Made by a program: the position numbers and the translations under genes. Below the pieces are notes generated by a model. That model saw only the letters and a list, made by a program, of their open reading frames with translations, did not search any database and was not told the origin of the DNA. Positions 1 to 64,000 of a stretch of 64,000 nucleotides of DNA are shown piece by piece (positions within the stretch are counted from its first letter, which is position 1; each line of letters starts with the position of its first letter). Source of the stretch: Planctomycetota bacterium (lineage in GTDB: Bacteria; Planctomycetota; SZUA-567; H5-PLA8); assembly GCA_045863855.1 (NCBI GenBank), contig BTVV01000017.1, positions 15,278-79,277 of the forward strand. The letters are read 5' to 3'.

Positions 1-140
1 GGCTCGAGAGCTTCCCCGTCCGCCGTGAGCAACGCGCCGGTTTTTTCGGCGTCGCCTTCTACCGCGGCGTTCTTCGGGAGCCAGACCCACAGGGACGAGA
101 GCAGGGCCAGGAGCATGCTAAGGGCCAGCGCGGCACGCAT
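1..140 (-). CDS. 5' fragment of a membrane-anchored protein (probably DUF4340-type partner of the Gld-like ABC system), runs off the window
   Basis: ATG at 140 preceded by GGAG; translates MRAALALSMLLALLSSLWVWLPKNAAVEG... (N-terminal hydrophobic anchor); starts 2 nt after the GldF/G-like stop; DUF4340 identity inferred from typical synteny only. Confidence 0.55.
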   Translation of the reverse strand, partial: MRAALALSMLLALLSSLWVWLPKNAAVEGDAEKTGALLTADGEALE

Positions 141-142
141 AA

Positions 143-2992
143 TTATTCACTCCTCCGACGAGAACTCGGCACGATGCTGCTTTCACCGGCGACTCGGATC
201 AGGAAGACCGCCAGCGCCAGCAGTCCCAGCGCCAAGGCGGGGTAGGCCAGGACCTGAACCTTCACCTTGGACATCGTGCTGCTGACCTTGCGGTTTTGCT
301 CGATTTTGGCTTGGCGTACCTTTAGCGCGGCTTCGTGCTCGAGCTTTTCGATTTGGCGGTCCAGTTCGCGCCGCGCCGAGATGCGTTTCTGTTCGACGAG
401 CTGCGCTTTCGCGTTCTCGTCCAGGTCGGTGCGCTTGCGAATCTTTTCGAGTTCCTGCTCGAAGTCGGCCTCGAGCTTCTCCTTCTTCTTGTCGTACTCA
501 TCCGCCGCGGCATCGGTGGTCTCGCGCAGCGAAGCCTGCGTTTCGAGGATAACTTTCTCCAGCACCTCTAGCGGGCGGCGCACCGGGCGGCGCGTGCGCA
601 GGTCCATGAAGGCTTGGTCATCGGCCAGCGCGTCCACCGCGTTGGCGAGGAACTGCACGTTCTTGAGATCCAGCAGGAATTTGAGTTCGTCCTCGCTGAA
701 GCGCTGCCCTTCGTTGCGGTAGAAGGCAAAGAACTGATCGTGCGCGAGGTCGGTGTCGGCGACATAGACGACGTGGATCGGCTTGGTGCTGGGATCGCCG
801 ACGCCTTTGCCGCTCTCGACGGGAGGCTCTTCGCCGGTCTTCGCGCCTTCCGGCTTAGGCGCCGGAAGCGGATACGCGCGCTTCATGGTTCCGGTGATCT
901 CGACGGCGATGGCCTGGGGTTCGCCGGCCACGGGCGTAAAGCGCTTGGGGTTGATCTTGCGCTCGCCAAAGAACGGATTGCGCTCGAAGTGATCGTTGTA
1001 GCTGTGGCGGCCCCAGCCCACGCCGGCGACCGGCCGCACGAGCGTCTTGACGTTCAATTCACCGGGCTTGTCGGGCGCCGGCCGGACGGTGCCGGGGAAG
1101 GGGAGCAGCAGGCTTGTGATGCCGCGCGTCACCGGCGTGGCCTCGATGCCGCCCTTGTCCGCATAGCTCCAGACGAAGTTCGGCGTCAGAATCTTGCGGA
1201 ACTCATGGCTGGGGTTGAAGTCCGACCACGCGATCATGTCCAGGTCGATCTCCAGGCCCAGCGCACGAAGGAGCGGTTTGAGGTCGCCCTTCTCGCCGTC
1301 TTCCGGCGGCATGCCCATCATCGGGTTCGGCGGGCGCTTGGGCTGGCTGCTGCCCAGTTGCGGGCCGCTGAAGACCGGCATGGGGTCTTCGAGGATCAGC
1401 GCCGGGCGTCCTGCCCAGATGTAATCGTGCAGGTTTTTGAGCTGCTCATCGCTCAAGCGCGAAGGCTGCGGCGCGACCAGTACGCCGATGTCGTCGCCCA
1501 CCGGGGCGTCGAGGTTGACTTCGCGGACGTCGTATTGCTTCTTCCACTCCTGCACGATCTGCCACTCCGGAATCGGCTGACGCGCCTGGAAGTCGAAGCC
1601 GCCGACGATTTTCAAATCCGTTTCGACGACGCCGATTACTTTCTTCTTGCCGGAGCCGACGGTGCGAATCGCGCGGATCAGTTCGTACTCGACCGAAAGC
1701 CCCGGATCGAAGTGTTCGATCTTCTGCGTCTTGGATCCGCTGCTGACGACGGCCGAGAGAAAAACTTCGTCTTCGTCGCGACCCGTGGCCTGGTCGGTGA
1801 TGACCTTTCGCGGCGTTAGCCCGTAGAACTGCGTGGCTTCGCTGCCGGCCTCGTCGAGCGGGTCTTCGGGATGCTTGAGGATCAGCTTGATTTTGTCGCC
1901 CATCTCGCGATCCAGCACCTTCAGCGTGTTCTCGACTTCCTTGCCCTTCAGCGTCATCTCGGCGGGCAGCGACTTGCTGATGAAGGCGATGATGGTGACG
2001 GGCTTGTCGAGTTCCTGGAGGATTTTCATGCTCGCCGGGCTGATCGAGGACAGCCGTTCGTCGGTGACGTCCCAGTCCACGGCTTTGCGGTCCACGGCAA
2101 CGGAGACATTGAAGAGCGTGATCGCGCTGCAGATCGCGACCAGCGCATGGGGCCGGATGATGTTCGGAATGACGGCCATGACGCCCACCAAGGTCACGAG
2201 CGCCCCGGCGCCCACCAGCGCACCGCTGCTGTTGGTTCCGCGGAGGATCCAGGCGCCGCTGCCGCCGGCCGCCACGAGGACCAGGCCGATAACGGCCAGC
2301 CGCCAGCCGCGGCCCATGTTCTCGCTAAAGCGCCGGCCCATGACGATCAGCGTCGCCAGCGCCAGCGTGAGCGCGACGAAGACGGCGGTGGTAACCAGTC
2401 CGCCCAGCGGGAGCAGGCCGCGGTTGAACGGATCGAACCAATCGGCCCACCATGCCACGGCCATCAGTCCGGAACTGAGCAGGACGCCGATGACGAAGGC
2501 GATCGCGGGCATCGGGACCAGCGTGCTGGCCAGCACGCCCAGTGCTGCGAAGACCAGCCCCGCGCACCACCAACCCGCGTAATTGGCGAAGATCAGTCCG
2601 CTGTCCGGATCGCCCAGGTAAGCCAGAGCGATCACGTTGAAGAGGCTGCACAACAGCGCGAGCGTGAAGTAGCTCGTCACGCCCAGCCACTTGCCCACCA
2701 GCGCGTCGCTGACGTTCAGCGGCAGAGTGAGCATCTGTTCTTCGGTGCCGAGTTCACGTTCGGAGGCCCAACTGCCCATCGCCAGCGCGGGCAGCAGCAC
2801 TACGAGCAGCCAGGGCATGTACGTGAGCAGCGGGTTAAGGTCGGCGATATTGCGCGCGAAATACGCGCGCGGAACGAACAGGATGCCCGCGGCGACGAGT
2901 ACGAATACCAAGATAAAGACGTAGCCCAGCGGATTAAGCAGCAGGCTGGCCAGTTGCCGGCGCCAGATGGCGCAGATCGCGGAGAGATTCAC
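143..2992 (-). CDS. ABC-2 permease (GldF-like) fused to GldG-like ABC auxiliary domain
   Basis: N-terminal multi-TM region with PALAMGSWASERELGTEEQMLTLP...LVGKWLG; DVTDERLSSISPAS and EYELIRAI (GldG-like); C-terminal coiled coil plus TM; overlaps the ABC ATPase by 4 nt. Confidence 0.85.
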   Translation of the reverse strand: MNLSAICAIWRRQLASLLLNPLGYVFILVFVLVAAGILFVPRAYFARNIADLNPLLTYMPWLLVVLLPALAMGSWASERELGTEEQMLTLPLNVSDALVGKWLGVTSYFTLALLCSLFNVIALAYLGDPDSGLIFANYAGWWCAGLVFAALGVLASTLVPMPAIAFVIGVLLSSGLMAVAWWADWFDPFNRGLLPLGGLVTTAVFVALTLALATLIVMGRRFSENMGRGWRLAVIGLVLVAAGGSGAWILRGTNSSGALVGAGALVTLVGVMAVIPNIIRPHALVAICSAITLFNVSVAVDRKAVDWDVTDERLSSISPASMKILQELDKPVTIIAFISKSLPAEMTLKGKEVENTLKVLDREMGDKIKLILKHPEDPLDEAGSEATQFYGLTPRKVITDQATGRDEDEVFLSAVVSSGSKTQKIEHFDPGLSVEYELIRAIRTVGSGKKKVIGVVETDLKIVGGFDFQARQPIPEWQIVQEWKKQYDVREVNLDAPVGDDIGVLVAPQPSRLSDEQLKNLHDYIWAGRPALILEDPMPVFSGPQLGSSQPKRPPNPMMGMPPEDGEKGDLKPLLRALGLEIDLDMIAWSDFNPSHEFRKILTPNFVWSYADKGGIEATPVTRGITSLLLPFPGTVRPAPDKPGELNVKTLVRPVAGVGWGRHSYNDHFERNPFFGERKINPKRFTPVAGEPQAIAVEITGTMKRAYPLPAPKPEGAKTGEEPPVESGKGVGDPSTKPIHVVYVADTDLAHDQFFAFYRNEGQRFSEDELKFLLDLKNVQFLANAVDALADDQAFMDLRTRRPVRRPLEVLEKVILETQASLRETTDAAADEYDKKKEKLEADFEQELEKIRKRTDLDENAKAQLVEQKRISARRELDRQIEKLEHEAALKVRQAKIEQNRKVSSTMSKVKVQVLAYPALALGLLALAVFLIRVAGESSIVPSSRRRSE

Positions 2993-3729
2993 GCCGCCAC
3001 CCCTTTCGTCAGTTCGCGGAAACGCGCTTCCAGCCCCTCGCCGGCCGCCAGATCCTTGGGCGTGCCGTCGAAGCGCAGTTTGCCTTCGCTGATCAGCAGC
3101 ACGTGATCCGCCAGCGCTTCGACTTCCTGCAGGATGTGAGTCGAGAGCAGCACGGCCTTATGTTTCTGCGCGAAGCTCTTGATCAGATCGCGTACCACCT
3201 GGATCTGGTTCGGGTCCAGCCCCGCGGTGGGTTCGTCGAGGATCAGGACATCGGGGTCGTGAAGCATCGCTTGCGCCAAACCGACGCGCTGGCGGAAACC
3301 CTTGGATAGCTTGCGGATCGACTTGTTCCAGACTTCCTCGAGTTGGCACGCGTGAAGCATACGGTCAAGCGCTTCGTCGCGCTTGCTGCCGTCCATGCGC
3401 CGGATCGCGGCGATGTAGCGCAGGTATCCGGCGGGGGTCATGTCGGGGTAAAGCGGACCGTTTTCGCTCAGGTAGCCCAGGCCTTCGCTGCCTTCCAAGC
3501 GTTCGGTGGTCATGTCGTGCCCGGCGATGATTGCGGTACCGGCGCTGGGCGCCAGGTAGCCGGTGAGGATCTTCATGGTGGTGGACTTGCCCGCCCCGTT
3601 GGGACCGAGGAAGGCCGTGATCGAGCCGCGCTTGACCTGAAAGCTCACGTTTTCGATCGCCGTGAACGGTCCGTAATATTTACTCAGGCCTTTGCAGACG
3701 ATCAACGCCGCATCCGAATCATCCGCCAT
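2989..3729 (-). CDS. ABC transporter ATP-binding protein (GldA-like)
   Basis: Walker A GPNGAGKS, signature LSKGFRQR, Walker B LILDEPT, H-loop STH. Confidence 0.95.
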   Translation of the reverse strand: MADDSDAALIVCKGLSKYYGPFTAIENVSFQVKRGSITAFLGPNGAGKSTTMKILTGYLAPSAGTAIIAGHDMTTERLEGSEGLGYLSENGPLYPDMTPAGYLRYIAAIRRMDGSKRDEALDRMLHACQLEEVWNKSIRKLSKGFRQRVGLAQAMLHDPDVLILDEPTAGLDPNQIQVVRDLIKSFAQKHKAVLLSTHILQEVEALADHVLLISEGKLRFDGTPKDLAAGEGLEARFRELTKGVAA

Positions 3730-4103
3730 GCCGATCTCCTTATGAGGAACGCCATTCGCCCAAACGGGCCCGCTCCGAGCCGTGAAGCCCGGATCGTCGC
3801 CCTGTCATGAACGTGTCGAATCGAAGCGAGTGCATAGTAGCCTAATCGCCGTCACGGAACCTCTCAAGATCGGTATCGCCATGCCCCGAACTTGGAACGG
3901 ACTTTTGGGAGACGAGCGCCGGGTGCTCGCCTTCAAAAAACCGGCGGGTCCGGTCGGTGGGCTTCCTTGGCGCGTATTCGCTCTCTTTTAGGGATAGAGG
4001 CCGGATTGCGCACCTTGCATTGCAAGCTTTCGAGGGAGTTCGTACACTCGCCCTCCCGCGCGCCGATGCGGCGCCAACCTTGACCCGCTACAGGAGGGGA
4101 AGC

Positions 4104-4505
4104 ATGCCCCTGACCATCCAGAAACAGCTTTCGGTCTTCCTCGAGAACAAGCCCGGCGTCTTGCAGCGCCTGTGCGAATCGTTCGCGAAGCAGAAGATCA
4201 ACATCAACGCGCTCTCGGTTTCGGATACGGTCGACCATGCGGTGGTGCGAATGATCGTCAGCGACCCGACGAAGGCGCTGCATCTGCTGGAAGAGCACGG
4301 CGTGCTGGTCGTCGAGACCGATGTACTGGCGCTGCAGATGCCCGATAAGCCCGGCGCGCTTTCGCAGATGGCCGATAAGCTCTCCAAGGCCAAGGTGAAC
4401 ATCGAATACGCCTACGGGACGGCCGGCACGGGCAAGGGCCAGAAGAGCCTGATGATCGTGCGCGTCAGCGACCTGGAGAAGGCTCGCAAGGTTCTCGCCA
4501 AGTAG
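4104..4505 (+). CDS. Tandem ACT-domain protein
   Basis: QLSVFLENKPGVL and MPDKPGALSQMADKLSKAKVNIEYAY; ATG 4104 follows AGGAGG-like RBS. Confidence 0.88.
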   Translation: MPLTIQKQLSVFLENKPGVLQRLCESFAKQKININALSVSDTVDHAVVRMIVSDPTKALHLLEEHGVLVVETDVLALQMPDKPGALSQMADKLSKAKVNIEYAYGTAGTGKGQKSLMIVRVSDLEKARKVLAK

Positions 4506-4509
4506 CGCC

Positions 4510-4968
4510 GTGAAACTGGTTCTCGCCTGTGTCGGCAAGCTGCGTGCCGCGGCCGTGCGGACGCTGTGCGAGGATTACGCCGGACGGCTGGCTCGTTACG
4601 GTTCGTTCGAACTCCACGAATGCAGGGATGCCCGCGCTTCTTCCGCCGCCGATGCTGCGGCGGAAGAAGGCGCGCGGTTGCGCGCGCTGGCCAAGCCCGG
4701 CGACGCGATCTGGGTGCTGGACGAACGCGGCGTGCAGGTCGATTCGCCGGGGCTGGCGAAGCGCCTGAGCGAACTCGAGAACCGTGGTATCAAGCGTTTG
4801 GTGGTGCTGCTGGGCGGCGCGCATGGGCTGGACGAGGCCACGCGGCAGGCCGGTACGCTCTGGTCGCTCTCCAAGCTTACGCTGCCCCACGAACTCTGCC
4901 GCGTGCTGGCGTTAGAGCAGCTTTACCGCGCACGGACCATTCAGCGCGGCGAACCGTATCACCATTAA
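4510..4968 (+). CDS. rlmH: 23S rRNA (pseudouridine1915-N3)-methyltransferase
   Basis: LDERG, LGGAHGL, SLSKLTLPHELCRVLALEQLYRA...GEPYH SPOUT motifs. Confidence 0.95.
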   Translation: MKLVLACVGKLRAAAVRTLCEDYAGRLARYGSFELHECRDARASSAADAAAEEGARLRALAKPGDAIWVLDERGVQVDSPGLAKRLSELENRGIKRLVVLLGGAHGLDEATRQAGTLWSLSKLTLPHELCRVLALEQLYRARTIQRGEPYHH

Positions 4969-5010
4969 GGTTTGTGTATTGTCGAGCTTGCGGCGGCGCG
5001 TGCGTCCCGG

Positions 5011-5820
5011 CTACTTTTTCTTCTCGGGATCTTCGATCGGTTCTTCTTCGTAGATCAGGATTTCGCCGGTGGGCGTGCGGCGCATGCGTTTGGGCTGAGC
5101 GGCCGGATCGGGCTTCGGTGTTTCGGCGGGCTTGGCTTCTTCGGGCTTCTTCTCGGGTTCGAGGCCCATTTCACGGGCGATGCGCGGGCCTTCGGGGCGC
5201 GTCTCGTCGATGGTGCGCGCCGCCGGCTGAGCGGGCTGTTCGGCCACCGTCTCGGGCTCGGCCGGCAAGTTCAAGTCGGCTTTGGGTTCGGGCCCCGGCG
5301 CGCGCTGTGCGGTCGTTTCGGTACCGGGCTCGATCGTTTCGATGCCGGCGGTCTTGGACGGAGCCATATCTACGGCGATCATCTCGCCCGTAGTCGGATG
5401 CTTGATCTGCCCGCCGCGCGCGGCCAACGCTCGGTCCATCAACGAATCGCGGTCCAATCCCTCTTCGATGGGCTTCATCACGTAATGCATCGAGACCTCA
5501 TCGTTGAGGCGAATGGGCACCACGTTATCGGCGATGAAGGACAGCGGATCGAAGCCGTACCACGGCGGACGAATCTTCTCGGTCTGGACCAGGGTCTCGT
5601 ACTTGTCTTTGCGCAACTCGATGCGGTAGCTGCCGTAGTGCGTGTAGTTCATGCGGATCGGCGTCTTGCCCACGACGCGCCGATTGACCGAAACTTCCGC
5701 GCCTTCGGGAAGCGAAGTGATCGTCATGCCGCGGCTGGTGCAGCCCGTCTGGCAGAGCAGCAGCACCGCGAGCGGGCCGGCCAGCAGCAAGGACATCCAT
5801 GAGCAGCGAAGTTGACGCAT
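5011..5820 (-). CDS. PEGA-domain putative lipoprotein with low-complexity Pro/Glu-rich C-terminus
   Basis: Hydrophobic leader ending QTGC; ITSLPEGAEVSVN..VGKTP..YGSYRIELRKDKYE is PEGA-like; start uncertain. Confidence 0.75.
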   Translation of the reverse strand: MRQLRCSWMSLLLAGPLAVLLLCQTGCTSRGMTITSLPEGAEVSVNRRVVGKTPIRMNYTHYGSYRIELRKDKYETLVQTEKIRPPWYGFDPLSFIADNVVPIRLNDEVSMHYVMKPIEEGLDRDSLMDRALAARGGQIKHPTTGEMIAVDMAPSKTAGIETIEPGTETTAQRAPGPEPKADLNLPAEPETVAEQPAQPAARTIDETRPEGPRIAREMGLEPEKKPEEAKPAETPKPDPAAQPKRMRRTPTGEILIYEEEPIEDPEKKK

Positions 5821-5999
5821 TACTCGGTCCGCGCGGCTAACTCCAGCGCGGCACATCCTTTCCGGTTGAATCCCAAGCTCAGGCACGAACGGTCAGTCTA
5901 GACGCCACAGGTGCTCTTGTCGAGCCCGGACGCCATTCGAATGCGCTTACCCCTTGCTATCGGCCAACTTAGCCCTGGGCTTGAGCGCTTCGGGGACGG

Positions 6000-8900
6000 C
6001 TATTGGACGTGCGGGGCGTACTTGGCCTTCCAACCGGATTTCTCGTTTTCGTCTGGGAAGCGGCTGACTACCGTCAGCTCGACCACCTTGCTGGCTTCCG
6101 GTTCGCCATCGATCTGGTCGGGCGTCGCGCGAACGGCGCGGACCACCGAACCTTCGGCCGGCTTGAAGCTGTTGCGCACCGCCGCGAGCACGTGGAAGTT
6201 GAAATCCGAATCGCTGAACGAGAAGCTCGTCACGACACCGGCGACCTGCCCCTTTTTGTCGAGGATCGCGTGCCCTCCGCGCACGCTGCGGCGCCCCGAG
6301 CCGCGCAAGCGGAGCAGGCGTTTACGCCGTGGACTGAGCCGCCGAATGTACGCATCCCGCCCAATGTAAAACGGGCGATGGAAGCGGCTCACGAAACCGT
6401 AGTCGGCTTCGGTGAGGCTGAGTTGTTCGGGACCTTCCAGTTCGTGCCCGAAGAGGGGGAAGCCGGCTTCGGTGCGCAGCGAATCGCGCGCACCCAAGCC
6501 GCAAGCGCGCACGCCGCGGCCTTTGCCCTGCTTCAGAAGAAGTTCCCAAAGTTCCTGCGCGCGCGCGGGATGCACGAAGAGCTCGAACCCGACGGCTTCG
6601 CCGGTGTACCCTGTTCGCGCAGTAAGCACCGGGATGCCACCGATGGAAATAGGGTGGATGTCGTTGAGCTTCCCGGCGCGGAGTGCCGCGCGCTGAGCTT
6701 CGTCCGCGGCCAGTTCGATCAGGATCTCCAGCGAGAGCGGGCCTTGGAAGGCGATATCGAGCTTCGAGTCGGGCCCGGCATCGCGCAGCGCGCGAAGCTG
6801 CACCGGCCCGGGCGCGCGCTTGCCAGGTTGTTCGGCGTCGATGCAGACCTTGCCGTCGTTGACGGCGTTGAACCAAGCCCAGTCGCGGTCGAAGTTTCCG
6901 GCGTTTACGACCACCATAAACGTGTCGCGCTTCAGTCGGTAAACGTACACATCGTCAAGCGCTTCGCCGGTTTCGCGGACCAGATAGCTGTACTGCGCTT
7001 CGTGGTCCACCAGCCGCGCGGCTGAGTTCGCGAGGCAACACTCGAGGAAGGCCAGCGCGTAGGGTCCGCGTACTTCCAGGGCGCTCATGTGGCTGACGTC
7101 GAACAACCCGGCGGCTGCGCGCACCGCCGCGTGCTCGGCGAAGATTCCGCCTGGGTATTCCACCGGCATCTCCCAGCCGCCGAAGGGCACGAGCTTCGCG
7201 CCGGCTTGAGCGTGCCAGCCGTGGAGTACGGTCTTCTTCAGCGGCCCTTCGGGCGCCGTGTATTCGAACGGCGGCTTGGGGTTGGCGGGAAGCATTCCAC
7301 GCAGCGCCTTCTGTCCGACGAAAAAGGGCTTCTCGGCGGCTATGGCGCTCGCTGGCGCCCGATCCAGGCCGCCCAGATCGGGGAGGCTTTTGACGTCGTG
7401 GCGCAGTTCGGGCGTCTGGAGCGGAACGGGGAGCGATTCGACCGCAAAGGGGCCGTCGATCTTCATGTACGGATCGGCTGTGTCGAGGACCACGTACCCA
7501 TCGCTGACCGCGCGCAACCAGAGGTACACGCGCTCGTAGTGGGCCGCATGCGGAAAGAGCGCGATCCGCTCTTCGCCGTTGGGGCCGCTGGCGGGATTCT
7601 CCTGCCAGCCCAGGTACGTGACGGCTACGTCGTCGAGGATGCCGCCCTGTGCATCGAGCATGTATCCTTGAACGGTTTGCCCTTCCGCGAGGCCCAAGAC
7701 GTCGCAGGTGAGCAACTGGTCGATGCCCAAACGGGCCTTCTCGCCGCGCACGAGCATTCCGGCGCGGGAACCGATCATCGCAGGCATCACATTCGTCGAA
7801 ACCACCGATTCGTCTCCAGCAGGGCGTTGGGGGTAGGGGAGTTTGCGGGCGATCGCCGAAACTTCGGCGCGGGCTTTCAGGAGTCCGTCGAAAGGTACGC
7901 GTCCGCGGCAGCGTTCTTCGCCCGACGGCGCCCAGACCTGGAAGGCCGTCGCCGAAGCAAGGAGTTCCCGCGTCGTTTTGGCGAGCTGCTTAAGCTGCTC
8001 GGGTTTGATCCCGCGCTGCGTCAGCCAAGGCGTGCCGAAGCGCAGTCCGCTGCTGTCCGCGGCCGAACGATCGCCGGGCAGCGTATTCTTGTTGCAGACC
8101 AAGCCCACGTTTTCCAGCAGCCGCGATGCGGTCTCGCCGTCGAGTATACCGCCGCCTTGAACCTTGAAGCGTTTTAGGTCGATCAGGAGCAGGTGCGTAT
8201 TCGTGCCGCCGTACTCGAGCGTAAAGCCTTCGTCCTGCAGGGCGCGGGCGAGGGTCTGGCTGTTTTCGATGATTTGGGCCTGCAACGCCACATAGCTCTC
8301 GCGCCGCTGCAGAATGATTTCGAAGAGCCGTGCGATACCCGCGATGCTGTTGACGTGCGGTCCGCCCTGCAGGCCCGGAAAGACGGCGTTGTCGATCTTT
8401 TTCGCCTTATCTGCGCAGGCCGTAACGATTGCAGCGCCGCGCGGACCGCAGAGCGTCTTATGGGTCGTGAACGTAACCACATCCGCATAGGGCAGCGGAT
8501 TGTTCAGCCGTCCGGCCACCACCATCCCGGCCAGATGCGCGATGTCGGCCAGCAGGAGCGCACCGCATGCGTCGGCGATGCCGCGCAGCGTTTTCCAATC
8601 GAAGTCCCAGGGGTAGGCGCTGCTGCCGGCGACGATCATTTTCGGGCGGCACTGCCGCGCTTGCGCGCGGATGCGTTCGTAATCGAGCTTGCGCGCCGCG
8701 CCTTCGGCTTCGGTATCGATGCCGTAATGAAAGACGCGGTACTGCTTGCCCGAGACGTTGTACGGACTGCCGTGGCTGAGGTGGCCGCCGTGGCAGAGGT
8801 CCAGCGTCAGGAGCGTATCGCCGTGTTCGAGCAGCGCGGTATAGACGCTTAGGTTGGCCGGCGAGCCCGAAAGCGCCTGGACGTTGACGTGAATGCGGCC

Positions 8901-9263
8901 GGCGGGCGGCGAGCCTTCGAGAAGGCTGAACGCCTGCGCGATATTCGCCTTTGCGGCCAGTTCGACGCGGTCGGCTTCGGCGCAGCCGCGGTAGAAACGC
9001 CCGTCGCTCAAGCGCCGGTGCCAAGCCTTGAAGTACTCGTTGTCGGCGGCCAGTTCCGTCGACCAGCGTCCCAAGCGCAGATCGGGCTGGCCTTCCGCGT
9101 AGAGGTTGCCGAAGTCGCTGGCCATCAGCCGCGCGACCTCCGGCATGCAGATCGATTCGGACGGGATGAGGATCAGTTCGTCCATCTGCCGGCGCGATTC
9201 GGCCCGGGCAATCTCTTCGACGTACGAGCCGGCTGGCGACGACGGTTCGGGCATCGCGAACAT
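6000..9263 (-). CDS. Serine hydroxymethyltransferase fused to a partial and a complete glycine-cleavage T-protein (aminomethyltransferase) domain
   Basis: SHMT: LIPSES, YAEG, GGHLSHG, DIAH, TTHKTLCGPRG, PGLQGGPH, SGLRFGT. GcvT: KTVLHGWH, FGGWEMPVEY, GLFDVSHM, RTGYTGE, GLGARDSLRTEAG. ATG 9263 chosen for upstream GGAG. Confidence 0.9.
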   Translation of the reverse strand: MFAMPEPSSPAGSYVEEIARAESRRQMDELILIPSESICMPEVARLMASDFGNLYAEGQPDLRLGRWSTELAADNEYFKAWHRRLSDGRFYRGCAEADRVELAAKANIAQAFSLLEGSPPAGRIHVNVQALSGSPANLSVYTALLEHGDTLLTLDLCHGGHLSHGSPYNVSGKQYRVFHYGIDTEAEGAARKLDYERIRAQARQCRPKMIVAGSSAYPWDFDWKTLRGIADACGALLLADIAHLAGMVVAGRLNNPLPYADVVTFTTHKTLCGPRGAAIVTACADKAKKIDNAVFPGLQGGPHVNSIAGIARLFEIILQRRESYVALQAQIIENSQTLARALQDEGFTLEYGGTNTHLLLIDLKRFKVQGGGILDGETASRLLENVGLVCNKNTLPGDRSAADSSGLRFGTPWLTQRGIKPEQLKQLAKTTRELLASATAFQVWAPSGEERCRGRVPFDGLLKARAEVSAIARKLPYPQRPAGDESVVSTNVMPAMIGSRAGMLVRGEKARLGIDQLLTCDVLGLAEGQTVQGYMLDAQGGILDDVAVTYLGWQENPASGPNGEERIALFPHAAHYERVYLWLRAVSDGYVVLDTADPYMKIDGPFAVESLPVPLQTPELRHDVKSLPDLGGLDRAPASAIAAEKPFFVGQKALRGMLPANPKPPFEYTAPEGPLKKTVLHGWHAQAGAKLVPFGGWEMPVEYPGGIFAEHAAVRAAAGLFDVSHMSALEVRGPYALAFLECCLANSAARLVDHEAQYSYLVRETGEALDDVYVYRLKRDTFMVVVNAGNFDRDWAWFNAVNDGKVCIDAEQPGKRAPGPVQLRALRDAGPDSKLDIAFQGPLSLEILIELAADEAQRAALRAGKLNDIHPISIGGIPVLTARTGYTGEAVGFELFVHPARAQELWELLLKQGKGRGVRACGLGARDSLRTEAGFPLFGHELEGPEQLSLTEADYGFVSRFHRPFYIGRDAYIRRLSPRRKRLLRLRGSGRRSVRGGHAILDKKGQVAGVVTSFSFSDSDFNFHVLAAVRNSFKPAEGSVVRAVRATPDQIDGEPEASKVVELTVVSRFPDENEKSGWKAKYAPHVQ

Positions 9264-9471
9264 GACTGCCGCTCTCCGGGGATGAACGATGTCTTTGTAC
9301 CATGCGGGAGGGGTTCGGCCAACGAGAGGAAGCCGGTCACGGGGTGGATTGGGTGGCTGGGGCGTCAGAGGACGCCAAGAAACATGCAATCCGCAGGCTT
9401 ATGCGTTCCCGTGCCTACAGGACCGGGGCGGAGCGTAGCGCCGGACATCCAATGCAAATGACTCGGGCAGT

Positions 9472-9885
9472 TTACGGAATCCGCATACCTCGAACTTCGA
9501 ATAAGGCTTTCTTGCCGGATTTTGTCCAAGTCAATCTGCCGGCGATCGTGTCGCCCTGCACGGACAACTCCCAGCGCGCGACGCCGTGCTGTTCGCTTTT
9601 TTGTTCGACCGTCACGCTGCCTTTTTCGCCGGCTACGCCCGTCGCCGCGGCGAATCCTTGTTTCTGATTCACCCGGCTCGTGAAAGTTCCGCGCACGAAC
9701 GCAAGTTCGTCTTCGTAGGCCCGGTCCGTACCGGGCAGCGCGTTCTTTTCATTGGGGCTTAAGGTGACTTTCCAGCGGCCTTCGGCGCCTTGCGGACGCG
9801 TGCCCCCTTCGGAGCCCGAGACCGCGAAGGCTACCATGACGCCCAGCAGCAGGCTTGCAAAAGCGACCGTTCGTTCGATCAGCAT
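9472..9885 (-). CDS. Secreted beta-rich hypothetical protein
   Basis: Signal peptide MLIERTVAFASLLLGVMVAFA; GGAG RBS; follows the TonB-like gene. Confidence 0.7.
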   Translation of the reverse strand: MLIERTVAFASLLLGVMVAFAVSGSEGGTRPQGAEGRWKVTLSPNEKNALPGTDRAYEDELAFVRGTFTSRVNQKQGFAAATGVAGEKGSVTVEQKSEQHGVARWELSVQGDTIAGRLTWTKSGKKALFEVRGMRIP

Positions 9886-9912
9886 GGCGTATATCTCCCC
9901 GAAGCGCACCGG

Positions 9913-10692
9913 TTAAGGCTGCCGATAGTGAATGACCACGCGTACCTGCGCCGAAATCGCGCGGCCGTTTTCTCGCGCCGGCTCGAAGCGTGCGGCGCGT
10001 GCGGCCGAGATCGCCGAGCGGACGAAATCGGCGTGTACCTCGGTGCTCACCGCCGAAACGTCACGGACCCGGCCTTCGGCATCGAGTTCCAGCAGCAGGA
10101 CCACCGAAGCCACGGCGCCGCTGCGCCGCTGGCGTTCCGGGTAGACCGGCTCGATCGGACGCAGCAGACGCGCGGAGGTGGTGGGACCGCCGGGCTTGAC
10201 CGCCGCCGCCGGGGGCGCCAAAGGCGCTGGGGGCGAAGCGTCGGGCTGCGCTTGGGTTGTGGATCTCCCCACCGGGCGTTTCGGTAAGTGTTCCAGACGG
10301 GCTGCGATCTGAATTTCCGATAATGCGGCAGTGGGTGCGTCTTCGGTCGGAAGCGGTTGATCCGAAAGTGCTTCGGTCTCGAATACCACTTCGGGTGCGG
10401 GTTCCAGATCGGCGAGCGGCGGGGCTTCGGATTCGCTTGGGGGTAGCGCAGGGCGCTCCAGGGTCGGCAATGTAGTACGATCCACTCGTTCGATGCGGAC
10501 GACTTCCAACGGCCGCTCGAAACGAGCGGCTTGTCCAAGGATCACCGGCGTCGTGGACAGCAGGATTGCCAAAAAGCTCAAATGGATCAAGACAGAGAAC
10601 AGCCACGGACGAGGCTTTCGCACTATGGGGCGAGCGGGCTTTGCAGGCACCGCCACAGCTTGGGTGGAGGAAGCCTGCGCGGAAATGGGCAT
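9913..10692 (-). CDS. TonB family protein (TM anchor, Pro-rich spacer, TonB C-terminal domain)
   Basis: SVLIH TM motif; PVYPERQRRSG...ELDAEGRV...FEPARENG; start could be 10716. Confidence 0.85.
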   Translation of the reverse strand: MPISAQASSTQAVAVPAKPARPIVRKPRPWLFSVLIHLSFLAILLSTTPVILGQAARFERPLEVVRIERVDRTTLPTLERPALPPSESEAPPLADLEPAPEVVFETEALSDQPLPTEDAPTAALSEIQIAARLEHLPKRPVGRSTTQAQPDASPPAPLAPPAAAVKPGGPTTSARLLRPIEPVYPERQRRSGAVASVVLLLELDAEGRVRDVSAVSTEVHADFVRSAISAARAARFEPARENGRAISAQVRVVIHYRQP

Positions 10693-10907
10693 CGCCGAGT
10701 CGGTCAATGGAGCCAACCTTGATCACCGTTGAATCAGAACAAGCCACCTCATGCTAAGCAAGCGCCCGTCCCAATCGCCGAAAATACTAACTTCTTGACT
10801 GCACTAGGTTAACGAATGTCCTGGTGCAATCGTTCAATAATTTATGTACACTTCTTACACAGGTGTTGCGCTAAGTTTGCAGATGGGGTACCGAATCCGA
10901 TTCCGGG

Positions 10908-11558
10908 CTACCCCATCCAGACTCCGACTACTTTTCGAAGTTCCTGTAGATCTTTGATCTTGTGCGAGACAAACAGGTCTCTCCGGTAGCTCTTGGGGCC
11001 GCGATAGATCGCGCCTAGGAAGACTTCGCCTTTACGATCTTCGTTGGGGTACCAGGCTCGCAACAGCGTTTCGCGCTGGGTGCGGACCAGCACGATATCG
11101 CCAGGCATCAGGTCTTCCGGCCGCGCGTTGCGATACAGCACATACTGTCCGTCGGCCACCAGGGGCCACATCTCGTTGCCTTGAACCTTTAGCGCGCCGC
11201 TGCAATCCAGGACCAGGGCTTGCGGCTTGATGTAGCGATACGCCCGCTCGTCCATTTCGTAGTTGCCGTGCGCGGTGGCTTCGACGTTCACCACCGGGTG
11301 GTCGCCCAAGGCCGAGAGCGCTTTCTGGAGGTATTGCGCGGACCAGCGTTTGCGGCCGTTAACCAAGTTGTACGCCGTGGCGCGCGAGCAGCCTAAGAAC
11401 GCGCCGAGGGCCGCCACGCCGCCCAGCCTGTCGGAAAGCGCCTGAAAGACGGCGCGTGGATCCTGGACAAGCTGCGTGAGGCTCCCGCTGCCCGGCGTCT
11501 CCGCCACGCCGTCCAGCACGTGCTTTCTCTTTTGGGGATGGATTCGCTTGCGGCCCAT
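10908..11558 (-). CDS. XRE/Cro-type HTH fused to S24 peptidase-like domain (cI/LexA-like regulator, catalytically degenerate)
   Basis: HTH: VAALGAFLGCSRATAYNLVNGRK; S24-like: LKVQGNEMWP..ADGQYVL..PGDIVLV...TLLR...KVVGVW. Confidence 0.75.
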   Translation of the reverse strand: MGRKRIHPQKRKHVLDGVAETPGSGSLTQLVQDPRAVFQALSDRLGGVAALGAFLGCSRATAYNLVNGRKRWSAQYLQKALSALGDHPVVNVEATAHGNYEMDERAYRYIKPQALVLDCSGALKVQGNEMWPLVADGQYVLYRNARPEDLMPGDIVLVRTQRETLLRAWYPNEDRKGEVFLGAIYRGPKSYRRDLFVSHKIKDLQELRKVVGVWMG

Positions 11559-11650
11559 GGCGTTCCCGCCTCTCATTGCGCGTGGGGTGCACGCAAAGAA
11601 TACAGCCCAAGCGGTCTACGTTAAGGTCTATTCGGGCGTGCAGGCGGCCG

Positions 11651-14113
11651 CTACATCATCCGGCCGCGTTTGCGCAGGAGCCATTCGGCCGTAATCAAAG
11701 CGGTGAAGAGGGCCAGCACCGGCCAGCGATCCCAGAGGTTGGTTGGAATCTCGCGCTGAATCAGGTCGGTCTTTTCGCGGATCAGCGGCGGCAGCGTATC
11801 GAGTTTATCGATGGCGATAAACTGTCCGCCTTCTCCGCCGGCATCGGCCAGCGCACGCAGGAGTTCCTCGTTGGTGCGCGGGTTTTCCAATTCGAGTTGC
11901 GGGACATCCACCTTGAAGGTCACTTCGCTCTGCCGGACTTCCGGCTGGTTGGGGTCGACCAGCCAAACCGTGTAGTCGCCTTCTTCTGTGGGGAAGAAGT
12001 GGCCTTCGTAGCTGCCGCCCGATTCCTTGCGGTGCGTCAGTTCCTCGGTCTTGCGTTCGCCCTTGGCCGTCTCGATATGCAGGGTGGTGGTGGGCACCGT
12101 CAGGGGCTCGAACTTCTCGTCTTTCAGCAGGGCGTTAACGACGACTTTGTCGCCGATGGCGTAGGAAACTTTGTCCACGTCCATCAGGAAGCGCTTCTGC
12201 CCGCCCAGGCGTTTGGCCATGCTCAGGAAGCGAATGGCCTGGTTGTAGAAGCGGTAGTGGTAGCGGTCGCCGATTCCGCGCCGCCAGCGCCAAAGCGAAT
12301 CGACGCCGATGAACATGCTGCGCCCGGCGCCGTACGGCATCACCGATACCAGCGGCATCTTTTTGCCTTGTTCGTCCTTGTCGTACGGATGCACGACCAC
12401 CGGCGTAGCCAACTCCTTCACGCGCTTGACCGGGTAGTACCAGAACAGGCGCGGCAAATTTTCCCAGATCTCGCGGTTGGCGCCCTCGTCGGCGTCCAAG
12501 TGCGTCCAAGGCATGCGCCGGCCCTCGTTGGTCAGTTCGAGGGGAAAGGTTTCCTGCAGGCCTTCGTCGCCGATGGCGTAAGCGGCGCGCTGCGGCACCA
12601 CCGGGAGCATCTCGCCCAACGGCCCGCCCGTGTATGCGGCCGGCGCGAATCGTTCGCCGGCGATCATGATGAAGCCGCCGCCTTCGCGCACGAAATCGCG
12701 GATCAGCGTGGTCTGGTCGTTGGTGAATATAATCGGGTTCACGTCGCCCAGGATCAACACGTCGTACTCGTTCATTTCCTTCTTGGTGCCGGGGAAACGC
12801 TCCAGCGGCTCTTTGGACGCCGTGCCGTCCCAAATCCAGGCCCCGTCGGTGGTCGCGAACAGGATATCGGCTTCGGTCGTGTGATCCCGAATCAGGTAGG
12901 TCTTAAGGTATCGGTACTCCCAGCGCGGTTCCTGGCCTTCGACGAAGAGCACTTTTACTTTCTTATCGACCACCTGGAAGGTATGCGTGGCGACGTTGTT
13001 CTCGGGGCGCAGTTCGCCGTCCTGTTCGGGCAATTTGATCGTGTAGACATACTTTCCAGCCGTCTTCTCGCGGAACTTCAGCGGTATGGGAACCTTTTCG
13101 CCGCTCTTGCCGAGTTTCACTTCTTCGGGTTGCCCGACCACTTCTCCGTTCTCGCGGCGCATCTCGATGCGCAGGGTGCCGAGCGAATCGTACCCGCGCT
13201 GGCGCACGTAGGCGACGATTTCGGACGGGTCGTCCGGCAGAATCACGTCCGGACCTTCGACGCTCAGTTCGATGTCCTTCGGTTCGCCCGGATCGCCCAC
13301 CGCCACCGTGAAAACGGGGATGCGCTGAATCTTGTACTGGCTCGCGACGACCTGCACGGCGTCTTCGCCGGCCGTCTGGCGCCCGTCGCCGATCACGATC
13401 ACGCCGGCCAGCGGCAGACCGCGGTGCTCTTTCATCGCCTGGCGCAGCGCATCGCCGATGCGCGTCTCGCTGCCGCGTGCCTCGGGTTCGGTCTCCAGTT
13501 TCGGGGCGCGTCCTTCTGCGCCAGGCAGCGGCTCGAACGATTTGGAGTACGTATACAGCTTGACGTCGTGCTTCTTCTCCAGTTCGCCCAACAGATCGTT
13601 CTTGCGCAACGCTTGGCAGGCGACCTGCATGCGCGTGATCTTCCCGAAATCGGCCAGTTCCAGATCCTTCACCTTCAACTTGCGCTGCTGCTTGGACTGC
13701 TCGTCGACCAGCACGATTTCCTGATCCGGACCCAGCGCTTTCTTGATCTGGTCGCGCAAGGCATCCTCGGCGTAGGGAAACTTGAGGCTCATCGAGAAGC
13801 TGTCGTCGAGCAGCACGAGGACCGTCGAGCGCTTCTTCTCGGTATGCGTCGAGACCAGGATAGGCTCGGTCAAAATCAGGAGCGCGATAATCAGCAGCAT
13901 GGCGCGAATGACGCCCAGCGTGAATCGCAGCGGCCAGCCGGCGGTATCCTTGCCGTCGCGGCGGTAGATCCAGACCGTGAAAGCGATCACGGCCACGGCC
14001 AGCAGGAAAACCTGCCAGCCTTCGGGCATCTGGTTCAGCCGGAAACCGATCTCGGCATCCGGCCCCAGGCCTTCGGTATCCACGCCCAATAACCAAGCGA
14101 TGAACGACTGCAC
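11651..14113 (-). CDS. Membrane-anchored vWA and glutamine-amidotransferase-like domain protein (MoxR locus)
   Basis: Two N-terminal TMs, MIDAS LDDSFSM, IGDG, PRWEYRYL, YDVLILGDV..FVREGGGFIMIAG, GAGRSMFIGVDSLWRWR, C-terminal EWLLRKR. Confidence 0.85.
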   Translation of the reverse strand: MQSFIAWLLGVDTEGLGPDAEIGFRLNQMPEGWQVFLLAVAVIAFTVWIYRRDGKDTAGWPLRFTLGVIRAMLLIIALLILTEPILVSTHTEKKRSTVLVLLDDSFSMSLKFPYAEDALRDQIKKALGPDQEIVLVDEQSKQQRKLKVKDLELADFGKITRMQVACQALRKNDLLGELEKKHDVKLYTYSKSFEPLPGAEGRAPKLETEPEARGSETRIGDALRQAMKEHRGLPLAGVIVIGDGRQTAGEDAVQVVASQYKIQRIPVFTVAVGDPGEPKDIELSVEGPDVILPDDPSEIVAYVRQRGYDSLGTLRIEMRRENGEVVGQPEEVKLGKSGEKVPIPLKFREKTAGKYVYTIKLPEQDGELRPENNVATHTFQVVDKKVKVLFVEGQEPRWEYRYLKTYLIRDHTTEADILFATTDGAWIWDGTASKEPLERFPGTKKEMNEYDVLILGDVNPIIFTNDQTTLIRDFVREGGGFIMIAGERFAPAAYTGGPLGEMLPVVPQRAAYAIGDEGLQETFPLELTNEGRRMPWTHLDADEGANREIWENLPRLFWYYPVKRVKELATPVVVHPYDKDEQGKKMPLVSVMPYGAGRSMFIGVDSLWRWRRGIGDRYHYRFYNQAIRFLSMAKRLGGQKRFLMDVDKVSYAIGDKVVVNALLKDEKFEPLTVPTTTLHIETAKGERKTEELTHRKESGGSYEGHFFPTEEGDYTVWLVDPNQPEVRQSEVTFKVDVPQLELENPRTNEELLRALADAGGEGGQFIAIDKLDTLPPLIREKTDLIQREIPTNLWDRWPVLALFTALITAEWLLRKRGRMM

Positions 14114-14124
14114 GGGACTCCTCG

Positions 14125-16410
14125 CTACCGATTAGGATTTCCGAAACGCATGGCCAGGATCGACTCGGCCACCAGCAACGCCAGGACCGCCAGAATCAGC
14201 CAGCGCCAGATTTCTTTGCCGCTCTTGTGCTTCTTCAAGGCTTCCTGGACCGTTCCGAAGTCCGCACCCAGGAATTCGACTTGCTCGCGCGTCAGTTCGG
14301 ACTCGAACAGGCGCGCCTGCTCGGGCTGCTCGCCCTTGGCCGCCGGTATGCGGCTGACGATCTCGGCGTCTTCGATGGTGTCGAGATCGGATTCTTCCTC
14401 GACCGATCGATTGGCCGCGAAGTGAACGTTCTTCAAGCCTTGATCGGTGGGCACTTCGGCGGAGTAAATGCCCGCGCGGCGCGTCGGGCGGCCCAGCGCG
14501 CGCTGCGATTCCGTCTCGATGTCCATGCTCAACGGCTCGCCGTCGGGATCGGACAGCTTGAGTCCCTCGCGGCGGACCAGCCCAAACTGCTCGCGCCTCA
14601 GTTTGTAGGCAAACGGCTCTCCGACCATCCGATTGCGCGCCTGGTACTCGGGCTGGATCAGGTGCAGCGCCAGCATGTTCACCAGCAAGAGGTAGTGGCT
14701 CTTGGTCGGCCAGTTGGTCCAAGCTTTATCGGCCGTCGTGCCGAAGAGAACAATGCGCCCCTCGCCCAACGACATCTCAACGGCAGCCGGATCGCCGCTG
14801 GGGTAGCTGAGCACCGTGCGCACGCGGTTCTGATCGGCCTCGGCCTCCTTCGGCAAAAGTTTGAAGCGCCGGTACACGTGCAGGCTCGAGAGCGCCAAAT
14901 CTTTGTTGTTGTACAGCCGCGCCAGGGAAGGGTGGTCGATCGCTTTGTCGTCCAGCGCCTCGAATTCGCGCGAATCCGGATCGCCGGTGCCGATCAGGTC
15001 GCCCAGCCGGCAAGGCAGCACGCTCGCGAATTCCTGATTGTACAGCGCCGCATCGACCCGGTAACCCAGCCACCACCACAGCGATCCGCCGCGCCGCACG
15101 TACTGTTCGAGCACCGCCACCTTCTCTTTGGGAATCAGCGCCACATTGCCGAGCACCACCAGCCGGTAGTCGTCCAGATTTACGTCCGGAAACGCACCAT
15201 CGCTGATAACTTCGGGGCTCAGCGGTACTTTGCCGGCGTTGAATTCCTGCGCGCGCGAGGGCGATATCGCTTGGCGGAAGAAATCCATCTCGCTCATGTT
15301 CGCTTCGCTGCGTTGTTCGCCGTCGACGCAAAGTACTTTGATCTGGTCCTCCACGTCGAGCGCGAGGAACGCCGTATCGTCAGGCGCCAGGACGTCCGCG
15401 TTAAGTTCCACGCGCACGTGATGCGAGCCCGGTTCCATGAACGTGTGCCGGAACGAAACGGTGCCTGGTTTGGTGGACTCCACCAGCTCGACTTCTTCGC
15501 GTCCGGCCTGCTCGCCGTCCACGTAGAATTGCACCGGCACGCGCCGCGCGGGGTCGGTGCCCAGATTGCGGATCGTAGCGACGAATTGCGTTTCGACGCC
15601 CTGCGTGACTACCTTCTCTTCGATCTCCAGTCCGGAAACCGCCAAGTTCTCGCTTACGCTGCCTCCCTCCAGCCGCACCACCCAGATCTTGGGCGTCAGC
15701 TTCGGGTTGGCGAGGACGTCGGCGATGTCCTTCTCTTCGGATGCGTCCAGCTTGCGCGGTTGCGCGCCGATTTCCCAGGCGCTGCGCGTGCGGTCGGTGA
15801 GCACGATGATTTCCTTGCGCACGTTCTTGCTGTCGCGATCTTTGATCAGGCCGCAGCCCGCGGCGATCCCGCGCGGGATATGCGTCGTGCCGTCGGAAAG
15901 CTTCGCGGCCTTGATGTCACGGATGAGTTCCTGATACTTCGTCGCGCTGGCCAGACGCGGATCTTCGGCGGCCGAATTGATCAACAGCAGATCCACTTCG
16001 TCGCCGGGGCTGAGGTCTTCCACCAGCTTCTCCGCCAGGTCTTTCGCCTTTTGGAACAGCGTCGTCCCGCCGACTTGCAGGCCCATGGAATACGAATTGT
16101 CGAGCACGATCACGCGGTGCACCGAGGCGCGTCCGCCCAGTAAGCCCATGCCTTCTTGAAGCGCCGGACGAGCCAGCGCGAGTGCCAGCAGGATCATGAT
16201 CAGCACACGGAGCAGCAGTAAAATGAGCTGTTCGATGCGCAGGCGGCGGTGCGACTTCTTCATGCTCGCCCACAGCCAGTGCATCGCCGCCCACCACGTG
16301 CGCTTGAAGCGCTGCTTGTTCAGCAGGTGGATGACAATGGGTATCGCGCCTGTGGCCGTACCGGCCAGCAAGGCGGGATTAGAAAAGAAGGCACTTAACC
16401 AGGCGAACAT
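14125..16410 (-). CDS. BatA N-terminal plus vWA domain protein
   Basis: IPIVIHLLNKQR..WAAMHWL...LLLLLRVL..LALARP (BatA); MIDAS LDNSYSM; C-terminal TM. Confidence 0.9.
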   Translation of the reverse strand: MFAWLSAFFSNPALLAGTATGAIPIVIHLLNKQRFKRTWWAAMHWLWASMKKSHRRLRIEQLILLLLRVLIMILLALALARPALQEGMGLLGGRASVHRVIVLDNSYSMGLQVGGTTLFQKAKDLAEKLVEDLSPGDEVDLLLINSAAEDPRLASATKYQELIRDIKAAKLSDGTTHIPRGIAAGCGLIKDRDSKNVRKEIIVLTDRTRSAWEIGAQPRKLDASEEKDIADVLANPKLTPKIWVVRLEGGSVSENLAVSGLEIEEKVVTQGVETQFVATIRNLGTDPARRVPVQFYVDGEQAGREEVELVESTKPGTVSFRHTFMEPGSHHVRVELNADVLAPDDTAFLALDVEDQIKVLCVDGEQRSEANMSEMDFFRQAISPSRAQEFNAGKVPLSPEVISDGAFPDVNLDDYRLVVLGNVALIPKEKVAVLEQYVRRGGSLWWWLGYRVDAALYNQEFASVLPCRLGDLIGTGDPDSREFEALDDKAIDHPSLARLYNNKDLALSSLHVYRRFKLLPKEAEADQNRVRTVLSYPSGDPAAVEMSLGEGRIVLFGTTADKAWTNWPTKSHYLLLVNMLALHLIQPEYQARNRMVGEPFAYKLRREQFGLVRREGLKLSDPDGEPLSMDIETESQRALGRPTRRAGIYSAEVPTDQGLKNVHFAANRSVEEESDLDTIEDAEIVSRIPAAKGEQPEQARLFESELTREQVEFLGADFGTVQEALKKHKSGKEIWRWLILAVLALLVAESILAMRFGNPNR

Positions 16411-16442
16411 GATGCGGTTCGATTTCCCTTATGCGCCAGTCG

Positions 16443-17366
16443 TCACTTGAACTTGCTGCCCAGGCGGTTCGACAAGTACGCGCTCAGGACCACGTCGAGC
16501 GGGTTCTTGGTGTTCACGGGCACGTAATCGATCTTGTTGTTGCGGCAGCCGCGTTTCAGCTTCTCGGTAAACGACTCGTACTCCTCCAGGTAGCCCTTGC
16601 GCAGCGCGCGCGGGTCGCAGAGCAGTTCCTGCCAGCCTTCGTAGCCTTCGAAAAGCGTCATGTTCTCGAACGGAAAGCGAATCTCGAAGTCGTCGAGGAT
16701 CTGGCAGAGAATGACTTCGTGGCGCTTGTGCCGGAAGTGCTGCATTCCGAAGAGGATCTTTTCGGGATCGTCGAAGAGATCGCTGAGAATGATGACGAGG
16801 CCCTTGCGTTTGATGCGTTCGGCCAGATCGTGAAAAATTGTGCCCACGTCCGTGCGTTGCTCGGGCACGATCTGGGTCAGTTCGTGCAGCAGAAGGCGCA
16901 GGTGCGCGGGGCTGCTGCTGGCCGGGATGAATTTCTTGATCGCATTGTCGAAAAGCACCATGCCGACGCTGTCCTGCTGGCGGATGAGCAGATAAGCGAG
17001 CGAGGCCGCAATGTAGCTGGCATACTCCAGCTTGCTGATGTTCCCCGGAGAGGCGTATTTCATGGACTCGCTGGTATCGAGCAGGATGTAGCTGCGGAGG
17101 TTCGTCTCTTCTTCATACTGCTTGATGTACAGGCGGTCGGTCTTGCCGAGCACCTTCCAGTCGAGGTGCTTCAGGTCGTCGCCGGGCGTGTACTCGCGAT
17201 GCTCCGCGAATTCCACCGAGAAACCGTGGTACGGCGATTTGTGCAGGCCCGAGATGTAGCCTTCGACGATCAGCCGCGCCTTGATGTCCAGGTTGCCGAT
17301 TTTGGTCAGCGTCTTGGGATCGAGGTACTTGCTGATGTCCGATTTTTGGGGCGTTTCCTGGGCCAT
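16443..17366 (-). CDS. DUF58 family protein
   Basis: GLHKSPYHGFSVEFAEHREYTPGDDLKHLDWK, LDTSESM, ILSDLFD. Confidence 0.95.
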   Translation of the reverse strand: MAQETPQKSDISKYLDPKTLTKIGNLDIKARLIVEGYISGLHKSPYHGFSVEFAEHREYTPGDDLKHLDWKVLGKTDRLYIKQYEEETNLRSYILLDTSESMKYASPGNISKLEYASYIAASLAYLLIRQQDSVGMVLFDNAIKKFIPASSSPAHLRLLLHELTQIVPEQRTDVGTIFHDLAERIKRKGLVIILSDLFDDPEKILFGMQHFRHKRHEVILCQILDDFEIRFPFENMTLFEGYEGWQELLCDPRALRKGYLEEYESFTEKLKRGCRNNKIDYVPVNTKNPLDVVLSAYLSNRLGSKFK

Positions 17367-17368
17367 GT

Positions 17369-18052
17369 TCAGTACAAGCGCTCCTTCTTGTAGTCTTGCT
17401 TGATCTTTCGATGGCGCTCGCGCAGGTCAGCGGGCAAGGAAGCCTCGACTTTGAGTGTTAATAGTTTCCACTGTATGAGATTCTGTACATGGGTAATGCC
17501 TTTGGCCCAAAGACTTGTTAACTTCATTTTCAGCAGGGCCGGCAAGCTCAAGTAACACACACCGCCAGCATCTAATTCGCGATCTTCATCATTAAGTTCG
17601 GGCGTCGGATGTAGGTACTTCGGCCTGACCTTCTCGCCTGCCCATGTAATACGAAAGCCTTCCGCGAAATGAGTGCCGTGGCGAAGAGGCATGAAGGCGT
17701 GCAGTCGCATCGCCTTTCGATAGCGATAACCCCAAGGCGAGATGGCCTTTGGGGCCGCTTTCAACTCGACTTTTCGCGGCCATATGACAAGGTCTTGCGT
17801 GGCTCGCTCGGCAAGCCGGCACGCAGGTGCCCAATGCGCGCTTAAAGCCAAGCCGCCGACCACGGCATGCGGCACGCCTGCGTTGCCCAACGCTTGGCCT
17901 ACCGCGAGTGCCTTTTCCTTCGGTTCCTGCATGCCATCCACTCCAACTTGCAGCAACTCGGCAGGCATAACCTCGACGACATTCGCCGTGGCGCCGTATA
18001 CCGCATCGGGTTCCCGAACGAACGTGCCCGGCCTAGTCTTGAGCTTTACCAT
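17369..18052 (-). pseudogene. Nucleotidyltransferase-like ORF, frame intact but apparently degenerating
   Basis: HAVVGGLAL...RATQDLV, AGEKVRP, LSLPALLKMKLTS resemble stand-alone Pol-beta-type NTases; the DxD and later acidic motifs are altered; AT-richer codons than neighbours. Confidence 0.5.
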
Positions 18053-18060
18053 GGATTGCC

Positions 18061-19128
18061 TTACGCCTTCGCGCCCGTCACGTCGGCAAGCCGCTCGTCG
18101 GAAAGGCTCTCGCTGTCCTGGCGCGGAACGTGCTTCAGCAGTTCCTGCACAATCTTGTCGGAGGTGATGCCTTCCGCTTCCGCGTTAAAATTGGTGATGA
18201 TGCGATGGCGCAGCACGGGCAGCGCCACGGCCGCGATATCCTCGGTGCTCACGTAGTAGCGCCCGTTCAGCACCGCGCGGGCCTTGCCGCCCAAAATCAA
18301 ATACTGCGTTGCGCGCGGGCCGGCGCCCCAGGAGACGTTCTGATTGATGAAGTCCGGGGTATCGCCCTTGTTCACGCGCGTAAGGCGCACCAGCTTCATC
18401 GCATAGCGAATCACGTGGTCGGCCACCGGCACGCGCCGCACGATGTCCTGCAACTGCAGGATCACTTCGCGATTCAGCGTCTTACCCACCTGCAGCGACT
18501 GCGGCGCCGTTGTCAGCCGCACGATCTGAAACTCTTCTTCCTCGCTAGGGTAATCGACGAACACCTTGAACATGAAGCGGTCGAGCTGCGCTTCGGGAAG
18601 CGGGTAGGTGCCTTCCTGCTCGATCGGATTCTGCGTCGCGAGTACGAAGAACGGAGGCTCCAGGCTGCGGCGCGTTCCGCCGGTCGTGACTTTGTGTTCC
18701 TGCATCGCTTCCAGCAGCGCCGCCTGCGTCTTGGGCGGCGTGCGGTTGATTTCGTCCGCCAGAATCACGTTCGCGAAAATGGGGCCGGGGAGGAACTTGA
18801 ACGTACGCTCGCCCGAGGACTTGTCTTCCTGAATCACTTCCGTGCCCGTGATGTCCGAAGGCATCAGGTCGGGCGTGAACTGAATGCGGTTGAACTTCAG
18901 CGAGAGCGCATCGGCCAGGGTGCTGATCATCAGCGTCTTGGCCAGCCCCGGCACGCCTTCCAGCATGCAGTGGCCTCGGGCAAAGATCGCGATCAGCAAC
19001 TCGTCGATCACGTTTTCTTGACCGACGATGACCTTGCTTAGTTCGACCTTGATCGAACGGTAGGCCTCGTTGAGCTGCTTGACGGCCTGAAGATCGCTTT
19101 CGGACATCTGGTTCTGCGCGTCGGCCAT
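18061..19128 (-). CDS. moxR: MoxR family AAA+ ATPase
   Basis: [64 protein letters not shown]. Confidence 0.97.
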
Positions 19129-19236
19129 GAACGGACTCCTTGGTTGGTAGATCGGTTTCCTGTCAGGTGTACGGCGCTCCGTGGGCGCGCGGGATCTCGA
19201 AGGTCGAGTCCGCTTCCTCGCACTTTACTGCACAAG

Positions 19237-22200
19237 TTACGGCTGCGCGGTCAACTGCCCCTGCGCGTACTGACCCGGGTACTTCGGGTTCCAGATGCCT
19301 GGACTGGGCGCGATGCCTTTTTCGACATTCTCGCCTTTGTCCAAGTCGTTGACCATGAAGGTAAAGCCGAACGCCTTGCCCGTTTCGGGCTTCAACTCCA
19401 AATAGGCCAGCGGCAATGCAATCTCGTAGACGGTTCGCTTGGCCGCTTCGTCCCGCACGACTTTGGCCGAAACGTCCAGCGGTTTCATCACGTATTTGCT
19501 CTTTTCGACCCAGCGCCACGCCAGCAACTGGCCTTGCGCGTTCAACCCGAAACCCAGCTCGAAGTCCAGGCCCTGGTAGCCCATCTCCTTGTCCTGCTCC
19601 ATGTCGAAGGCCAGTTGCAGACTATCGCCGTTCCAGAGGTTGCCGGCCTGATCGTTGGCGTTGGCATGCAGGTCGTCGGTGACGGAAACGGCCAAGTACA
19701 GATGCTGGTCGTCGAATCCGCCGCGGAATTCCACCGCTTGATCCGCCGAACCGTTCCAAAGACCGGGCTTGAGTTCCTCGCGCCGGTCGTCTTCGCCGGC
19801 CAAATACACCTCGCGCCAGGATTTAAGCTCAACAGGCGCTACGCCGGCCCAATCGCCCAAAGCGCCGTCGATCTGCGGAGCCGCCTTCAGCCGCTGGAAG
19901 GGGAGGGAGCGCTTCGATTTGAGCGCGCTTTCCTTGCGGATGTGGCTGAAGCGCTCGAAGACCGAACCGAACGTGGCTTCCGGCAGGTCCGGCAGCGCCA
20001 AGACGGATTCCAAGGTGGCCAGCGCTTCGGCCGGCTTATCGAGCTGGTACTGCAACAGCGCCAATTGGGAAAGCGTTTCCGGATCCTTGGGATTCGCCCG
20101 CGCCTTGGCGGCCAGTTCGTCGAGCTTTGCTTGGCTGCGTTCGGCATCGACCGATACGTAGCCCTTAAGGTCGCGGCCGTCCCCGACGACGACGCCGCCG
20201 TCGAAGGGAATCAGCGCGAAATTGCGCTGCGAGCCCAGCGAAGTGACCCACGTAAGCTTGCCGTTGCCGCGATGCGCCAGACCCGCCGCGGAAACCATGC
20301 GCGCCTGCGGGTCGAAGGTGCTTTGAGCGATCAGGAGATGCCCGCGGAAGAGATTGCCCGAAGCGGAAATAGGCGTACCCGCGGTAGGTTGCTTCCAGCG
20401 CAGTTTTCCGCCGCTGGCCATGAACGCAACGGCCTGCCCGCGCTGGTTATTGCCGCGCGTGGCCAGGAAGACGTCTTCGCCGTCCACGATCAGGCCCGCG
20501 AAGGATTCGCCGCCCATCTCCGTCGTTTTCCAGCGCAGCAGTTTGTCGCCTTGCGTCGCGTTGGGGTCCAGGGCGACCAGCATCAGGTCCTTTCGCGCCG
20601 CCACAAGCAGATCGTAATTGGCGTACAGCTCGACGATTTCCTGCTCGACCGCGTACTCCCAGAGCAGCTTGCCGCTGTTGGCGTCAAAGGCCCGGACCTT
20701 ATGGTCAGACGCCGCGGTGAAGATGGTTTCGCCGAGTGCGATCGGCGGCTGGACGAGGTTCTCGTCGAGCTTCAGTTCGAAGCGCCGCAGGCCCGTTTCG
20801 AGATCCAGCACCGGAATCAGCGCGGGTTTGACATTGGCGCGGCCGATGGCCACGTACCCGTCGCCCAATGCCGGCGGATCCAGGATCGCGGCCGATCCCG
20901 TGTTCAGGTGCCACATCTCCTGGCCGGTGTTCGCTTCCAGGACCGTCACACGGCCGCCACGCTGCGCCAGGACCACGCGTTGGTCGGCTACCGCGACGCC
21001 CGCCAGATCGCCGCCGCCGGTTTCTTCGTTTGGGAATAACTTGAAACGCCATGCTTCGGCGCCATTCTTTTGCGCATCGAAGGCCGCGACTTCGGCCTTC
21101 CCGGCAACGATCAGCAGTCTGTCACTCCAGAAGCAGTGCTGTTGCGCGCGATTGAAGCCGCCGGGCACCGTGGGCGCGGGCTTCCAGGCGTCCTGCCCGG
21201 TTTGGCCGTCGCGAGCGATCAACTTATTGCCTTCCTCGATGCAGAAGATCAAGCGGCCTTGGCTGGATGGAATCGATCCACGCGGCAGCAGCGGCACGAC
21301 ATTGTTGCCGGCTTGCAACGACCACATTTCCTTAAGCTGTCCTTGCCCGGCATCGCGCAGGGACGTCGAGGCGGGCTTGGCGAACTGGGGCTGCGTCAGA
21401 CGCGCCTGAGCCCACGTACCCGCGGGCTGAGCGGCCTGGCCGTCGAGTTTCAGTTCTTTAGCGGCCCAAGGCTCTTTGGCCAGTTTGCGCAGCGTGCTTC
21501 GCGCGGCGCCGAGCATCTCCGCACTCTCGTAGGCCAGCGCCAGGCGCGCCTGCGCCTCGGTAGCGCGGGCGCCTTCGCGGAAGCCCACCAGATAGCGCCG
21601 GTAGTACGTGCGCGCTTTGTCCGATTGCCCGACCTTCGTATGCCGCTCGGCCAACGCCATCAGCGTATCGCCGTAGGCTTCGCTGTTGGGGAATTGGCGC
21701 GCCACCTTTTCCAGGGATTCGACGCCCTGAGCTTGCAAGGCCTGGTCGAACGCCTGCCGGGCGAGCTTCTCCAACTCCGCCACTGCGGCCGGCGACTCTT
21801 CCTTGATCTGTCCGATCCGCCGCTGGGCATACACCGATGCTTTGCTCGCGCTCGCCGCGCCGAAACCGTATACCGTGTCGCCGTACTCGGTCAGAAGACG
21901 ATGGAAGAGCAACACCGCCGCCGGTGCGTCGTCGAGCGCCAGCCGGGCTTCCGCCATGCGCCAAAGGGCGCGGACCGGCTGGTCGGGCGTCTGCGCGTTC
22001 TTCAGCGCCGCATCGTACATCTCGTAGGCCATTTTGGGGTCGGGCTGCTGCTGGCTCATCAGCTTCTCGCCCGCGGCATGGTAGGCTTCGAACTTGCGCG
22101 CTTTCAATTCGGTGGCGAGGGTCTTGACCTTGGGGTCGCCTTCCTGCTTGACCGCCGCTTCCAAGCCCGCGTTAAAGGCGGCGATCGCCTTTTCGTAGGC

Positions 22201-24615
22201 CTCACCGCGCATGCGTACGTCGCCCAATTCGAGGTAATGACTCAGATCGTTGGGCTCGGCCTGGATGCGCGCCTCGATCTTCTTCTCGACTTCTTCCAGC
22301 ACGAAGAAGGCGTTGATATGCGTGGATGAGATGCTGAATAGCACGTCGCCGGCGATGAACAGATTGCCCGCTTCGACGTTGTCCTTGCCGCCGTCCTTCC
22401 ACTTGTGGATCGAAACGAGTTTGCCGATCGGCTTTCCGCTTTCGGGATGCAGTTTGGCGTTGATGCGCAGGATGCCTTGGTCGGTGCTGACGTACGCTTC
22501 GTCGCTGGTGACGCAGCCCCGGCCGATCAGTTCGTAGGTGTCGCGCAGCGGTACGCGGACTTCGCGCCTTCCGCCCTTGGCCTCGATGAACAGCACGTCC
22601 CGGCCGCTTACGATCAGCCGCCCATTCGCCACGCCCAAAATATGCTTAAGCCGTTCGGCATCGCCCGGCGCGCCCAACCCCGCGTCGCTGACGCGCTCGG
22701 TTTGCCAGACCCGCCGCCCGGTCTGCGGATCGAGCCCATACATGAACATGGAGTCTTGCGGCGTGACCACCAGCACGTCGTCGACCATCAGCGGTGGATT
22801 GGGACCCCAGAAGTCCTGCGCATTGGACATCTGCATTCCGCGCATGTTCTGGTCGGCCGTCGCAACGCGGTCGTAGACGCGAATCCAGCGCACTTGCCCC
22901 GTGGCCGCATCCAGCGCCGCCGCCGCGCCAAAGTTCGTCACGCAGTAGACCGATCCGCCGGCAACGGCGACCGGCAATCCGGGAGCGGGTTGCACCGGAC
23001 CGCCGAAGAAGGCCTGCGCGCCGCTGCAGATCAACGTCTTCCACAGGATGCGGCCGCTGCCCGCATCCAGGCAGATGCCCCAGGATTCCTTGGACGCGCC
23101 CGTTCCGCCGTTGGCCAGCACGTAAAGGGAGCCGTCCGCATACGTCGGCGAAGAACAAAAACGGATGCCCTTCAGCCATTCCTGGTCTTCCTTTCCGTTA
23201 ATGCGGAAGTCAGGATCGGTCCCAGGTTCGAGTGACCAGCGCAGGCTGCCCGATTCGATGCCCAGCGTACCGCCCTTTTTCTTACCGACGCAGACGATCC
23301 AGTTCGGCTTGGACGGCTGCTGATTTCCGCCCCAGAACTGCGGCATTTGGACCGGTTCGGGCGGACCCTGGACCACGTAGAGATGTTCACCGCCCAGCGT
23401 GCAGAAAAGCGGATACTGGGTCAGAGCGCCACGATTCTGTCCGCGGGCATTGGTCTGGCCTGCCGGCGCCACCACTTGGCCTTGGGGCGGATACAGGAAC
23501 TGCGGGCGGTCGGGGTTGGGGTTGTTTACTGAATGGCAGGCGACGACCTGCTCGCCGCAGATGAAAAACCAGCCGCCCCGCGCCACCAAATGGTGATCGA
23601 GCATGCGCACGCGATGCGCTTCGCCCTGCCAGGATTGGATCTCCTGCAACCCGTCGTCTTTGGTGCCCGCTGGCGCGCCTAAAAGGCGCACGAGCGGCTC
23701 GCTCCACTTCAGCACGCCGATATCGGACTTCGCCGGCACCAAGCGGTTATGCTCTGCGTTACCGAAATAGGTTTCCAGGCCTGACCCTTCGGCGGCCTGC
23801 GGCGTCACCGCTTCGGGTTCGACCTGCAAACGTTTGGCAAGGTCGGCCAGCGCGGCCTCGCCTTCGGCGTGCCCGATGCGCAACGTTCCATTCTTAGGAT
23901 CCTGCGCCGCGGTCCGCAGGCTTTCCAGCGTGGACTTTGCCTGATCCGCCAATCCCGCGCCGACTTGGGAGAGGAAGAGGCGCGCCAGCACCGCCACCTT
24001 GGGTACGCTCGGCTCGGGATGCTTCTCGATCTGCTGCAATCGCACCAGCGCCTGGCGGTGCGCGCCGCGGTCGTACGCCACCTCGCCCAGCCACATCAAC
24101 GCATCGTCGCCCAGCGAACTGCTGAAGTAGCTCTGCGCGACCTGTTCGGCTTGGCGCTCGTCGAGCCGCTCCTGCGCTTCGTTCAACAGTCCGCGTGCGG
24201 CGGTATCGTTCATGACGAGGTACACACGCCGCCCGCCTTCCGGCAGGCTGGCCAGTTCCTCGTTAATCTTTTCGGCGGTGGACCGGTATACGCCCAAGCC
24301 CCAAGCGCGGGCTTTCTCTTCGCCATCGCCTTGCCAGCGGTACAGGTAAACAGTGGTGGGAAACTTCTGCAGGATATCGGCATACGCGCGCACACAAGTG
24401 GGCCAGTCTTCGGCCTCGCGAGCCTTACGCGCTTTTTTGAGCAGCCGTTTAACCTCTTCTTCTTCGTTCAGGAGCACATTGTGCTCTGGTCCTTCGGGTT
24501 TGGGCTCCTCGGCCGGCGGTTTGGGTTCGACATCGCCTTCGGCGCGAACCCCGCGCTGCGAACTCCAAGCACCCAGTGCTAAGAGGAAAGCCCAGGAGAT
24601 CCGTCCTAAGCGCAT
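19237..24615 (-). CDS. Large secreted protein: TPR-like helices, two PQQ-like beta-propeller regions, C-terminal CBM9/DOMON-like domain
   Basis: Signal peptide after GGAGG RBS; repeats CLDAGSGRILW, ALDAATGQVRW, GLDPQTGRRVW, AFDANSGKLLW; C-terminal APQIDGALGDW..DDQHLYLAVSVTDD..NGDSLQLAFD..YEIALP..FGFTFMVNDLD. Confidence 0.85.
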   Translation of the reverse strand: MRLGRISWAFLLALGAWSSQRGVRAEGDVEPKPPAEEPKPEGPEHNVLLNEEEEVKRLLKKARKAREAEDWPTCVRAYADILQKFPTTVYLYRWQGDGEEKARAWGLGVYRSTAEKINEELASLPEGGRRVYLVMNDTAARGLLNEAQERLDERQAEQVAQSYFSSSLGDDALMWLGEVAYDRGAHRQALVRLQQIEKHPEPSVPKVAVLARLFLSQVGAGLADQAKSTLESLRTAAQDPKNGTLRIGHAEGEAALADLAKRLQVEPEAVTPQAAEGSGLETYFGNAEHNRLVPAKSDIGVLKWSEPLVRLLGAPAGTKDDGLQEIQSWQGEAHRVRMLDHHLVARGGWFFICGEQVVACHSVNNPNPDRPQFLYPPQGQVVAPAGQTNARGQNRGALTQYPLFCTLGGEHLYVVQGPPEPVQMPQFWGGNQQPSKPNWIVCVGKKKGGTLGIESGSLRWSLEPGTDPDFRINGKEDQEWLKGIRFCSSPTYADGSLYVLANGGTGASKESWGICLDAGSGRILWKTLICSGAQAFFGGPVQPAPGLPVAVAGGSVYCVTNFGAAAALDAATGQVRWIRVYDRVATADQNMRGMQMSNAQDFWGPNPPLMVDDVLVVTPQDSMFMYGLDPQTGRRVWQTERVSDAGLGAPGDAERLKHILGVANGRLIVSGRDVLFIEAKGGRREVRVPLRDTYELIGRGCVTSDEAYVSTDQGILRINAKLHPESGKPIGKLVSIHKWKDGGKDNVEAGNLFIAGDVLFSISSTHINAFFVLEEVEKKIEARIQAEPNDLSHYLELGDVRMRGEAYEKAIAAFNAGLEAAVKQEGDPKVKTLATELKARKFEAYHAAGEKLMSQQQPDPKMAYEMYDAALKNAQTPDQPVRALWRMAEARLALDDAPAAVLLFHRLLTEYGDTVYGFGAASASKASVYAQRRIGQIKEESPAAVAELEKLARQAFDQALQAQGVESLEKVARQFPNSEAYGDTLMALAERHTKVGQSDKARTYYRRYLVGFREGARATEAQARLALAYESAEMLGAARSTLRKLAKEPWAAKELKLDGQAAQPAGTWAQARLTQPQFAKPASTSLRDAGQGQLKEMWSLQAGNNVVPLLPRGSIPSSQGRLIFCIEEGNKLIARDGQTGQDAWKPAPTVPGGFNRAQQHCFWSDRLLIVAGKAEVAAFDAQKNGAEAWRFKLFPNEETGGGDLAGVAVADQRVVLAQRGGRVTVLEANTGQEMWHLNTGSAAILDPPALGDGYVAIGRANVKPALIPVLDLETGLRRFELKLDENLVQPPIALGETIFTAASDHKVRAFDANSGKLLWEYAVEQEIVELYANYDLLVAARKDLMLVALDPNATQGDKLLRWKTTEMGGESFAGLIVDGEDVFLATRGNNQRGQAVAFMASGGKLRWKQPTAGTPISASGNLFRGHLLIAQSTFDPQARMVSAAGLAHRGNGKLTWVTSLGSQRNFALIPFDGGVVVGDGRDLKGYVSVDAERSQAKLDELAAKARANPKDPETLSQLALLQYQLDKPAEALATLESVLALPDLPEATFGSVFERFSHIRKESALKSKRSLPFQRLKAAPQIDGALGDWAGVAPVELKSWREVYLAGEDDRREELKPGLWNGSADQAVEFRGGFDDQHLYLAVSVTDDLHANANDQAGNLWNGDSLQLAFDMEQDKEMGYQGLDFELGFGLNAQGQLLAWRWVEKSKYVMKPLDVSAKVVRDEAAKRTVYEIALPLAYLELKPETGKAFGFTFMVNDLDKGENVEKGIAPSPGIWNPKYPGQYAQGQLTAQP

Positions 24616-24935
24616 GCACGACCTCCAAGAGCGGAGCGAGGATTCCCATTCAGGCAAGCAAACAAGGGCGCCAACAAGTAATGGACGCACGAGGGAGCGC
24701 TTCTGGCCCTCTTTTCAACCTATATCTCGAACCTTCGTCACGACATGAACAGAGCGCCTGGATTTTGGCCCTGCTCTAAACCTTTTGCAAACCCATAACG
24801 CATCCCAAGCGGTCCGGTTCCCTGTTTTTACGCGGCTATTACCGATCCGCAGACATGGGCGCACGAATATTGATGCGCAAAGTGGCCGTGGAATCGGCGT
24901 TAGAGGTATTTTAAAAAGAGGCGGGCCAAGCTATC

Positions 24936-25916
24936 ATGCGCGACTTCCGGAATTCAGTTTTAATGCGCCCGGCGGGCGCGAGGACCCGTCCAAGGAGTCT
25001 TGCGTTGGCCGTTTCCAGTTCCAAGACCGAAGCCGTGGAGCACGATGCGGCGGCGTTTCTCGAGCGCGCCCGCGTTTTCGTCGATGCCGAGTTGGATCGC
25101 TTCCTGCCGGCCGAATCGGATGTACCCCAGACGCTTCACAAGGCCATGCGCTATTCGCTTTTCGCCGGCGGCAAACGCCTGCGGCCGGCTTTGGCCTTGG
25201 CCGCCAGCGAAGCAGTCGGCGGAACCTTTGCCGACGCCGCACCTGTTGCCTGCACGGTCGAGATGATCCACACGTACTCCCTGATTCACGACGACCTCCC
25301 GGCCATGGACGACGACGACTTGCGCCGCGGACGCCCGACCTGCCACAAAGTCTTTGGCGATGCCATGGCGATCCTGGCGGGCGATGCGCTCCTGACCCTT
25401 GCTTTCGAAGCCCTTACCACATGTGCAAAAAAGGAACGTGTGGCTGAAATCGTTCGTGATGTCGCACGTGCATCCGGCACCCATGGCATGGTGGGTGGAC
25501 AAGTGCTTGATATAGAAGGAGAGGGCCAGCCGGCCACTTTGGCCTCGGTTCGGGCGATCCACGAATGGAAAACGGCGGCGCTGATTGCCGGGAGCTGTAC
25601 AGCGGGCGCGTTGGCTGGTGGCGCCACCCAAACAGAATACGAAAATATTGCCAACTTTGGAAAAAAGATAGGTCTGGCGTTCCAGATACTCGACGATATA
25701 TTGGACGAGACCAGCTCGCCAGAACAGCTAGGAAAGACGCCTGGTAAGGATGCCCAGGCAGGCAAGGCAACCTATCCACGTGTGATGGGCCTGGAGAAGG
25801 CGAAGGTAGAGGCCCAAAAGCTTGTGGATGAGGCCTTGGCGGAGCTCCATACGTTAGGTGCACGTGCGCAAACGTTGGAGCGGCTGGCGAAGTTTGTGGT
25901 GGAGAGAAGAAACTGA
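24936..25916 (+). CDS. ispA: Polyprenyl (farnesyl/geranylgeranyl) diphosphate synthase
   Basis: GGKRLRP, HTYSLIHDDLPAMDDDDLRRG (FARM), GGQVLD, KTAAL, FQILDDILD (SARM), GKTPGKD; true start may lie further downstream (about 24963-25035). Confidence 0.93.
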   Translation: MRDFRNSVLMRPAGARTRPRSLALAVSSSKTEAVEHDAAAFLERARVFVDAELDRFLPAESDVPQTLHKAMRYSLFAGGKRLRPALALAASEAVGGTFADAAPVACTVEMIHTYSLIHDDLPAMDDDDLRRGRPTCHKVFGDAMAILAGDALLTLAFEALTTCAKKERVAEIVRDVARASGTHGMVGGQVLDIEGEGQPATLASVRAIHEWKTAALIAGSCTAGALAGGATQTEYENIANFGKKIGLAFQILDDILDETSSPEQLGKTPGKDAQAGKATYPRVMGLEKAKVEAQKLVDEALAELHTLGARAQTLERLAKFVVERRN

Positions 25917-25999
25917 AGGCGACACCCGTGAACGAGCGCCCGGTTGGAACCGTCGAGTCGGACGGAACGACCGTGATGCGGACCTCTAAGGAGGACGTG

Positions 26000-28012
26000 A
26001 TGAGCGGCAATCAAGGTGTGCTGGGCAACCAGGCTTCCAGCGCTTCGTCGGATGAGATTCTGCGCAAGGCCGCGCAGATCATCGGCGCGGAAGAGGCCGA
26101 TATTCCCTGCCCGATTCCGCAGCCCTTCCTCGACCACATCAAAGGTCATGAGGACGTGGTTCGGATCCCCATGGCGCTCTTGCCCAAGCTGGCGCACGAG
26201 ATCCGCGAGAAAATCCACGCGTCGGTAAAGGTGACGGGCGGGCACTTGGCGAGCAATCTGGGCGTCACGGAGCTGTCCATCGCACTGCACCGCGTTTTCG
26301 ACTTCCGCAAAGACCGCCTGATCATGGATGTCGGCCACCAGGTCTATCCGCACAAGATGCTGACGGGCCGCGCGGGGCGCTTCCATACGCTGCGCCAAGC
26401 CGACGGACTGGCCGGCTTTCCCGACCACCGCGAAGATCCGGTCTACGACTTGTTCCATACCAGCCACGCGGGCATGGCGACGAGCATGACCTTGGGCATG
26501 GCCATCGCCGAACATCGCCGCGGGCTGAAGAACCACCACATCGCGCTGGTCGGCGATGGGGCGATGACGTGCGGCGCGACGTTCGAGGCGCTCAATCACG
26601 GCGGCCACATCCACGAAGACATGCTGGTGATCTTTAACGACAACGGCTGCAGCATCAGCGCCAACGTCGGCGCGCTCTCTTCGACGTGCAGCAAGATCCG
26701 CAAGACGGGCATCTTCAAGCGCGCGAAGGATTTCGGGCGCGAGGTGCTCGAAAAGATGCCCTACGGCAAGAACGCCGAGCGCATCGCCGAACAGATGCTG
26801 GGTGTGGCCAGCCACCTGACGCATTCGCCCGGCGCGATTTTCATGGACTTGGGCTTCCGCTACTACGGTCCGGTGGACGGGCACGACTTCGAGTCGCTCC
26901 ACGAGTGGCTGGAAGAGATGAAGTCGATCAAGGGTCCGAAGCTGCTCCACGTGGTCACGCACAAGGGCCGCGGCTTGCAGTGGGCGGAAGAAGATCCGAT
27001 CAACTGGCACGGCGCGAAGCCCTACGAAGTTCAAAACGGCACGGCGGTGATCAAGAAGTCGAGCAAGCCCGCGCCCGTCGATTACTGCAATGTCGTGAGC
27101 GATACGATTCTCAAGCGCGCCAAGGCCGACAAAAACATCGTTGCGATCACGGCCGCGATGGCCGAAGGCACGACGCTCTCGAAGGTGCGCAGCGAGTTGC
27201 CCGATCAGTTCATCGACGTGGGCATCTGCGAGCAGCACGCCACGGCTCTGGCCGCGGCCATGCGCAAGGGCGGTGTCAACGCGGTTGCCTGTATTTACTC
27301 CAGTTTCCTGCAGCGCGCAGTGGACCAGCTCTTCCACGAAGTCAGCCTACAGGACGGCATTCCGATCACGATCTGCATGGACCGCGCGGGGCTGTGCGGA
27401 GACGACGGCGCTACGGCCAACGGCGTCTTCGATCTGGCCTACATGCGCGCGTTCCCGCACTTCGTCCTGATGGCTCCGAAGGACGGAGTCGAGACCGAAG
27501 CGATGGTCAACTGGGCGATCGATTCGGACAAGCCCTGCTTCATCCGCACGCCGAAGGAACCCAGCGCGCTGGCGATGACGAAGGAATTCAAGCCGCTCGA
27601 ACTGGGCAAGGGCGAGATCGTGCGCCAGGGCGAAGGCCAAGTGGCTTTCCTCGCGTACGGAGCGATGGTAGTGCGCTGCATGCAGGCCGCCGAAAAGCTT
27701 GAGAAGGAACACGGCATCAAGGCGACCGTCGCGAACGCGCGTTTCTGCAAGCCGCTGGACACCGAACTGGTGGCGCAGCTCCTGGACGGCCATCAGCAGG
27801 TCTTCACGGCCGAAGACCACCAGCTCCAGAACGGCTTCGGAACCGCCGTACTGGAAGCCTGCAACGACCTGAGCCTCGATACGCGGAAGATTACGCGGCT
27901 GGGCATCCCGGACCTGTACGTCTACCACGGCAAGCGCGACTGGCAGTTGGCGCAGGTCGGGCTGGACTGTGACGGGATCGTGGCTTCGGTCCTGAAGAAG
28001 GTCAAAAAGTAA
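26000..28012 (+). CDS. dxs: 1-deoxy-D-xylulose-5-phosphate synthase
   Basis: GGHLASNLG, DVGHQ.YPHKMLTGR, GDGA..G..FEALN, GPVDGH, DVGICEQHA, DRAG; ATG 26000 follows AGGAGG (ORF is open from 25928). Confidence 0.97.
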   Translation: MSGNQGVLGNQASSASSDEILRKAAQIIGAEEADIPCPIPQPFLDHIKGHEDVVRIPMALLPKLAHEIREKIHASVKVTGGHLASNLGVTELSIALHRVFDFRKDRLIMDVGHQVYPHKMLTGRAGRFHTLRQADGLAGFPDHREDPVYDLFHTSHAGMATSMTLGMAIAEHRRGLKNHHIALVGDGAMTCGATFEALNHGGHIHEDMLVIFNDNGCSISANVGALSSTCSKIRKTGIFKRAKDFGREVLEKMPYGKNAERIAEQMLGVASHLTHSPGAIFMDLGFRYYGPVDGHDFESLHEWLEEMKSIKGPKLLHVVTHKGRGLQWAEEDPINWHGAKPYEVQNGTAVIKKSSKPAPVDYCNVVSDTILKRAKADKNIVAITAAMAEGTTLSKVRSELPDQFIDVGICEQHATALAAAMRKGGVNAVACIYSSFLQRAVDQLFHEVSLQDGIPITICMDRAGLCGDDGATANGVFDLAYMRAFPHFVLMAPKDGVETEAMVNWAIDSDKPCFIRTPKEPSALAMTKEFKPLELGKGEIVRQGEGQVAFLAYGAMVVRCMQAAEKLEKEHGIKATVANARFCKPLDTELVAQLLDGHQQVFTAEDHQLQNGFGTAVLEACNDLSLDTRKITRLGIPDLYVYHGKRDWQLAQVGLDCDGIVASVLKKVKK

Positions 28013-28035
28013 CGCTTCGATGCCTGCGGGCTTAT

Positions 28036-28075
28036 ACGGGGCGGGGCGCGGCAAGCGTCCCGCCCCGTTTTGTTT
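28036..28075 (+). terminator. Rho-independent terminator after dxs
   Basis: ACGGGGCGGGGCGC-GGCAA-GCGTCCCGCCCCGT followed by TTTGTTT. Confidence 0.8.
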
Positions 28076-28162
28076 GGGGCGGAATTTCCGCCGCACGTGA
28101 CGCCGCATCCCCGGTGCGTTATCCTCTTCTTCGGGTGATCGGCTACGAACGGGGAGCGGCGC

Positions 28163-29086
28163 ATGGCAGAACAGCTCGGCTATTTCGACCTGCAGAACAA
28201 CGGCTACAAGGGCATCGATTTCCACAAGGACGACTTGACTGGCGAGGAACTCCGCCATGTCTGCAACGCGTTGAAGGCGGACGGCAACGACGGCTTTCTG
28301 CTCACCATCACGACCGAGCACATCGGCATGATGTGCGACCGTCTCAGCCGCGTGGCGAAGCTGCGCGCGCAGGACAAGCTGCTCCAGGCGATGATCTGGG
28401 GCATTCACATCGAAGGGCCGTTCCTGAACGAAGAGCCCGGCTACAAAGGCGCGCATCCGGTGGATGCGATTCATCCGGCGAATGTGGACGAAATGAAGCG
28501 CCTTCTCGATGCCGCGGAAGGGTTGACGAAGCTGGTGACCCTGGCGCCCGAGCGCGATCCGGGCTTCGCGACGACGAAGTTTCTGCGCAGCCAGAAGGTG
28601 GTGGTGAGCGCCGGGCACTGCAACGCGACGCTGGATGAACTGAAAGCCGGGATCGAAGCGGGCGTCTCTATGTTCACGCATCTGGGCAATGGTTGCCCGA
28701 TGCAGATGCACCGGCACGAGAATATCGTTCAGCGCGCGCTGAGCCTGTACAAGCACCTGTGGCTGTGCTTCATCCCGGATGGGGCGCACGTGGCATTTCC
28801 GGCGTTGGGAAATTATCTGCGCGCGGCGGGCTTCGAACGGACGTGCGTCGTGACCGATGCCATCGCGGCGGCCGGGATGGGTCCGGGGCGGTATAAGCTG
28901 GGGCGCTGGGATCTGACGCTGGGCGAGGACATGGTCGCCCGCGCGCCGGACGGCAGCCATCTGGTCGGGGCGGCGATCACGATGCCGCAGTGCGAGAAGA
29001 ACCTGATCGAAAAGGTGGGCCTGACGCGCGAAGAGGCACGGAGGCTGTTGTGCGTGAACCCGCGAAAGGCGATGGGGTTGGCTTGA
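28163..29086 (+). CDS. nagA: N-acetylglucosamine-6-phosphate deacetylase (short form)
   Basis: DLQNNG, HIEGPFL, TLAPE, AGH, THLGNG, DGAHV, VTDA. Confidence 0.88.
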   Translation: MAEQLGYFDLQNNGYKGIDFHKDDLTGEELRHVCNALKADGNDGFLLTITTEHIGMMCDRLSRVAKLRAQDKLLQAMIWGIHIEGPFLNEEPGYKGAHPVDAIHPANVDEMKRLLDAAEGLTKLVTLAPERDPGFATTKFLRSQKVVVSAGHCNATLDELKAGIEAGVSMFTHLGNGCPMQMHRHENIVQRALSLYKHLWLCFIPDGAHVAFPALGNYLRAAGFERTCVVTDAIAAAGMGPGRYKLGRWDLTLGEDMVARAPDGSHLVGAAITMPQCEKNLIEKVGLTREEARRLLCVNPRKAMGLA

Positions 29087-29143
29087 ATGGAAGTTCGAAC
29101 CTTGTTTGCGACATACCATAACTGAAGGACCGGAGACTACGCC

Positions 29144-30325
29144 ATGTCCAGCCCCGTGATTCTGTCCGCCGTCCGTACGCCGATCGGGAAGTTTCTCGGA
29201 GGCTTATCCGGGTTGACCGCCACCGAACTGGGTGCGCGGGTCTATAAAGAGGCGCTGGCGCGCGCCGGGGTAGCGCCCGAACTGGTTGACGAAGCGATCC
29301 TGGGTAACGTGCTCACGGCCGGGTTGGGGCAGGCCCCGGCACGGCAGGCGGCGTTGAAGGCCGGTTGTCCGGAATCGATCCCCGCTTTCGCCGTGAATAA
29401 GGTTTGCGGCTCGGGCCTGAAGGCAGTGATGCTGGCCGCTCAGGCAATCAAGGCTGGCGACGCGAAGGCCGTCCTCGCGGGCGGCGCCGAGAGCATGTCC
29501 AACTCGCCGCATTTGATCCGAAGGCATCGCGCGGGGAACCCGTACGGGCATGGGATTCTGGAAGATACCCTCCTGACCGACGGCCTCGAATGCGCTTTCG
29601 AGAAGTGGCATATGGGCAGCGCGGCGGAGCACATCGCCAAACGCTTCGACGTTTCGCGCGAGGATATGGACCGCTTCGCCTACGAGAGCCACCGGCGCGC
29701 CGTAGCCGCGCAGGAAGCGGGATTGTTCAAAAAGGAAATGGTGGCCGTCGAGATCGCGCAGCGTAAGGGACCGGCCATGGTGGCGGATAAGGACGAGAGC
29801 CCCCGCGCGGATACGTCGCTGGAGCGGTTGGCGAAGCTGCCGCCGGCCTTCCAGAAGGACGGCTGCGTGACAGCCGGAAACGCGAGTTCGCTTAACGACG
29901 GCGCCGCGGCGCTGCTGGTGGCCGACGAAACCTGGTCCAAGGAACAGGGCAAGAAGCCGATCGGCCGGATTCTCGCCTACGCCACAGCGGGCGTCGCGCC
30001 GAAGGATATCTTTCACGCGCCTTCCCTGGCCGTGCCCGCGGCGTTGGCCAAGGCGGGATATAAGTTGTCCGATGTGGACTTGTTCGAACTGAACGAAGCC
30101 TTCGCCGCGCAGGCAGTCGCGAACGTCAAGCATATGGAAATCGATCCGGCCAAAGTGAACGTGCACGGCGGCGCGGTGGCGCTGGGGCATCCGATCGGAG
30201 CCAGCGGCGCTCGGGTGCTGGTGACGCTGCTGCATGCGCTGGAAGCCCGCGGCGGAAAGTTGGGCGTGGCGAGCCTGTGCTTGGGCGGCGGGAACGCGGT
30301 GGCGCTGGTCGTGGAGCGGGTTTAA
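29144..30325 (+). CDS. Acetyl-CoA C-acetyltransferase (thiolase)
   Basis: RTPIGKF, NKVCGSGL, TAGNAS, NEAFA, GHPIGASG, CLGGG. Confidence 0.96.
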   Translation: MSSPVILSAVRTPIGKFLGGLSGLTATELGARVYKEALARAGVAPELVDEAILGNVLTAGLGQAPARQAALKAGCPESIPAFAVNKVCGSGLKAVMLAAQAIKAGDAKAVLAGGAESMSNSPHLIRRHRAGNPYGHGILEDTLLTDGLECAFEKWHMGSAAEHIAKRFDVSREDMDRFAYESHRRAVAAQEAGLFKKEMVAVEIAQRKGPAMVADKDESPRADTSLERLAKLPPAFQKDGCVTAGNASSLNDGAAALLVADETWSKEQGKKPIGRILAYATAGVAPKDIFHAPSLAVPAALAKAGYKLSDVDLFELNEAFAAQAVANVKHMEIDPAKVNVHGGAVALGHPIGASGARVLVTLLHALEARGGKLGVASLCLGGGNAVALVVERV

Positions 30326-30330
30326 GCGCG

Positions 30331-31170
30331 TTAGCCCGTCCGCCAACTGAACTCCGGCTTCCACTTCAACAGTCGTTCGGCTTTCGAAAGATCGTAGAAC
30401 CCGGCGAATCCTTCCAGCGGCTTGCGTAGCGGCACGCCGGGGTGGAAGGTTCGCGCCAATTCGGCCGACGGAAGCAGCGCGGTGGAATCGGCCGCGACGA
30501 TGAAAAACGCTTCGTGGCCTTTCCAGTCCGCATCCAGCGCCAAACGGTTGGCGCGCACGACGTCGCGCATATCCACATAACCCCACAGATGCTTCGCGCC
30601 GTCGGCCGGGTTGCTTTCCTGTTTTCGCTTGCGCCATTCCGCATAGCGCTCCGGCGCGACGACCCCGTGGTAGCGCAGGCTCGAAATGGTCAATTGCTCG
30701 TAGCGCCGCGCAAAGCTGTCGGCCGTCGCTTCGCCCAGCCATTTGCTGAGGCCGTAGCATTCTTCGTTGTAGGTCGGATGCGCCTCGTCGAGCGGCAGGT
30801 AGTCGAAGCGCGCCGCGCGGCTGTACGAAAGCCCCGTCGCGTTCACGCTGCTGGCGAGACAGATCTTCTTCATCCCCAGGATCCGCGCGGCTTCGAGGAT
30901 ATGGTACGTGCCGAGGACATTCGTGGCAAAAACCTGGTGGCCGGGCATGCCGAAGGGGGAGGGGATGGCGCCGAGGTGGACGACGGCTTCGCAGCCGTCG
31001 AGGGCGCCGACGGTCTGCCCGAAATCGCTGAGGTCGGCGCGGCGGCGGTCGGGAGCGTGAACTTCGGTGCTGCGCAGGTCGATCGCGCGGACCTTGTGGC
31101 CATGCGCTTCCAGATCGGCGAGCGTGGCTTTGCCCACCGTTCCGCTGCTGCCCGTGACCGCGATCTTCAT
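30331..31170 (-). CDS. NAD-dependent epimerase/dehydratase (extended SDR)
   Basis: VTGSSGTVG, HLGA, ASS, YGLSK. Confidence 0.9.
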   Translation of the reverse strand: MKIAVTGSSGTVGKATLADLEAHGHKVRAIDLRSTEVHAPDRRRADLSDFGQTVGALDGCEAVVHLGAIPSPFGMPGHQVFATNVLGTYHILEAARILGMKKICLASSVNATGLSYSRAARFDYLPLDEAHPTYNEECYGLSKWLGEATADSFARRYEQLTISSLRYHGVVAPERYAEWRKRKQESNPADGAKHLWGYVDMRDVVRANRLALDADWKGHEAFFIVAADSTALLPSAELARTFHPGVPLRKPLEGFAGFYDLSKAERLLKWKPEFSWRTG

Positions 31171-31186
31171 GAGAGTCCTTTGACGC

Positions 31187-31975
31187 CTATGATTTCCGCG
31201 GCTGCTCGGATTTAAGCACGCTCAACACTTCGTCGTACAGCGCCGCGTTGGTCGCGAATGCGTCCTTGCCTCGGATCGTCGCTTCGCCTTGCCAAGTGGC
31301 GAAATGCCCGCCGGCTTCCTGCAAGATGGGCAGAAGCGGCGCGCAATCCCACGGATGCATGGCGGGATCGAGCATCACGTCCGCGCGGCCGGTCGCGACG
31401 AGGGCGTAGCCGCACGCGTCGCCCCACGTCCGCACGAGGCGGGCTTGCGCGGCCAGACGGTCGTAGGCGTCGGAGCGCTGCTGGCACATGCGCACGTCGC
31501 TGGTGAGCAAGGACGCTTCCGAAAGCTGGGCGACGTTCGAGACGCGGCAGGGCCGACCGTTCCAGCGGCAGCCCAGGCCGTCCGCGGCGGCGATCATCTC
31601 ACCTTGCGCGGGCAGGTACACGACCCCCACCGCGGCCTTGCCGTACACTTCGATACCAATCAACGTGCCGTAGAGGGGCACGCCGGCCACGAACGATTTG
31701 GTCCCGTCGATGGGATCGACGATCCAGCGGTAATTCGCGTCGCCGGCCTGTTCGCCGTACTCCTCACCCACGATGGCGTGCCCGGGGTAGCGCTTCTGGA
31801 CGAAGGCGCGAATGAGCTGTTCGGCTTCACGGTCGGCGCGCGTGACGGGCGTCGCGTCGGCCTTCGTTTCGACCTCCACGCCGGCGTTGAAGTACGCGAG
31901 CGTGCGGCGTCCGGCCAGATACGCGGCCTCCATGGCGGCATCGAGGAGTTCTTGCAAGGACGGTGCGGCGGCCAC
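31187..31975 (-). CDS. hisN: Histidinol-phosphatase, inositol monophosphatase family
   Basis: TPVTRADREAE, GEEYG, WIVDPIDGTKSF, RTWGD..GY.LVA.G, WDCAPL. Confidence 0.8.
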   Translation of the reverse strand: MAAAPSLQELLDAAMEAAYLAGRRTLAYFNAGVEVETKADATPVTRADREAEQLIRAFVQKRYPGHAIVGEEYGEQAGDANYRWIVDPIDGTKSFVAGVPLYGTLIGIEVYGKAAVGVVYLPAQGEMIAAADGLGCRWNGRPCRVSNVAQLSEASLLTSDVRMCQQRSDAYDRLAAQARLVRTWGDACGYALVATGRADVMLDPAMHPWDCAPLLPILQEAGGHFATWQGEATIRGKDAFATNAALYDEVLSVLKSEQPRKS

Positions 31976-31987
31976 GGGTGCTCCTTA

Positions 31988-32764
31988 TTAGGCGTGCTTG
32001 AAGTTCGCGGGGCGCTTCTCGACGAAGGCAGCCATCCCTTCCTGCGCTTCGCCGTCTTTGAAACAGGCCGCGAAAGCCTGGGCTTCCAACGGCATGCCTT
32101 CGGACTGCGGCTTCTGCAGGGCTTCGCGCGTCGCGCGCTTGGCCAGGCGCACGGCGCCGGGGCCCTTGGCCAGAACCGTCTGCGCGAGCTTGCGGGCAGT
32201 ATCGAGCAGTTGTTCGGGCGGCAAGACCTGCGTCACCAGCCCCAAGCGCAGCGCGTCTTCGGCGGAAATGGCCTCGCCGCTGAGGATCAGATGCAGCGCC
32301 GGTCCCAGGCCGACGACTCGCGGGAGGCGCTGCGAACCGCCAAAGCCGGGAATCAGCCCCAAGTTGACTTCGGGCTGGCCGAGTTTGGTCCCCGCCGCCG
32401 CGAGACGGATGTCGCAGGCGAGCGCCAGTTCGCACCCGCCGCCCAGCGCCGCGCCGTGCAGCGCCGCGATGGAGACGATCCCGCTCGACTCGATGGCGTC
32501 GAAGAGCCTCTGGCCGCGTTCGGCGAAGCGCTGCGCGCCGGATACGTCGAGTTGCGCCATTTCCTTAATGTCCGCTCCGGCCAGAAAGACCTTGCCGTCG
32601 CCGTGCAGAATGCAAACGCGCGCGCGGCCGCCGGCTTCCAATTCCTTCCAGGCGGCCTCCAACTCGTTCAGAACTTCGGACGAAAGGATGTTCAGGCCCT
32701 TTTCGCGCGCGAAGGCGATCGTCGCGAGGGCACCGTCTTGGGTGAGGCGCAGGAAATTCGGCAT
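31988..32764 (-). CDS. Enoyl-CoA hydratase (crotonase)
   Basis: FLAGADI, ALGGGCELALACDIR, GQPEVNLGLIPGFGG. Confidence 0.93.
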   Translation of the reverse strand: MPNFLRLTQDGALATIAFAREKGLNILSSEVLNELEAAWKELEAGGRARVCILHGDGKVFLAGADIKEMAQLDVSGAQRFAERGQRLFDAIESSGIVSIAALHGAALGGGCELALACDIRLAAAGTKLGQPEVNLGLIPGFGGSQRLPRVVGLGPALHLILSGEAISAEDALRLGLVTQVLPPEQLLDTARKLAQTVLAKGPGAVRLAKRATREALQKPQSEGMPLEAQAFAACFKDGEAQEGMAAFVEKRPANFKHA

Positions 32765-32784
32765 GGGCAGCTCCGGAACCGCAT

Positions 32785-33642
32785 TCACTCGTTGTAGGCG
32801 TAAAACCCGTGCTTCGTCTTCCGGCCCAGTTTGCCGGCGGCGACCATCTGCTTCAGGAGCGGGCAAGGACGATACTTCGGATCGCCGAAGCCTTCGTGCA
32901 GGACGTTCATGATATCCAGGCAGACGTCGAGCCCGATGAAATCGGCCAGCGTGAGCGGCCCCATCGGATGCGCCATGCCGAGCTTGAAAACTTCGTCGAC
33001 GGCTTCCGGAGTCGCCACGCCTTCGAAGACCGCGAAGATGGCTTCGTTGATCAGCGGCATCAGCACGCGGTTGCTCACGAAGCCCGGGTAATCGTTCACT
33101 TCGACCGGGGACTTTCCGAGTTCACGGGAGAGTTCCACGACGATCCGGTTGGTCTCGGCGCCGGTCTTGTTGCCGCGGATCACTTCGACGAGTTTCATGA
33201 CCGGCACGGGATTGAAGAAGTGCATGCCGATAAACAATTCCGGGCGCTGGGTGGCGCTGGCGAGCTTGGTGATCGAGATGCTGCTGGTGTTGCTGGCAAA
33301 AAGCACGCCCGGCGGGCAGAGGCTTTCGAGCGCGTGCCAAGTGTCGAGCTTGATCGATTCCTTTTCGAAAATGGCTTCGATGACGAGCTGCGCGTCCTTC
33401 GCGGCGGCCATTTCCGGTGCCGGGCGGATGCGCGTGAGCGCGGCCTCGGCGTCGGCCTGAGTGAGCGCACCCTTCTTGACCATGCGCCGCAGCGAATCCT
33501 GCACCTTCACGCGCGCCGCTTCGAGCTGCGCGGGCCCGGTGTCGATCAGCGTCACCTGCTTGCCGGCCGCCGCGCAGACTTGCGCGATGCCCGAGCCCAT
33601 GGTGCCCGCGCCGATTACCGCGATTCGTTCGATGCCGCCCAT
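32785..33642 (-). CDS. hbd: 3-hydroxybutyryl-CoA dehydrogenase
   Basis: GAGTMGSGIAQ, SNTSSISI, GMHFFNP, PGFVSNR, HPMGPL.LADFIGLD. Confidence 0.93.
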   Translation of the reverse strand: MGGIERIAVIGAGTMGSGIAQVCAAAGKQVTLIDTGPAQLEAARVKVQDSLRRMVKKGALTQADAEAALTRIRPAPEMAAAKDAQLVIEAIFEKESIKLDTWHALESLCPPGVLFASNTSSISITKLASATQRPELFIGMHFFNPVPVMKLVEVIRGNKTGAETNRIVVELSRELGKSPVEVNDYPGFVSNRVLMPLINEAIFAVFEGVATPEAVDEVFKLGMAHPMGPLTLADFIGLDVCLDIMNVLHEGFGDPKYRPCPLLKQMVAAGKLGRKTKHGFYAYNE

Positions 33643-33654
33643 CGGACCTCCCGC

Positions 33655-34365
33655 TTACTTGCCATCCGCCGCGCGCACGGTCTGTTCGATCACGATCTTC
33701 AGGGCCGCTTTCAGCTTCTCCGCCGTGAACGTCCCGCCGGCCGGATCGGGCGTGCCGAAATCGGGTACGTGTACGAAGCCGCGGCGCACCAACGGCGGCG
33801 CATTCTCGCCGCGTGGCAGCGCCATCAGCCGGTAAAAGCATTCATTGCAGAGATAACCGCCGGCGTCGTCGCTGCTGGCCGAACCGATCTTCGCTTCCTT
33901 TAAGGCCGCCAGAATTTCGGCCGTAGGCAGCGAGGTGGGAAGTTCCGCCGCGCCTTTGGGATCGATTTGGCTGCGCGAAGGGCGCACTCCTTTGTTGTCC
34001 GGCGGGCGCATGGGGTGGTAACCGTTGCGCGCAAGCGTCTCGATCCGAACGACCTCGGTCCCGACGCCGCAGGAGATTACGGCGCGCGGCTTGTGCTTCG
34101 AGATGGCGGCGTAGAGCGGTTCGGTCATTTCGTCGTACACCACCGGCAGCAGCGCGGTCACGATGCGATATCCACCGATCTCCTGGCCTTCGAACGTCTT
34201 GACCGTCTCCCAACTCGCGTTGACCTTGAGACCGCCGAATGGCTCGAACCCGGTCAGCAGCAGGACAGGTTTTTCGGGCGCGGCTTCTTCTGCCGTCTGT
34301 CCGGCCGATGATAGGATCGCGGCGGCGAGCAGGAATAGAAGGAAGGTTCGTTTCGATAGCGGCAT
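33655..34365 (-). CDS. pcp: Pyroglutamyl-peptidase I (C15) with N-terminal signal peptide
   Basis: LTGFEPFGG..NAS, RIE (Glu), DAGGYLCN (Cys), FVHVP (His). Confidence 0.88.
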   Translation of the reverse strand: MPLSKRTFLLFLLAAAILSSAGQTAEEAAPEKPVLLLTGFEPFGGLKVNASWETVKTFEGQEIGGYRIVTALLPVVYDEMTEPLYAAISKHKPRAVISCGVGTEVVRIETLARNGYHPMRPPDNKGVRPSRSQIDPKGAAELPTSLPTAEILAALKEAKIGSASSDDAGGYLCNECFYRLMALPRGENAPPLVRRGFVHVPDFGTPDPAGGTFTAEKLKAALKIVIEQTVRAADGK

Positions 34366-34380
34366 TCGAGCACCTCTTGT

Positions 34381-34818
34381 CTATACGCCGCGCGCTTCTT
34401 TCGCGGCAAAATGCCGGTCGAGGAACTCCACGATCTGCTGCGTGCTGGTGCCGGGGCCGAAGATCGCGCCGACGCCGAGATTTTTCAGTTCCTGCTCGTC
34501 TTGCGGCGGAATGATTCCGCCGCCGAAGACCAGCACATCGCCCAGCCCTTCGCGCTTCAGGCCTTCCATCACGACCGGAAAGAGCGTCATGTGCGCACCG
34601 CTGAGGATCGAGAGGCCGACGGCTTCGACGTCTTCTTGCAGCGCAGCTTCGACGACGGCCTCGGGATCCTGGTGCAGCCCCGTGTAAATCACTTCGTAGC
34701 CGGCCTCGGTGAGGGCTCGGACAACCACCTTGGCGCCGCGGTCGTGCCCGTCCAGCCCGGGCTTGGCGACGAGGATGCGGTGTCTGCGGGACGGCTTGGG
34801 TGCGTTCGAATCGGTCAT
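34381..34818 (-). CDS. Cobalamin-binding small subunit of acyl-CoA mutase (IcmB / MCM C-terminal-like)
   Basis: [12 protein letters not shown] (DxHxxG), [19 protein letters not shown]. Confidence 0.95.
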
Positions 34819-34883
34819 GTTTACCTTTTAGCCGCCCCCTTGAGCGCCTGCAACTCAACCCGAAGGGAATGCGACGCGTGCAG

Positions 34884-35114
34884 TCAGCGGGACATCAGCC
34901 AATTCCAGACGGTAATCAGGAGCGGCAGGACCAGTGCGAGCACGACCAGCCACCCGGCGATCAGGAATACGCGCGGGATGCGGCGTTCGTCTTCGGCGCC
35001 CAGCCCGAAGCGGCCCTTCCCGTCGGTATAGTGCCCGCAGTACGGGCATTCGGCCACGTCGGGAAAGATGCTTCGATTGCAGTACGTGCAGGTGTCGTAT
35101 TCGCCAGGGTCCAT
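34884..35114 (-). CDS. Small zinc-ribbon membrane protein
   Basis: CTYC...CPYCG followed by a single TM helix. Confidence 0.7.
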   Translation of the reverse strand: MDPGEYDTCTYCNRSIFPDVAECPYCGHYTDGKGRFGLGAEDERRIPRVFLIAGWLVVLALVLPLLITVWNWLMSR

Positions 35115-35160
35115 GCGTGGCGTTCAATCCTGCAGAAAGGCGCGTAGGGCCGACGGCCGG

Positions 35161-35496
35161 TTACTCGTCGTCATCCGTCCCGCGCTTGCGTTCTTCGCGA
35201 GGGGGCTTGATTTTCAGGCGCTGGTACACGCGCAGCTTGCTGCCGGGCGGGACATCGGACGATTTCAGGCCGTCCACCACCAAGTCGCCCCCCACGCGCT
35301 GCTGCGAGGGGTAAATGTCGAGGATGCAGGTCTTGCGCGCTTTGCCATCGGGCTTCACGATCTCGACGATATCGCGCTGCCGCGCGGTGAAATCGGGCGA
35401 TGTTTCCGGACCGCCGACCAGCACGAGGCCCTGCAGGAGAACCTCGTACGTCTTTTCGATCACGAACCAAGGCGTGTCTTCATGAGCGTCGGGCAT
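35161..35496 (-). CDS. Hypothetical protein (possible EF-Tu domain II-like beta-barrel)
   Basis: FVIEKTYEV..QGLVLVG...DIVEIV...GLKSSDVPPGSKL; typical codon usage; in operon. Confidence 0.55.
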   Translation of the reverse strand: MPDAHEDTPWFVIEKTYEVLLQGLVLVGGPETSPDFTARQRDIVEIVKPDGKARKTCILDIYPSQQRVGGDLVVDGLKSSDVPPGSKLRVYQRLKIKPPREERKRGTDDDE

Positions 35497-35573
35497 GTTC
35501 GAATTTCCGCGCGGCGGGGCTAGAGAGGCATGCGCTCGCCGATCCACGATTTCAAACCAGGAACCTTGGCGGA

Positions 35574-37223
35574 TCAGACCGCGGCCAGCTTGCGGTATTC
35601 GCCCCAAACCTGTCGACAGATGCCGCACATTTCGCCTTGGGTCACGCGCACGCGCGCGCAATCGACGAGCGCTGCCATCACGTTTTGATCGTCGCTGCGG
35701 CAAGCCGCTTCGAGCTTGCGCAGCGCGGCTTCGACCTTCAGCGCATCGCGTTCGGCGCGGGTGCGCTGGACGCGCTTCTTCTGCTCTTCTTCGAGCTTCG
35801 GGTCGACGTACAGGAGCGTGGGCTCGGCGGCCTCGGCGCTTTCGAAGCAATTGACGCCGACGATCTTACGTTTGCCCGATTCGACTTCCTTCTGCTGCTG
35901 GAAGCTCGAACGTGCGATCTCGCGCCGGAAGAAGCCGCCGTCTATTGCCGGAAACATCCCGCCCAGTTCTTCGATCTTGCGGAAGTACTCGTAGCACTCG
36001 GCTTCCAGGCGATCGGTGAGGGCCTCGACGAAGTAGCTGCCGCCCAGCGGATCGATGACGTGCGGCACGCCGGTCTCGTAAGCGATCACCTGCTGCGTGC
36101 GCAGCGCGATCTGCACGGCTTTCTCGGTGGGCAGCGCCAAGGCCTCGTCGTAGCTGTTGGTATGCAGGCTCTGCGTCCCGCCCAGCACCGCGGCCAGGGC
36201 TTCGATGGCGGTGCGGACGATATTATTCTCGGGCTGCTGCGCGGTGAGACTCACCCCGGCCGTCTGGGCGTGCGTGCGCAGGAGCATGCTGCGCGGATTC
36301 CGCGCGCCGCGTTTCTTGAGTTCGCGCGCCCATATTCGCCGCGCCGCGCGGAACTTCGCGATCTCCTCGAAGAAGTCGATGTGTACGTCGAAGAAGAAGC
36401 TCAAGCGCGGAGCGAAATCGTCCAGTTCCAGTCCTGCCTTTACGCCCTCGTCGACGTAACACAGACCGTCGGCAAGCGTGAATGCGAGTTCCTGCCCCGC
36501 GGTGCTGCCGGCTTCGCGAATGTGGTACCCGCTGATCGAAACGGTATTCCACTGCGGCACGTGGTCGCGGCCGTACTTGAAGATGTCGGTGATGATGCGC
36601 ATCGACGGCTCGGGTCCGACGAGCCAGGAGTTCTGTGCGTGGTACTCCTTGAGAATGTCGTTTTGAATGGTTCCGCGTAGCTTGTCGCCGGAAACGCCTT
36701 GGCGTTCGGCCGCGGCGATGTAGAAGGCGAAGAGCATCGCGGCGGGGCCGTTGATGGTCATCGAGGTGCTGACCTGATCCATCGGGATGCCGGCGAAGAG
36801 CGCGGCCATGTCGTCGACGCTGTCGATGGCCACGCCGCAGCGGCCCACCTCGCCACGGCTGCGCGCGTGGTCGCTGTCGTAGCCCATCAGCGTTGGGAAA
36901 TCGAAGGCCACCGACAAACCGGTCTGGCCGTGTTCGAGCAAGTACTTGAAACGTTCGTTAGTTTCGGTGGCGGTTCCAAAGCCCGCGAACTGGCGCATTG
37001 TCCAGAGCCGTCCGCGGTACATCGTGGCATGAATGCCACGGGTGTAGGGGAATTCGCCCGGCAGGCCCAGATCGCGTTCGTGATCGAGTTTTGCGACATC
37101 GGCGCTGGTGTAGAGCGGCTGAACCGGCGCACCGCTGAGCGTGGTAAACATGCCGTCCTTGCGCTCGGGCGTGGCCTTGATGGCCGCGTCGTACGCAGAT
37201 CGCCCGGCTTCAAAACTGGACAT
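35574..37223 (-). CDS. Acyl-CoA mutase large (substrate-binding) subunit, isobutyryl-CoA-mutase-like
   Basis: [66 protein letters not shown]; no B12 domain in this chain. Confidence 0.92.
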
Positions 37224-37351
37224 TCCGACCCCCTAAAGGAACCCGTTTGCCTTACAGGGGTTATAGTGTACACGATGGGTCGGGAGACTCAACAGCCTCG
37301 CCGTCGACAGGGCTGTGGATTGGGGATCGATCTGGACCCATTGGTGACGCC

Positions 37352-37756
37352 ATGACCCTCGGCATACTTGGACTACTCGTGTACGCCTTGATCATCGTGG
37401 CCCTACTGTACGCGCGCTGGGATGTGAATCAGTTCTTGCGCCAACATGCTGTGATTGCCAATAGCAGTGGTCTTGAGGCGTTCAAAAGGCTGGCACGTCG
37501 AAACATGAAGGCGGTATTCCCGCTTACGGCCTTATTCATCGCAGGCATGGGTTTAACGGCGCAATTGATCATTCAGCATCGGCTCATCGGCTTCGTAACG
37601 ATTTTACTGGTCAATGGGATGGTGGTGGGGTCAGCGCTTGTCTTAAACAAGGCCGAGAAGCAAGCTCGAGAGTTGTCCTGCGCAGATCCGGCGCTGGAGA
37701 CCGAATACCGGAGCGTTGCAGAATCTTGGCTCAACGATTCTTGGCCCCGGTTCTAG
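37352..37756 (+). CDS. Hypothetical membrane protein (3 TM)
   Basis: Hydrophobic segments; lower-GC codons. Confidence 0.65.
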   Translation: MTLGILGLLVYALIIVALLYARWDVNQFLRQHAVIANSSGLEAFKRLARRNMKAVFPLTALFIAGMGLTAQLIIQHRLIGFVTILLVNGMVVGSALVLNKAEKQARELSCADPALETEYRSVAESWLNDSWPRF

Positions 37757-37829
37757 GCTGGTTAGACTCTACGTTTGGCTTCACCGAATCTTCAAATTAC
37801 CTTCATCGTCAGCACTCTAAAGGAGCGGC

Positions 37830-38102
37830 ATGATGCGTCTCGTTCCTTGGAGAATGACCATGCCCGCACGTTCCCGCGCTTCCGATATTCTCCGCTATTC
37901 TTTTCTTGCGGTCTTTGCGAACGACAAGACCATCGACGCTCACGAACTGGCCATGCTGGAACGCATGGCACTGGAAGACCAGAAGATTGACGAGAAGGAG
38001 AAGACCGTCCTGCGCAACCTGTTCTCGCGGGTCACGCAGGCTCAGGTCGAACCCAAAGTCTGGGACGAGATTCAGCTTTTCCGCGCCAAGCATGGGATTT
38101 GA
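37830..38102 (+). CDS. Small helical hypothetical protein (TerB-like ANDxxID..E motif)
   Basis: FANDKTIDAHELAML..ALEDQKIDEKEK; start may be 37860. Confidence 0.65.
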   Translation: MMRLVPWRMTMPARSRASDILRYSFLAVFANDKTIDAHELAMLERMALEDQKIDEKEKTVLRNLFSRVTQAQVEPKVWDEIQLFRAKHGI

Positions 38103-38160
38103 ACCCCGCATCCGAATGGTTTGACGCTACTGGCAAGCTTCGGTAGCCTCTGATCTTGTC

Positions 38161-38667
38161 ATGGAACCCGTTCAAGACCGGCAATCGGTCACGCCCGACG
38201 GTACGCCGCTGCAGAAGCTGATTGCCGGCGTACGGGTGATTCCGTTGATCTCGCATTTGGATGCGCGCGGGTCGATCACGCAGCTCCCGCCCGATCTTTT
38301 CGTTCTACCGGTGGTGGACGCGCATCAGGTGACCATCCGGCCCGGGATGATCAAGGGCTGGATCATGCACAAGCTTCAGGAAGACCGGCTCTTTTTCTGG
38401 CAGGGCGATCTGCGCGTGGTCCTTTACGACGCGCGGGAGGACTCGGCCACACGGGGCCAATTCAACGATCTGTGCTTCGGCGCCGGGAAGCCGGCGTATT
38501 GCGTGATCCCGCCCGGCGTCTTTCATGCGGTGCAGAATCTGGGACAGGAAACGGCGAGCCACATGAGTTTTCCGACGGTGCCGTACGATCATGTGCGGCC
38601 CGACAAGTACCGCTTACCGTTGGATACCGACCGCATCCCGTTCGATTTCCACAAGCCGGGGTGGTGA
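38161..38667 (+). CDS. dTDP-4-dehydrorhamnose 3,5-epimerase-like cupin
   Basis: HLDARG, IKGWIMHKLQEDR, LYDAREDSAT.G, IPPGVFHAVQN. Confidence 0.8.
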   Translation: MEPVQDRQSVTPDGTPLQKLIAGVRVIPLISHLDARGSITQLPPDLFVLPVVDAHQVTIRPGMIKGWIMHKLQEDRLFFWQGDLRVVLYDAREDSATRGQFNDLCFGAGKPAYCVIPPGVFHAVQNLGQETASHMSFPTVPYDHVRPDKYRLPLDTDRIPFDFHKPGW

Positions 38668-39339
38668 ATGCAGGTCACCGTCGCCTTGATCAACTACAAA
38701 TCGCCCATCATCGAGCGGCTTGACGAGGTGGTGATTCCGACGCTTGCACATTACCACGGCGCGGACTTCGAGATTCTGGTCGTCGATAACGAGCCCGAGC
38801 CGAATCGGGAACTTATCGAGTATCTGCGCGAGTGCCTGGTGCCGTTCAAGTACTTCTGGAACGAAGGCCAAAACCTGATGGTCGCCGCGTCCAAGAACAT
38901 TATCTACGAAGAAGCGCAGTACCCGTACCTCGTTTACATCTGTGCGAACCACGGCCGAATGTACGATCCGACGTGGCTGGAGGATATGCTCAAGCCGTTC
39001 GAAGTTCCCGAGGTTGCCATGACCGGCACGTTGACGACTTATCCGCTCAGTCATATCGACGAAGGCGAGGGCGAAGGGGTCTTCGTGCAGGGCGGGGTCC
39101 TGGCCGCCCGCGTGGAAGTCATGCGCAGGCACCCGATGTCGCCGCTTTTTCCGCATTACCATTCGGATAAATGGATCGGCTTCGAACTACAAAAGCACGG
39201 CTACAAATTGGCGCACGTGAAGACCGTCCTGTCGCTTTGGAGGCAGAAAGCGCCAGAGCAACACGATTACAAATACGTTCACGACGAAAACTTCGTCGAG
39301 TCGCCGCTTTCGGGGAAGGACGTTCCAAATTCCGAATGA
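38668..39339 (+). CDS. Glycosyltransferase family 2-like protein
   Basis: VTVALINYK...FEILVVDN...N....ASKN; abuts the cupin (TGA then ATG). Confidence 0.7.
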   Translation: MQVTVALINYKSPIIERLDEVVIPTLAHYHGADFEILVVDNEPEPNRELIEYLRECLVPFKYFWNEGQNLMVAASKNIIYEEAQYPYLVYICANHGRMYDPTWLEDMLKPFEVPEVAMTGTLTTYPLSHIDEGEGEGVFVQGGVLAARVEVMRRHPMSPLFPHYHSDKWIGFELQKHGYKLAHVKTVLSLWRQKAPEQHDYKYVHDENFVESPLSGKDVPNSE

Positions 39340-39429
39340 GAGCGGCACCGGAGGCGGGCCGCATGCCGGCTAGTCGCCGGAATTGCGCGCGAATTCAAAG
39401 TACAAACAGGCCGGCAGGAGTCCTTGCTC

Positions 39430-40425
39430 ATGAATTCAAGTTCAAGCCGGATTCGCGTGCTCTATGTCGTAGAGCGCTTTCCTCAGCTTTCCGAGACCTA
39501 TATTCACGCCGAAATCGCGGCACTAAAGAACGATTACGATATTCGTGTCTTCGCCCTGCAGCCCGCCAACGCTCAGGCGAAAGAGCACTATCCATACACC
39601 CTCAAACAACATCCGGCTCATTTGAGGGAAGTCATTCGAGAGTTCAAGCCCAACGTACTGCATACGCATTACGCTACCTTGATCCCCAATCTGGAGCGCA
39701 TTTCCGCGAATAACCGTGTGCCCTACACGGTTCGCGCGCATTCCTTCGATACCGACGGGTACCGGCCGCCCGATTTGCGAGTCTCGGACTATTGCCTGGG
39801 CGTGCTTTCGTTCCCCTATACGCGTTCCGTGCTGGAGTCCGCCAAGATTCCGAAAGACCGCATCCTCGATTGCTGGCCTGTGATCGATTTCGCGCGCTTT
39901 CACGATACGGCCCCCAACGGAAATGCAATTCTGAACTTGGGCGCGTCACTGCCTAAGAAAAACTTCCAGGACTTTCTGGAATTGGGCGCACTCATGCGCG
40001 GGCGAGAATTCAATCTTTACTCTATTGGATACAATACGCCTCAATTGATCGAGAAAAATCGTGAAATGGGCGCCCCTGTCCGCATATTGCCTCCGGTGGA
40101 GCACAGCCAGATGCCGGGAGTCTATAAGAAGCATCAGTGGCTCGTCTATACCGCGAACAAGAAGCTGGGCAACGTGGGCTGGCCTTTGGCGTTGGCTGAG
40201 GCGATGGCCGCGGGTACTGGCGTTTGTATGCAGAATCTGCGCCCAGACTTAAAGCAGTTTCTGGGAGGCGCCGGATTCTTGTTCGATTCCGTTCAGGAAT
40301 TGCCTCGTATCGTGTCGCAGCCAGTGCCTCATGAAATGCGTGAGCTGGGATTCAAGGTGGCCAAGCGTTCGGACATCAACGTCCACAAGAAGCTGTTGAC
40401 CGACCTATGGGACCGCTGCGCGTAA
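39430..40425 (+). CDS. Glycosyltransferase (GT-B / family 4-like)
   Basis: RFPQLSETYI..EI, LHTHY, PKKN, GWPLALAEAMAAG; lower GC. Confidence 0.75.
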   Translation: MNSSSSRIRVLYVVERFPQLSETYIHAEIAALKNDYDIRVFALQPANAQAKEHYPYTLKQHPAHLREVIREFKPNVLHTHYATLIPNLERISANNRVPYTVRAHSFDTDGYRPPDLRVSDYCLGVLSFPYTRSVLESAKIPKDRILDCWPVIDFARFHDTAPNGNAILNLGASLPKKNFQDFLELGALMRGREFNLYSIGYNTPQLIEKNREMGAPVRILPPVEHSQMPGVYKKHQWLVYTANKKLGNVGWPLALAEAMAAGTGVCMQNLRPDLKQFLGGAGFLFDSVQELPRIVSQPVPHEMRELGFKVAKRSDINVHKKLLTDLWDRCA

Positions 40426-40427
40426 AC

Positions 40428-41585
40428 CTACGCGGGCTGATACGCTTTCAGCGTGTTCGCCGCGATCACCAGACGCTGGATTTCGCTCGTCCCTTCGTAC
40501 AGCCGGCAGATGCGCACGTCACGGTAATGCCGCTCGACGTCGTATTCCTTGATGAAGCCGTATCCGCCGTGCATCTGCAGCGCGCGGTCGCAGGCCCGAA
40601 ACGCCGCTTCGCTGGCAAAGAGCTTGGCCATGCTCGCTTCGGTCGTGTAGCGCCCCGTGCCGGCATCCTTGAGTCGCGCCGCGCGAACCATCAGCAACTC
40701 CGCCGCGTCCAGCTCCGTCGCGCTGTCGGCGATCATCCACTGGATGGCCTGGAGCTTCGCCAGCGGCGCGCCAAATTGCTCGCGCGTACTGACGTGCCTG
40801 CACCCGGCCTCCAAAGCCGCGCGGCCGATGCCCAGCGCTTGCGCCGCGATCCCGATGCGCCCGCCATCGAGTGTCTCCAGCGCGACGCTGAAGCCTTTGC
40901 CGCGCGGACCGAGTATGTTCGACTTGGGCACCTTGCACTTATTGAAGACGATCTCCACCGTAGCGCTCGCGTTGATGCCCAGCTTGTGCTCCTGCTTGCC
41001 CCAAGCGAAGCCCGGAAAGGTCGGCTCCACGATGAAGGCGCTGATGCCGCGGTGCGCTTTGGTTTTGTCTTCGGTTGCGTAGACCACCACCACGCCGGCG
41101 TGATTCCCGTTGGTGACGAAGAGCTTGGTGCCGTTCAGCTCGAAGTGGTCTTCGCGCTCCTGAAAGACCGTATGCAGGTTGGCGGCGTCCGATCCGCTGC
41201 CGGGTTCGGTCAGCGCGTAGGCGCCGAGCTTTTCCCCACCGGCCAGCGGGACGAGGTATTTCTGTTTCTGCTCTTCGGTGCCGTGCTTTAGGATCGGATC
41301 GACGCACAAGCTCGTGTGCGCGCTCAGGATCACCCCGGTGCTCGCGCAGGCGCGGCTGATCTCGTAAATCGCATAAGCATAAGCCGTGGCGGTACAACCG
41401 GCCCCGCCGTAGGCTTCGGGGACGTACACGCCCATCAGGCCCTGCGCGGCCATTTCCTCGACCAGTTCAGCCGGGAAGCGCCCCGTCTCGTCCAGTTCCC
41501 GTGCGAGTGGCTTGACCTTCTTGGCGGCGAATTCGATGGCGGTATCGCGGACGGCTTGTTCCATCTCGTCGAGGGTGAGCTGCAT
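40428..41585 (-). CDS. Short/branched-chain acyl-CoA dehydrogenase
   Basis: ALTEPGSGSDA, LNGTKLFVTNG, KLGINAS, LDGGRIGIAAQALG, REQFG, HGGYGF, YEGTSEIQR. Confidence 0.95.
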   Translation of the reverse strand: MQLTLDEMEQAVRDTAIEFAAKKVKPLARELDETGRFPAELVEEMAAQGLMGVYVPEAYGGAGCTATAYAYAIYEISRACASTGVILSAHTSLCVDPILKHGTEEQKQKYLVPLAGGEKLGAYALTEPGSGSDAANLHTVFQEREDHFELNGTKLFVTNGNHAGVVVVYATEDKTKAHRGISAFIVEPTFPGFAWGKQEHKLGINASATVEIVFNKCKVPKSNILGPRGKGFSVALETLDGGRIGIAAQALGIGRAALEAGCRHVSTREQFGAPLAKLQAIQWMIADSATELDAAELLMVRAARLKDAGTGRYTTEASMAKLFASEAAFRACDRALQMHGGYGFIKEYDVERHYRDVRICRLYEGTSEIQRLVIAANTLKAYQPA

Positions 41586-41618
41586 GGGGAGTCCTTTCGT
41601 AGTGGGACTTAGACGCGT

Positions 41619-41647
41619 AGTATAGACCTCCGGCGCTTTACCTGCAA
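41619..41647 (-). promoter_or_regulatory. Candidate sigma70 promoter for the acyl-CoA dehydrogenase
   Basis: Minus strand TTGCAG-N17-TATACT, about 35 nt upstream of the ATG. Confidence 0.5.
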
Positions 41648-41696
41648 AGGCGCTCAGGCGCGCGGGTTCCGACCCCCGAGAGGCCGGAATTTGGGA

Positions 41697-41724
41697 TTGC
41701 GCAAGTGCGCGAGACGCCTACAAT
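41697..41724 (+). promoter_or_regulatory. Candidate sigma70 promoter for the small basic protein
   Basis: TTGCGC-N16-TACAAT. Confidence 0.45.
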
Positions 41725-41792
41725 ACCCAACCTTTACGCCTCCTGGTCGGAGGCCACGCAGGAAAGTCGCTTCAAGCAAGGGAGTACCGGTC

Positions 41793-42038
41793 ATGTCGAT
41801 CCATCAAAGCCTACGTTCTTCCAGTTCGATGACTAAGCATCGCAACGTGTTGACGCGCCTGGAGCGCCTCGCGCGCTTGGCCGACGAAGAGCGCTGGGAT
41901 GAGAGCAAGTCGGTTTGCGGATTGCCCAAGGTGCGCAGCATCAAGCTAAAGGCCAAGAAGAAAGCGAAGAAGGAAGCGGCGGAAGGCGATGCCGCGGCCG
42001 GAGCTGCCGCCGCGCCGGCTCCGGGCGCCAAGGCTTAA
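41793..42038 (+). CDS. PVC-superphylum small basic protein (TIGR04137-like)
   Basis: MSIHQSLR.....HRNVLTRLERL..L....RW....SV.GLPKVR plus Lys-rich tail; GGAG RBS. Confidence 0.9.
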   Translation: MSIHQSLRSSSSMTKHRNVLTRLERLARLADEERWDESKSVCGLPKVRSIKLKAKKKAKKEAAEGDAAAGAAAAPAPGAKA

Positions 42039-42067
42039 GCGCTACGGTTGGTTTATCCAGCATTACG

Positions 42068-42099
42068 AACCGGCTCCCCCATGGGGGCCGGTTTTTTTT
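42068..42099 (+). terminator. Rho-independent terminator
   Basis: AACCGGCTCC-loop-GGGGCCGGTT with an 8-T run. Confidence 0.85.
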
Positions 42100-42703
42100 A
42101 TGGCGCGGCTTTGGCGGCTTCTTCGGCTTCCAGGTCGCTGCGGTGTTCGTTCCACCAAGCCTGCCATTGCTGAGCCAGGTCGGCGGCGTTTTCGGCGTCC
42201 TTGAACTCATGCCCGCTCAGCTCACTCAGCGCTTTGTGCAGGCGATATGCCCAGGCCAATTCGGGCTTGGGTTTTTCGGCCTCGCGGGTTAGCGCCGTGG
42301 TTAAGGCGCGTATGGCCGGCCCGCGCAGTTTCGATTTGCTCAACGCCGCCGCGGCTTCCTGCCTCACCTCAAGCACTTGATCGTACAGCGGTCCCATCAA
42401 GGGTTTGACGAAGTAGCCGCTCGGATCGTCGGTTTCGGCGATGACGCGGCAGGCGTTGCGGCGAACGCCTGGATCGGTGAATCCCAGCAACCCTGTCAGC
42501 GCGGCATAGGCCTCTTTGCTTTTCAGGCCCCGCAGCATGTAGACCGCGTCGGCTTTCAATTCGGGCTTATCGGCTTTGGAGATGGTCTGCCAGAAGGCCT
42601 GGACTTGCGCTTTATCGTCGAGCGGTGGGGCGTTCTCTCCCGCGCGCACGCCCATGGCGGTCAGCAGGCAAACGGCGATTACCTCAAGAATCGGCGAACG
42701 CAT
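42098..42703 (-). CDS. Secreted HEAT-repeat protein
   Basis: Signal peptide; DPGVRRNAC, DQVLEVRQEAAAALS; LSELSG..F.....WQAWW. Confidence 0.75.
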   Translation of the reverse strand: MRSPILEVIAVCLLTAMGVRAGENAPPLDDKAQVQAFWQTISKADKPELKADAVYMLRGLKSKEAYAALTGLLGFTDPGVRRNACRVIAETDDPSGYFVKPLMGPLYDQVLEVRQEAAAALSKSKLRGPAIRALTTALTREAEKPKPELAWAYRLHKALSELSGHEFKDAENAADLAQQWQAWWNEHRSDLEAEEAAKAAP

Positions 42704-42757
42704 GGCAGCCCCTCCCTACCTGGCGCTCACAGTATACCCCATGCACCGCCCAATGAA

Positions 42758-44071
42758 TCAGGCGCGGGCGGCGGCTTGCAGTTCGGCGTAGATCGGAAAG
42801 GCGTCGGCCAGTTCCTGGGTCTCGGCGCGGAGACGCTCGTGCACGGCGGCGTCTTTCGGCGCGGCCAAAGCGGTCTGAATGATCCCCGCGATACGGCGGA
42901 ATTCGGCTTCCTTCATGCCGCGCGTCGTAAGGGCGGGGGAGCCCATGCGTACCCCGCTGGTCTGCAGCGGCGGGCGCGGATCGTTAGGTACCAAGTTTGC
43001 GTTAACGGTGATCCCGATCTTGTCGAGCAAGTCGCTGGCCTGCTTTCCGTTTAGCTTGTGCTGGCGCAGGTCGAGCAGAATCAAGTGGTTGTCGGTGCCG
43101 CCGCTGACCACATGGAGGTCTTTGGCCATCAGCGCTTCGGCAAGCGCTTGGGCGTTCTTGATGATCTGCGCCCCGTAAGCCTTGAAATCCGGCTGCAAGG
43201 CCTCGCGGAAGGCCACGGCCTTCGCGGCAATCACGTGCATCAGCGGGCCGCCCTGCACGCCGGGGATGACCATGCTGTCGAGGAGTTCGGACATCATCAG
43301 CGTCCGGCCGCTCTTGGCCGCCGTGCGCCCAAAGGGATTCTCGAAATCCTTGCCCATCAGGATCAGGCCACCGCGCGGTCCGCGCAGCGTCTTGTGCGTG
43401 GTGGTCGTAACCACATGCGCGTGCGGCACGGGGCTGGGCAGCAGGCCGGCGGCGATCAGACCCGCCGGATGCGCGATGTCGGCGAAGAGGAACGCGCCGG
43501 CACGATCGGCGATCTCGCGGAACTTCGCGTAATCGATCGCGCGCGGGTAGGCGCTGGCCCCGACGGTGATCATCTTCGGCTTGTGCTCTTGGGCGAGCGC
43601 GTTCACCTTGTCGTAATCGATCCGCTCGGTTTTCTCGTCGACGCCGTAGGCGACGAACTTGTAGAGCATCCCCGAGAAGTTTTTGGGGCTCCCGTGCGTC
43701 AGATGCCCGCCGTGGGAGAGGTCCATCCCCATCACGGTGTCGCCGGGCTTGAGGAAGGTGAAGTAGACGGCGGTATTGGCCTGCGTCCCGCTGTGCGGCT
43801 GGACATTGGCGTAGACGGCGCCGAAGAGCTTCTTGGCGCGGTCGAGCGCGATGTTCTCGGCCACGTCCACGCATTCGCAGCCGTTGTAGTAGCGCTTGCC
43901 GGGATAGCCTTCGGCGTATTTGTTGGTCAGCACCGAACCCACGGCTTCCATCACCGCCAGCGACGTGTAGTTCTCGCTCGCGATCATTTCAAGCTGGCGC
44001 TGCTGGCGGGTCAGTTCGGACGCGACGGCGGCGTACAGTTCGGGGTCGGCTTGGCGGAGCAGGTCGGTCAT
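42758..44071 (-). CDS. glyA: Serine hydroxymethyltransferase
   Basis: [60 protein letters not shown]. Confidence 0.97.
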
Positions 44072-44313
44072 CGGCGGAACCTCGCTGGGCGTATCGTTGG
44101 AAGCCGGCGGCGTTTCGCCGGAACCTTTCTTTTCGGCGTTTTCACAGCGCGCGTCAATCCACTGACCCAAGTGCAATTAAGTGCACGAGGTGTTTAGCGC
44201 TGCGAAGGCGCATGAATCTCAGTTCGCTTGTGCATTGTACCCGTCCGCCGCTCGCGCTACCGTGTACCTCCCGTTGATTAAAGGCAACTTCCTGTTGAGA
44301 GCGAGGGCATGCC

Positions 44314-45093
44314 ATGGGTATCGAGTGCATCGAACTGACCTGCGGAAGCACCCGAGTGGAAGCGGTTCCTTCGCGCGGAGCCATCGTCGTCGGCCTGCGT
44401 GTGGGCGGCAAAGAGGTGCTCTACCTCGACCGCGCGACGCTGGAAGATCCGGCGAAGAACGTACGCGGCGGGATCCCGACCTTATTTCCGTACGCGGGCA
44501 AGCTGGAGAACGAGAATTTCCTGCCTGCCGGAACGAAGATGAAGCAGCACGGCTTCGGACGCAACAAGCCGTGGCCGGCCAGCGAACGGACGGCTTCCCG
44601 CCTGCGCATGCGTCTGGAAGCCGATGCCGAGACGCGCGCGATGTACCCGTACCAGTTTGAAGCCGAGCAGACCGTCTGGGCACTGCCCGCCGGCTTGCAT
44701 CTGGAAATGCGCGTCGAGAACCTCGGCGATGTCCCATTGCCGGTCTCGCCCGGCTGGCATCCGTACTTCTGCTGTCCCGCGGACCAGAAGCCGAACGTAA
44801 AGGCCGACGTGGCGGGAATCACGGGCGACAAGCTGGGCAACGAGATCGAATTCGATTTCGGCGTCCCCGCTCCGGTAGCCGGCCGCACGAACTTTCAGGT
44901 TCCCGAACTGGGCGGCCTCTCGATCAGCTTCGAGCCGCGCATGCGGCACATGCAGGTCTGGTCCCAGCCGGGCAAGCCGTTCATCTGCCTGGAGCCGTTC
45001 TGGGGGCCGAACAATACCGTGAACACGCCGCGCCGGGACGAGGTGCCACCCGGCGCTGCGCGCGTGTACTGGATGCGCATCGAATTGGAATAA
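44314..45093 (+). CDS. Aldose 1-epimerase / galactose mutarotase-like protein
   Basis: RGGIPTLFP, QHGFGR, GWHPYF, FICLEP. Confidence 0.9.
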   Translation: MGIECIELTCGSTRVEAVPSRGAIVVGLRVGGKEVLYLDRATLEDPAKNVRGGIPTLFPYAGKLENENFLPAGTKMKQHGFGRNKPWPASERTASRLRMRLEADAETRAMYPYQFEAEQTVWALPAGLHLEMRVENLGDVPLPVSPGWHPYFCCPADQKPNVKADVAGITGDKLGNEIEFDFGVPAPVAGRTNFQVPELGGLSISFEPRMRHMQVWSQPGKPFICLEPFWGPNNTVNTPRRDEVPPGAARVYWMRIELE

Positions 45094-45100
45094 AGCGCAC

Positions 45101-45304
45101 TCAGCCCCAAATCTGGGCATTCGGCGAGCGCTGGGGCGGTGTGGTGCCCCAGATCGCCTGGTTGGGCGGTTTGTCGTAAGGCGCCTGCCGCCCAGCGCTC
45201 AATAGCCATGTGCCGAATGCCGCGATCATGGCGGCGCAGAGCATCCCGCCAAACCAGAGCAGCAACATGAATAAGGCGCCGATGAGCGGGAACGTGGTTT
45301 CCAT
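45101..45304 (-). CDS. Small membrane protein
   Basis: AGGAG RBS; METTFPLIGALFMLLLWFGG... hydrophobic. Confidence 0.5.
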   Translation of the reverse strand: METTFPLIGALFMLLLWFGGMLCAAMIAAFGTWLLSAGRQAPYDKPPNQAIWGTTPPQRSPNAQIWG

Positions 45305-45461
45305 ACGGGACTCCTTTCGCTTCACGCGCAAACGAGTGCACGCGGCGACGGTCCCTCCTCCAAGAAGAAGACGCTCGAAAAGCAGAACGCTTGAATCCGA
45401 GTGAGCGATTGCGGCCGGTGGCTTGATTAGCTATTCGACAACGGCATTTCAAAAGGGAACG

Positions 45462-46331
45462 CTATTCCGGCTTGAAGCGTGCGCCGATCACGATGGGCGG
45501 TTCGGCCTTGGTGTGGATGTTGCGCAGTTCCAGAAGCAGGTCTTCCGGGGTCTCGAAACGGTCTTCGGGCTTTTTGTTGAGCATGCGCATCAAGAGCTTG
45601 GCGAATTCGGGCGAGAGGTTCTTGTTGCGCTTATTGGGCGGAAATAACGGGGCGTGGATGTGCATGTCCAGCACCGCGTCCTCGTTCTCGTCCTGGAAGG
45701 GCGGGGCGCCCGTGGCGCAGTGGTAGATGGTCGCGCCAAGGCTGTACAGGTCGGAGCGCGTATCGATTTCGACGCCGGGCACGGCGGCGCACTGTTCGGG
45801 CGACATGTAATACGCGGTGCCGGCGGCGACGCCTTCCCAGTCGATGATGCCGTCGCGCTGGCGCGCGAAGCCCAAGTCCACCAGTTTGCAGTTCCCGCCG
45901 CTTTCCACCAGGATGTTGTCGGGCTTGATGTCCTGGTGCACGACATCCTTGCGCCGCAGTTCGCGCAGAGCCTGGGCCATCTGGCGCAGAATCCAGATGC
46001 ACTGGCTTTCCTTCAAAGGGCCGTGCTCGAGCAGTTCTTGAAGCGATTGCCCGACCACCATTTCGAACGCGATGTACGGCCGGCCGCTGCGCACTCCGAC
46101 ATCGAGCGTTTTCACCACGTTAGGGTGATCGATCTGCATCCCCGCCTTGGCTTCTTCCTGAAACATGGTCAGGACGTCTTCGTTGTCGATGAAGCGGGAA
46201 GAAAGGAACTTCAGCGCGACGGGCGTATTGTTCTGCGTATCGAAAGCATGCCAGACGGTGCCCGTGGCGCCGCGGCCCAGACGCTTCTTCAGCGCATACT
46301 GCCCGAAGAGTGTGTTTTCCGCTCCGCTCAT
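45462..46331 (-). CDS. Hanks-type Ser/Thr protein kinase (kinase domain only, non-RD)
   Basis: LGRGATGTV, VALK, E in alphaC, HQDIKPDN, DLG, GTAYYMSPE, DLYSLG. Confidence 0.92.
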   Translation of the reverse strand: MSGAENTLFGQYALKKRLGRGATGTVWHAFDTQNNTPVALKFLSSRFIDNEDVLTMFQEEAKAGMQIDHPNVVKTLDVGVRSGRPYIAFEMVVGQSLQELLEHGPLKESQCIWILRQMAQALRELRRKDVVHQDIKPDNILVESGGNCKLVDLGFARQRDGIIDWEGVAAGTAYYMSPEQCAAVPGVEIDTRSDLYSLGATIYHCATGAPPFQDENEDAVLDMHIHAPLFPPNKRNKNLSPEFAKLLMRMLNKKPEDRFETPEDLLLELRNIHTKAEPPIVIGARFKPE

Positions 46332-46405
46332 GCCACCCGGTCTTCCGCTACGCCCGATGCCAGGGAGGTTAGTCGCTCCCGGCGCTCACGCAATTCGTAA
46401 AGCCG

Positions 46406-47558
46406 TTACGTCCCGCCCGCCGTCCCCACGGCGCTCTTCTTGGGGCGCTGACTCAGCCGCCAGCGCAGGAAAGCCTCGATGAACGGATCCAACTCGCCGT
46501 CCAGCACGCCCTGCGCGTTGGTTTCCTTCAATTCCGTGCGGTGGTCGTTAACCATCGTGTACGGCTGCAAGACGTAGCTGCGAATCTGGCTGCCGAACCC
46601 AATGCGTCCTTTGTCCGCATGTGCCTGCAAGTTCTCGGCATCCTGCTTGTCCTGTTCGATCTGCTTTAGCTTGGACTTCAGGATCTGCAAGCCCAGCACA
46701 CGGTTGCGCTGCTGGCTGCGTTCGATCTGGCAGCGCACCGAGATGCCCGTCGGCAGGTGCTTGATCTGCACGCAACTCTCGACCTTGTTCACGTTCTGGC
46801 CGCCGGCGCCGCCCGAGCGGCTGGTCTTGATCTCCAGGTCCTTGTCGGGGATCACCATGTCCTTGTCGTCGTCTTCGATTTCCGGCCATACATCGGCACT
46901 CGCGAAACTCGTCTGGCGCTTGCCTTGCGCGTTAAACGGGCTGATACGGACGAGACGATGCACGCCCGCTTCGCACTGCAACAGTCCGTACGCCATTTCG
47001 CCTTCGATGCGCAGCGTCGCTGACTTGATCCCGGCTTCTTCGTTGTCGAGGCGGTCGACCAGCGTGGTCTTGAAGCCTTTTCGTTCGGCCCAACGCATGT
47101 ACATGCGCAGTAGCATCGAAGCCCAATCGCACGCTTCGGTCCCGCCTTCGCCGGCCTGAAGCGCCAAGTACGCCGTGCAGCGGTCGTGCGGTCCCTGAAG
47201 CTGCGATTGCAGTTCGAAGCGATCCACCTGCGGGGTGAGCTTCTCGAATTCGGCCTCGACCTGCTGGGCCGTGGTCTCGTCCGCTTCGGCTTCGGACAGT
47301 TCCACCAGTTCGAGCAGATCCTTGACCTGCTGTTCGATGGCCGGGAGCGGTCCGACCAGGGTTTTCAGGCCCTTCATTTCATTGACCAGCTTCTGCGCTT
47401 TTTCAGGTTGGTTCCAGAAATCGGCGCCTTCCATCAGGTGCTCGATCTCTTTCAGGCGGGCTAGGCGATGAGGTATGTCAAAGCGAGTCCCGGAGCTGCA
47501 GCAGGCGCTCACTCAGGTCCGTGATCCGGGTCCGCAAATCCGTAAAGTTGTACGCCAT
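46406..47558 (-). CDS. prfB: Peptide chain release factor 2, translated through a +1 programmed frameshift
   Basis: ATG 47558 reads [26 protein letters not shown] then CTT TGA C; the +1 frame continues DIPHRL...; SPF and GGQ motifs. Confidence 0.96.
47477..47492 (-). other. prfB +1 frameshift site
   Basis: CGGGAC TCG CTT TGA C at codons 23-27. Confidence 0.93.
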
Positions 47559-47712
47559 GGTTGCTTTCCTCCTGCGCGAATCGCTCCTCAACGCATGCTC
47601 ATTGTACGAATAGATGCGCCGCGCACAAGGGTCGTGAAGACCAATTTGAAGCTATGAGATCTCGATTGCGCTTTACCTGCCGACTGATGCGTACTCTTGC
47701 GTAGGGCCACGG

Positions 47713-48408
47713 TCAGCCGTGCATTCCACGCAGGCCTGCGATTAACGGAATCAACTCTTTGAGCGCGCGAACGGTGTGGTCGCCTTCGGGCACGAAGCGT
47801 TCGTGGTAGTGCTGGTCGGGGCCGTTATCGACCCAGACCGTGCGCATGCCTTGGCGCCTTGCGCCGGGAAGTTCTTCGCTGTTGCCGTCGCCGACATAGA
47901 GGGCCTGGGAGCCCGGGACGCCCAGTCCGTCCAAGGCGTGTGCATACATGCGCGGATCGGGCTTCCGGGTGCGCAAAAGCGCCGATGAGGCTTTGACCGG
48001 CAGGTAGCGTCCCAAGGGGGTGCCGTCGAGCAGTTCGGTGGTGCCGCTGCTGCAATCGGTGACCAAGGCGAGTTTGAATCCCGCCGAGGCGAGCGCCTCC
48101 AGCGTCTCGAGCGCGTCGGGCTTGGGTTCCACGGCCTGGCGCATGAACGCGATACGCAGTTCGTAAGCACGCCGGTACTGTTCGGGTTGGGCGCGTACGC
48201 CCAGCGTATGCAAGACCGGATCGAACGCGCGCTCGCCATCGGGCGAGTCGCCGACCATGCGCGCCTGATGCAGCTTGTTCCACTCGGCGTAAAACGCGTG
48301 GGGCTCCGCTCCAAATACAGCGGCGATTTCCGCGAAGCAGCCGGCCCAGTGGTCGGGCGGTCGGTTCGGCACGAGTGTTCCAAAAAGATCGAAAAGGATC
48401 GCTTGCAT
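47713..48408 (-). CDS. HAD-superfamily hydrolase
   Basis: ILFDLFGTLV, LVTD, KPDPRMY, YVGDGNSEELPGA. Confidence 0.88.
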   Translation of the reverse strand: MQAILFDLFGTLVPNRPPDHWAGCFAEIAAVFGAEPHAFYAEWNKLHQARMVGDSPDGERAFDPVLHTLGVRAQPEQYRRAYELRIAFMRQAVEPKPDALETLEALASAGFKLALVTDCSSGTTELLDGTPLGRYLPVKASSALLRTRKPDPRMYAHALDGLGVPGSQALYVGDGNSEELPGARRQGMRTVWVDNGPDQHYHERFVPEGDHTVRALKELIPLIAGLRGMHG

Positions 48409-48412
48409 GGCT

Positions 48413-48667
48413 TCAGCTATCGGCCTCTTGCTCGTCCTGCTTGAGCAGGTGGATTCGTTCTTCGACCTCGGCACCGGAGGGCATCTGAGCCGTACGCGCC
48501 GGAACGAAGACGCGTTGCCCGTGCTTGATCACGATTTTACCGTTGGCCTGAAGCGCGGGGAGATCGGAACAATCGAACATGCGCCCGCAATTGGGGCAGA
48601 TCGCTTTGCAGTGATGCTCGTCGAGCACCGAACCGCAGACTTCGCAGAGGAAGATCAGTTCCGTCAT
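48413..48667 (-). CDS. Small zinc-finger protein
   Basis: CEVCG...HCKAICPNCG..FDCSD; AGGAG upstream. Confidence 0.7.
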   Translation of the reverse strand: MTELIFLCEVCGSVLDEHHCKAICPNCGRMFDCSDLPALQANGKIVIKHGQRVFVPARTAQMPSGAEVEERIHLLKQDEQEADS

Positions 48668-48818
48668 ACGTTCACAACTCCTGCACGTCATGTTATTCGC
48701 CCGACTCCGAAATTAAAGCTTACGTCCATTGCGAAAGGCTGGATCAAGCGTCCTGAATAGCCGTCCTATACAGCGAGAATGCTTTCTGTGCACTAAGTGA
48801 TTCGCGGAGAAATTATCC

Positions 48819-49817
48819 ATGCTTCGATGGTTGCTGGTACTTTCAATTCTCATTCCTGCTCAGATATCGAAGGCCAGTGAGCCGGTGAGTGTGCGAGTCG
48901 GGGGCAAAGCCATACGCGGCGAATTAATTCGCGTAAGCGACAAAGAAATCGTGATGAAAGTCGGTGGTCGTGAGCAAACCTTCCCAGTCATGATGGTCGA
49001 GTCTCGCGACTACGTGGCTTGCGCCAAAAGCGTGCTGGATCCCAAGAACGCGGAAGCGCACCACAAGCTGGGGCTCTGGTGCCGTGAGAAAGGCTTGAAG
49101 GAAGAAGCCGCCGACTTGCTGGCGCACGCCGCGCGGCTGGATCCTTCGCGCTTCGGAGAGGCCCCAACCACGTCGACCGCGCTGGCCCCTTCCAGGAAGA
49201 AGGCGACGGCTGACGAGTTGATCAAGGCTTTGGGCCACGAAAACGGTGAGACGCGCGATGCCGCCGCCGAAGCCCTGCGCCAGATGGGCGAGGCCGCACT
49301 GCCGGCGCTGAAGGCGGCTCAAACGCAGACCGAAGATCTGGAAGTCAAGACGCGTACGACCGCGCTGATCAAGGAATTAACCGTCGGACAGGCGTTGGCC
49401 AAACTCGCGCCGGCGGACCGCGCCATCGTGGAGCTTCCGTTCGGCGAAGACGCTAAGTTCGATGGGATGAACCTGTCTTTCCTGGCGCGCGGGCATGGCT
49501 CGTGCACCGTGATCGACATGGGTCCATTCCGGATCGCGATTCGCGAGCAGCCGTACAATGGGCAGTCTTCGGGGCATTTGACGATCGGCGGCGGCGGCCG
49601 CAGTTCGTCGCAAGCCGGGAGTTTAAAGGTGGAAGGCGGCGACGGAAAAGCGAGCGCGTCGTTCCGCGGCATAGCCTTCAAGGTCGATTCGACCGGCTTG
49701 CATGTGGACGGGCGCGACATTCCGCACGACCAAGGCCGCCAGGTTATCTTCTTGTCAGGTAAGGGCGCTTTCGAAGTCGCCGTGCCGCTGGACAAGGCGC
49801 CGGCCCCTGAGAAATAG
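48819..49817 (+). CDS. Secreted hypothetical protein with TPR/HEAT-like helices
   Basis: Signal peptide; AHHKLGLWCREKGL; LIKALG..TRDAAAEALRQMGEAALPAL. Confidence 0.75.
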   Translation: MLRWLLVLSILIPAQISKASEPVSVRVGGKAIRGELIRVSDKEIVMKVGGREQTFPVMMVESRDYVACAKSVLDPKNAEAHHKLGLWCREKGLKEEAADLLAHAARLDPSRFGEAPTTSTALAPSRKKATADELIKALGHENGETRDAAAEALRQMGEAALPALKAAQTQTEDLEVKTRTTALIKELTVGQALAKLAPADRAIVELPFGEDAKFDGMNLSFLARGHGSCTVIDMGPFRIAIREQPYNGQSSGHLTIGGGGRSSSQAGSLKVEGGDGKASASFRGIAFKVDSTGLHVDGRDIPHDQGRQVIFLSGKGAFEVAVPLDKAPAPEK

Positions 49818-49836
49818 CGCGCGAGTCGGAATCCAT

Positions 49837-49866
49837 TTGACGCGCGCACCCGTGCGCGGGTATGTT
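49837..49866 (+). promoter_or_regulatory. Candidate sigma70 promoter for the SAM riboswitch operon
   Basis: TTGACG-N18-TATGTT, about 25 nt upstream of P1. Confidence 0.55.
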
Positions 49867-49891
49867 GCTGCCTACAACTGAATATCGGTCC

Positions 49892-50058
49892 GCTTATCGA
49901 GAGTGGCTGAGGGACAGGCCCTTTGAAGCCACAGCATCCCGGGACCGAACGACGGACGGCTGATACGCCCCTGTCGCTCCCCTTGGGTGCTAACTCCTGC
50001 GATGCCAAGCGGCCGTACCGGTAATGACCGGAACGGCCGTAAGGATCGAGAGATAAGC
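49892..50058 (+). ncRNA. SAM-I (S-box) riboswitch aptamer with extended P3 and P4
   Basis: P1 GCTTATC/GATAAGC; GAGAG J1/2; kink-turn P2 GTGGCTGAGGGACAGGCCC..TGAAGCCAC; P3 AGCATCC..GGTGCT; J3/4 AACTCCTG pairs with loop CAGG. Confidence 0.92.
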
Positions 50059-50115
50059 AGGTGCCGCGAGCCATAGGCCGGATTTGTCGTCCCGGCCGTA
50101 GAGCCCCTCGCATGC

Positions 50116-50162
50116 GCCTCTCCTCTCGTCGCACGGACCGCGGCCGGAGAGGTTTTTTGTTG
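50116..50162 (+). terminator. Intrinsic terminator of the riboswitch expression platform
   Basis: GCCTCTCC...GGAGAGGT followed by TTTTTGTT; its 5' strand CCTCTC can alternatively pair with GAGAG next to the P1 3' strand. Confidence 0.7.
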
Positions 50163-50259
50163 CCTCCCCGAAACCGTGGCCGTCGATTTCGCTCCGCGTT
50201 CTCGCGGGCGGACCCTGTGTGTTCGAACCACCAGGCTGTCGGATGAGGGAGGACGATTC

Positions 50260-51543
50260 ATGCCCGCGAAGTTCATCAAGAGCCTCAAGTGCCGCGAGTG
50301 CGGCCGCCAGTACGACCTGAAGCCCGTGCACATCTGCGAGTACGACTTCGGACCGCTGGAAGTCGACTACGATTACGACGCGATCAAGAGCGTGCTGTCG
50401 CGCGAGGTGATCGAGTCGCGCCCGAAGAACATGTGGCGCTATGCCGAATTCCTCCCGCTGGCGCAGGATCCGTCCGTCGGCAAGAACACCGGCTACACCC
50501 CATTGATCCGCGCCGAACGGCTGGGCAAGGAGCTGGGGCTCAAGAATCTCTGGGTCAAAAACGACGCGGTCAATTACCCCACGCTCTCGTTCAAGGACCG
50601 CGTGGTCAGCGTGGCGCTCTCGAAGGCCAAGGAGTTCGGCTTCGACACGGTCGCGTGCGCGACCACGGGGAACCTGGGCAATTCGGTGGCCGCGCAGTCG
50701 ATCCGCGCCGGCCTCGAATGCTACATCTTCATGCCCGCGAATCTCGAACAGGGCAAGGTGGTCGGGACGAGCATTTACGGCGTCCATGTCGTCGGCATCA
50801 GCGGGAATTACGACGGCGTCAACCGGCTCTGCAGCGAGATCGGAAACAAGTTCGGCTGGGCCTTCGCGAACATCAACATGCGCCCGTATTACGCCGAAGG
50901 GTCGAAGACCTTCGGGATGGAAATTTGCGAGCAACTGGGCTGGAAGGCGCCCGACCACGTGATCGTGCCGATGGCCGGCGGCAGCTTGATCTGCAAGATC
51001 CGCAAAGCCGTCGACGAGATGTACAAGACGGGGCTGATCTCGAGCAACCACACCAAAGTTTACGGCGCGCAGGCCGCCGGCTGTTCGCCCATCAGCACCG
51101 CGGTCAAGAAGGGCTGGGAACTCTTCAAGCCCGTCAAGCCCGAGACGATCGCGCGCTCCATCGCCATCGGCAATCCCGCCGACGGCTTCTACGCGATCAA
51201 AAATATCCGCGACAGCGGCGGACACGCGGAAGACGTCACCGACGAAGAACTCGTCGAAGGCATCAAGCTGCTCGCGCGGACCGAAGGCATCTTTACCGAG
51301 ACGGCCGGCGGCGTGACCGTGGCGGTGACGAAGAAGCTCGTCGAACAGGGCCGGATTCCCGCCGACGATTGCGTCGTCATCAGCGTGACGGGGAACGGGT
51401 TGAAGACGCTCGAAGCCGTGACCAACGCCGTGCCCCGCCCGGACATTATCGAGGCGAAGCTGGCGGACTTCGAAGTGCTCGTCGAGAAGATCAAGACGCG
51501 CGGTAAGCACCCGGCGGCTCCGGTGGCGGCAGGCGGAAATTAA
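50260..51543 (+). CDS. Threonine-synthase-like PLP enzyme (probably a sulfur-incorporating paralogue)
   Basis: N-terminal CRECG..C zinc ribbon, GYTPL, PTLSFKDR (PLP Lys), TTGNL, RPYYAEGSKT, IARSIAIGNPADG, EGIFTETAGG, TGNGLK; GGAGG RBS. Confidence 0.9.
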   Translation: MPAKFIKSLKCRECGRQYDLKPVHICEYDFGPLEVDYDYDAIKSVLSREVIESRPKNMWRYAEFLPLAQDPSVGKNTGYTPLIRAERLGKELGLKNLWVKNDAVNYPTLSFKDRVVSVALSKAKEFGFDTVACATTGNLGNSVAAQSIRAGLECYIFMPANLEQGKVVGTSIYGVHVVGISGNYDGVNRLCSEIGNKFGWAFANINMRPYYAEGSKTFGMEICEQLGWKAPDHVIVPMAGGSLICKIRKAVDEMYKTGLISSNHTKVYGAQAAGCSPISTAVKKGWELFKPVKPETIARSIAIGNPADGFYAIKNIRDSGGHAEDVTDEELVEGIKLLARTEGIFTETAGGVTVAVTKKLVEQGRIPADDCVVISVTGNGLKTLEAVTNAVPRPDIIEAKLADFEVLVEKIKTRGKHPAAPVAAGGN

Positions 51544-51602
51544 CGCCGGTCGTCGGTGAACGGTAAACAGAGAACGGTAACGAATAATCAAAGGAACTAC
51601 AC

Positions 51603-52166
51603 ATGGCGATTAAGGTTCGAATTCCCGAAGCCCTGCGCACACTCACGGCGGGCGCGGACTTGGTGCAGGTCCAGGCCGCGACGGTGCAGGAGATGCTCGA
51701 CGCACTGGAAGCGCAGCATAAGGGCTTCAAAGAACGCATTTTGGACGAGAAGGGCCAGGTGCGGCGCTTCGTTAATATCTTCGTCAACGAAGAGGACATT
51801 CGCTTTCAGGATAACCTCACCACGGCGCTGCCCGACGGGACGGAAGTCTCGATCCTGCCCGCCGTCGCCGGCGGCGCGGCCAAGGCCAAGAAAGTTCCCG
51901 TCGCCGCGAAGCTGCCCGACGGGACCAAGGTTGTGCGCGTGTACCTTACGTTCGACGAGAAGACCACGGTGCGGCCGATGATCTACGAACTGATCAAGAA
52001 GTTCGACGTGGTGCCGAACATCCGCACCGCCTCGTGCCAGGAAAACATGGCGATCATGAGCCTCTCGCTGTCGGGCCCCGAAGACGCTCTGGACCGTTCG
52101 ATCCAGTGGTTGCGCAAAGAAGGTGTGCGGGTGGACCCGGTGGAAATGAATGTGGTGGAGCCGTGA
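51603..52166 (+). CDS. ThiS/MoaD/CysO-like sulfur carrier fused to a C-terminal NIL domain
   Basis: Residues 1-91 VRIP..LR..T....RRFVNIFVNEEDIRF....T.L.DG.EVSILPAVAGG; residues about 108-187 V.LTF......PMIYELIKKFDVVPNIRTA......M.L.LSG....LDRSIQWLRKEGVRVDPVE. Confidence 0.88.
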   Translation: MAIKVRIPEALRTLTAGADLVQVQAATVQEMLDALEAQHKGFKERILDEKGQVRRFVNIFVNEEDIRFQDNLTTALPDGTEVSILPAVAGGAAKAKKVPVAAKLPDGTKVVRVYLTFDEKTTVRPMIYELIKKFDVVPNIRTASCQENMAIMSLSLSGPEDALDRSIQWLRKEGVRVDPVEMNVVEP

Positions 52167-52278
52167 GCCGGAAGCGTGATGCGTAATCCGTGAAATCGGC
52201 AAAGCGCGAGACCATTCAGGTTGCGTTTCACGCCATACGATTCAGAGACCGTGGCCGCCAGGAAGAACGAGACTCCCC

Positions 52279-53328
52279 ATGTCACTCGAACGCTATAACC
52301 GCCAAGTCCTGCTTCCGTTCATCGGGGAAGAAGGGCAGCAACGGATCCTCGATTCCACGGCCGTCGTGATCGGCTGCGGCGCGCTGGGTACGGTCATTGC
52401 CAACGTCCTGGCCCGGGCGGGGGTGGGGCACCTCAAGATCATCGACCGGGATTTTGTGGAGGAGAGCAACCTGCAGCGCCAGGTGCTTTTCGACGAAGCC
52501 GATTGCCGCGAGAACTTGCCCAAGGCCGTCGCCGCCGAGCGCAAGGCGAAGCAGATCAACTCCTCGATCAAAATCGAAGGCATCGTCAGCGACGTGAACC
52601 CGACGAATATCGAAGAGTTCATCAAAGGTGCGACGGTGGTGGTGGACGGCGCGGACAATTTCGAGACGCGCTTTGTCCTCAACGATGCTTGCGTGAAGCA
52701 CGGGATTCCGTGGATTTACGGCGCGGCGGTGGGGTCGGTCGGTCTCAGCATGACCGTGATTCCCGGCAAGACGCCGTGCTTGCGCTGCATCTTCGAGACC
52801 GCGCCGCCGCCGGGCATGACGCCCACGTGCGACACCGCCGGCGTGCTGGGTTCGGTCACGGGCCTGATCGGGAATTACGAAGCCGCCGAGGCGATCAAGA
52901 TCTGCGCCGGGCGGATGGACAACCTCAATACGAAGCTGTTCCAGATCGACCTCTGGACCGGCGAGCAGCACGCCTTCAAGATCGCCCGGGCGCGCGAAGT
53001 CGCGGACTGCCCGTGCTGCAAGCGCCGCCACTTCGAGTTCCTCGAAGGGCAGGGCGCGAGCAACACCACGAGCCTGTGCGGGCGCAACGCGGTGCAGATC
53101 AATCCGCGCGGCGGCGTGAAGGTGAACCTCGACGAACTCGCCGGGCAGCTCCGCGCTTCCAGCGACGTGAAGAACCTGACCGCGAACAAGTTTCTGCTCA
53201 AATTCAACGCGCCCGGAGGCGACGAAGGGCTCGAGATCACCGTCTTCCCCGACGCCCGCGCCATCGTTAAAGGAACCAAGCAGGTTCCCGTGGCGAGGAC
53301 GGCGTACGCGAAGTACATCGGCGCTTGA
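52279..53328 (+). CDS. ThiF/MoeB family adenylyltransferase (E1-like)
   Basis: RYNRQ, IGCGALG, DRDFVEESNLQRQ, DNFETR, CLRC, TCDTAGV, CPCC. Confidence 0.94.
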   Translation: MSLERYNRQVLLPFIGEEGQQRILDSTAVVIGCGALGTVIANVLARAGVGHLKIIDRDFVEESNLQRQVLFDEADCRENLPKAVAAERKAKQINSSIKIEGIVSDVNPTNIEEFIKGATVVVDGADNFETRFVLNDACVKHGIPWIYGAAVGSVGLSMTVIPGKTPCLRCIFETAPPPGMTPTCDTAGVLGSVTGLIGNYEAAEAIKICAGRMDNLNTKLFQIDLWTGEQHAFKIARAREVADCPCCKRRHFEFLEGQGASNTTSLCGRNAVQINPRGGVKVNLDELAGQLRASSDVKNLTANKFLLKFNAPGGDEGLEITVFPDARAIVKGTKQVPVARTAYAKYIGA

Positions 53329-53408
53329 GCTAAAAGAATCGGCCGCGCCGGATGCCGGATGGGCGGCTGTTGCCGAGTACGCCTTACGCTTTGCCTTCGA
53401 GGTCCACC

Positions 53409-54572
53409 ATGATTTACTTCGACAACGCCGCGACCAGTTTCCCCAAGCCGCCCGAAGTCTTCGCGGCGATGCGGCAGTGCGCCGACGAAGCCGGCGGCAA
53501 TCCCGGACGCAGCGGACATCGCATGGCCACGGGCGCCGAAGCGCTGCTCGACGAGGCGCGCAATGCGCTGGGTAAATTCTTCGGCGTGAAGGACCCGCAC
53601 CGCGTCGTCTTCACGCTCAATTGCACCGATGCGCTGAACATGGCGATGAAAGGCTTTCTCGACGCGCAGGCCGGCGCGCATGTCGTCAGCAGCATGGGCG
53701 AACACAACAGCGTCAACCGCCCGCTGCAGCACGCGCACGACAGCAAACGACTGGAACTGCACCGCGTCAGGCTCGACGAGGCCGGAAGCTGGACGGTCGA
53801 TGAGGTATTGGACGCGGTCACGCCCAAGACGAAGCTGGTGGCGCTGACGCATTGCAGCAACGTGATCGGCACGGTCACGCCGGTGGCCGAACTGGGTCGC
53901 GCGCTGCGCGCGAAGCATCCCCATGTCCGTTACCTGGTCGATGCCGCGCAGACCGCCGGGATCGTGCCACTGGATTTGGAGGCCGCGTGCATCGACTTCC
54001 TGGCCTTCCCCGGGCATAAGGCGCTCTTTGGGCCCCCCGGCACCGGCGCGCTGCTGCTGGGCGAGCGCGTGACGCCGCAGGATCTGCATGCGTGGCGCGA
54101 GGGCGGCACCGGCGGCGACAGCCGTTCGCCGCACCAGCCGGAGCAGTTCCCTTATTACCTGGAAGGCGGGACGCCCAATACCTACGGCATAGCGGGACTG
54201 CTGGCGGGTTTGCGCGTGGTCCAGAAAGCCGGCCCCGGGAAGATTCTCGCGCACGAACAGGCGCTGCAGGCGCGGCTGATCGAGAAGCTCAGCGCCGACG
54301 AACGCTTTACGGTCTTCGGGACGCGCGACGCGAAGCGCAAGGCCGGCGTACTCTCGATCGCGATCCGCGAACGCGATGCCGCGGAGACCGCGACGATCCT
54401 CGACAGCGCTTTCGAGATCTGCGTCCGTCCGGGGTTGCACTGCGCGCCGTATACGCACGAGGCGCTGGGCACCTTCGCGCAAGGCGGGACGATCCGGCTC
54501 TCGCCTGGATTCTTCAATACGCTCGACGAATGCGACCGGGTGGTCTCCGCGCTTCAAGAGATCGCTTCGTAA
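53409..54572 (+). CDS. Cysteine desulfurase (class V aminotransferase)
   Basis: IYFDNAATSFPKP, EHNSV, DAAQTAG, PGHK, EGGTPN, RPGLHCAP (persulfide Cys). Confidence 0.92.
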   Translation: MIYFDNAATSFPKPPEVFAAMRQCADEAGGNPGRSGHRMATGAEALLDEARNALGKFFGVKDPHRVVFTLNCTDALNMAMKGFLDAQAGAHVVSSMGEHNSVNRPLQHAHDSKRLELHRVRLDEAGSWTVDEVLDAVTPKTKLVALTHCSNVIGTVTPVAELGRALRAKHPHVRYLVDAAQTAGIVPLDLEAACIDFLAFPGHKALFGPPGTGALLLGERVTPQDLHAWREGGTGGDSRSPHQPEQFPYYLEGGTPNTYGIAGLLAGLRVVQKAGPGKILAHEQALQARLIEKLSADERFTVFGTRDAKRKAGVLSIAIRERDAAETATILDSAFEICVRPGLHCAPYTHEALGTFAQGGTIRLSPGFFNTLDECDRVVSALQEIAS

Positions 54573-54649
54573 CGGTCACGCGTATCGATCCTGTCGAGCC
54601 GGTATCGCGGGCGATTGGCCCGCAGGTTCACGAGGCGGTTCGTCTTTCC

Positions 54650-54892
54650 ATGTCCGACGAGAAACCCGCCGCACCCTCCGCCGATCCCGGATATTCAGGC
54701 TGCATCGGGATGCTGCTCTCGCTCACCTTCCTCGCCATGGTCTGGATGGCCGTCTGCCTGGTCCTCTTTGCGTACGTGAGCCAGGAAGCGGCGGCGGCGG
54801 CATTTTTCGTGCCCCCCGTCGGCCTGATGCTGTGGGCGATGTTCACCAAGCCTTCGGGTGGCGGCGACGGCCCTGCCAAGCCTCCCAAGTGA
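54650..54892 (+). CDS. Small two-TM membrane protein
   Basis: MSDEKPAAPS...GCIGMLLSLTFLAMVW...; hydrophobic hairpin. Confidence 0.6.
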   Translation: MSDEKPAAPSADPGYSGCIGMLLSLTFLAMVWMAVCLVLFAYVSQEAAAAAFFVPPVGLMLWAMFTKPSGGGDGPAKPPK

Positions 54893-55054
54893 TTCTCTAA
54901 CTTTAAGCTACGCAACGTATTGAAGAAATTTTCGGGCGCGAGTATCCTCTTTTTCGCGAGCCGTTAGGATGCATTCGCTTCGTACCGATACCGAGAACGA
55001 GTGACCCGGCGCGATCGCGTCGGCGCGCATGAATTAAGGAAGCTGCTCCCGATC

Positions 55055-56203
55055 ATGAAAGCGCTCTGCATACTGGGCAGTACCGGCTCGATCGGCGTCA
55101 GCACGCTGGACGTGGTGCGGCGCTTCCCCGACCGCTTCCGCGTGCGCAGCCTGGTGGCGCATCGCAACGTCGAGAAGCTGGTCGAGCAGGTCCGCGAGTT
55201 TCAGCCCGCGCGGGTGGGGCTGGTGGACGACGCCAAGCTGCCCGAACTAAAGGCCGCGCTGAAAGGGTATAAAGGCGAGATTCTGGGCGGCGCGCAGTCG
55301 GCCATCGCGCTGGCCGAGGAACCCGAAAGCGGCTACGTCGTCTCGGCAATCGTGGGCGCGGCGGGCCTCTTACCGACGCTCGCGGCATTGAAGAAGGGCA
55401 AGGAAGTCGGGATCGCCAACAAAGAGCCGCTGGTGATGTGCGGGCCGTTGATGCGCAAGGCCGCCGACGAGTTTGGGGCGACGATTCTGCCCATCGACAG
55501 CGAGCATTGCGCGGTTTTTCAGTCGGCGCGCGCAGGCGCGGCCAAAGAGTTGCGCAAAATCGTCCTCACCGCCAGCGGCGGGCCGTTCCGAAAGACACCG
55601 GCCGAAAAACTTAAGACCGCCACCAAGGCCGATGCGCTTAAGCATCCCACTTGGAACATGGGCGCGAAGATCACCATCGACAGCGCCACGCTGATGAACA
55701 AGGCGCTGGAGATCATCGAGGCGCATTTCCTGTTCGATCTGCCCTACGAGGGGATTCACGTCTGGGTGCACCCGCAGTCCATCGTCCACGCGCTGGTGGA
55801 ATTCACCGACGGGTCGGTCGTCGCGCAGTTGGGCCTGCCGGATATGCGCCTGCCGATTCAGTACGCGCTGACCTATCCCGAGCGGCTCGACGGCGGCCTG
55901 CCGATCCTGCCCATCGAACGGATGAAGGAACTGACCTTCGAGGAACCCGATCACGAGCGCTTCCCGTCGCTGCAGTTTGCGTATCGCGCGGGGAAGGCGG
56001 GCGGGACGGCCCCGGCGGTACTGAACGCGGCCAACGAGGAAGCGGTGAGCCTCTTCCTGCAAGAGAAGGTTCCGTTCGTGCGGATCTTCGATTTGGTCCG
56101 TGAAGCGCTGGATAAGCACAGCGTCCAACCGATGGACACGCTGGAGACGGTGCTCGCCGCCGACCGTTGGGCGCGCGACTTCGTGCGGCATCAGGTAGAG
56201 TGA
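55055..56203 (+). CDS. dxr: 1-deoxy-D-xylulose-5-phosphate reductoisomerase
   Basis: LGSTGSIG, ANKE, PIDSEH, TASGGPF, HPTWNMGAKITIDSATLMNK, NAANE. Confidence 0.97.
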   Translation: MKALCILGSTGSIGVSTLDVVRRFPDRFRVRSLVAHRNVEKLVEQVREFQPARVGLVDDAKLPELKAALKGYKGEILGGAQSAIALAEEPESGYVVSAIVGAAGLLPTLAALKKGKEVGIANKEPLVMCGPLMRKAADEFGATILPIDSEHCAVFQSARAGAAKELRKIVLTASGGPFRKTPAEKLKTATKADALKHPTWNMGAKITIDSATLMNKALEIIEAHFLFDLPYEGIHVWVHPQSIVHALVEFTDGSVVAQLGLPDMRLPIQYALTYPERLDGGLPILPIERMKELTFEEPDHERFPSLQFAYRAGKAGGTAPAVLNAANEEAVSLFLQEKVPFVRIFDLVREALDKHSVQPMDTLETVLAADRWARDFVRHQVE

Positions 56204-56315
56204 ACGGATTGGGCGCCGCAACGCGCTCGTTTCATGCACAAGAGCAGCCCGCGCTTGGCGGCGGGCGCTTTTACGGATAAACCGCTACCCGCTTAGATTG
56301 GGTCTGGGAGAAGGT

Positions 56316-58019
56316 ATGTTGGCATTGGGCGATACGGCGGAAGCACTGGCTTTAGGCATAAAGCTTTTTTTCGTGCCTGATGATTTCTCAACCCTTTACG
56401 GCTGGTTGGGCGTCATCTTCGGATTCTCCTCGCTGATCTTCGTGCACGAGATGGGTCACTTCCTCCTCGCCAAATGGAACGGCGTGCGGGTGCATGTCTT
56501 CTCGATCGGGATGGGGCCGTACGTACTTTCGTACACCAAGGGCGAGACGGTGTACGTGCTTTCGTTGGTGCCCATCGGCGGTTACGTAAAAATGGCGGGG
56601 CAGGACGATCTGCGCCCCGATCTGCCCGAGAACAAAGACCCGCACGACTACCGCAACAAGAAGCCCGGCCAGAAAGCCGCGATCCTGGCCGCCGGCGCAA
56701 TCTTCAATCTGATCTACGCCATGGTTCTCTTCACGCTGGCCTTCTACCAAGGCGTGGAAATGAAGACGCCGCGGGTGGGGGACGTAGTCCCCGATTCGCC
56801 CTTGGCGCAGGCCGAAGCCCTTGCCGAAGGCGACACCTACGTGCCGCGCCCCTTGCAGAAGGGCGATTTGATACTTTCGGTCAATGGCGAAGCCGTGAAG
56901 AGCGACATGGAAGTGCTGCTGGCCGCCGCCGGATCCGGCCCCGGCAACCCCGTCTGGATCACTTACGCGAGACCCCGTTACGGCGCCGACCAGCCCGAGC
57001 GCGATCCGGTTCGGGTGATTACGCGCAACGACGCGCGCTTCGGCGCGGCGACCATCGGCTGGTTCCCGTTCCTGGTCGAGCACCAATACCGCCTGGGCTT
57101 CGATGCGCCGATGCGCGTCTCGGTGGCCAGCGACCCGAAGGAAGATTCGCCCGCGGGCAAAGCGGGAATCAAGAAGGGTGACGTGCTCGTGTCGGTGGAC
57201 GGCGAAGCGCTGACCAATGTGCCGCAGTTGATGAACAAGATCCGTGCCGCCGAAGGTAAGCCGCAACAATTCGCCGTCATGCGCGAAGGCGAAACGCTCG
57301 ATATGACCATCGCGGCCGAAGAGATCACCGAGGGCGACAAGAAGGTCTACTTGGTCGGCCTTCCTTTGAATGTGTGCCATCCGGTGCTCAAGATCGATCC
57401 GGCCAGCGAAGCGTACGCGCTGGGCCTTCGCGAGGGGTACTGGCTCCGGGAAGTGAACCCTAACCGCGACGAGACCGCCATCACGCTCGCCTTTTACGAT
57501 CCGCTCGATCCGGAACGGACCGCTCAGAGCATCCGGATCAAGAACGACGGTTCGGGCCCGGAAGACATGGCATTAAGCATCTACCTGGAGCAGATGCATG
57601 TCGTGAAGGCCGACGGGGTTTTTGAGGCGCTTGGGATGGCCTGGGACGATCTGGTCCGGCACTCCGTCTCGGTTTTCACCATCTTGCGCGGCCTGTTGAC
57701 GGGCAACGTGAGCCCCAAGTCGCTCTCCAGCGCCGTGGGAATCGGCAAGGCGACTTTCGACGTCTCGATGGACTCGTCTTTCATGAAGTACCTTTGGTTC
57801 ATCGCGTTCATCTCGGTCAATCTGGGTGTCTTGCAGTTCGTGCCGATTCCGCTGCTCGACGGTTGGCACCTGCTGATGATTCTGGTGGAGAAGTTGAAGG
57901 GCGGCCCGGTGGCGCCGCGGATTCAGGAAGGGTTCCAGTACGTGGGGCTCTTCATCATTCTGAGTTTGTTGATTTACGCCACCAAGAACGACTTGATGCG
58001 CATCTTCGGTCAACCGTAA
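56316..58019 (+). CDS. rseP: RIP metalloprotease RseP (site-2 protease with PDZ domains)
   Basis: HEMGH, FSIGMG, PIGGYVKM, PDZ (DSPAGKAGIKKGD), PIPLLDG; follows dxr. Confidence 0.92.
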   Translation: MLALGDTAEALALGIKLFFVPDDFSTLYGWLGVIFGFSSLIFVHEMGHFLLAKWNGVRVHVFSIGMGPYVLSYTKGETVYVLSLVPIGGYVKMAGQDDLRPDLPENKDPHDYRNKKPGQKAAILAAGAIFNLIYAMVLFTLAFYQGVEMKTPRVGDVVPDSPLAQAEALAEGDTYVPRPLQKGDLILSVNGEAVKSDMEVLLAAAGSGPGNPVWITYARPRYGADQPERDPVRVITRNDARFGAATIGWFPFLVEHQYRLGFDAPMRVSVASDPKEDSPAGKAGIKKGDVLVSVDGEALTNVPQLMNKIRAAEGKPQQFAVMREGETLDMTIAAEEITEGDKKVYLVGLPLNVCHPVLKIDPASEAYALGLREGYWLREVNPNRDETAITLAFYDPLDPERTAQSIRIKNDGSGPEDMALSIYLEQMHVVKADGVFEALGMAWDDLVRHSVSVFTILRGLLTGNVSPKSLSSAVGIGKATFDVSMDSSFMKYLWFIAFISVNLGVLQFVPIPLLDGWHLLMILVEKLKGGPVAPRIQEGFQYVGLFIILSLLIYATKNDLMRIFGQP

Positions 58020-58033
58020 AGGGGAGGGCATCG

Positions 58034-59335
<1,302 letters not shown>

Positions 59336-59336
59336 T

Positions 59337-59672
59337 TTAGCCGCCGAAGAGTTCGTGTAATTCTGCCAGTAAGCGCCGCAAGCGCGGATAGACCGGCACA
59401 TCGCCCAGCGCTCCCGCTAAGCGTTCCAGCGTCAGCGTTTCCAACGCCTGTCCATCGAAGAACACTACGATCCGATCGGCATACGCATGGTGCCTGCCCG
59501 TGGCGTCGGGTGGCTCGAAACGAACGTTTTGGAAATAGTGCCGGCCGTCGCGTTCCGCCAATCTGAATCGAAGGGGGTCCAAGTCTTGAGATACGGCCGT
59601 GTCGCGCGCCCTGCTCGGCGCCGGTGCAGGCGGAGGCGTTGAAGCGCGTCGTGGTTGCGTCGAGAGCGGCAC
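59337..59672 (-). CDS. Hypothetical protein
   Basis: ORF fills the gap between convergent/divergent genes; GAGG upstream; candidate promoter nearby. Confidence 0.5.
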   Translation of the reverse strand: MPLSTQPRRASTPPPAPAPSRARDTAVSQDLDPLRFRLAERDGRHYFQNVRFEPPDATGRHHAYADRIVVFFDGQALETLTLERLAGALGDVPVYPRLRRLLAELHELFGG

Positions 59673-59747
59673 CAGATGGTCCTCGGTCTCGCGAACTCGG
59701 CTAATGACCCTCGTGCAGCTATCCTTAATAGTGCGACTGTATACCTA

Positions 59748-59776
59748 AAAGTATCCACCTGAATTTACAGAGTCAA
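59748..59776 (-). promoter_or_regulatory. Candidate sigma70 promoter
   Basis: Minus strand TTGACT-N17-TACTTT in an AT-rich intergenic region. Confidence 0.45.
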
Positions 59777-59918
59777 GCCGGGGGTGGCTTAAAACCCACA
59801 CTTCGTTGAATATTGATCGTTAAAAGCTTTAGGCGCATGTGCAATGTGGATAACGAGGCCCGATCTTGAGTTTTGAACCGCGCTTGACTCAACGCGCTTG
59901 GGCCACTAACCAAGCCCC

Positions 59919-61052
59919 ATGAACTCTGCATCGCACTCCGATTCCGGCGCCGCGCGCGTGGTGCGCGTTGAGCTAGGCGCGCGCAGTTATGAAATCCGTA
60001 TTCAGCCGGGCCTGTTGCTGAAGGTGGGCCAGTTGCTGGCTACGACCGTCAAGGCGCGCCGCGTGCTGGTAGTGACCGACCGCAACATTGGGCCTGTGCA
60101 CGGGCGCCCGCTGGCCAAGGCACTGCAAAGCGCCGGGATTTCCGGCGATCTGATCGAGCTTCCTCCTGGCGAAGGCGCGAAGACGTGGGAGGTTTGCAAG
60201 TCGCTCTACGACATCTGCTTCGATCAAGGGCTCGACCGCAGTTCGTGCCTCGTCGCGCTGGGCGGGGGCGTGATCGGTGACTTGACGGGCTTCGTCGCGG
60301 CCACCTTCATGCGCGGGATCGACTTCGTCCAGGTACCGACCACGCTGCTGGCTATGGTCGATGCGAGCGTGGGCGGGAAAACGGCCATCGATCATCCGCG
60401 CTCCAAGAACGGGATCGGCGCATTTCATCAGCCGCGCGCGGTCTTCATCGATTCGGATGCGCTCAAGACGTTGCCCGACCGCGATTTGAAGTCGGGTCTC
60501 GCCGAAGTGATCAAATACGGTGTGATCGAAGACGCTGCGTTCTTTGCCTGGATCGAACAAAACCTCGCGGCGCTGCTGGCCCGCGATCCGGAAGCGCTGA
60601 GCTACGCCATCGAACACTCTTGCCGCTCCAAAGCGCGCATCGTGGGCGAGGACGAACGCGAGAGCGAAGGCGGGAACCGCGCGCTCCTGAACTACGGGCA
60701 CACCTTCGGCCATGCGATCGAGGCGTGCCTCAACTACCAAGGCTACCTGCACGGCGAAGCCGTGGCGATCGGAATGGCCTTGGCCGGAGAACTGGCCCTG
60801 CGCCGCAAGCTCTGGAAGCCCGAAGAAGCCGAACGTGTCGAGAAGCTGATCCTGCGCGCCGGATTGCCGACCAAGCTGCGCCTGTCCGATCCGGCGCCGG
60901 AGTTGCTCCACGCGGCCACATTCAGCGATAAAAAGACGCGCGGAGGGCAGCTCCGTTTCGTATTGCCGACGGCCATCGGTAAGACGGCGGTATTCAAGGA
61001 CGTGCCCGAGGCCGAGGCGCTTAAGGTTTGGAAGGACGTTCCGCGCGCATGA
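59919..61052 (+). CDS. aroB: 3-dehydroquinate synthase
   Basis: GEGAK, ALGGGVIGDL.GF.AATFMRG, PTTLLAMVDASVGGKT, LNYGHTFGHA, HGEAV. Confidence 0.97.
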   Translation: MNSASHSDSGAARVVRVELGARSYEIRIQPGLLLKVGQLLATTVKARRVLVVTDRNIGPVHGRPLAKALQSAGISGDLIELPPGEGAKTWEVCKSLYDICFDQGLDRSSCLVALGGGVIGDLTGFVAATFMRGIDFVQVPTTLLAMVDASVGGKTAIDHPRSKNGIGAFHQPRAVFIDSDALKTLPDRDLKSGLAEVIKYGVIEDAAFFAWIEQNLAALLARDPEALSYAIEHSCRSKARIVGEDERESEGGNRALLNYGHTFGHAIEACLNYQGYLHGEAVAIGMALAGELALRRKLWKPEEAERVEKLILRAGLPTKLRLSDPAPELLHAATFSDKKTRGGQLRFVLPTAIGKTAVFKDVPEAEALKVWKDVPRA

Positions 61053-61115
61053 GGCGCGAAACGCTCCGCGCATTCCACCGTTGAGCCCGCCGCCCGCAGG
61101 GGCGAGAATAGCCGC

Positions 61116-62327
61116 ATGAGCACCGACGAACGCCGCGCCGAACGGCTGGCGACCTTGAGGCTGGTCCACGCGTCCAACGTGGGCCCCGTCACTTACCGCA
61201 AGCTCGTCCGGATTTTCGGTTCGGCCGAGGCGGTACTGGCCGCGCCTCAGGCGCGCCTGGAGGAAGTGCCGGATCTCGGGCGCAAGACCGCGCAGTCCAT
61301 CCGGCAAGCGGCCTCCGATGCCTGGGCCGAAGAGGAACTCGCGCGCGCGTCCGTCCGTGGCGTCACGATCCTGACGCTCGACGATCCGGCGTATCCCAAG
61401 CCGCTCTTGAATACCTACGATCCGCCGCCGGTCCTGTACGTGTCGGGCGAATTGCGCCCCGAGGACGCGCTCGCCGTGGCGATCGTCGGCACGCGGCATT
61501 GTTCGCCCTACGGCCGCAAGCAGGCCGAACGCCTGGCCGCGGGATTGGCGCTGGCGGGTTTTACGGTGGTCAGCGGTTTGGCGCGCGGCGTGGACACCAG
61601 TGCGCATCAAGGCGCCATGGACGCCGGCGGCGGACGCACGCTCGCGGTCCTGGGCACCGGTGTCGATCACGTTTATCCGCCCGAGAATTCGAAGCTGCAC
61701 GCGCGGATCGCCGGGGGCGGGGGAGCCGTTTTGAGCGAACTGCCGCTGGGCACGCCGCCATCGAGCGAGAATTTTCCGCGCCGCAACCGTGTCATCGCGG
61801 GGCTCGCGCTGGGCACCATCGTGATCGAAGGCTCGGCTACCAGCGGCGCGTTGATCACCGCGCGCTACGCGGTGGACATGGACCGAGAAGTCTTCGCCGT
61901 GCCGGGGCCGGTCGACAGCCCCAACTCGGCCGGGCCGCACCGTTTGATCAAGCAGGGCGCCAAGCTGATCGAGGATGTTGAGGACGTGCTGGCCGAACTG
62001 CGTGAAGTCGCTGCGCCGCTCGTGAAACTCCGGCCGCCCGACGAACGTCTGCGCTTGCCCAAGCTGGGCAAGGACAAAGAGCCGGCCGCGCCGTTGCTGG
62101 AGTCCGTTCCCGATGCGCGCCCCGCCGCCGCCGATTTGCGCGCGATCAATCTGAACCCGCGCGAGCAGGCGTTGTTCGGCATGCTCGATCCTCACGAACC
62201 GCGCGGACTCGACCGGCTGATCACCGAAAGCGGGCTCAAGCCCCACGAAGTCCTCGCCACCTTGATGGTGCTGGAAGTGCGCCGGCTGTGCCGCCAGCTT
62301 CCCGGCAAGCGCTTTGTGAAGGCGTGA
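61116..62327 (+). CDS. dprA: DNA-processing protein DprA
   Basis: YP..L....DPPPVLY, AIVGTR, VVSGLARGVD, FPRRNRVIAG, SGALITA, FAVPG; C-terminal winged helix. Confidence 0.96.
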   Translation: MSTDERRAERLATLRLVHASNVGPVTYRKLVRIFGSAEAVLAAPQARLEEVPDLGRKTAQSIRQAASDAWAEEELARASVRGVTILTLDDPAYPKPLLNTYDPPPVLYVSGELRPEDALAVAIVGTRHCSPYGRKQAERLAAGLALAGFTVVSGLARGVDTSAHQGAMDAGGGRTLAVLGTGVDHVYPPENSKLHARIAGGGGAVLSELPLGTPPSSENFPRRNRVIAGLALGTIVIEGSATSGALITARYAVDMDREVFAVPGPVDSPNSAGPHRLIKQGAKLIEDVEDVLAELREVAAPLVKLRPPDERLRLPKLGKDKEPAAPLLESVPDARPAAADLRAINLNPREQALFGMLDPHEPRGLDRLITESGLKPHEVLATLMVLEVRRLCRQLPGKRFVKA

Positions 62328-62456
62328 CCGACGGGCACTTTACCTCGATTAACCCACATGCTTAAGTGAGCCCTAGTGTATGCAGCACGGTAGTCAAGGT
62401 CTGGCAAGTATACGCCGATTAAGTTAAGCAATCGGGCCGGCCAGGGAGTATCGCTC

Positions 62457-64000
62457 ATGCGCACGATCTTGCCCGTCATGCTCTTCCTGACGTTGATCGG
62501 AAGCAGCTCACTTTGGGGTTACGGGGTCAACCACAACGGCGGGCTGCGGTCCGTCGAACGGCTGTCGCCCACCGAACTGGAACTTTGCTTCGGTCCGGCG
62601 ATTCGCTTGGCCTCCTTGGTGCCGCAGGATTTCTGGCATATCCAAGTCGTCAGCGCCACGGACACCGATTTCCAAAAAGGGATCGGCGCGGCCAAGGTCG
62701 AGGTGCTCGGCAGCGAAGAGGACGGTCCGTTTCCCGAAGGCTGGAGCGGCTCGCGCCCGCAGCGCCATCGCCTGAAGGTGACGCTGCCGGCCGATAAGCC
62801 CATGAAAGACGGGCAGCGCTACTGGCTGCGCGTCAATTCTTCTGGCATCGCCGCGCACAACAAGCGCGCGAAGTACGTCGTGGAGAAAGGCGCGGTGAAG
62901 CCGGAAGACCTCGATCCGCGCTACGGCCTGCGCGAACTCTACGCGCTTTCGAGCGCTGGGCTGCATATCGTCCTGGGCTCGGGCTTGGACGAGAAGAAGC
63001 TCGCCGATCCGACGCATATTAAAGTGACTTCGGCCGGCGACGGCGACTACAAGGCCGGCCGTTCGCCCACACAGATTTCCCGCCGCAGCAACCTGGACTA
63101 CTACATCCCCGACGGCTGGCCGTGGCGGTTCGCGCAGCGGCACGAGTTATTCCTGCTCTTCGATAAGCCCTTTAAGCAGGGTCAGCGCTACGAGCTGGAA
63201 TTGAATGCCAGGCCCGGCGCGCCGCTGACGTGCGGCGTCTCCAAGCAGTCGTTTGTCTTCGATGACCGCGCGATTCTGAATCTCTCCATCAAGATGAACC
63301 AGATCGGTTACCTGCCCGACGCCAAGGAAAAGTACGCGTACTTGGGCATGTGGATGGGCGAGCTGAATGCGTACGATTTCGGTCCCGAGGCGGCCGCGTT
63401 CGAAGTTCGCGACGCGCAGAGCCACGCTGTGGTGCTGCAAGGGAAGCCTGCGTTGCGGCGCAAAGCGACTTACACGCTGACGAACGGGACGCTTTCGCCC
63501 GATCCCAAGCAGACGCCGGGACCGGAAACGGTCTATAAGAACGATCTGAGCTACGAACACGTCTGGCAGCTCGATCTCTCGCCGCTCAAGGATTCGGGCG
63601 CGTATTACGTGGCGATTCCGGGGCTGGGCCGGTCATTCGAGTTCCGCGTCGCGCGTGACGTATACTTGGAGCCGTTCAAGATCGCCATGAGCGGGATTTA
63701 TCATCAGCGCAGCGGGATCGATATCAAAGCGCCGTACAGCGCGCACTACCAGCCTGCGGGGCATCGCAACGCCACCGAGTACAGCACGCAGCGCAAGAAG
63801 GAATTCGCCGACGAGAAGTTCGCCACCGACGGCAAGAAGCACGACCTTTGGGGCGGGCATCACGACGCAGGCGACTGGGACCCGCGCAGCCACCTCGACG
63901 TAGCCGAGATGCTCTTTCTGCTCTACGATCTGAACCCCACCGCGTTCACCGACGGTCAGTTGAACATACCCGAAAACGCCAACGGCTTTCCGGACGTGCT
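62457..64000 (+). CDS. Secreted glycoside hydrolase family 9 (Ig-like CelD_N plus catalytic domain), truncated by the window end
   Basis: Not in the ORF track because it has no stop. MRTILPVMLFLTLIGSSSLWG signal; IKMNQIGYLP; GIYHQRSG; WGGHHDAGDWD. Confidence 0.85.
   Translation, partial: MRTILPVMLFLTLIGSSSLWGYGVNHNGGLRSVERLSPTELELCFGPAIRLASLVPQDFWHIQVVSATDTDFQKGIGAAKVEVLGSEEDGPFPEGWSGSRPQRHRLKVTLPADKPMKDGQRYWLRVNSSGIAAHNKRAKYVVEKGAVKPEDLDPRYGLRELYALSSAGLHIVLGSGLDEKKLADPTHIKVTSAGDGDYKAGRSPTQISRRSNLDYYIPDGWPWRFAQRHELFLLFDKPFKQGQRYELELNARPGAPLTCGVSKQSFVFDDRAILNLSIKMNQIGYLPDAKEKYAYLGMWMGELNAYDFGPEAAAFEVRDAQSHAVVLQGKPALRRKATYTLTNGTLSPDPKQTPGPETVYKNDLSYEHVWQLDLSPLKDSGAYYVAIPGLGRSFEFRVARDVYLEPFKIAMSGIYHQRSGIDIKAPYSAHYQPAGHRNATEYSTQRKKEFADEKFATDGKKHDLWGGHHDAGDWDPRSHLDVAEMLFLLYDLNPTAFTDGQLNIPENANGFPDV

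What the first reader, a model, noticed from the sequence alone, without database searches (positions are those of the whole stretch)
49837..54572. SAM-riboswitch-controlled protein-thiocarboxylate operon: candidate non-canonical homocysteine/methionine route
Seen: promoter, SAM-I aptamer, terminator, then four co-directional genes (threonine-synthase-like enzyme, sulfur carrier-NIL, ThiF/MoeB, cysteine desulfurase with RxGxHC). Established: SAM-I switches control Met/Cys/sulfur genes, not threonine synthesis. Desulfurase plus E1 generates carrier thiocarboxylates. CysM/CysO in Mycobacterium use such a carrier with O-phosphoserine. From memory and unverified, a ThrC-like enzyme plus carrier making homocysteine from O-phosphohomoserine has been reported in Streptomyces (MetM/MetO). 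Inference: the 'threonine synthase' performs gamma-replacement on O-phosphohomoserine, and the operon carries its own sulfur-mobilising enzyme, giving cysteine-to-homocysteine transfer without cystathionine. A PVC version with a linked desulfurase and NIL fusion appears undescribed to me.
Basis: partly seen in the sequence, partly recalled or inferred. Interest (0 to 1): 0.8.

Follow-up and report, generated by a model that had tools for sequence, protein, structure and literature searches.

The report
SAM-controlled MetM/MetO homocysteine operon, planctomycete variant
A SAM-sensing RNA switch controls four genes that most likely make the methionine precursor homocysteine by a protein-carried-sulfur route published in 2024; here the sulfur carrier is made fused to a small methionine-sensor-like domain.

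Summary
A SAM-I riboswitch (Rfam 56.5 bits, cut-off 44.4) and a terminator-like hairpin precede four co-directional genes. They encode a ThrC-like PLP enzyme, a ThiS/CysO-like carrier fused to a NIL domain, a ThiF-type E1 without rhodanese, and a class-V cysteine desulfurase.

The ThrC-like protein is 50-54% identical to the proteins at 29 of 29 Streptomyces/Kitasatospora riboswitch-ThrC-like-ThiS loci, and only 25% identical to this genome's second ThrC.

The genome has HomK and MetH. I found no MetA, MetX or DUF39. In 201 sampled genomes of the phylum, 0 of 24 with the MetM-like gene have MetX or MetA.

So this is a known pathway in a new variant:
- The carrier's Gly-Gly is internal, followed by a disordered linker and the NIL domain, so it must be cut, probably by an unlinked JAMM protease.
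- NIL accompanies the system in 47 of 80 loci from many phyla, but in none of the Streptomyces loci.
- The desulfurase follows ThiF in only 5 of 16 family genomes.

This scan has noted MetM/MetO-plus-NIL operons on other DNA many times (39 findings).

The parts
49837..49866 (+). sigma-70-like promoter candidate (TTGACG-18-TATGTT)
   Evidence: 9 of 12 matches, but 1 site found against 0.9 expected, so weak. RNA-library contigs of two runs from one study begin at 49857 and 49883, a weak hint of a 5' end here.
49891..50062 (+). SAM-I riboswitch aptamer (RF00162) with an extra hairpin inserted in P4
   Evidence: 56.5 bits against gathering score 44.4, reported as 49891-50030. Alignment A4 places the 3' strand of P1 at about 50053-50062. 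It is the only RF00162 match in the genome.
50116..50158 (+). terminator-like hairpin plus U6 (expression platform)
   Evidence: stem GCCUCUCC...GGAGAGG, -21 kcal/mol, followed by UUUUUU. The termination mechanism is inferred. The antiterminator pairing (GAGAG of the P1 3' strand with CUCUC of the terminator's 5' arm) was read from the sequence and not tested.
50260..51543 (+). metM-like gene: ThrC-family PLP enzyme, predicted O-phosphohomoserine / carrier-thiocarboxylate homocysteine synthase, with an N-terminal 4-Cys zinc-ribbon-like motif
   Evidence: It is 50-54% identical to the Streptomyces riboswitch-linked orthologues, at most 39% to other ThrCs of the phylum, and 25% to the genome's own second ThrC.
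51603..51875 (+). metO/CysO-like ThiS domain of the carrier, ending in the invariant PAVAGG (Gly90-Gly91)
   Evidence: Closest solved structures are CysO chains 4n6e_B and 3dwg_C (46% identity, target-normalised TM 0.91-0.93).
51876..51914 (+). Ala/Lys-rich linker after Gly-Gly, variable in length and predicted disordered; the presumed cleavage region
   Evidence: residues 89-103 have pLDDT below 50. Searches show the linker varies among homologues.
51915..52166 (+). NIL domain fused to the carrier (includes the stop codon)
   Evidence: PF09383, 44-46 bits; superposes on the C2 domain of the MetNI methionine importer (3tui_C, rmsd 0.8 A over 75 columns). It is the only NIL domain in the genome.
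52279..53328 (+). ThiF/MoeB-type E1 adenylyltransferase, long form (about 100 extra C-terminal residues, no rhodanese)
   Evidence: PF00899 254.8 bits; NF009123 344 bits over the full length; the C-terminal part has no Pfam hit. Conserved in 16 of 17 family genomes.
53352..54572 (+). class-V cysteine desulfurase (TIGR01977 type, RPGLHC active-site motif); the true start is possibly 53409
   Evidence: 387.5 bits against a cut-off of 377. It follows ThiF in 5 of 16 family genomes and appears in 0 of 80 loci from other phyla.

Best explanation
This is a four-gene operon for making homocysteine by the MetM/MetO protein-thiocarboxylate route. A transcription-terminating SAM-I riboswitch switches it off when SAM is plentiful.

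Proposed flow. Steps 1 to 8 are all inferred from homology and gene context; nothing was measured.
1. HomK, encoded elsewhere in the genome, supplies O-phosphohomoserine.
2. The carrier is translated as a precursor: a ThiS/CysO-like domain, then Gly-Gly, a disordered linker and a NIL domain.
3. A JAMM protease cuts after Gly-Gly. The candidate is the unlinked 149-residue Mec-like protein on contig C125.
4. The ThiF-type E1 adenylates the freed C-terminus.
5. The operon's class-V desulfurase takes sulfur from cysteine as a persulfide and passes it on. This replaces the rhodanese domain of Streptomyces MoeZ and yields the carrier thiocarboxylate.
6. The ThrC-like enzyme (MetM) replaces the phosphate of O-phosphohomoserine with that sulfur.
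7. Homocysteine is released, probably again by the JAMM hydrolase.
8. MetH methylates it to methionine.

The released NIL domain most likely binds MetM as a small-molecule-sensing or adaptor subunit. That is the least certain step.
For: **Riboswitch.**
- The aptamer scores above Rfam's cut-off and is the genome's only SAM-I element.
- SAM-I elements lie upstream, on the gene's strand, at 36 of 80 related loci from many phyla (nhmmer with a 6-sequence HMM).
- Rfam itself confirmed 5 of 7 ThrC-like loci tested.

**MetM identity.**
- All 29 of 29 Streptomyces/Kitasatospora loci fetched carry SAM-I, then a ThrC-like gene (50-54% identical to the window protein), then ThiS (47-53%). This matches what PMC12172450 says of S. 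albulus metM/metO.
- In a tree, 77 MetM-like rows, including 16 actinobacterial ones, separate from 21 other ThrCs on one branch (SH-aLRT 86; 90 without the actinobacteria).
- In 201 phylum genomes, identity to the window protein is bimodal: 24 genomes at 52% or more, the rest at 39% or less.

**Pathway logic in this genome.**
- Second ThrC: C11, 215.7 bits.
- HomK: 486.5 bits against a cut-off of 446.3.
- MetH: 1155 bits.
- No match found for MetX, MetA, GHMP ThrB or thrB_alt, nor for DUF39.

**Phyletic pattern.**
- 0 of 24 MetM-like genomes have MetX or MetA, against 57 of 177 others with MetX (Fisher p 0.0004; relatives are not independent).
- 24 of 24 have a ThiS-type match.
- Class-mates in family f2 have the C11-type ThrC plus MetX and no MetM-like gene.

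**Carrier.**
- PA[VI]AGG is invariant, and stand-alone homologues end exactly at GG.
- Closest solved structures are CysO chains.
- The linker is disordered.

**Processing precedent.**
- GapMind lists Mec as needed for MetO maturation.
- 12 of 29 Streptomyces MetO tails end GGC.
- Many other carriers have 1-7 residues after GG.
- The genome has a JAMM protein with an intact HSHPx7SxxD motif. It is 37% identical to the JAB inside a deltaproteobacterial MetM cluster.
- In G072 a JAB follows MetM, ThiS-NIL and ThiF directly.

**NIL.**
- It is found in 47 of 80 loci, fused in at least 8.
- Complex prediction of MetM with NIL gave weak support: score 0.32, best of 3 controls 0.01. That mark was reached by 116 of 157 solved complexes and 2 of 215 mismatches. 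At 0.60 or under, only 18 of those 157 and both mismatches reached it. The runs agree in at least 96% of contacts, and the partner's pLDDT is at least 81.

**Operon.**
- The same four genes plus riboswitch occur in G066 and G091.
- RNA-library contigs of a roughly 95%-identical strain run 49857-52950, 49883-53373 and 53079-54334.
Against: **No biochemistry.** Nothing here was measured.

**Comparison with the characterised system.**
- S. albulus MetM itself was not compared. I compared other Streptomyces species, which I judge orthologous by synteny. The primary paper could not be read.
- The branch separating MetM-like from other ThrCs has only SH-aLRT 86-90, from a quick search with long branches among the outgroup rows.
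- The window protein passes the ThrC equivalog model with a higher score (284 bits) than the C11 paralogue (215.7 bits).

**An alternative route is not excluded.**
- One PF01053 enzyme exists at C4 (325 bits; best NCBIfam matches are methionine gamma-lyase and O-succinylhomoserine sulfhydrylase, all below their cut-offs). In principle it could sulfhydrylate a homoserine ester.
- The genome is 93.9% complete, so absences are not proven.

**The desulfurase link is loose.**
- It follows ThiF in only 5 of 16 family genomes, and not in G207 of the same genus.
- It is in 0 of 80 loci from other phyla.

**Processing and NIL are unproven.**
- The JAMM gene is unlinked, and cleavage is untested.
- G065, which has a fused carrier, shows no JAB over the cut-off (that genome is 89% complete).
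- The NIL-MetM prediction is only weak support. The tool itself says such a pass is more often wrong than right unless the pairing was already likely.

**The RNA evidence is limited.** RNA-library contigs can contain DNA and do not show a single transcript. One of them (X16) continues upstream of the promoter.
Confidence: 0.8

Rival explanations
1. The route works without a carrier thiocarboxylate. The MetM-like enzyme takes sulfide, or a persulfide directly from the desulfurase. The uncleaved ThiS-NIL protein is a regulatory or scaffolding subunit, not a sulfur carrier.
For: - The Gly-Gly is internal, and no protease gene lies in the operon.
- Some MetM-like loci show NIL but no detectable ThiS, for example L090. 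Earlier scan notes e1-1255382 and e1-2859548 describe MetM-plus-NIL pairs without a carrier (I did not check them).
- The complex prediction weakly favours NIL touching MetM.
Against: - PA[VI]AGG is invariant in fused and free forms alike, which makes sense only if the C-terminal glycine is used.
- An E1 whose sole known chemistry is C-terminal adenylation sits next to the carrier in 16 of 17 family genomes.
- The linker is disordered and variable.
- A Mec-like JAMM is present, and one is in-operon in G072.
- ThiS-ThiF fusions joined through GG (L041, L092) show the same precursor logic.
Confidence: 0.1
2. The ThrC-like enzyme is an ordinary or redundant threonine synthase. The carrier, E1 and desulfurase serve another thiocarboxylate-dependent process (molybdenum cofactor, thiamine, tRNA thiolation or cysteine synthesis) and merely share a transcript with it.
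For: - TIGR00260 scores it at 284 bits, above its cut-off.
- Its best solved relatives are threonine synthases (6cgq, 2zsj).
- The carrier matches SAMP1/MoaD models.
- The desulfurase is not always linked.
Against: - SAM-I control recurs at 36 of 80 loci across phyla and at 29 of 29 Streptomyces/Kitasatospora loci.
- A separate ThrC that is widespread in the phylum exists in this genome.
- I found no other homocysteine route.
- The gene is complementary with MetX across 201 genomes.
- ThiS follows the ThrC-like gene within 300 nt at 53 of 80 loci.
- GapMind notes that MetM is often misannotated as threonine synthase.
- Other ThiF and ThiS paralogues exist in the genome for other pathways (C27, C196, C116).
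Confidence: 0.04
3. The operon is functional, but the main source of homocysteine is the PF01053 enzyme on contig C4, acting on O-phosphohomoserine as a sulfhydrylase. The riboswitch operon is then a back-up or a condition-specific route, for example under sulfide limitation.
For: - A full-length PF01053 protein is present (325 bits). It is similar to O-succinylhomoserine sulfhydrylases (284 bits) as well as to methionine gamma-lyase (313 bits).
- HomK supplies O-phosphohomoserine.
Against: - It reaches no curated NCBIfam cut-off, and its best match is a degradative lyase.
- It is not behind the genome's only SAM-I riboswitch.
- I found no acyl-homoserine-forming enzyme.
Confidence: 0.06

Closest known systems
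MetM/MetO/Mec/MoeZ O-phosphohomoserine route to homocysteine, Streptomyces albulus (Hasebe, Adachi, Maruyama, Hamano 2024, Appl Environ Microbiol 90:e0124724). I did not read the paper. I know it from GapMind 2026, PMC13759103 (Table 2 and S1D text passages), and from PMC12172450 (passages).
   Same: - A ThrC-homologous enzyme, 50-54% identical to the Streptomyces riboswitch-linked orthologues.
- A ThiS/CysO-like carrier gene directly downstream.
- A SAM-I riboswitch upstream.
- A ThiF-type E1 and a JAMM hydrolase encoded in the genome.
   Different: - The carrier is fused through its Gly-Gly to a linker and a NIL domain. Streptomyces MetO ends GG or GGC, and 0 of 29 Streptomyces/Kitasatospora loci show NIL within 2.5 kb.
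- The E1 is in the operon and has no rhodanese domain. GapMind names MoeZ as the Streptomyces sulfur ligase, and the NCBIfam MoeZ model (NF005902) is described as an adenylyltransferase/sulfurtransferase.
- A class-V cysteine desulfurase is in the operon.
- The JAMM gene is unlinked.
CysO/CysM/Mec/MoeZ cysteine synthesis of Mycobacterium tuberculosis (structures 3dwg, 3dwm)
   Same: - The carrier domain is structurally closest to CysO (46% identity, target-normalised TM 0.91-0.93).
- The logic is the same: E1, thiocarboxylate, PLP enzyme, JAMM hydrolase.
- Related loci in other phyla carry CysM-like PALP genes beside the MetM-like gene.
   Different: - The PLP enzyme here is ThrC-like, not CysM-like.
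- The predicted substrate is O-phosphohomoserine, not O-phosphoserine.
- The operon is under SAM control.
HcyS/HcyD/HcyF/MetY thiocarboxylate-dependent methionine synthesis of Wolinella succinogenes (Krishnamoorthy and Begley 2011; seen only as reference 34 of PMC5764234, details recalled)
   Same: - Homocysteine sulfur comes from a ubiquitin-like carrier.
- That carrier must first be trimmed by a metalloprotease.
   Different: - That system uses a MetY-type (PF01053) sulfhydrylase on O-acetylhomoserine.
- Here the enzyme is ThrC-like, and I found no MetX or MetA.
DUF39 plus NIL/ferredoxin homocysteine synthesis from aspartate semialdehyde (Methanosarcina MA1821/MA1822; Desulfovibrio; PMC5764234, passages read)
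   Same: A NIL domain takes part in homocysteine synthesis.
   Different: - There is no ferredoxin domain on the NIL here.
- I found no DUF39 in this genome or in 5 family members.
- Homoserine phosphate is the predicted intermediate here.
C2 (NIL) domain of the MetNI methionine ABC importer (3dhw, 3tui, 3tuz, 3dhx)
   Same: The predicted fold of residues 105-182 superposes on it (rmsd 0.8-1.3 A over 75-77 columns, 23-24% identity). From memory, that domain binds methionine for trans-inhibition.
   Different: - Here it is attached to a sulfur carrier, not to an ATPase.
- Ligand binding was not tested.

Membership tests
MetM/MetO homocysteine pathway (Hasebe 2024) | ThrC-homologous PLP enzyme of the MetM clade, distinct from housekeeping ThrC | tested here: met
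   It is 50-54% identical to the proteins at 29 of 29 Streptomyces/Kitasatospora riboswitch-ThrC-like-ThiS loci. It lies on their side of the tree (SH-aLRT 86). Identity is at most 39% to other ThrCs of the phylum and 25% to the genome's own C11 ThrC. S. albulus MetM itself was not available.
MetM/MetO homocysteine pathway (Hasebe 2024) | ThiS/MoaD-type carrier (MetO) with a Gly-Gly end, encoded beside metM | tested here: met
   A ThiS domain lies 59 nt downstream, and PAVAGG is invariant. The Gly-Gly is internal (residues 90-91 of 187), so a free end requires cleavage, which was not shown.
MetM/MetO homocysteine pathway (Hasebe 2024) | SAM riboswitch upstream of metM (stated for S. albulus in PMC12172450) | tested here: met
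   RF00162 at 56.5 bits against 44.4. The same arrangement occurs at 29 of 29 Streptomyces/Kitasatospora loci.
MetM/MetO homocysteine pathway (Hasebe 2024) | MoeZ-type sulfur ligase (E1 with a sulfurtransferase/rhodanese part) | tested here: not met
   The E1 domain is present (PF00899, 254.8 bits), but there is no rhodanese. The C-terminal 105 residues have no Pfam hit, and the MoeZ model scores 159 bits against a cut-off of 647. An adjacent cysteine desulfurase may fill that role (inference).
MetM/MetO homocysteine pathway (Hasebe 2024) | Mec (JAMM) hydrolase | tested here: met
   A 149-residue Prok-JAB protein on C125 scores 68.6 bits and has the HSHPx7SxxD motif. It is 37% identical to a JAB inside a MetM cluster. 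It is unlinked, and its role is inferred.
MetM/MetO homocysteine pathway (Hasebe 2024) | Supply of O-phosphohomoserine and use of homocysteine | tested here: met
   HomK (TIGR02535) scores 486.5 bits against a cut-off of 446.3. MetH scores 1155 bits against 1010.85.
MetM/MetO homocysteine pathway (Hasebe 2024) | Enzyme activity: O-phosphohomoserine plus MetO-thiocarboxylate gives homocysteine | not testable with these tools
   Needs biochemistry or genetics.
SAM-I riboswitch (Rfam RF00162) | Score at or above the curated gathering threshold over the whole model | tested here: met
   56.5 bits against 44.4, model positions 1-108. The core is invariant in alignment A4.
SAM-I riboswitch (Rfam RF00162) | Expression platform (terminator) that responds to SAM | tested here: inconclusive
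   A hairpin plus U6 is present, but its energy is not exceptional (z -1.13), and switching was not tested. RNA-library contigs read through it.
Threonine synthase ThrC (TIGR00260 equivalog) | Score over the curated cut-off | tested here: met
   284 bits against 167.1. However, GapMind states that MetM is often misannotated as threonine synthase, so the model does not tell the two apart.
Threonine synthase ThrC (TIGR00260 equivalog) | Being the genome's threonine-forming enzyme | tested here: inconclusive
   A second ThrC exists at C11. Its orthologues (55% identity or more) occur in 34 of 201 phylum genomes, 20 of them with MetX. Activity was not tested.
CysO/CysM cysteine synthesis | CysM-type O-phosphoserine sulfhydrylase beside the carrier | tested here: not met
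   There is no CysM/CysK-like gene in the operon. Such genes do occur in related loci of other phyla.
DUF39 plus NIL/ferredoxin homocysteine synthesis | DUF39 (PF01837) protein and a ferredoxin domain on the NIL protein | tested here: not met
   PF01837 was not found in 6 of 6 family genomes, this one included. The NIL here is fused to ThiS, not to ferredoxin.

The most novel reading that the evidence does not exclude
The NIL domain is a conserved third component of the MetM homocysteine synthase system. It would be a methionine-, homocysteine- or SAM-sensing subunit that docks on MetM.

In this lineage it would be delivered in 1:1 stoichiometry with the sulfur carrier, by JAMM cleavage of a ubiquitin-like precursor. 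That would be a bacterial counterpart of eukaryotic ubiquitin-fusion precursors. It would give the pathway protein-level feedback on top of the riboswitch.
Probability: 0.25. Interest if true: 0.7.

Novelty: new variant of a known kind. Interest (0 to 1): 0.45.

Why it matters
**Annotation.** The MetM/MetO route was described only in 2024. MetM is still annotated as threonine synthase: every name a source gave the relatives says so. Recognising MetM fills the methionine gap in this planctomycete family, where I found no MetA, MetX or DUF39.

**Open questions that are directly testable.**
- What does the NIL protein do? It travels with MetM in 47 of 80 loci across many phyla, but it is missing from the characterised Streptomyces system.
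- Are bacterial sulfur carriers routinely made as fusion precursors (ThiS-NIL, ThiS-ThiF) that a JAMM protease must release?

**Modularity.** The sulfur-donor module is interchangeable across lineages. The NCBIfam MoeZ model implies a sulfurtransferase part in actinobacteria. TusA and DsrE occur in some other loci. A class-V desulfurase occurs here.

Tried and rejected
**Literature.**
- Reading Hasebe et al. 2024 (PMC11497804): not held. What it says about distribution, NIL or desulfurases is unknown to me.
- No paper found linking NIL to a sulfur carrier. One search ('NIL domain', 'sulfur carrier', 'homocysteine', at least 2 of 3 terms) listed 15 of 49 papers. Only two listed papers hold 'NIL domain': Price 2018, which I read and which concerns DUF39/ferredoxin, and a coenzyme M paper I saw only in the search listing.
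- 'NIL' has 0 occurrences in the GapMind supplements.

**Comparison with the characterised protein.**
- There is no MetM structure in the PDB; only ThrCs appear.
- The first attempt to reach Streptomyces through an actinobacterial-looking MetO (P0210) returned 80 loci, 79 titled as Actinomycetota (mostly Acidimicrobiia) and one as Acidobacteriota; none was from Streptomyces.
- A degenerate high-GC DNA pattern then found Streptomyces loci.

**Homoserine kinase.** Neither the GHMP type nor the APH type was found (the best hit is an IspE-like protein). HomK resolved this.

**ThiF C-terminal domain.** No Pfam hit at E up to 1. The Atlas gave only unnamed clusters, best score 0.90. No function assigned.

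**Operon signals.**
- The terminator scan found no + strand site inside or after the operon.
- Folding 54560-54700 gave nothing (z +0.41), so the 3' end is undefined.
- No methionine-rich leader peptide lies between the riboswitch and metM, unlike what earlier scan notes describe in Chloroflexota. I read this from the sequence.

**RNA data.**
- Parts of the operon had no cover in run X19.
- Several joints in X16 and X19 were reported at short side lengths of 20-40 letters. I treat them as other organisms or repeats.
- Run X16's long contig continues upstream of the promoter, so it gives no 5' end.

**Earlier scan notes.** Searches by place (relatives) and by 'fused carrier desulfurase ThiF Planctomycetota' returned nothing.

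Full report
**What is there.** Rfam finds one family in the whole 64-kb window: a SAM-I riboswitch at 49891-50030 (+), 56.5 bits against a gathering score of 44.4. It is also the only RF00162 match in the 6.93-Mb, 93.9%-complete genome (an nhmmer scan with my own HMM agrees). When I aligned the leader with five homologous leaders, the invariant 3' strand of P1 (GAGATAAGC) fell at about 50053-50062, behind an extra hairpin inserted in P4. The aptamer is therefore about 30 nt longer than Rfam's alignment shows.

A hairpin at 50116-50152 followed by U6 looks like the terminator (-21 kcal/mol). Its energy is not unusual for this GC-rich sequence (z -1.13), and the simple scanner missed it. The promoter-like TTGACG-18-TATGTT at 49837-49866 is no better than chance by count: 1 found, 0.9 expected.

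Four + strand genes follow:
- A ThrC-like PLP enzyme, 50260-51543.
- A 187-residue protein with a ThiS domain (residues 5-91) and a NIL domain (residues 112-177), 51603-52166.
- A 349-residue ThiF-type E1, 52279-53328.
- A class-V cysteine desulfurase of the TIGR01977 type, 53352-54572. Its true start is probably 53409, because homologues outside the genus align only from residue 20.

**The pathway is known.**
- GapMind 2026 (PMC13759103; Table 2, S1D text and reference list, read as passages) lists MetO (sulfur carrier), Mec, MoeZ and MetM. It describes MetM as a 'MetO-thiocarboxylate-dependent homocysteine synthase' of Streptomyces, after Hasebe, Adachi, Maruyama and Hamano 2024. [quoted passage not shown]
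- PMC12172450 (passages) adds that S. albulus metM has an upstream SAM riboswitch and an adjacent metO.
- The primary paper is not held.

**Is the window's enzyme a MetM?** No solved MetM structure exists; the best PDB relatives are threonine synthases. I therefore fetched actinobacterial loci with a degenerate DNA pattern for a motif conserved in the family.
- All 29 of 29 Streptomyces/Kitasatospora loci among the 80 fetched show the published arrangement: SAM-I element, then a ThrC-like gene, then ThiS. The proteins are 50-54% and 47-53% identical to the window's.
- Tree rows were: the window protein; 12 of the 120 listed database relatives; 48 of the 80 loci (I dropped 32 partial or near-duplicate rows); 16 actinobacterial rows; 20 lower-scoring ThrC-family matches from the phylum; and the genome's own second ThrC.
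- In that tree the 77 MetM-like rows sit on one side of a branch and the 21 other ThrCs on the other (SH-aLRT 86; 90 without the actinobacteria). This was a quick search with long outgroup branches, so the support is moderate.
- In 201 sampled genomes of the phylum, identity to the window protein is sharply bimodal. 24 genomes have a match at 52% identity or more (435 bits or more); everything else is at 39% or less (256 bits or less).
- The MetM-like clade carries four N-terminal cysteines (invariant or nearly so) and the SFKDR lysine motif.

**Does the genome need it?**
- A second ThrC lies on C11 (480 residues, 215.7 bits over the 167.1 cut-off). It is only 25% identical to the window protein.
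- Orthologues of that C11 type (55% identity or more) occur in 34 of 201 phylum genomes. 20 of them have MetX. They include class-mates (family f2) that have MetX and no MetM-like gene. The C11 type therefore looks like the housekeeping threonine synthase.
- I found no match for MetX, MetA, GHMP ThrB or the alternative ThrB, nor for DUF39.
- The genome does have HomK (TIGR02535, 486.5 bits against a cut-off of 446.3). GapMind 2026 shows HomK replaces homoserine kinase. It also has MetH.
- Across the 201 genomes, 0 of 24 MetM-like genomes have MetX or MetA, against 57 of 177 others with MetX and 1 with MetA. 24 of 24 have a ThiS-type match, against 46 of 177. Fisher p values are 0.0004 and 5e-13, but relatives are not independent, so these overstate the case.
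- One caveat: a PF01053 enzyme on C4 (325 bits) resembles both methionine gamma-lyase and succinylhomoserine sulfhydrylases, below every curated cut-off. I cannot exclude that it makes homocysteine.

**The carrier is a precursor.**
- PA[VI]AGG is invariant in 54 fused homologues and in stand-alone relatives that end exactly at GG.
- In the window protein, GG (residues 90-91) is followed by an Ala/Lys-rich linker and the NIL domain.
- AlphaFold2 models two confident domains (pLDDT about 90) joined by a disordered stretch at residues 89-103 (pLDDT below 50; pTM 0.46).
- Foldseek places the first domain on CysO (4n6e_B, 3dwg_C; 46% identity). It places the second on the C2/NIL domain of the MetNI methionine importer (3tui_C, rmsd 0.8 A over 75 columns).
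- An E1 can adenylate only a free C-terminus, which is established chemistry of ThiF/MoeB enzymes. The fusion therefore has to be cut. That step is inferred.

The inference has precedents in my own data:
- GapMind lists Mec as needed for MetO maturation.
- 12 of 29 Streptomyces MetO genes end GGC.
- Many carriers in other phyla have 1-7 residues after GG.
- Two loci fuse ThiS through GG directly to ThiF.

The genome encodes a 149-residue JAMM protein with an intact HSHPx7SxxD motif on C125, unlinked to the operon. It is 37% identical to the JAB inside a deltaproteobacterial MetM/CysM cluster. In G072 a JAB follows MetM, ThiS-NIL and ThiF directly. Of the five sampled genomes with a full-length fused carrier, four have a Prok-JAB over the cut-off. 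G065 does not.

**NIL is the conserved extra.** Among 80 loci from Sumerlaeota, Thermodesulfobacteriota, Binatia, NC10, Chloroflexota, Aquificota, Nitrospirota, Brocadiales and others:
- ThiS is present in 68, and within 300 nt downstream of the ThrC-like gene in 53.
- NIL is present in 47, fused to ThiS in at least 8.
- ThiF is present in 38.
- The desulfurase is present in 0.

Neighbours include CysM-like PALP genes, JAB, TusA, DsrE and Rrf2. 71 of the 104 database clusters listed for the carrier hold both domains. None of the 29 Streptomyces/Kitasatospora loci shows NIL within 2.5 kb.

A complex prediction of MetM with the NIL domain gave weak support: score 0.32 (runs 0.31, 0.32, 0.35), best of 3 controls 0.01. 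The mark was reached by 116 of 157 solved complexes and 2 of 215 mismatches. At 0.60 or under, only 18 of those 157 and both mismatches reached it. The runs agree in at least 96% of contacts, and the partner's pLDDT is at least 81. I take this as a lead, not a finding.

**E1 and desulfurase.** The E1 has no rhodanese, and its last 100 or so residues match nothing named. The four-gene order with the riboswitch recurs in G066 and G091.

Within the family:
- 16 of 17 genomes have the long E1.
- In 10 of those 16, a fused ThiS-NIL carrier lies next to it in the fetched locus.
- In only 5 of those 16, from four genera, does the desulfurase follow it. It does not in G207 of the same genus.

The desulfurase is therefore an optional add-on. 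That it feeds this carrier is a reasonable but unproven inference.

**Expression.** Assembled contigs from three metatranscriptome libraries (two studies) cover the operon. They come from a strain about 95% identical (144 differences in 3092 letters).
- 49857-52950 (X15).
- 49883-53373 (X17).
- 49700-52585, continuing upstream (X16).
- 53079-54334 (X16), which bridges ThiF and the desulfurase.

These contigs run through the terminator and across three gene junctions. Such libraries can hold DNA, and a contig is not a transcript, so this is only consistent with co-transcription.

**Verdict.** This is a member of the published MetM/MetO pathway in a variant form: a fused carrier-NIL precursor, an in-operon rhodanese-less E1, and an optional desulfurase.

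This scan has reported MetM/MetO-plus-NIL operons on other DNA many times: 39 findings hold the search words. They include planctomycete versions with an E1 and a desulfurase.

Noticed in passing
L041:2040-3131 and L092:8247-9329: ThiS is fused through its Gly-Gly directly to a ThiF E1 (363 and 360 residues) in an NC10 locus and an Elusimicrobiota locus beside MetM-like genes. This is another carrier precursor that would need cleavage.
   Followed up: partly
L239-L310 (29 Streptomyces/Kitasatospora loci): MetO ends GGC in 12 of 29 loci and GG in 17 of 29. This explains why the pathway's Mec is called a [MetO]-L-cysteine hydrolase.
   Followed up: yes
own genome C196:1787-2551 and C196:3043-3411: A second ThiF-like gene (27% identical to the operon's E1) lies about 500 nt from a weak Prok-JAB match (27.6 bits). 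It may be a separate ubiquitin-like conjugation or defence module.
   Followed up: no
own genome C4:85533-86408 and C4:92870-94096: A match to the homocysteine-binding N-terminal part of MetH (162 bits, one TGA inside) lies about 6 kb from the genome's only strong PF01053 enzyme. This may be a methionine salvage or degradation cluster.
   Followed up: no
window 50260-50350 (residues 11-29 of the ThrC-like protein): Four cysteines (C11, C14, C26, C29) are invariant or nearly so across 61 MetM-like sequences, suggesting a zinc-ribbon N-terminal extension. Its role is unknown.
   Followed up: partly
PDB 1v8c (Thermus thermophilus 'MoaD related protein', 165-168 residues): Foldseek aligns the whole two-domain carrier model to this solved two-domain MoaD-related protein over 187-188 columns, with poor rmsd (14.6-15.1 A) and 17-19% identity. 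It may be a solved example of a carrier-plus-extra-domain fusion.
   Followed up: no
L363 (G207, same genus) and L365, L367-L375: In 11 of 16 family genomes the desulfurase is not within 1.5 kb downstream of the long ThiF. The spacer between the NIL end and the ThiF start grows from about 115 nt to 450-840 nt in some. I did not look at what lies there.
   Followed up: no
window 46406-47512 (-), 55001-56203 (+), 56298-58019 (+), 57794-59335 (+): The flanking ORFs look like housekeeping genes. The gene at 55001-56203 is Dxr by Pfam. The others I read from the translations without a family search: release factor 2, an RseP-like site-2 protease, and a GGDEF protein with a PilZ-like tail. None is related to sulfur metabolism.
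   Followed up: no
window 47713-48474 (-): A HAD-family hydrolase (TIGR02253-like, 77.9 bits, below the cut-off) lies two genes upstream of the operon on the opposite strand. I found no evidence that it is a ThrH-type homoserine phosphotransferase.
   Followed up: partly

What the first reader, a model, noticed from the sequence alone, without database searches (positions are those of the whole stretch)
51603..52166. Ubiquitin-like sulfur carrier whose Gly-Gly is capped by an in-frame NIL domain (possible processed or regulated precursor)
Seen: residues 1-91 form a complete ThiS/MoaD/CysO-like domain ending PAVAGG (GGC GGC at 51870-51875). There is no stop; the frame continues through a basic linker (AAKAKKVPVAAK) into a full NIL domain. 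Established: E1-like ThiF/MoeB enzymes need a free C-terminal Gly to adenylate and thiocarboxylate a carrier. Some carriers carry short extensions trimmed by JAMM/Mov34 proteases (e.g. the Wolinella HcyS/HcyD system). The NIL domain of MetN is a methionine-sensing regulatory module. Inference: this is a polyprotein, analogous to ubiquitin-fusion precursors, that must be cut after GG to become active. The roughly 96-aa NIL cap could gate maturation according to Met/SAM status, or be released as a stoichiometric partner. No JAMM protease is encoded in this window, so the protease would be unlinked or novel. A whole-domain cap is much larger than the short extensions I know of.
Basis: partly seen in the sequence, partly recalled or inferred. 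Interest (0 to 1): 0.85.

Follow-up and report, generated by a model that had tools for sequence, protein, structure and literature searches.

The report
Sulfur-carrier precursor fused to NIL partner
This gene makes a small sulfur-carrier protein for methionine synthesis joined end to end with its usual partner, a methionine-sensor-like NIL domain, so the carrier's reactive Gly-Gly end is buried and most likely has to be cut free by a protease encoded elsewhere in the genome.

Summary
ORF 51603-52166 encodes 187 aa: a CysO/MetO-like ThiS domain (1-91, ending PAVAGG), a disordered linker, then a NIL domain. Contigs from four other studies cross the junction with no stop.

It lies in a SAM-riboswitch-controlled operon: ThrC-like PLP enzyme, carrier-NIL, E1, cysteine desulfurase. 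This is a variant of the MetM/MetO route from O-phosphohomoserine to homocysteine (Streptomyces, 2024).

In 27 of 80 related loci the carrier and NIL are separate neighbouring genes, 15 with the carrier ending exactly at GG-stop. GG is invariant in 54 fused proteins. A JAMM protease with an intact catalytic motif sits on another contig (C125). Such a JAMM was found in 14 of 14 other fused-type genomes and lies inside the cluster in 7 of 9 fused loci. Phylogenetically this correlation is close to one event.

Cleavage after G91 is therefore well supported but not shown. Whole-domain caps are already known (MoaX, Deinococcus MoaD-MoaE). The NIL partner and this fusion were not in the papers I searched. 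NIL's role is unknown; it keeps the Asn that binds methionine in MetN.

This scan reported the same fusion before on other DNA (e1-884408, e1-1302812).

The parts
49837..49866 (+). promoter-like site TTGACG-18-TATGTT ahead of the riboswitch
   Evidence: Consensus scan found 1 site, against 0.8 expected in shuffles. Weak on its own.
49891..50030 (+). SAM-I riboswitch aptamer (RF00162)
   Evidence: 56.5 bits (gathering 44.4), E 3.3e-11, full model 1-108. The same family lies directly upstream of the ThrC-like gene in 6 of 10 related loci searched.
50116..50162 (+). terminator-like hairpin followed by UUUUUUGUU; likely the riboswitch expression platform
   Evidence: Hairpin of -19.7 kcal/mol, frequency 0.82 in the ensemble, z -1.55. 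The longer 81-nt fold did not select it. The pattern scan did not list it. Inferred.
50260..51543 (+). ThrC-like PLP enzyme, MetM-type candidate homocysteine synthase with an N-terminal Cys-rich Zn-ribbon-like motif. The mechanical ORF starts at GTG 50176; ATG 50260 after GGGAGG is the likely start.
   Evidence: PALP 1.3e-71. TIGR00260 283.7 bits. The start is read from the sequence and from where homologues begin. C39, C42 and C54 are invariant. It is 47-68% identical to the ThrC-like gene next to the carrier in the related loci. A second, separate thrC lies at C11.
51603..51875 (+). ThiS/MoaD-fold sulfur-carrier domain (aa 1-91), CysO/MetO-like, ending PAVAGG. The GG codons are at 51870-51875.
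   Evidence: Pfam ThiS 5-91. Foldseek: CysO 4n6e_B and 3dwg_C, 46% identity, TM 0.94 and 0.91. P86, A87, A89, G90 and G91 are invariant in 54 fused proteins.
51876..51923 (+). linker (aa 92-107), basic, variable in length and sequence among relatives; the proposed cleavage is at its start, after G91
   Evidence: pLDDT is below 50 for residues 90-105. The alignment shows variable length and sequence.
51924..52166 (+). NIL domain (aa 108-187) plus stop codon
   Evidence: Pfam NIL 112-177. Fold matches the MetN C2 domain: 3tui_C rmsd 0.8 over 74 columns, and 3dhx_A. N139, R141 and A143 are invariant. N139 aligns with MetN N295.
52279..53328 (+). ThiF/MoeB-family E1-like adenylyltransferase, no rhodanese domain detected
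   Evidence: ThiF 8e-76 at 6-239. PRK12475 344 bits over its full length, below its cut-off of 510.
53352..54572 (+). class-V PLP cysteine desulfurase family protein, the likely sulfur donor
   Evidence: Aminotran_5 1.5e-79. TIGR01977 387.5 bits, cut-off 377.

Best explanation
The gene encodes a precursor of the sulfur carrier of a MetM/MetO-type homocysteine pathway. The carrier (aa 1-91) is fused through a disordered linker to the small NIL protein that is its separate neighbour in many other lineages.

Proposed sequence of events (every biochemical step is inferred; none is shown):
1. When SAM is low, the SAM-I riboswitch lets the operon be transcribed: ThrC-like enzyme, carrier-NIL, E1, cysteine desulfurase.
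2. The fusion is cut after Gly91. The most likely protease is the only JAMM/MPN+ enzyme of this type in the genome (G000:C125:3560-4009). Cutting yields a free-GG carrier and one NIL protein per carrier.
3. The E1 adenylates Gly91.
4. Sulfur taken from cysteine by the adjacent desulfurase converts Gly91 to a thiocarboxylate.
5. The ThrC-like enzyme uses the thiocarboxylate with O-phosphohomoserine to make homocysteine.

The released NIL domain probably acts as a dimeric amino-acid-binding accessory or regulator of this module, with methionine or homocysteine as the likely ligand.
For: The fusion is real and widespread.
- Four studies' contigs cross the junction.
- 71 of 104 homologue clusters have both domains.
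- Two ESM Atlas clusters have this architecture, with 82 and 268 members.

GG and the junction.
- G90 and G91 are invariant in 54 of 54 fused proteins, while the linker varies.
- AlphaFold2 gives two confident domains with residues 90-105 below pLDDT 50 and pTM 0.45.

Fusion versus split genes. I classified 36 of the 80 related loci as holding NIL (a 37th, L029, see evidence against):
- 9 are fused.
- 15 have a carrier ending exactly at GG-stop plus a separate NIL gene. In L056 the NIL gene comes first.
- 12 have a 1-6 aa tail after GG plus a NIL gene.

Pathway.
- A ThrC-like gene lies directly upstream in most loci, including the Streptomyces loci whose carriers end GGC. That matches the MetM/MetO/Mec/MoeZ system listed in GapMind 2026 (Table 2 and S1D text).
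- A SAM riboswitch is present here and in 6 of 10 relatives.
- The genome (93.9% complete) has a second thrC and no MetX or MetA hit.

Protease.
- The C125 ORF has E27, H88, H90, S98 and D101, all invariant across 11 aligned JAMMs.
- Of 13 JAMM ORFs found in the related loci, 8 hit the own genome by tblastn, and they hit only C125.
- A JAMM lies inside the fetched locus in 7 of 9 fused, 3 of 12 tailed and 0 of 15 exact-GG loci.
- Genome-wide, a JAMM was found in 14 of 14 fused, 11 of 12 tailed and 4 of 15 exact-GG genomes.
- The other three ThiS-family genes of this genome end in GG-stop, so this is the only capped carrier detected.

Precedent. MoaX must be cleaved at Gly82. DRJAMM cleaves MoaD-MoaE.

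NIL.
- This is the only NIL domain in the genome.
- N139 aligns with MetN N295, whose N295A mutation abolishes L-Met binding.
- Among the 150 best representatives of this NIL subfamily, 124 stand alone, 12 are tandem NIL-NIL, 10 ThiS-NIL, 2 JAMM-NIL, 1 MetM-NIL and 1 MetM-ThiS-NIL.
Against: - No cleavage, thiocarboxylate or enzyme activity was observed. Everything rests on sequence and comparison.
- The JAMM correlation is weak once relatedness is counted. On the MetM tree, JAMM absence needs one change (a Verrucomicrobiota/Acidiferrales clade). Only 3 independent capped-versus-free pairs exist; JAMM goes the same way in 1 and does not differ in 2.
- 10 of the 41 genomes contributed rows to the JAMM profile, so they match by construction.
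- Most of these genomes are metagenome bins, so a miss is not absence.
- Four exact-GG genomes do have a JAMM, so the enzyme may serve other ends, such as product release or other carriers.
- Here the JAMM is unlinked. It follows a UvrD-like helicase gene with no riboswitch of its own visible.
- The E1 lacks the rhodanese domain of MoeZ.
- The characterised S. albulus MetM sequence was not compared directly. This enzyme falls in the sister clade of the actinobacterial one.
- One Cys/Met-metabolism PLP enzyme of unclear specificity exists at C4, so another homocysteine route is not excluded. A canonical thrB was found only weakly.
- L029, which is exact-GG plus NIL, was left out by oversight.
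Confidence: 0.7

Rival explanations
1. The fusion is cleaved after GG, but not by the C125 JAMM. Another protease, or the E1 or ThrC-like enzyme complex, does it, and the JAMM serves a different job such as hydrolysing carrier-amino-acid adducts or deconjugation.
For: The JAMM is unlinked here and follows a helicase gene. Four of 15 free-GG genomes also keep such a JAMM. The protease for MoaX was unidentified in the paper whose abstract I read.
Against: The JAMM lies inside the cluster in 7 of 9 fused loci from several phyla. It is present in 14 of 14 other fused-type genomes. It is the only hit of this type in the own genome. JAMMs are the enzymes shown to cut MoaD-MoaE.
Confidence: 0.12
2. 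The fusion works uncleaved. The ThiS domain is not a thiocarboxylate carrier here but an adaptor or regulatory module tethering NIL to the E1 or ThrC-like enzyme, and sulfur reaches the PLP enzyme by another route.
For: No cleavage has been seen. The genome has three other ThiS-family genes with free GG. Structure prediction shows two independent, stable domains.
Against: An internal Gly cannot be adenylated by an E1 (established chemistry of ThiF/MoeB), yet GG is invariant in 54 of 54 fused proteins. Orthologues with free GG sit in the same position beside the ThrC-like gene. The E1 and desulfurase are in the same operon.
Confidence: 0.08
3. The operon makes a different sulfur compound (cysteine by a CysO/CysM-like route, or a thio-cofactor or natural product) rather than homocysteine.
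For: The carrier domain is 46% identical to CysO chains solved with CysM and with BexX. The substrate of the PLP enzyme is untested.
Against: The PLP enzyme is ThrC-like, not CysK/CysM-like: TIGR00260 scores 283.7 bits against 43.3 for cysKM. A SAM riboswitch controls it here and in 6 of 10 relatives. No MetX or MetA was found in the genome. NIL domains are otherwise tied to methionine or homocysteine.
Confidence: 0.07
4. Artefact: a sequencing or assembly error, or a recent read-through, removed a stop after GG.
For: Many relatives do have a stop exactly there.
Against: Four studies' contigs agree with no indel at the junction. The same-genus genome and four of five other family members searched carry a full-length fused frame. 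71 homologue clusters at 44-97% identity are fused.
Confidence: 0.01

Closest known systems
MetM/MetO thiocarboxylate route from O-phosphohomoserine to homocysteine (Streptomyces albulus; Hasebe et al. 2024, Appl Environ Microbiol 90:e0124724). Known to me only through GapMind 2026 (PMC13759103, Table 2 and S1D text). The original paper is not held.
   Same: A ThrC-like PLP enzyme sits next to a CysO-like ThiS-family carrier. An E1 activates the carrier. A JAMM (Mec) matures a capped carrier end. The pathway is tied to methionine.
   Different: A conserved NIL partner is present, and it is absent from 21 of 22 rows of the actinobacterial clade. The E1 has no rhodanese domain and is followed by a cysteine desulfurase. 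The JAMM is unlinked. A SAM riboswitch is present. The ThrC-like enzyme falls in the sister clade.
Fused molybdopterin synthases: MoaX of Mycobacterium tuberculosis (PMC4326299, abstract read) and MoaD-MoaE of Deinococcus radiodurans cut by DRJAMM (PMC8832034, passages read)
   Same: A ThiS/MoaD-fold carrier is fused at its GG to its whole-domain partner. Cleavage after GG is required. In Deinococcus a JAMM does it. The partner is a separate gene in other organisms.
   Different: The pathway is different (molybdopterin). The partner MoaE is an enzyme subunit that binds the carrier tail. NIL is a small ligand-binding-type domain of unknown role.
CysO-CysM-Mec+ of M. tuberculosis and HcyS-HcyD-HcyF-MetY of Wolinella succinogenes.
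   Same: Closest solved carriers (46% identity). Sulfur is transferred as a protein thiocarboxylate to an amino-acid backbone by a PLP enzyme. A JAMM trims short extensions.
   Different: The PLP enzymes belong to other families (CysM, MetY). The extensions are one or a few residues. There is no NIL partner.
C2/NIL domain of the methionine importer ATPase MetN (3dhx, 3tui, 3dhw; PMC6233128, passages read)
   Same: Same Pfam family and fold (rmsd 0.8 over 74 columns). The Asn whose N295A change abolishes L-methionine binding aligns with invariant N139. Tandem NIL-NIL relatives fit the dimeric way C2 domains work.
   Different: Here the domain is not part of a transporter. Sequence similarity is low: phmmer E 0.75 for the single sequence, 7.6e-8 with the profile. 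Its ligand and target are unknown.
NIL/ferredoxin protein of the DUF39 homocysteine pathway (MA1822, DvMF_0262; PMC5764234, passages read)
   Same: A NIL domain is genetically required in another, unrelated route to homocysteine.
   Different: That protein carries ferredoxin domains and works with DUF39 on aspartate semialdehyde. Here there is no ferredoxin, and no other NIL hit in the genome.
PDB 1v8c, 'MoaD related protein' of Thermus thermophilus (168 aa)
   Same: A solved chain whose MoaD-like domain aligns through ...PPVAGG at about residues 87-88 and then continues for about 80 residues. It is a carrier with an internal GG and an extra C-terminal domain.
   Different: Its C-terminal part gave no NIL match (one stretch only). 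The Thermus control genome has no Pfam NIL hit. Its function is unknown to me.

Membership tests
ThiS/MoaD-family sulfur carrier (CysO/MetO/SAMP1-like) | beta-grasp ThiS/MoaD fold | tested here: met
   Pfam ThiS 55.9 bits. NCBIfam SAMP1 62.9 bits, cut-off 60. Foldseek CysO TM 0.94 and 0.91 at 46% identity.
ThiS/MoaD-family sulfur carrier (CysO/MetO/SAMP1-like) | Gly-Gly at the end of the beta-grasp domain | tested here: met
   PAVAGG at residues 86-91. G90 and G91 are invariant in 54 of 54 fused proteins. The motif aligns with the C-terminal GG of CysO chains.
ThiS/MoaD-family sulfur carrier (CysO/MetO/SAMP1-like) | free C-terminal carboxylate on that Gly in the working protein | not testable with these tools
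   As encoded, the GG is internal. Whether it is exposed by cleavage needs protein data.
ThiS/MoaD-family sulfur carrier (CysO/MetO/SAMP1-like) | cognate E1-like adenylyltransferase | tested here: met
   ThiF 8e-76 in the next gene.
MetM/MetO homocysteine pathway | ThrC-like PLP enzyme adjacent to the carrier gene | tested here: met
   50260-51543 lies directly upstream. The same pairing is seen in most of the 80 loci, including Streptomyces.
MetM/MetO homocysteine pathway | orthology to the characterised MetM | tested here: inconclusive
   52-53% identity to Streptomyces ThrC-like genes next to GGC-ended carriers. On the tree it lies in the sister clade, supported at 98. The characterised sequence itself was not available.
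MetM/MetO homocysteine pathway | JAMM (Mec) protease that matures the carrier end | tested here: met
   A candidate is present with all catalytic residues, unlinked on C125. Its activity was not tested.
MetM/MetO homocysteine pathway | MoeZ-type E1 with rhodanese domain | tested here: not met
   No rhodanese hit in the 349-aa E1. A cysteine desulfurase gene follows instead.
MetM/MetO homocysteine pathway | uses O-phosphohomoserine and carrier thiocarboxylate to make homocysteine | not testable with these tools
   Indirect support only: SAM riboswitch, no MetX or MetA, a second thrC.
JAMM-processed carrier fusion precursors (MoaX type) | conserved GG at the junction and a partner that is a separate gene elsewhere | tested here: met
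JAMM-processed carrier fusion precursors (MoaX type) | cleavage after GG demonstrated | not testable with these tools
   Needs intact-mass or proteomic data.
NIL domain (PF09383) | profile match above the curated cut-off and MetN C2-like fold | tested here: met
   44.2 bits against a cut-off of 24. 3tui_C rmsd 0.8 over 74 columns.
NIL domain (PF09383) | methionine-binding Asn of MetN (N295) | tested here: met
   N139 aligns with N295. The numbering was checked against A299 and M301. The position is invariant. Ligand binding itself was not tested.

The most novel reading that the evidence does not exclude
NIL is a methionine/homocysteine-sensing subunit that controls this carrier pathway after translation. 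In the fused form it makes release of the active carrier by the JAMM protease depend on the ligand. That would be a bacterial ubiquitin-like polyprotein whose cap is a metabolite sensor, adding a fast feedback layer beneath the SAM riboswitch. Three observations allow this reading but do not show it: the Met-binding Asn is kept, two representative clusters are JAMM-NIL single ORFs, and NIL appears in two unrelated homocysteine pathways.
Probability: 0.15. Interest if true: 0.75.

Novelty: new variant of a known kind. Interest (0 to 1): 0.5.

Why it matters
- The MetM/MetO route to homocysteine was described only in 2024, in Streptomyces. This locus belongs to a large sister branch found here in Planctomycetota, Verrucomicrobiota, Nitrospirota, Thermodesulfobacteriota, Zetaproteobacteria, Chloroflexota and others. 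That branch carries a third conserved component, a small NIL protein, which the papers I could search do not mention.
- NIL domains now turn up in three methionine settings: the MetN importer, the DUF39/NIL-ferredoxin pathway, and this one. That makes their function a well-posed, testable question.
- The fusion gives a natural substrate for studying how bacterial JAMM proteases mature ubiquitin-fold carriers.
- It is also a warning for annotation: these operons are labelled 'threonine synthase' and 'MoaD/ThiS family protein', and genomes carrying them may be wrongly called methionine auxotrophs.

Tried and rejected
- Complex prediction with three chains (ThrC-like 30-455, carrier 1-91, NIL 104-187 as partner) gave no answer, with scores 0.00 and 0.01 against a mark of 0.32. 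It says nothing either way about what NIL binds.
- AlphaFold2 of the fusion gave no confident packing between the domains (pTM 0.45), so it gives no clue to a carrier-NIL interface.
- A phylogenetically corrected test of 'capped GG goes with JAMM' had too few independent pairs: 3, of which 1 went the same way and 2 showed no difference.
- The 81-nt fold around the putative terminator did not pick the hairpin. Only the 49-nt fold did.
- The Hasebe 2024 paper could not be read.
- Literature searches: 'NIL domain' with 'sulfur carrier' found 0 papers. 'NIL domain' with 'homocysteine' found 5 papers, of which 2 were listed; both concern NIL/ferredoxin or CoM. A search for at least two of 'NIL domain', MoaD, ThiS and 'ubiquitin-like' listed 12 of 38,783 papers, and none of the 12 holds 'NIL domain'. 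Iyer et al. 2006 has no 'NIL'.
- The fetched relative of the JAMM-NIL protein P0132 (L143, 82% identity) has JAMM and NIL as two overlapping ORFs in different frames. That fusion may therefore be real or a frameshifted gene call.
- P0155 (MetM-ThiS-NIL) looks chimeric.
- Whether the C4 Cys/Met PLP enzyme offers another homocysteine route could not be settled. Its best NCBIfam score was 312.7 bits against a cut-off of 549.7.
Full report
**1. Observation**

Window 51603-52166 (+) is a single 187-aa ORF.
- Pfam finds ThiS at 5-91 and NIL at 112-177, both above their curated cut-offs. NCBIfam's SAMP1 model just passes, at 62.9 bits against 60.
- The codons GGC GGC at 51870-51875 are followed by GCG GCC AAG, not a stop.
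- The junction is not an error. Contigs from four runs of four studies, none flagged as a possible source, cross 51870-51880 with no indel and no substitution there.
- 71 of 104 homologue clusters found with the protein carry both domains, at 44-97% identity.
- A sample of 301 genomes of the phylum shows full-length fused frames in the same-genus genome and in four of five other family members searched (5 of 6 in all). Two further genomes (G072, G065) gave near-full-length matches.
- The ESM Atlas holds two clusters of this architecture, with 82 and 268 members.

**2. Anatomy**

- AlphaFold2 on an alignment of 54 fused proteins gives mean pLDDT 82.8 and two well-folded domains, 1-89 and 108-180. 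Residues 90-105 fall below pLDDT 50, and pTM of 0.45 means no confident packing between the domains.
- By Foldseek the first domain is closest to CysO: 4n6e_B and 3dwg_C, 46% identity, TM 0.94 and 0.91. The second is closest to the C2/NIL domain of MetN: 3tui_C, rmsd 0.8 over 74 columns.
- In the 54 fused proteins P86, A87, A89, G90 and G91 are invariant. The linker that follows varies in length and sequence.

**3. Context in the window**

- A SAM-I riboswitch (RF00162, 56.5 bits against a gathering score of 44.4, E 3.3e-11) lies at 49891-50030. A promoter-like site precedes it. A hairpin plus U-run follows at about 50116-50162. The hairpin is convincing only in the short fold.
- Four + strand genes follow:
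  - a ThrC-like PLP enzyme, with likely start ATG 50260 after GGGAGG;
  - the carrier-NIL gene;
  - a ThiF/MoeB-type E1 without a rhodanese domain;
  - a TIGR01977-family cysteine desulfurase.
- No + strand terminator-like site was found between these genes.
- The genome is 93.9% complete. It has a second thrC on C11 and no MetX or MetA hit. It has one Cys/Met-metabolism PLP enzyme of unclear type. This gene holds its only NIL domain.

**4. Relatives**

A pattern scan of one genome per species returned 80 loci. Local tblastn and frame tracing gave the following.
- The ThrC-like gene lies directly upstream of the carrier in most loci. These include Streptomyces loci whose carriers end GGC.
- I classified 36 loci as holding a NIL domain near the carrier. 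A 37th, L029, I left out by oversight.
  - 9 are single fused ORFs, from Thermodesulfobacteriota/'Deltaproteobacteria', Acidulodesulfobacterium, Planctomycetia and Omnitrophota.
  - 15 have a carrier ending exactly at GG-stop with a separate NIL gene. In L056 the NIL gene comes first, and in L079 it is 4 kb away.
  - 12 have 1-6 extra residues after GG plus a NIL gene.
- The fusion therefore joins two proteins that are separate neighbours elsewhere, and the carrier half has a free GG in the split forms.
- A SAM riboswitch precedes the ThrC-like gene in 6 of 10 further loci searched.
- A quick maximum-likelihood tree of 59 ThrC-like sequences splits into two clades. One is an actinobacterial clade of 22 rows, 21 without NIL, which includes Streptomyces. 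The other has 37 rows, is supported at 98, and holds all fused, tailed and nearly all split-NIL forms.
- On that tree the 'fused' label needs four changes, at least two of them forced by well-supported branches.

**5. The protease**

- Pfam Prok-JAB hits the own genome at C125 (E 2.2e-18) and twice weakly elsewhere.
- The C125 ORF (149 aa; G000:C125:3560-4009) follows a UvrD-like helicase gene and carries E..HSHPx7SxxD.
- A profile built from hits found a JAMM gene inside the fetched locus in 7 of 9 fused, 3 of 12 tailed and 0 of 15 exact-GG loci. Three carrier-only loci hold a more distant JAMM.
- Of the 13 JAMM ORFs from those loci, 8 hit the own genome by tblastn, and all 8 hit only C125.
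- In an alignment of 11 of these proteins the catalytic E, H, H, S and D are invariant.
- Searching 41 whole genomes with that alignment found a JAMM in 14 of 14 fused-type, 11 of 12 tailed and 4 of 15 exact-GG genomes.
- The other three ThiS-family genes of the own genome all end in GG-stop, so the fusion is the only capped carrier detected there.

**6. Limits of that correlation**

- Ten of the 41 genomes gave rows to the profile, so they match by construction.
- Most of the genomes are bins.
- On the ThrC-like tree the absence of JAMM is a single change (one Verrucomicrobiota/Acidiferrales clade).
- Only three independent capped-versus-free pairs exist. One goes the expected way and two show no difference.
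- The pattern is what the cleavage model predicts, but it does not amount to independent statistical support.
- The strongest comparative argument is the repeated placement of a JAMM inside fused and tailed clusters of several phyla, together with the invariant GG.

**7. What is known**

- GapMind 2026 lists MetO (carrier), Mec (the hydrolase that matures MetO), MoeZ (ligase) and MetM (thiocarboxylate-dependent homocysteine synthase, a ThrC homologue using O-phosphohomoserine) from Streptomyces albulus, citing Hasebe et al. 2024. I read Table 2, the S1D text and the reference. The original paper is not held.
- Whole-domain caps are established. MoaX must be cleaved between Gly82 and Ser83 (abstract). 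DRJAMM cleaves the Deinococcus MoaD-MoaE fusion to expose the C-terminal Gly (passages).
- PDB 1v8c is a solved 168-aa MoaD-related chain that also continues past an internal ..VAGG.
- NIL/ferredoxin proteins are required in the unrelated DUF39 homocysteine pathway (passages).
- In MetN the C2/NIL domain binds L-methionine, and N295A abolishes binding (passages).
- None of my searches found a paper linking a NIL domain to a ThiS/MoaD carrier.

**8. NIL**

- The window's N139 aligns with MetN N295. I checked the numbering against A299 and M301, which the paper names.
- N139, R141 and A143 are invariant in the fused set. The corresponding positions are invariant in 20 NIL domains that include split forms.
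- A full-library profile search gave 1636 representatives at E up to 1e-3. I sorted the best 150 with local HMMs: 124 standalone NIL, 12 tandem NIL-NIL, 10 ThiS-NIL, 2 JAMM-NIL, 1 MetM-NIL and 1 probably chimeric MetM-ThiS-NIL.
- In the one relative of a JAMM-NIL protein I could fetch, the order is carrier (ending GGLPLS), JAMM, NIL. There JAMM and NIL are overlapping separate ORFs.
- NIL thus travels with, and is occasionally fused to, each protein of the module. Its tandem forms fit a dimer.
- NIL has no conserved cysteine, so a persulfide relay role is unlikely.
- I infer an amino-acid-binding accessory or regulatory subunit. What it binds and what it acts on is open.
- NIL persists in free-GG lineages where no JAMM was found, so gating of cleavage cannot be its general function.

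**9. Verdict**

I put it at about 0.7 for the whole chain, but it is not demonstrated.
- The claim that such a large cap is unheard of is wrong.
- This is a new variant of a known kind. The conserved NIL partner and its fusion to the carrier are the undescribed parts.
- This scan reached the same reading before on other DNA (e1-884408 and e1-1302812, and split-NIL operons in several notes). Those notes also prompted my riboswitch search.

Noticed in passing
L128 427-1920 (-) and 1961-2404 (-) (genome G276, same phylum): A 497-aa ORF fuses a CysO-like carrier (…PAVAGGAPKAPE…) to a rhodanese domain and a MoeZ-type E1. A 147-aa JAMM gene and a PALP gene lie next to it. This is another whole-domain cap on an internal GG.
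   Followed up: partly
P0104 and open frames of about 500-700 aa (e.g. G054:C6, G145:C1, G261:C490): ThrC-like enzyme fused in front of the carrier, which then ends at a free GG (MetM-MetO single proteins).
   Followed up: no
L008 4440-4706 and 4769-5041: Two carrier genes in tandem, both ending GG-stop, ahead of one NIL gene in a Verrucomicrobiota bin.
   Followed up: no
L025 8456-9490, L027 1729-2751, L028 1960-2922: A second, more distant ThrC-like gene (34-37% identity) directly after the NIL gene in Nitrospirota loci.
   Followed up: no
P0106, P0108, P0118, P0176 and 8 more: Tandem NIL-NIL proteins of 122-193 aa belonging to this NIL subfamily.
   Followed up: partly
P0144 (135 aa): NIL domain followed by a fragment matching the 4HBT thioesterase superfamily (2.1e-5).
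   Followed up: no
L033, L044 (Brocadiaceae-type Planctomycetota): The closest ThrC-like relatives of the window's clade have carriers with short tails (GGH, GGNIN) and no NIL gene in the fetched DNA.
   Followed up: no
window 55001-56203, 56298-58019, 57794-59335: dxr and an RseP-type M50 protease follow the operon. A GGDEF-PilZ ORF overlaps the end of the M50 ORF by about 225 nt as listed mechanically, so its true start is probably later.
   Followed up: no
window 46406-47512 (-), 45462-46331 (-): A peptide chain release factor gene (PCRF and RF-1 domains) and a Ser/Thr protein kinase gene lie upstream on the other strand.
   Followed up: no
own genome: No canonical thrB above the cut-off (best 35.7 bits), although the proposed pathway and the second ThrC both need O-phosphohomoserine. 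A non-canonical homoserine kinase may be present.
   Followed up: no
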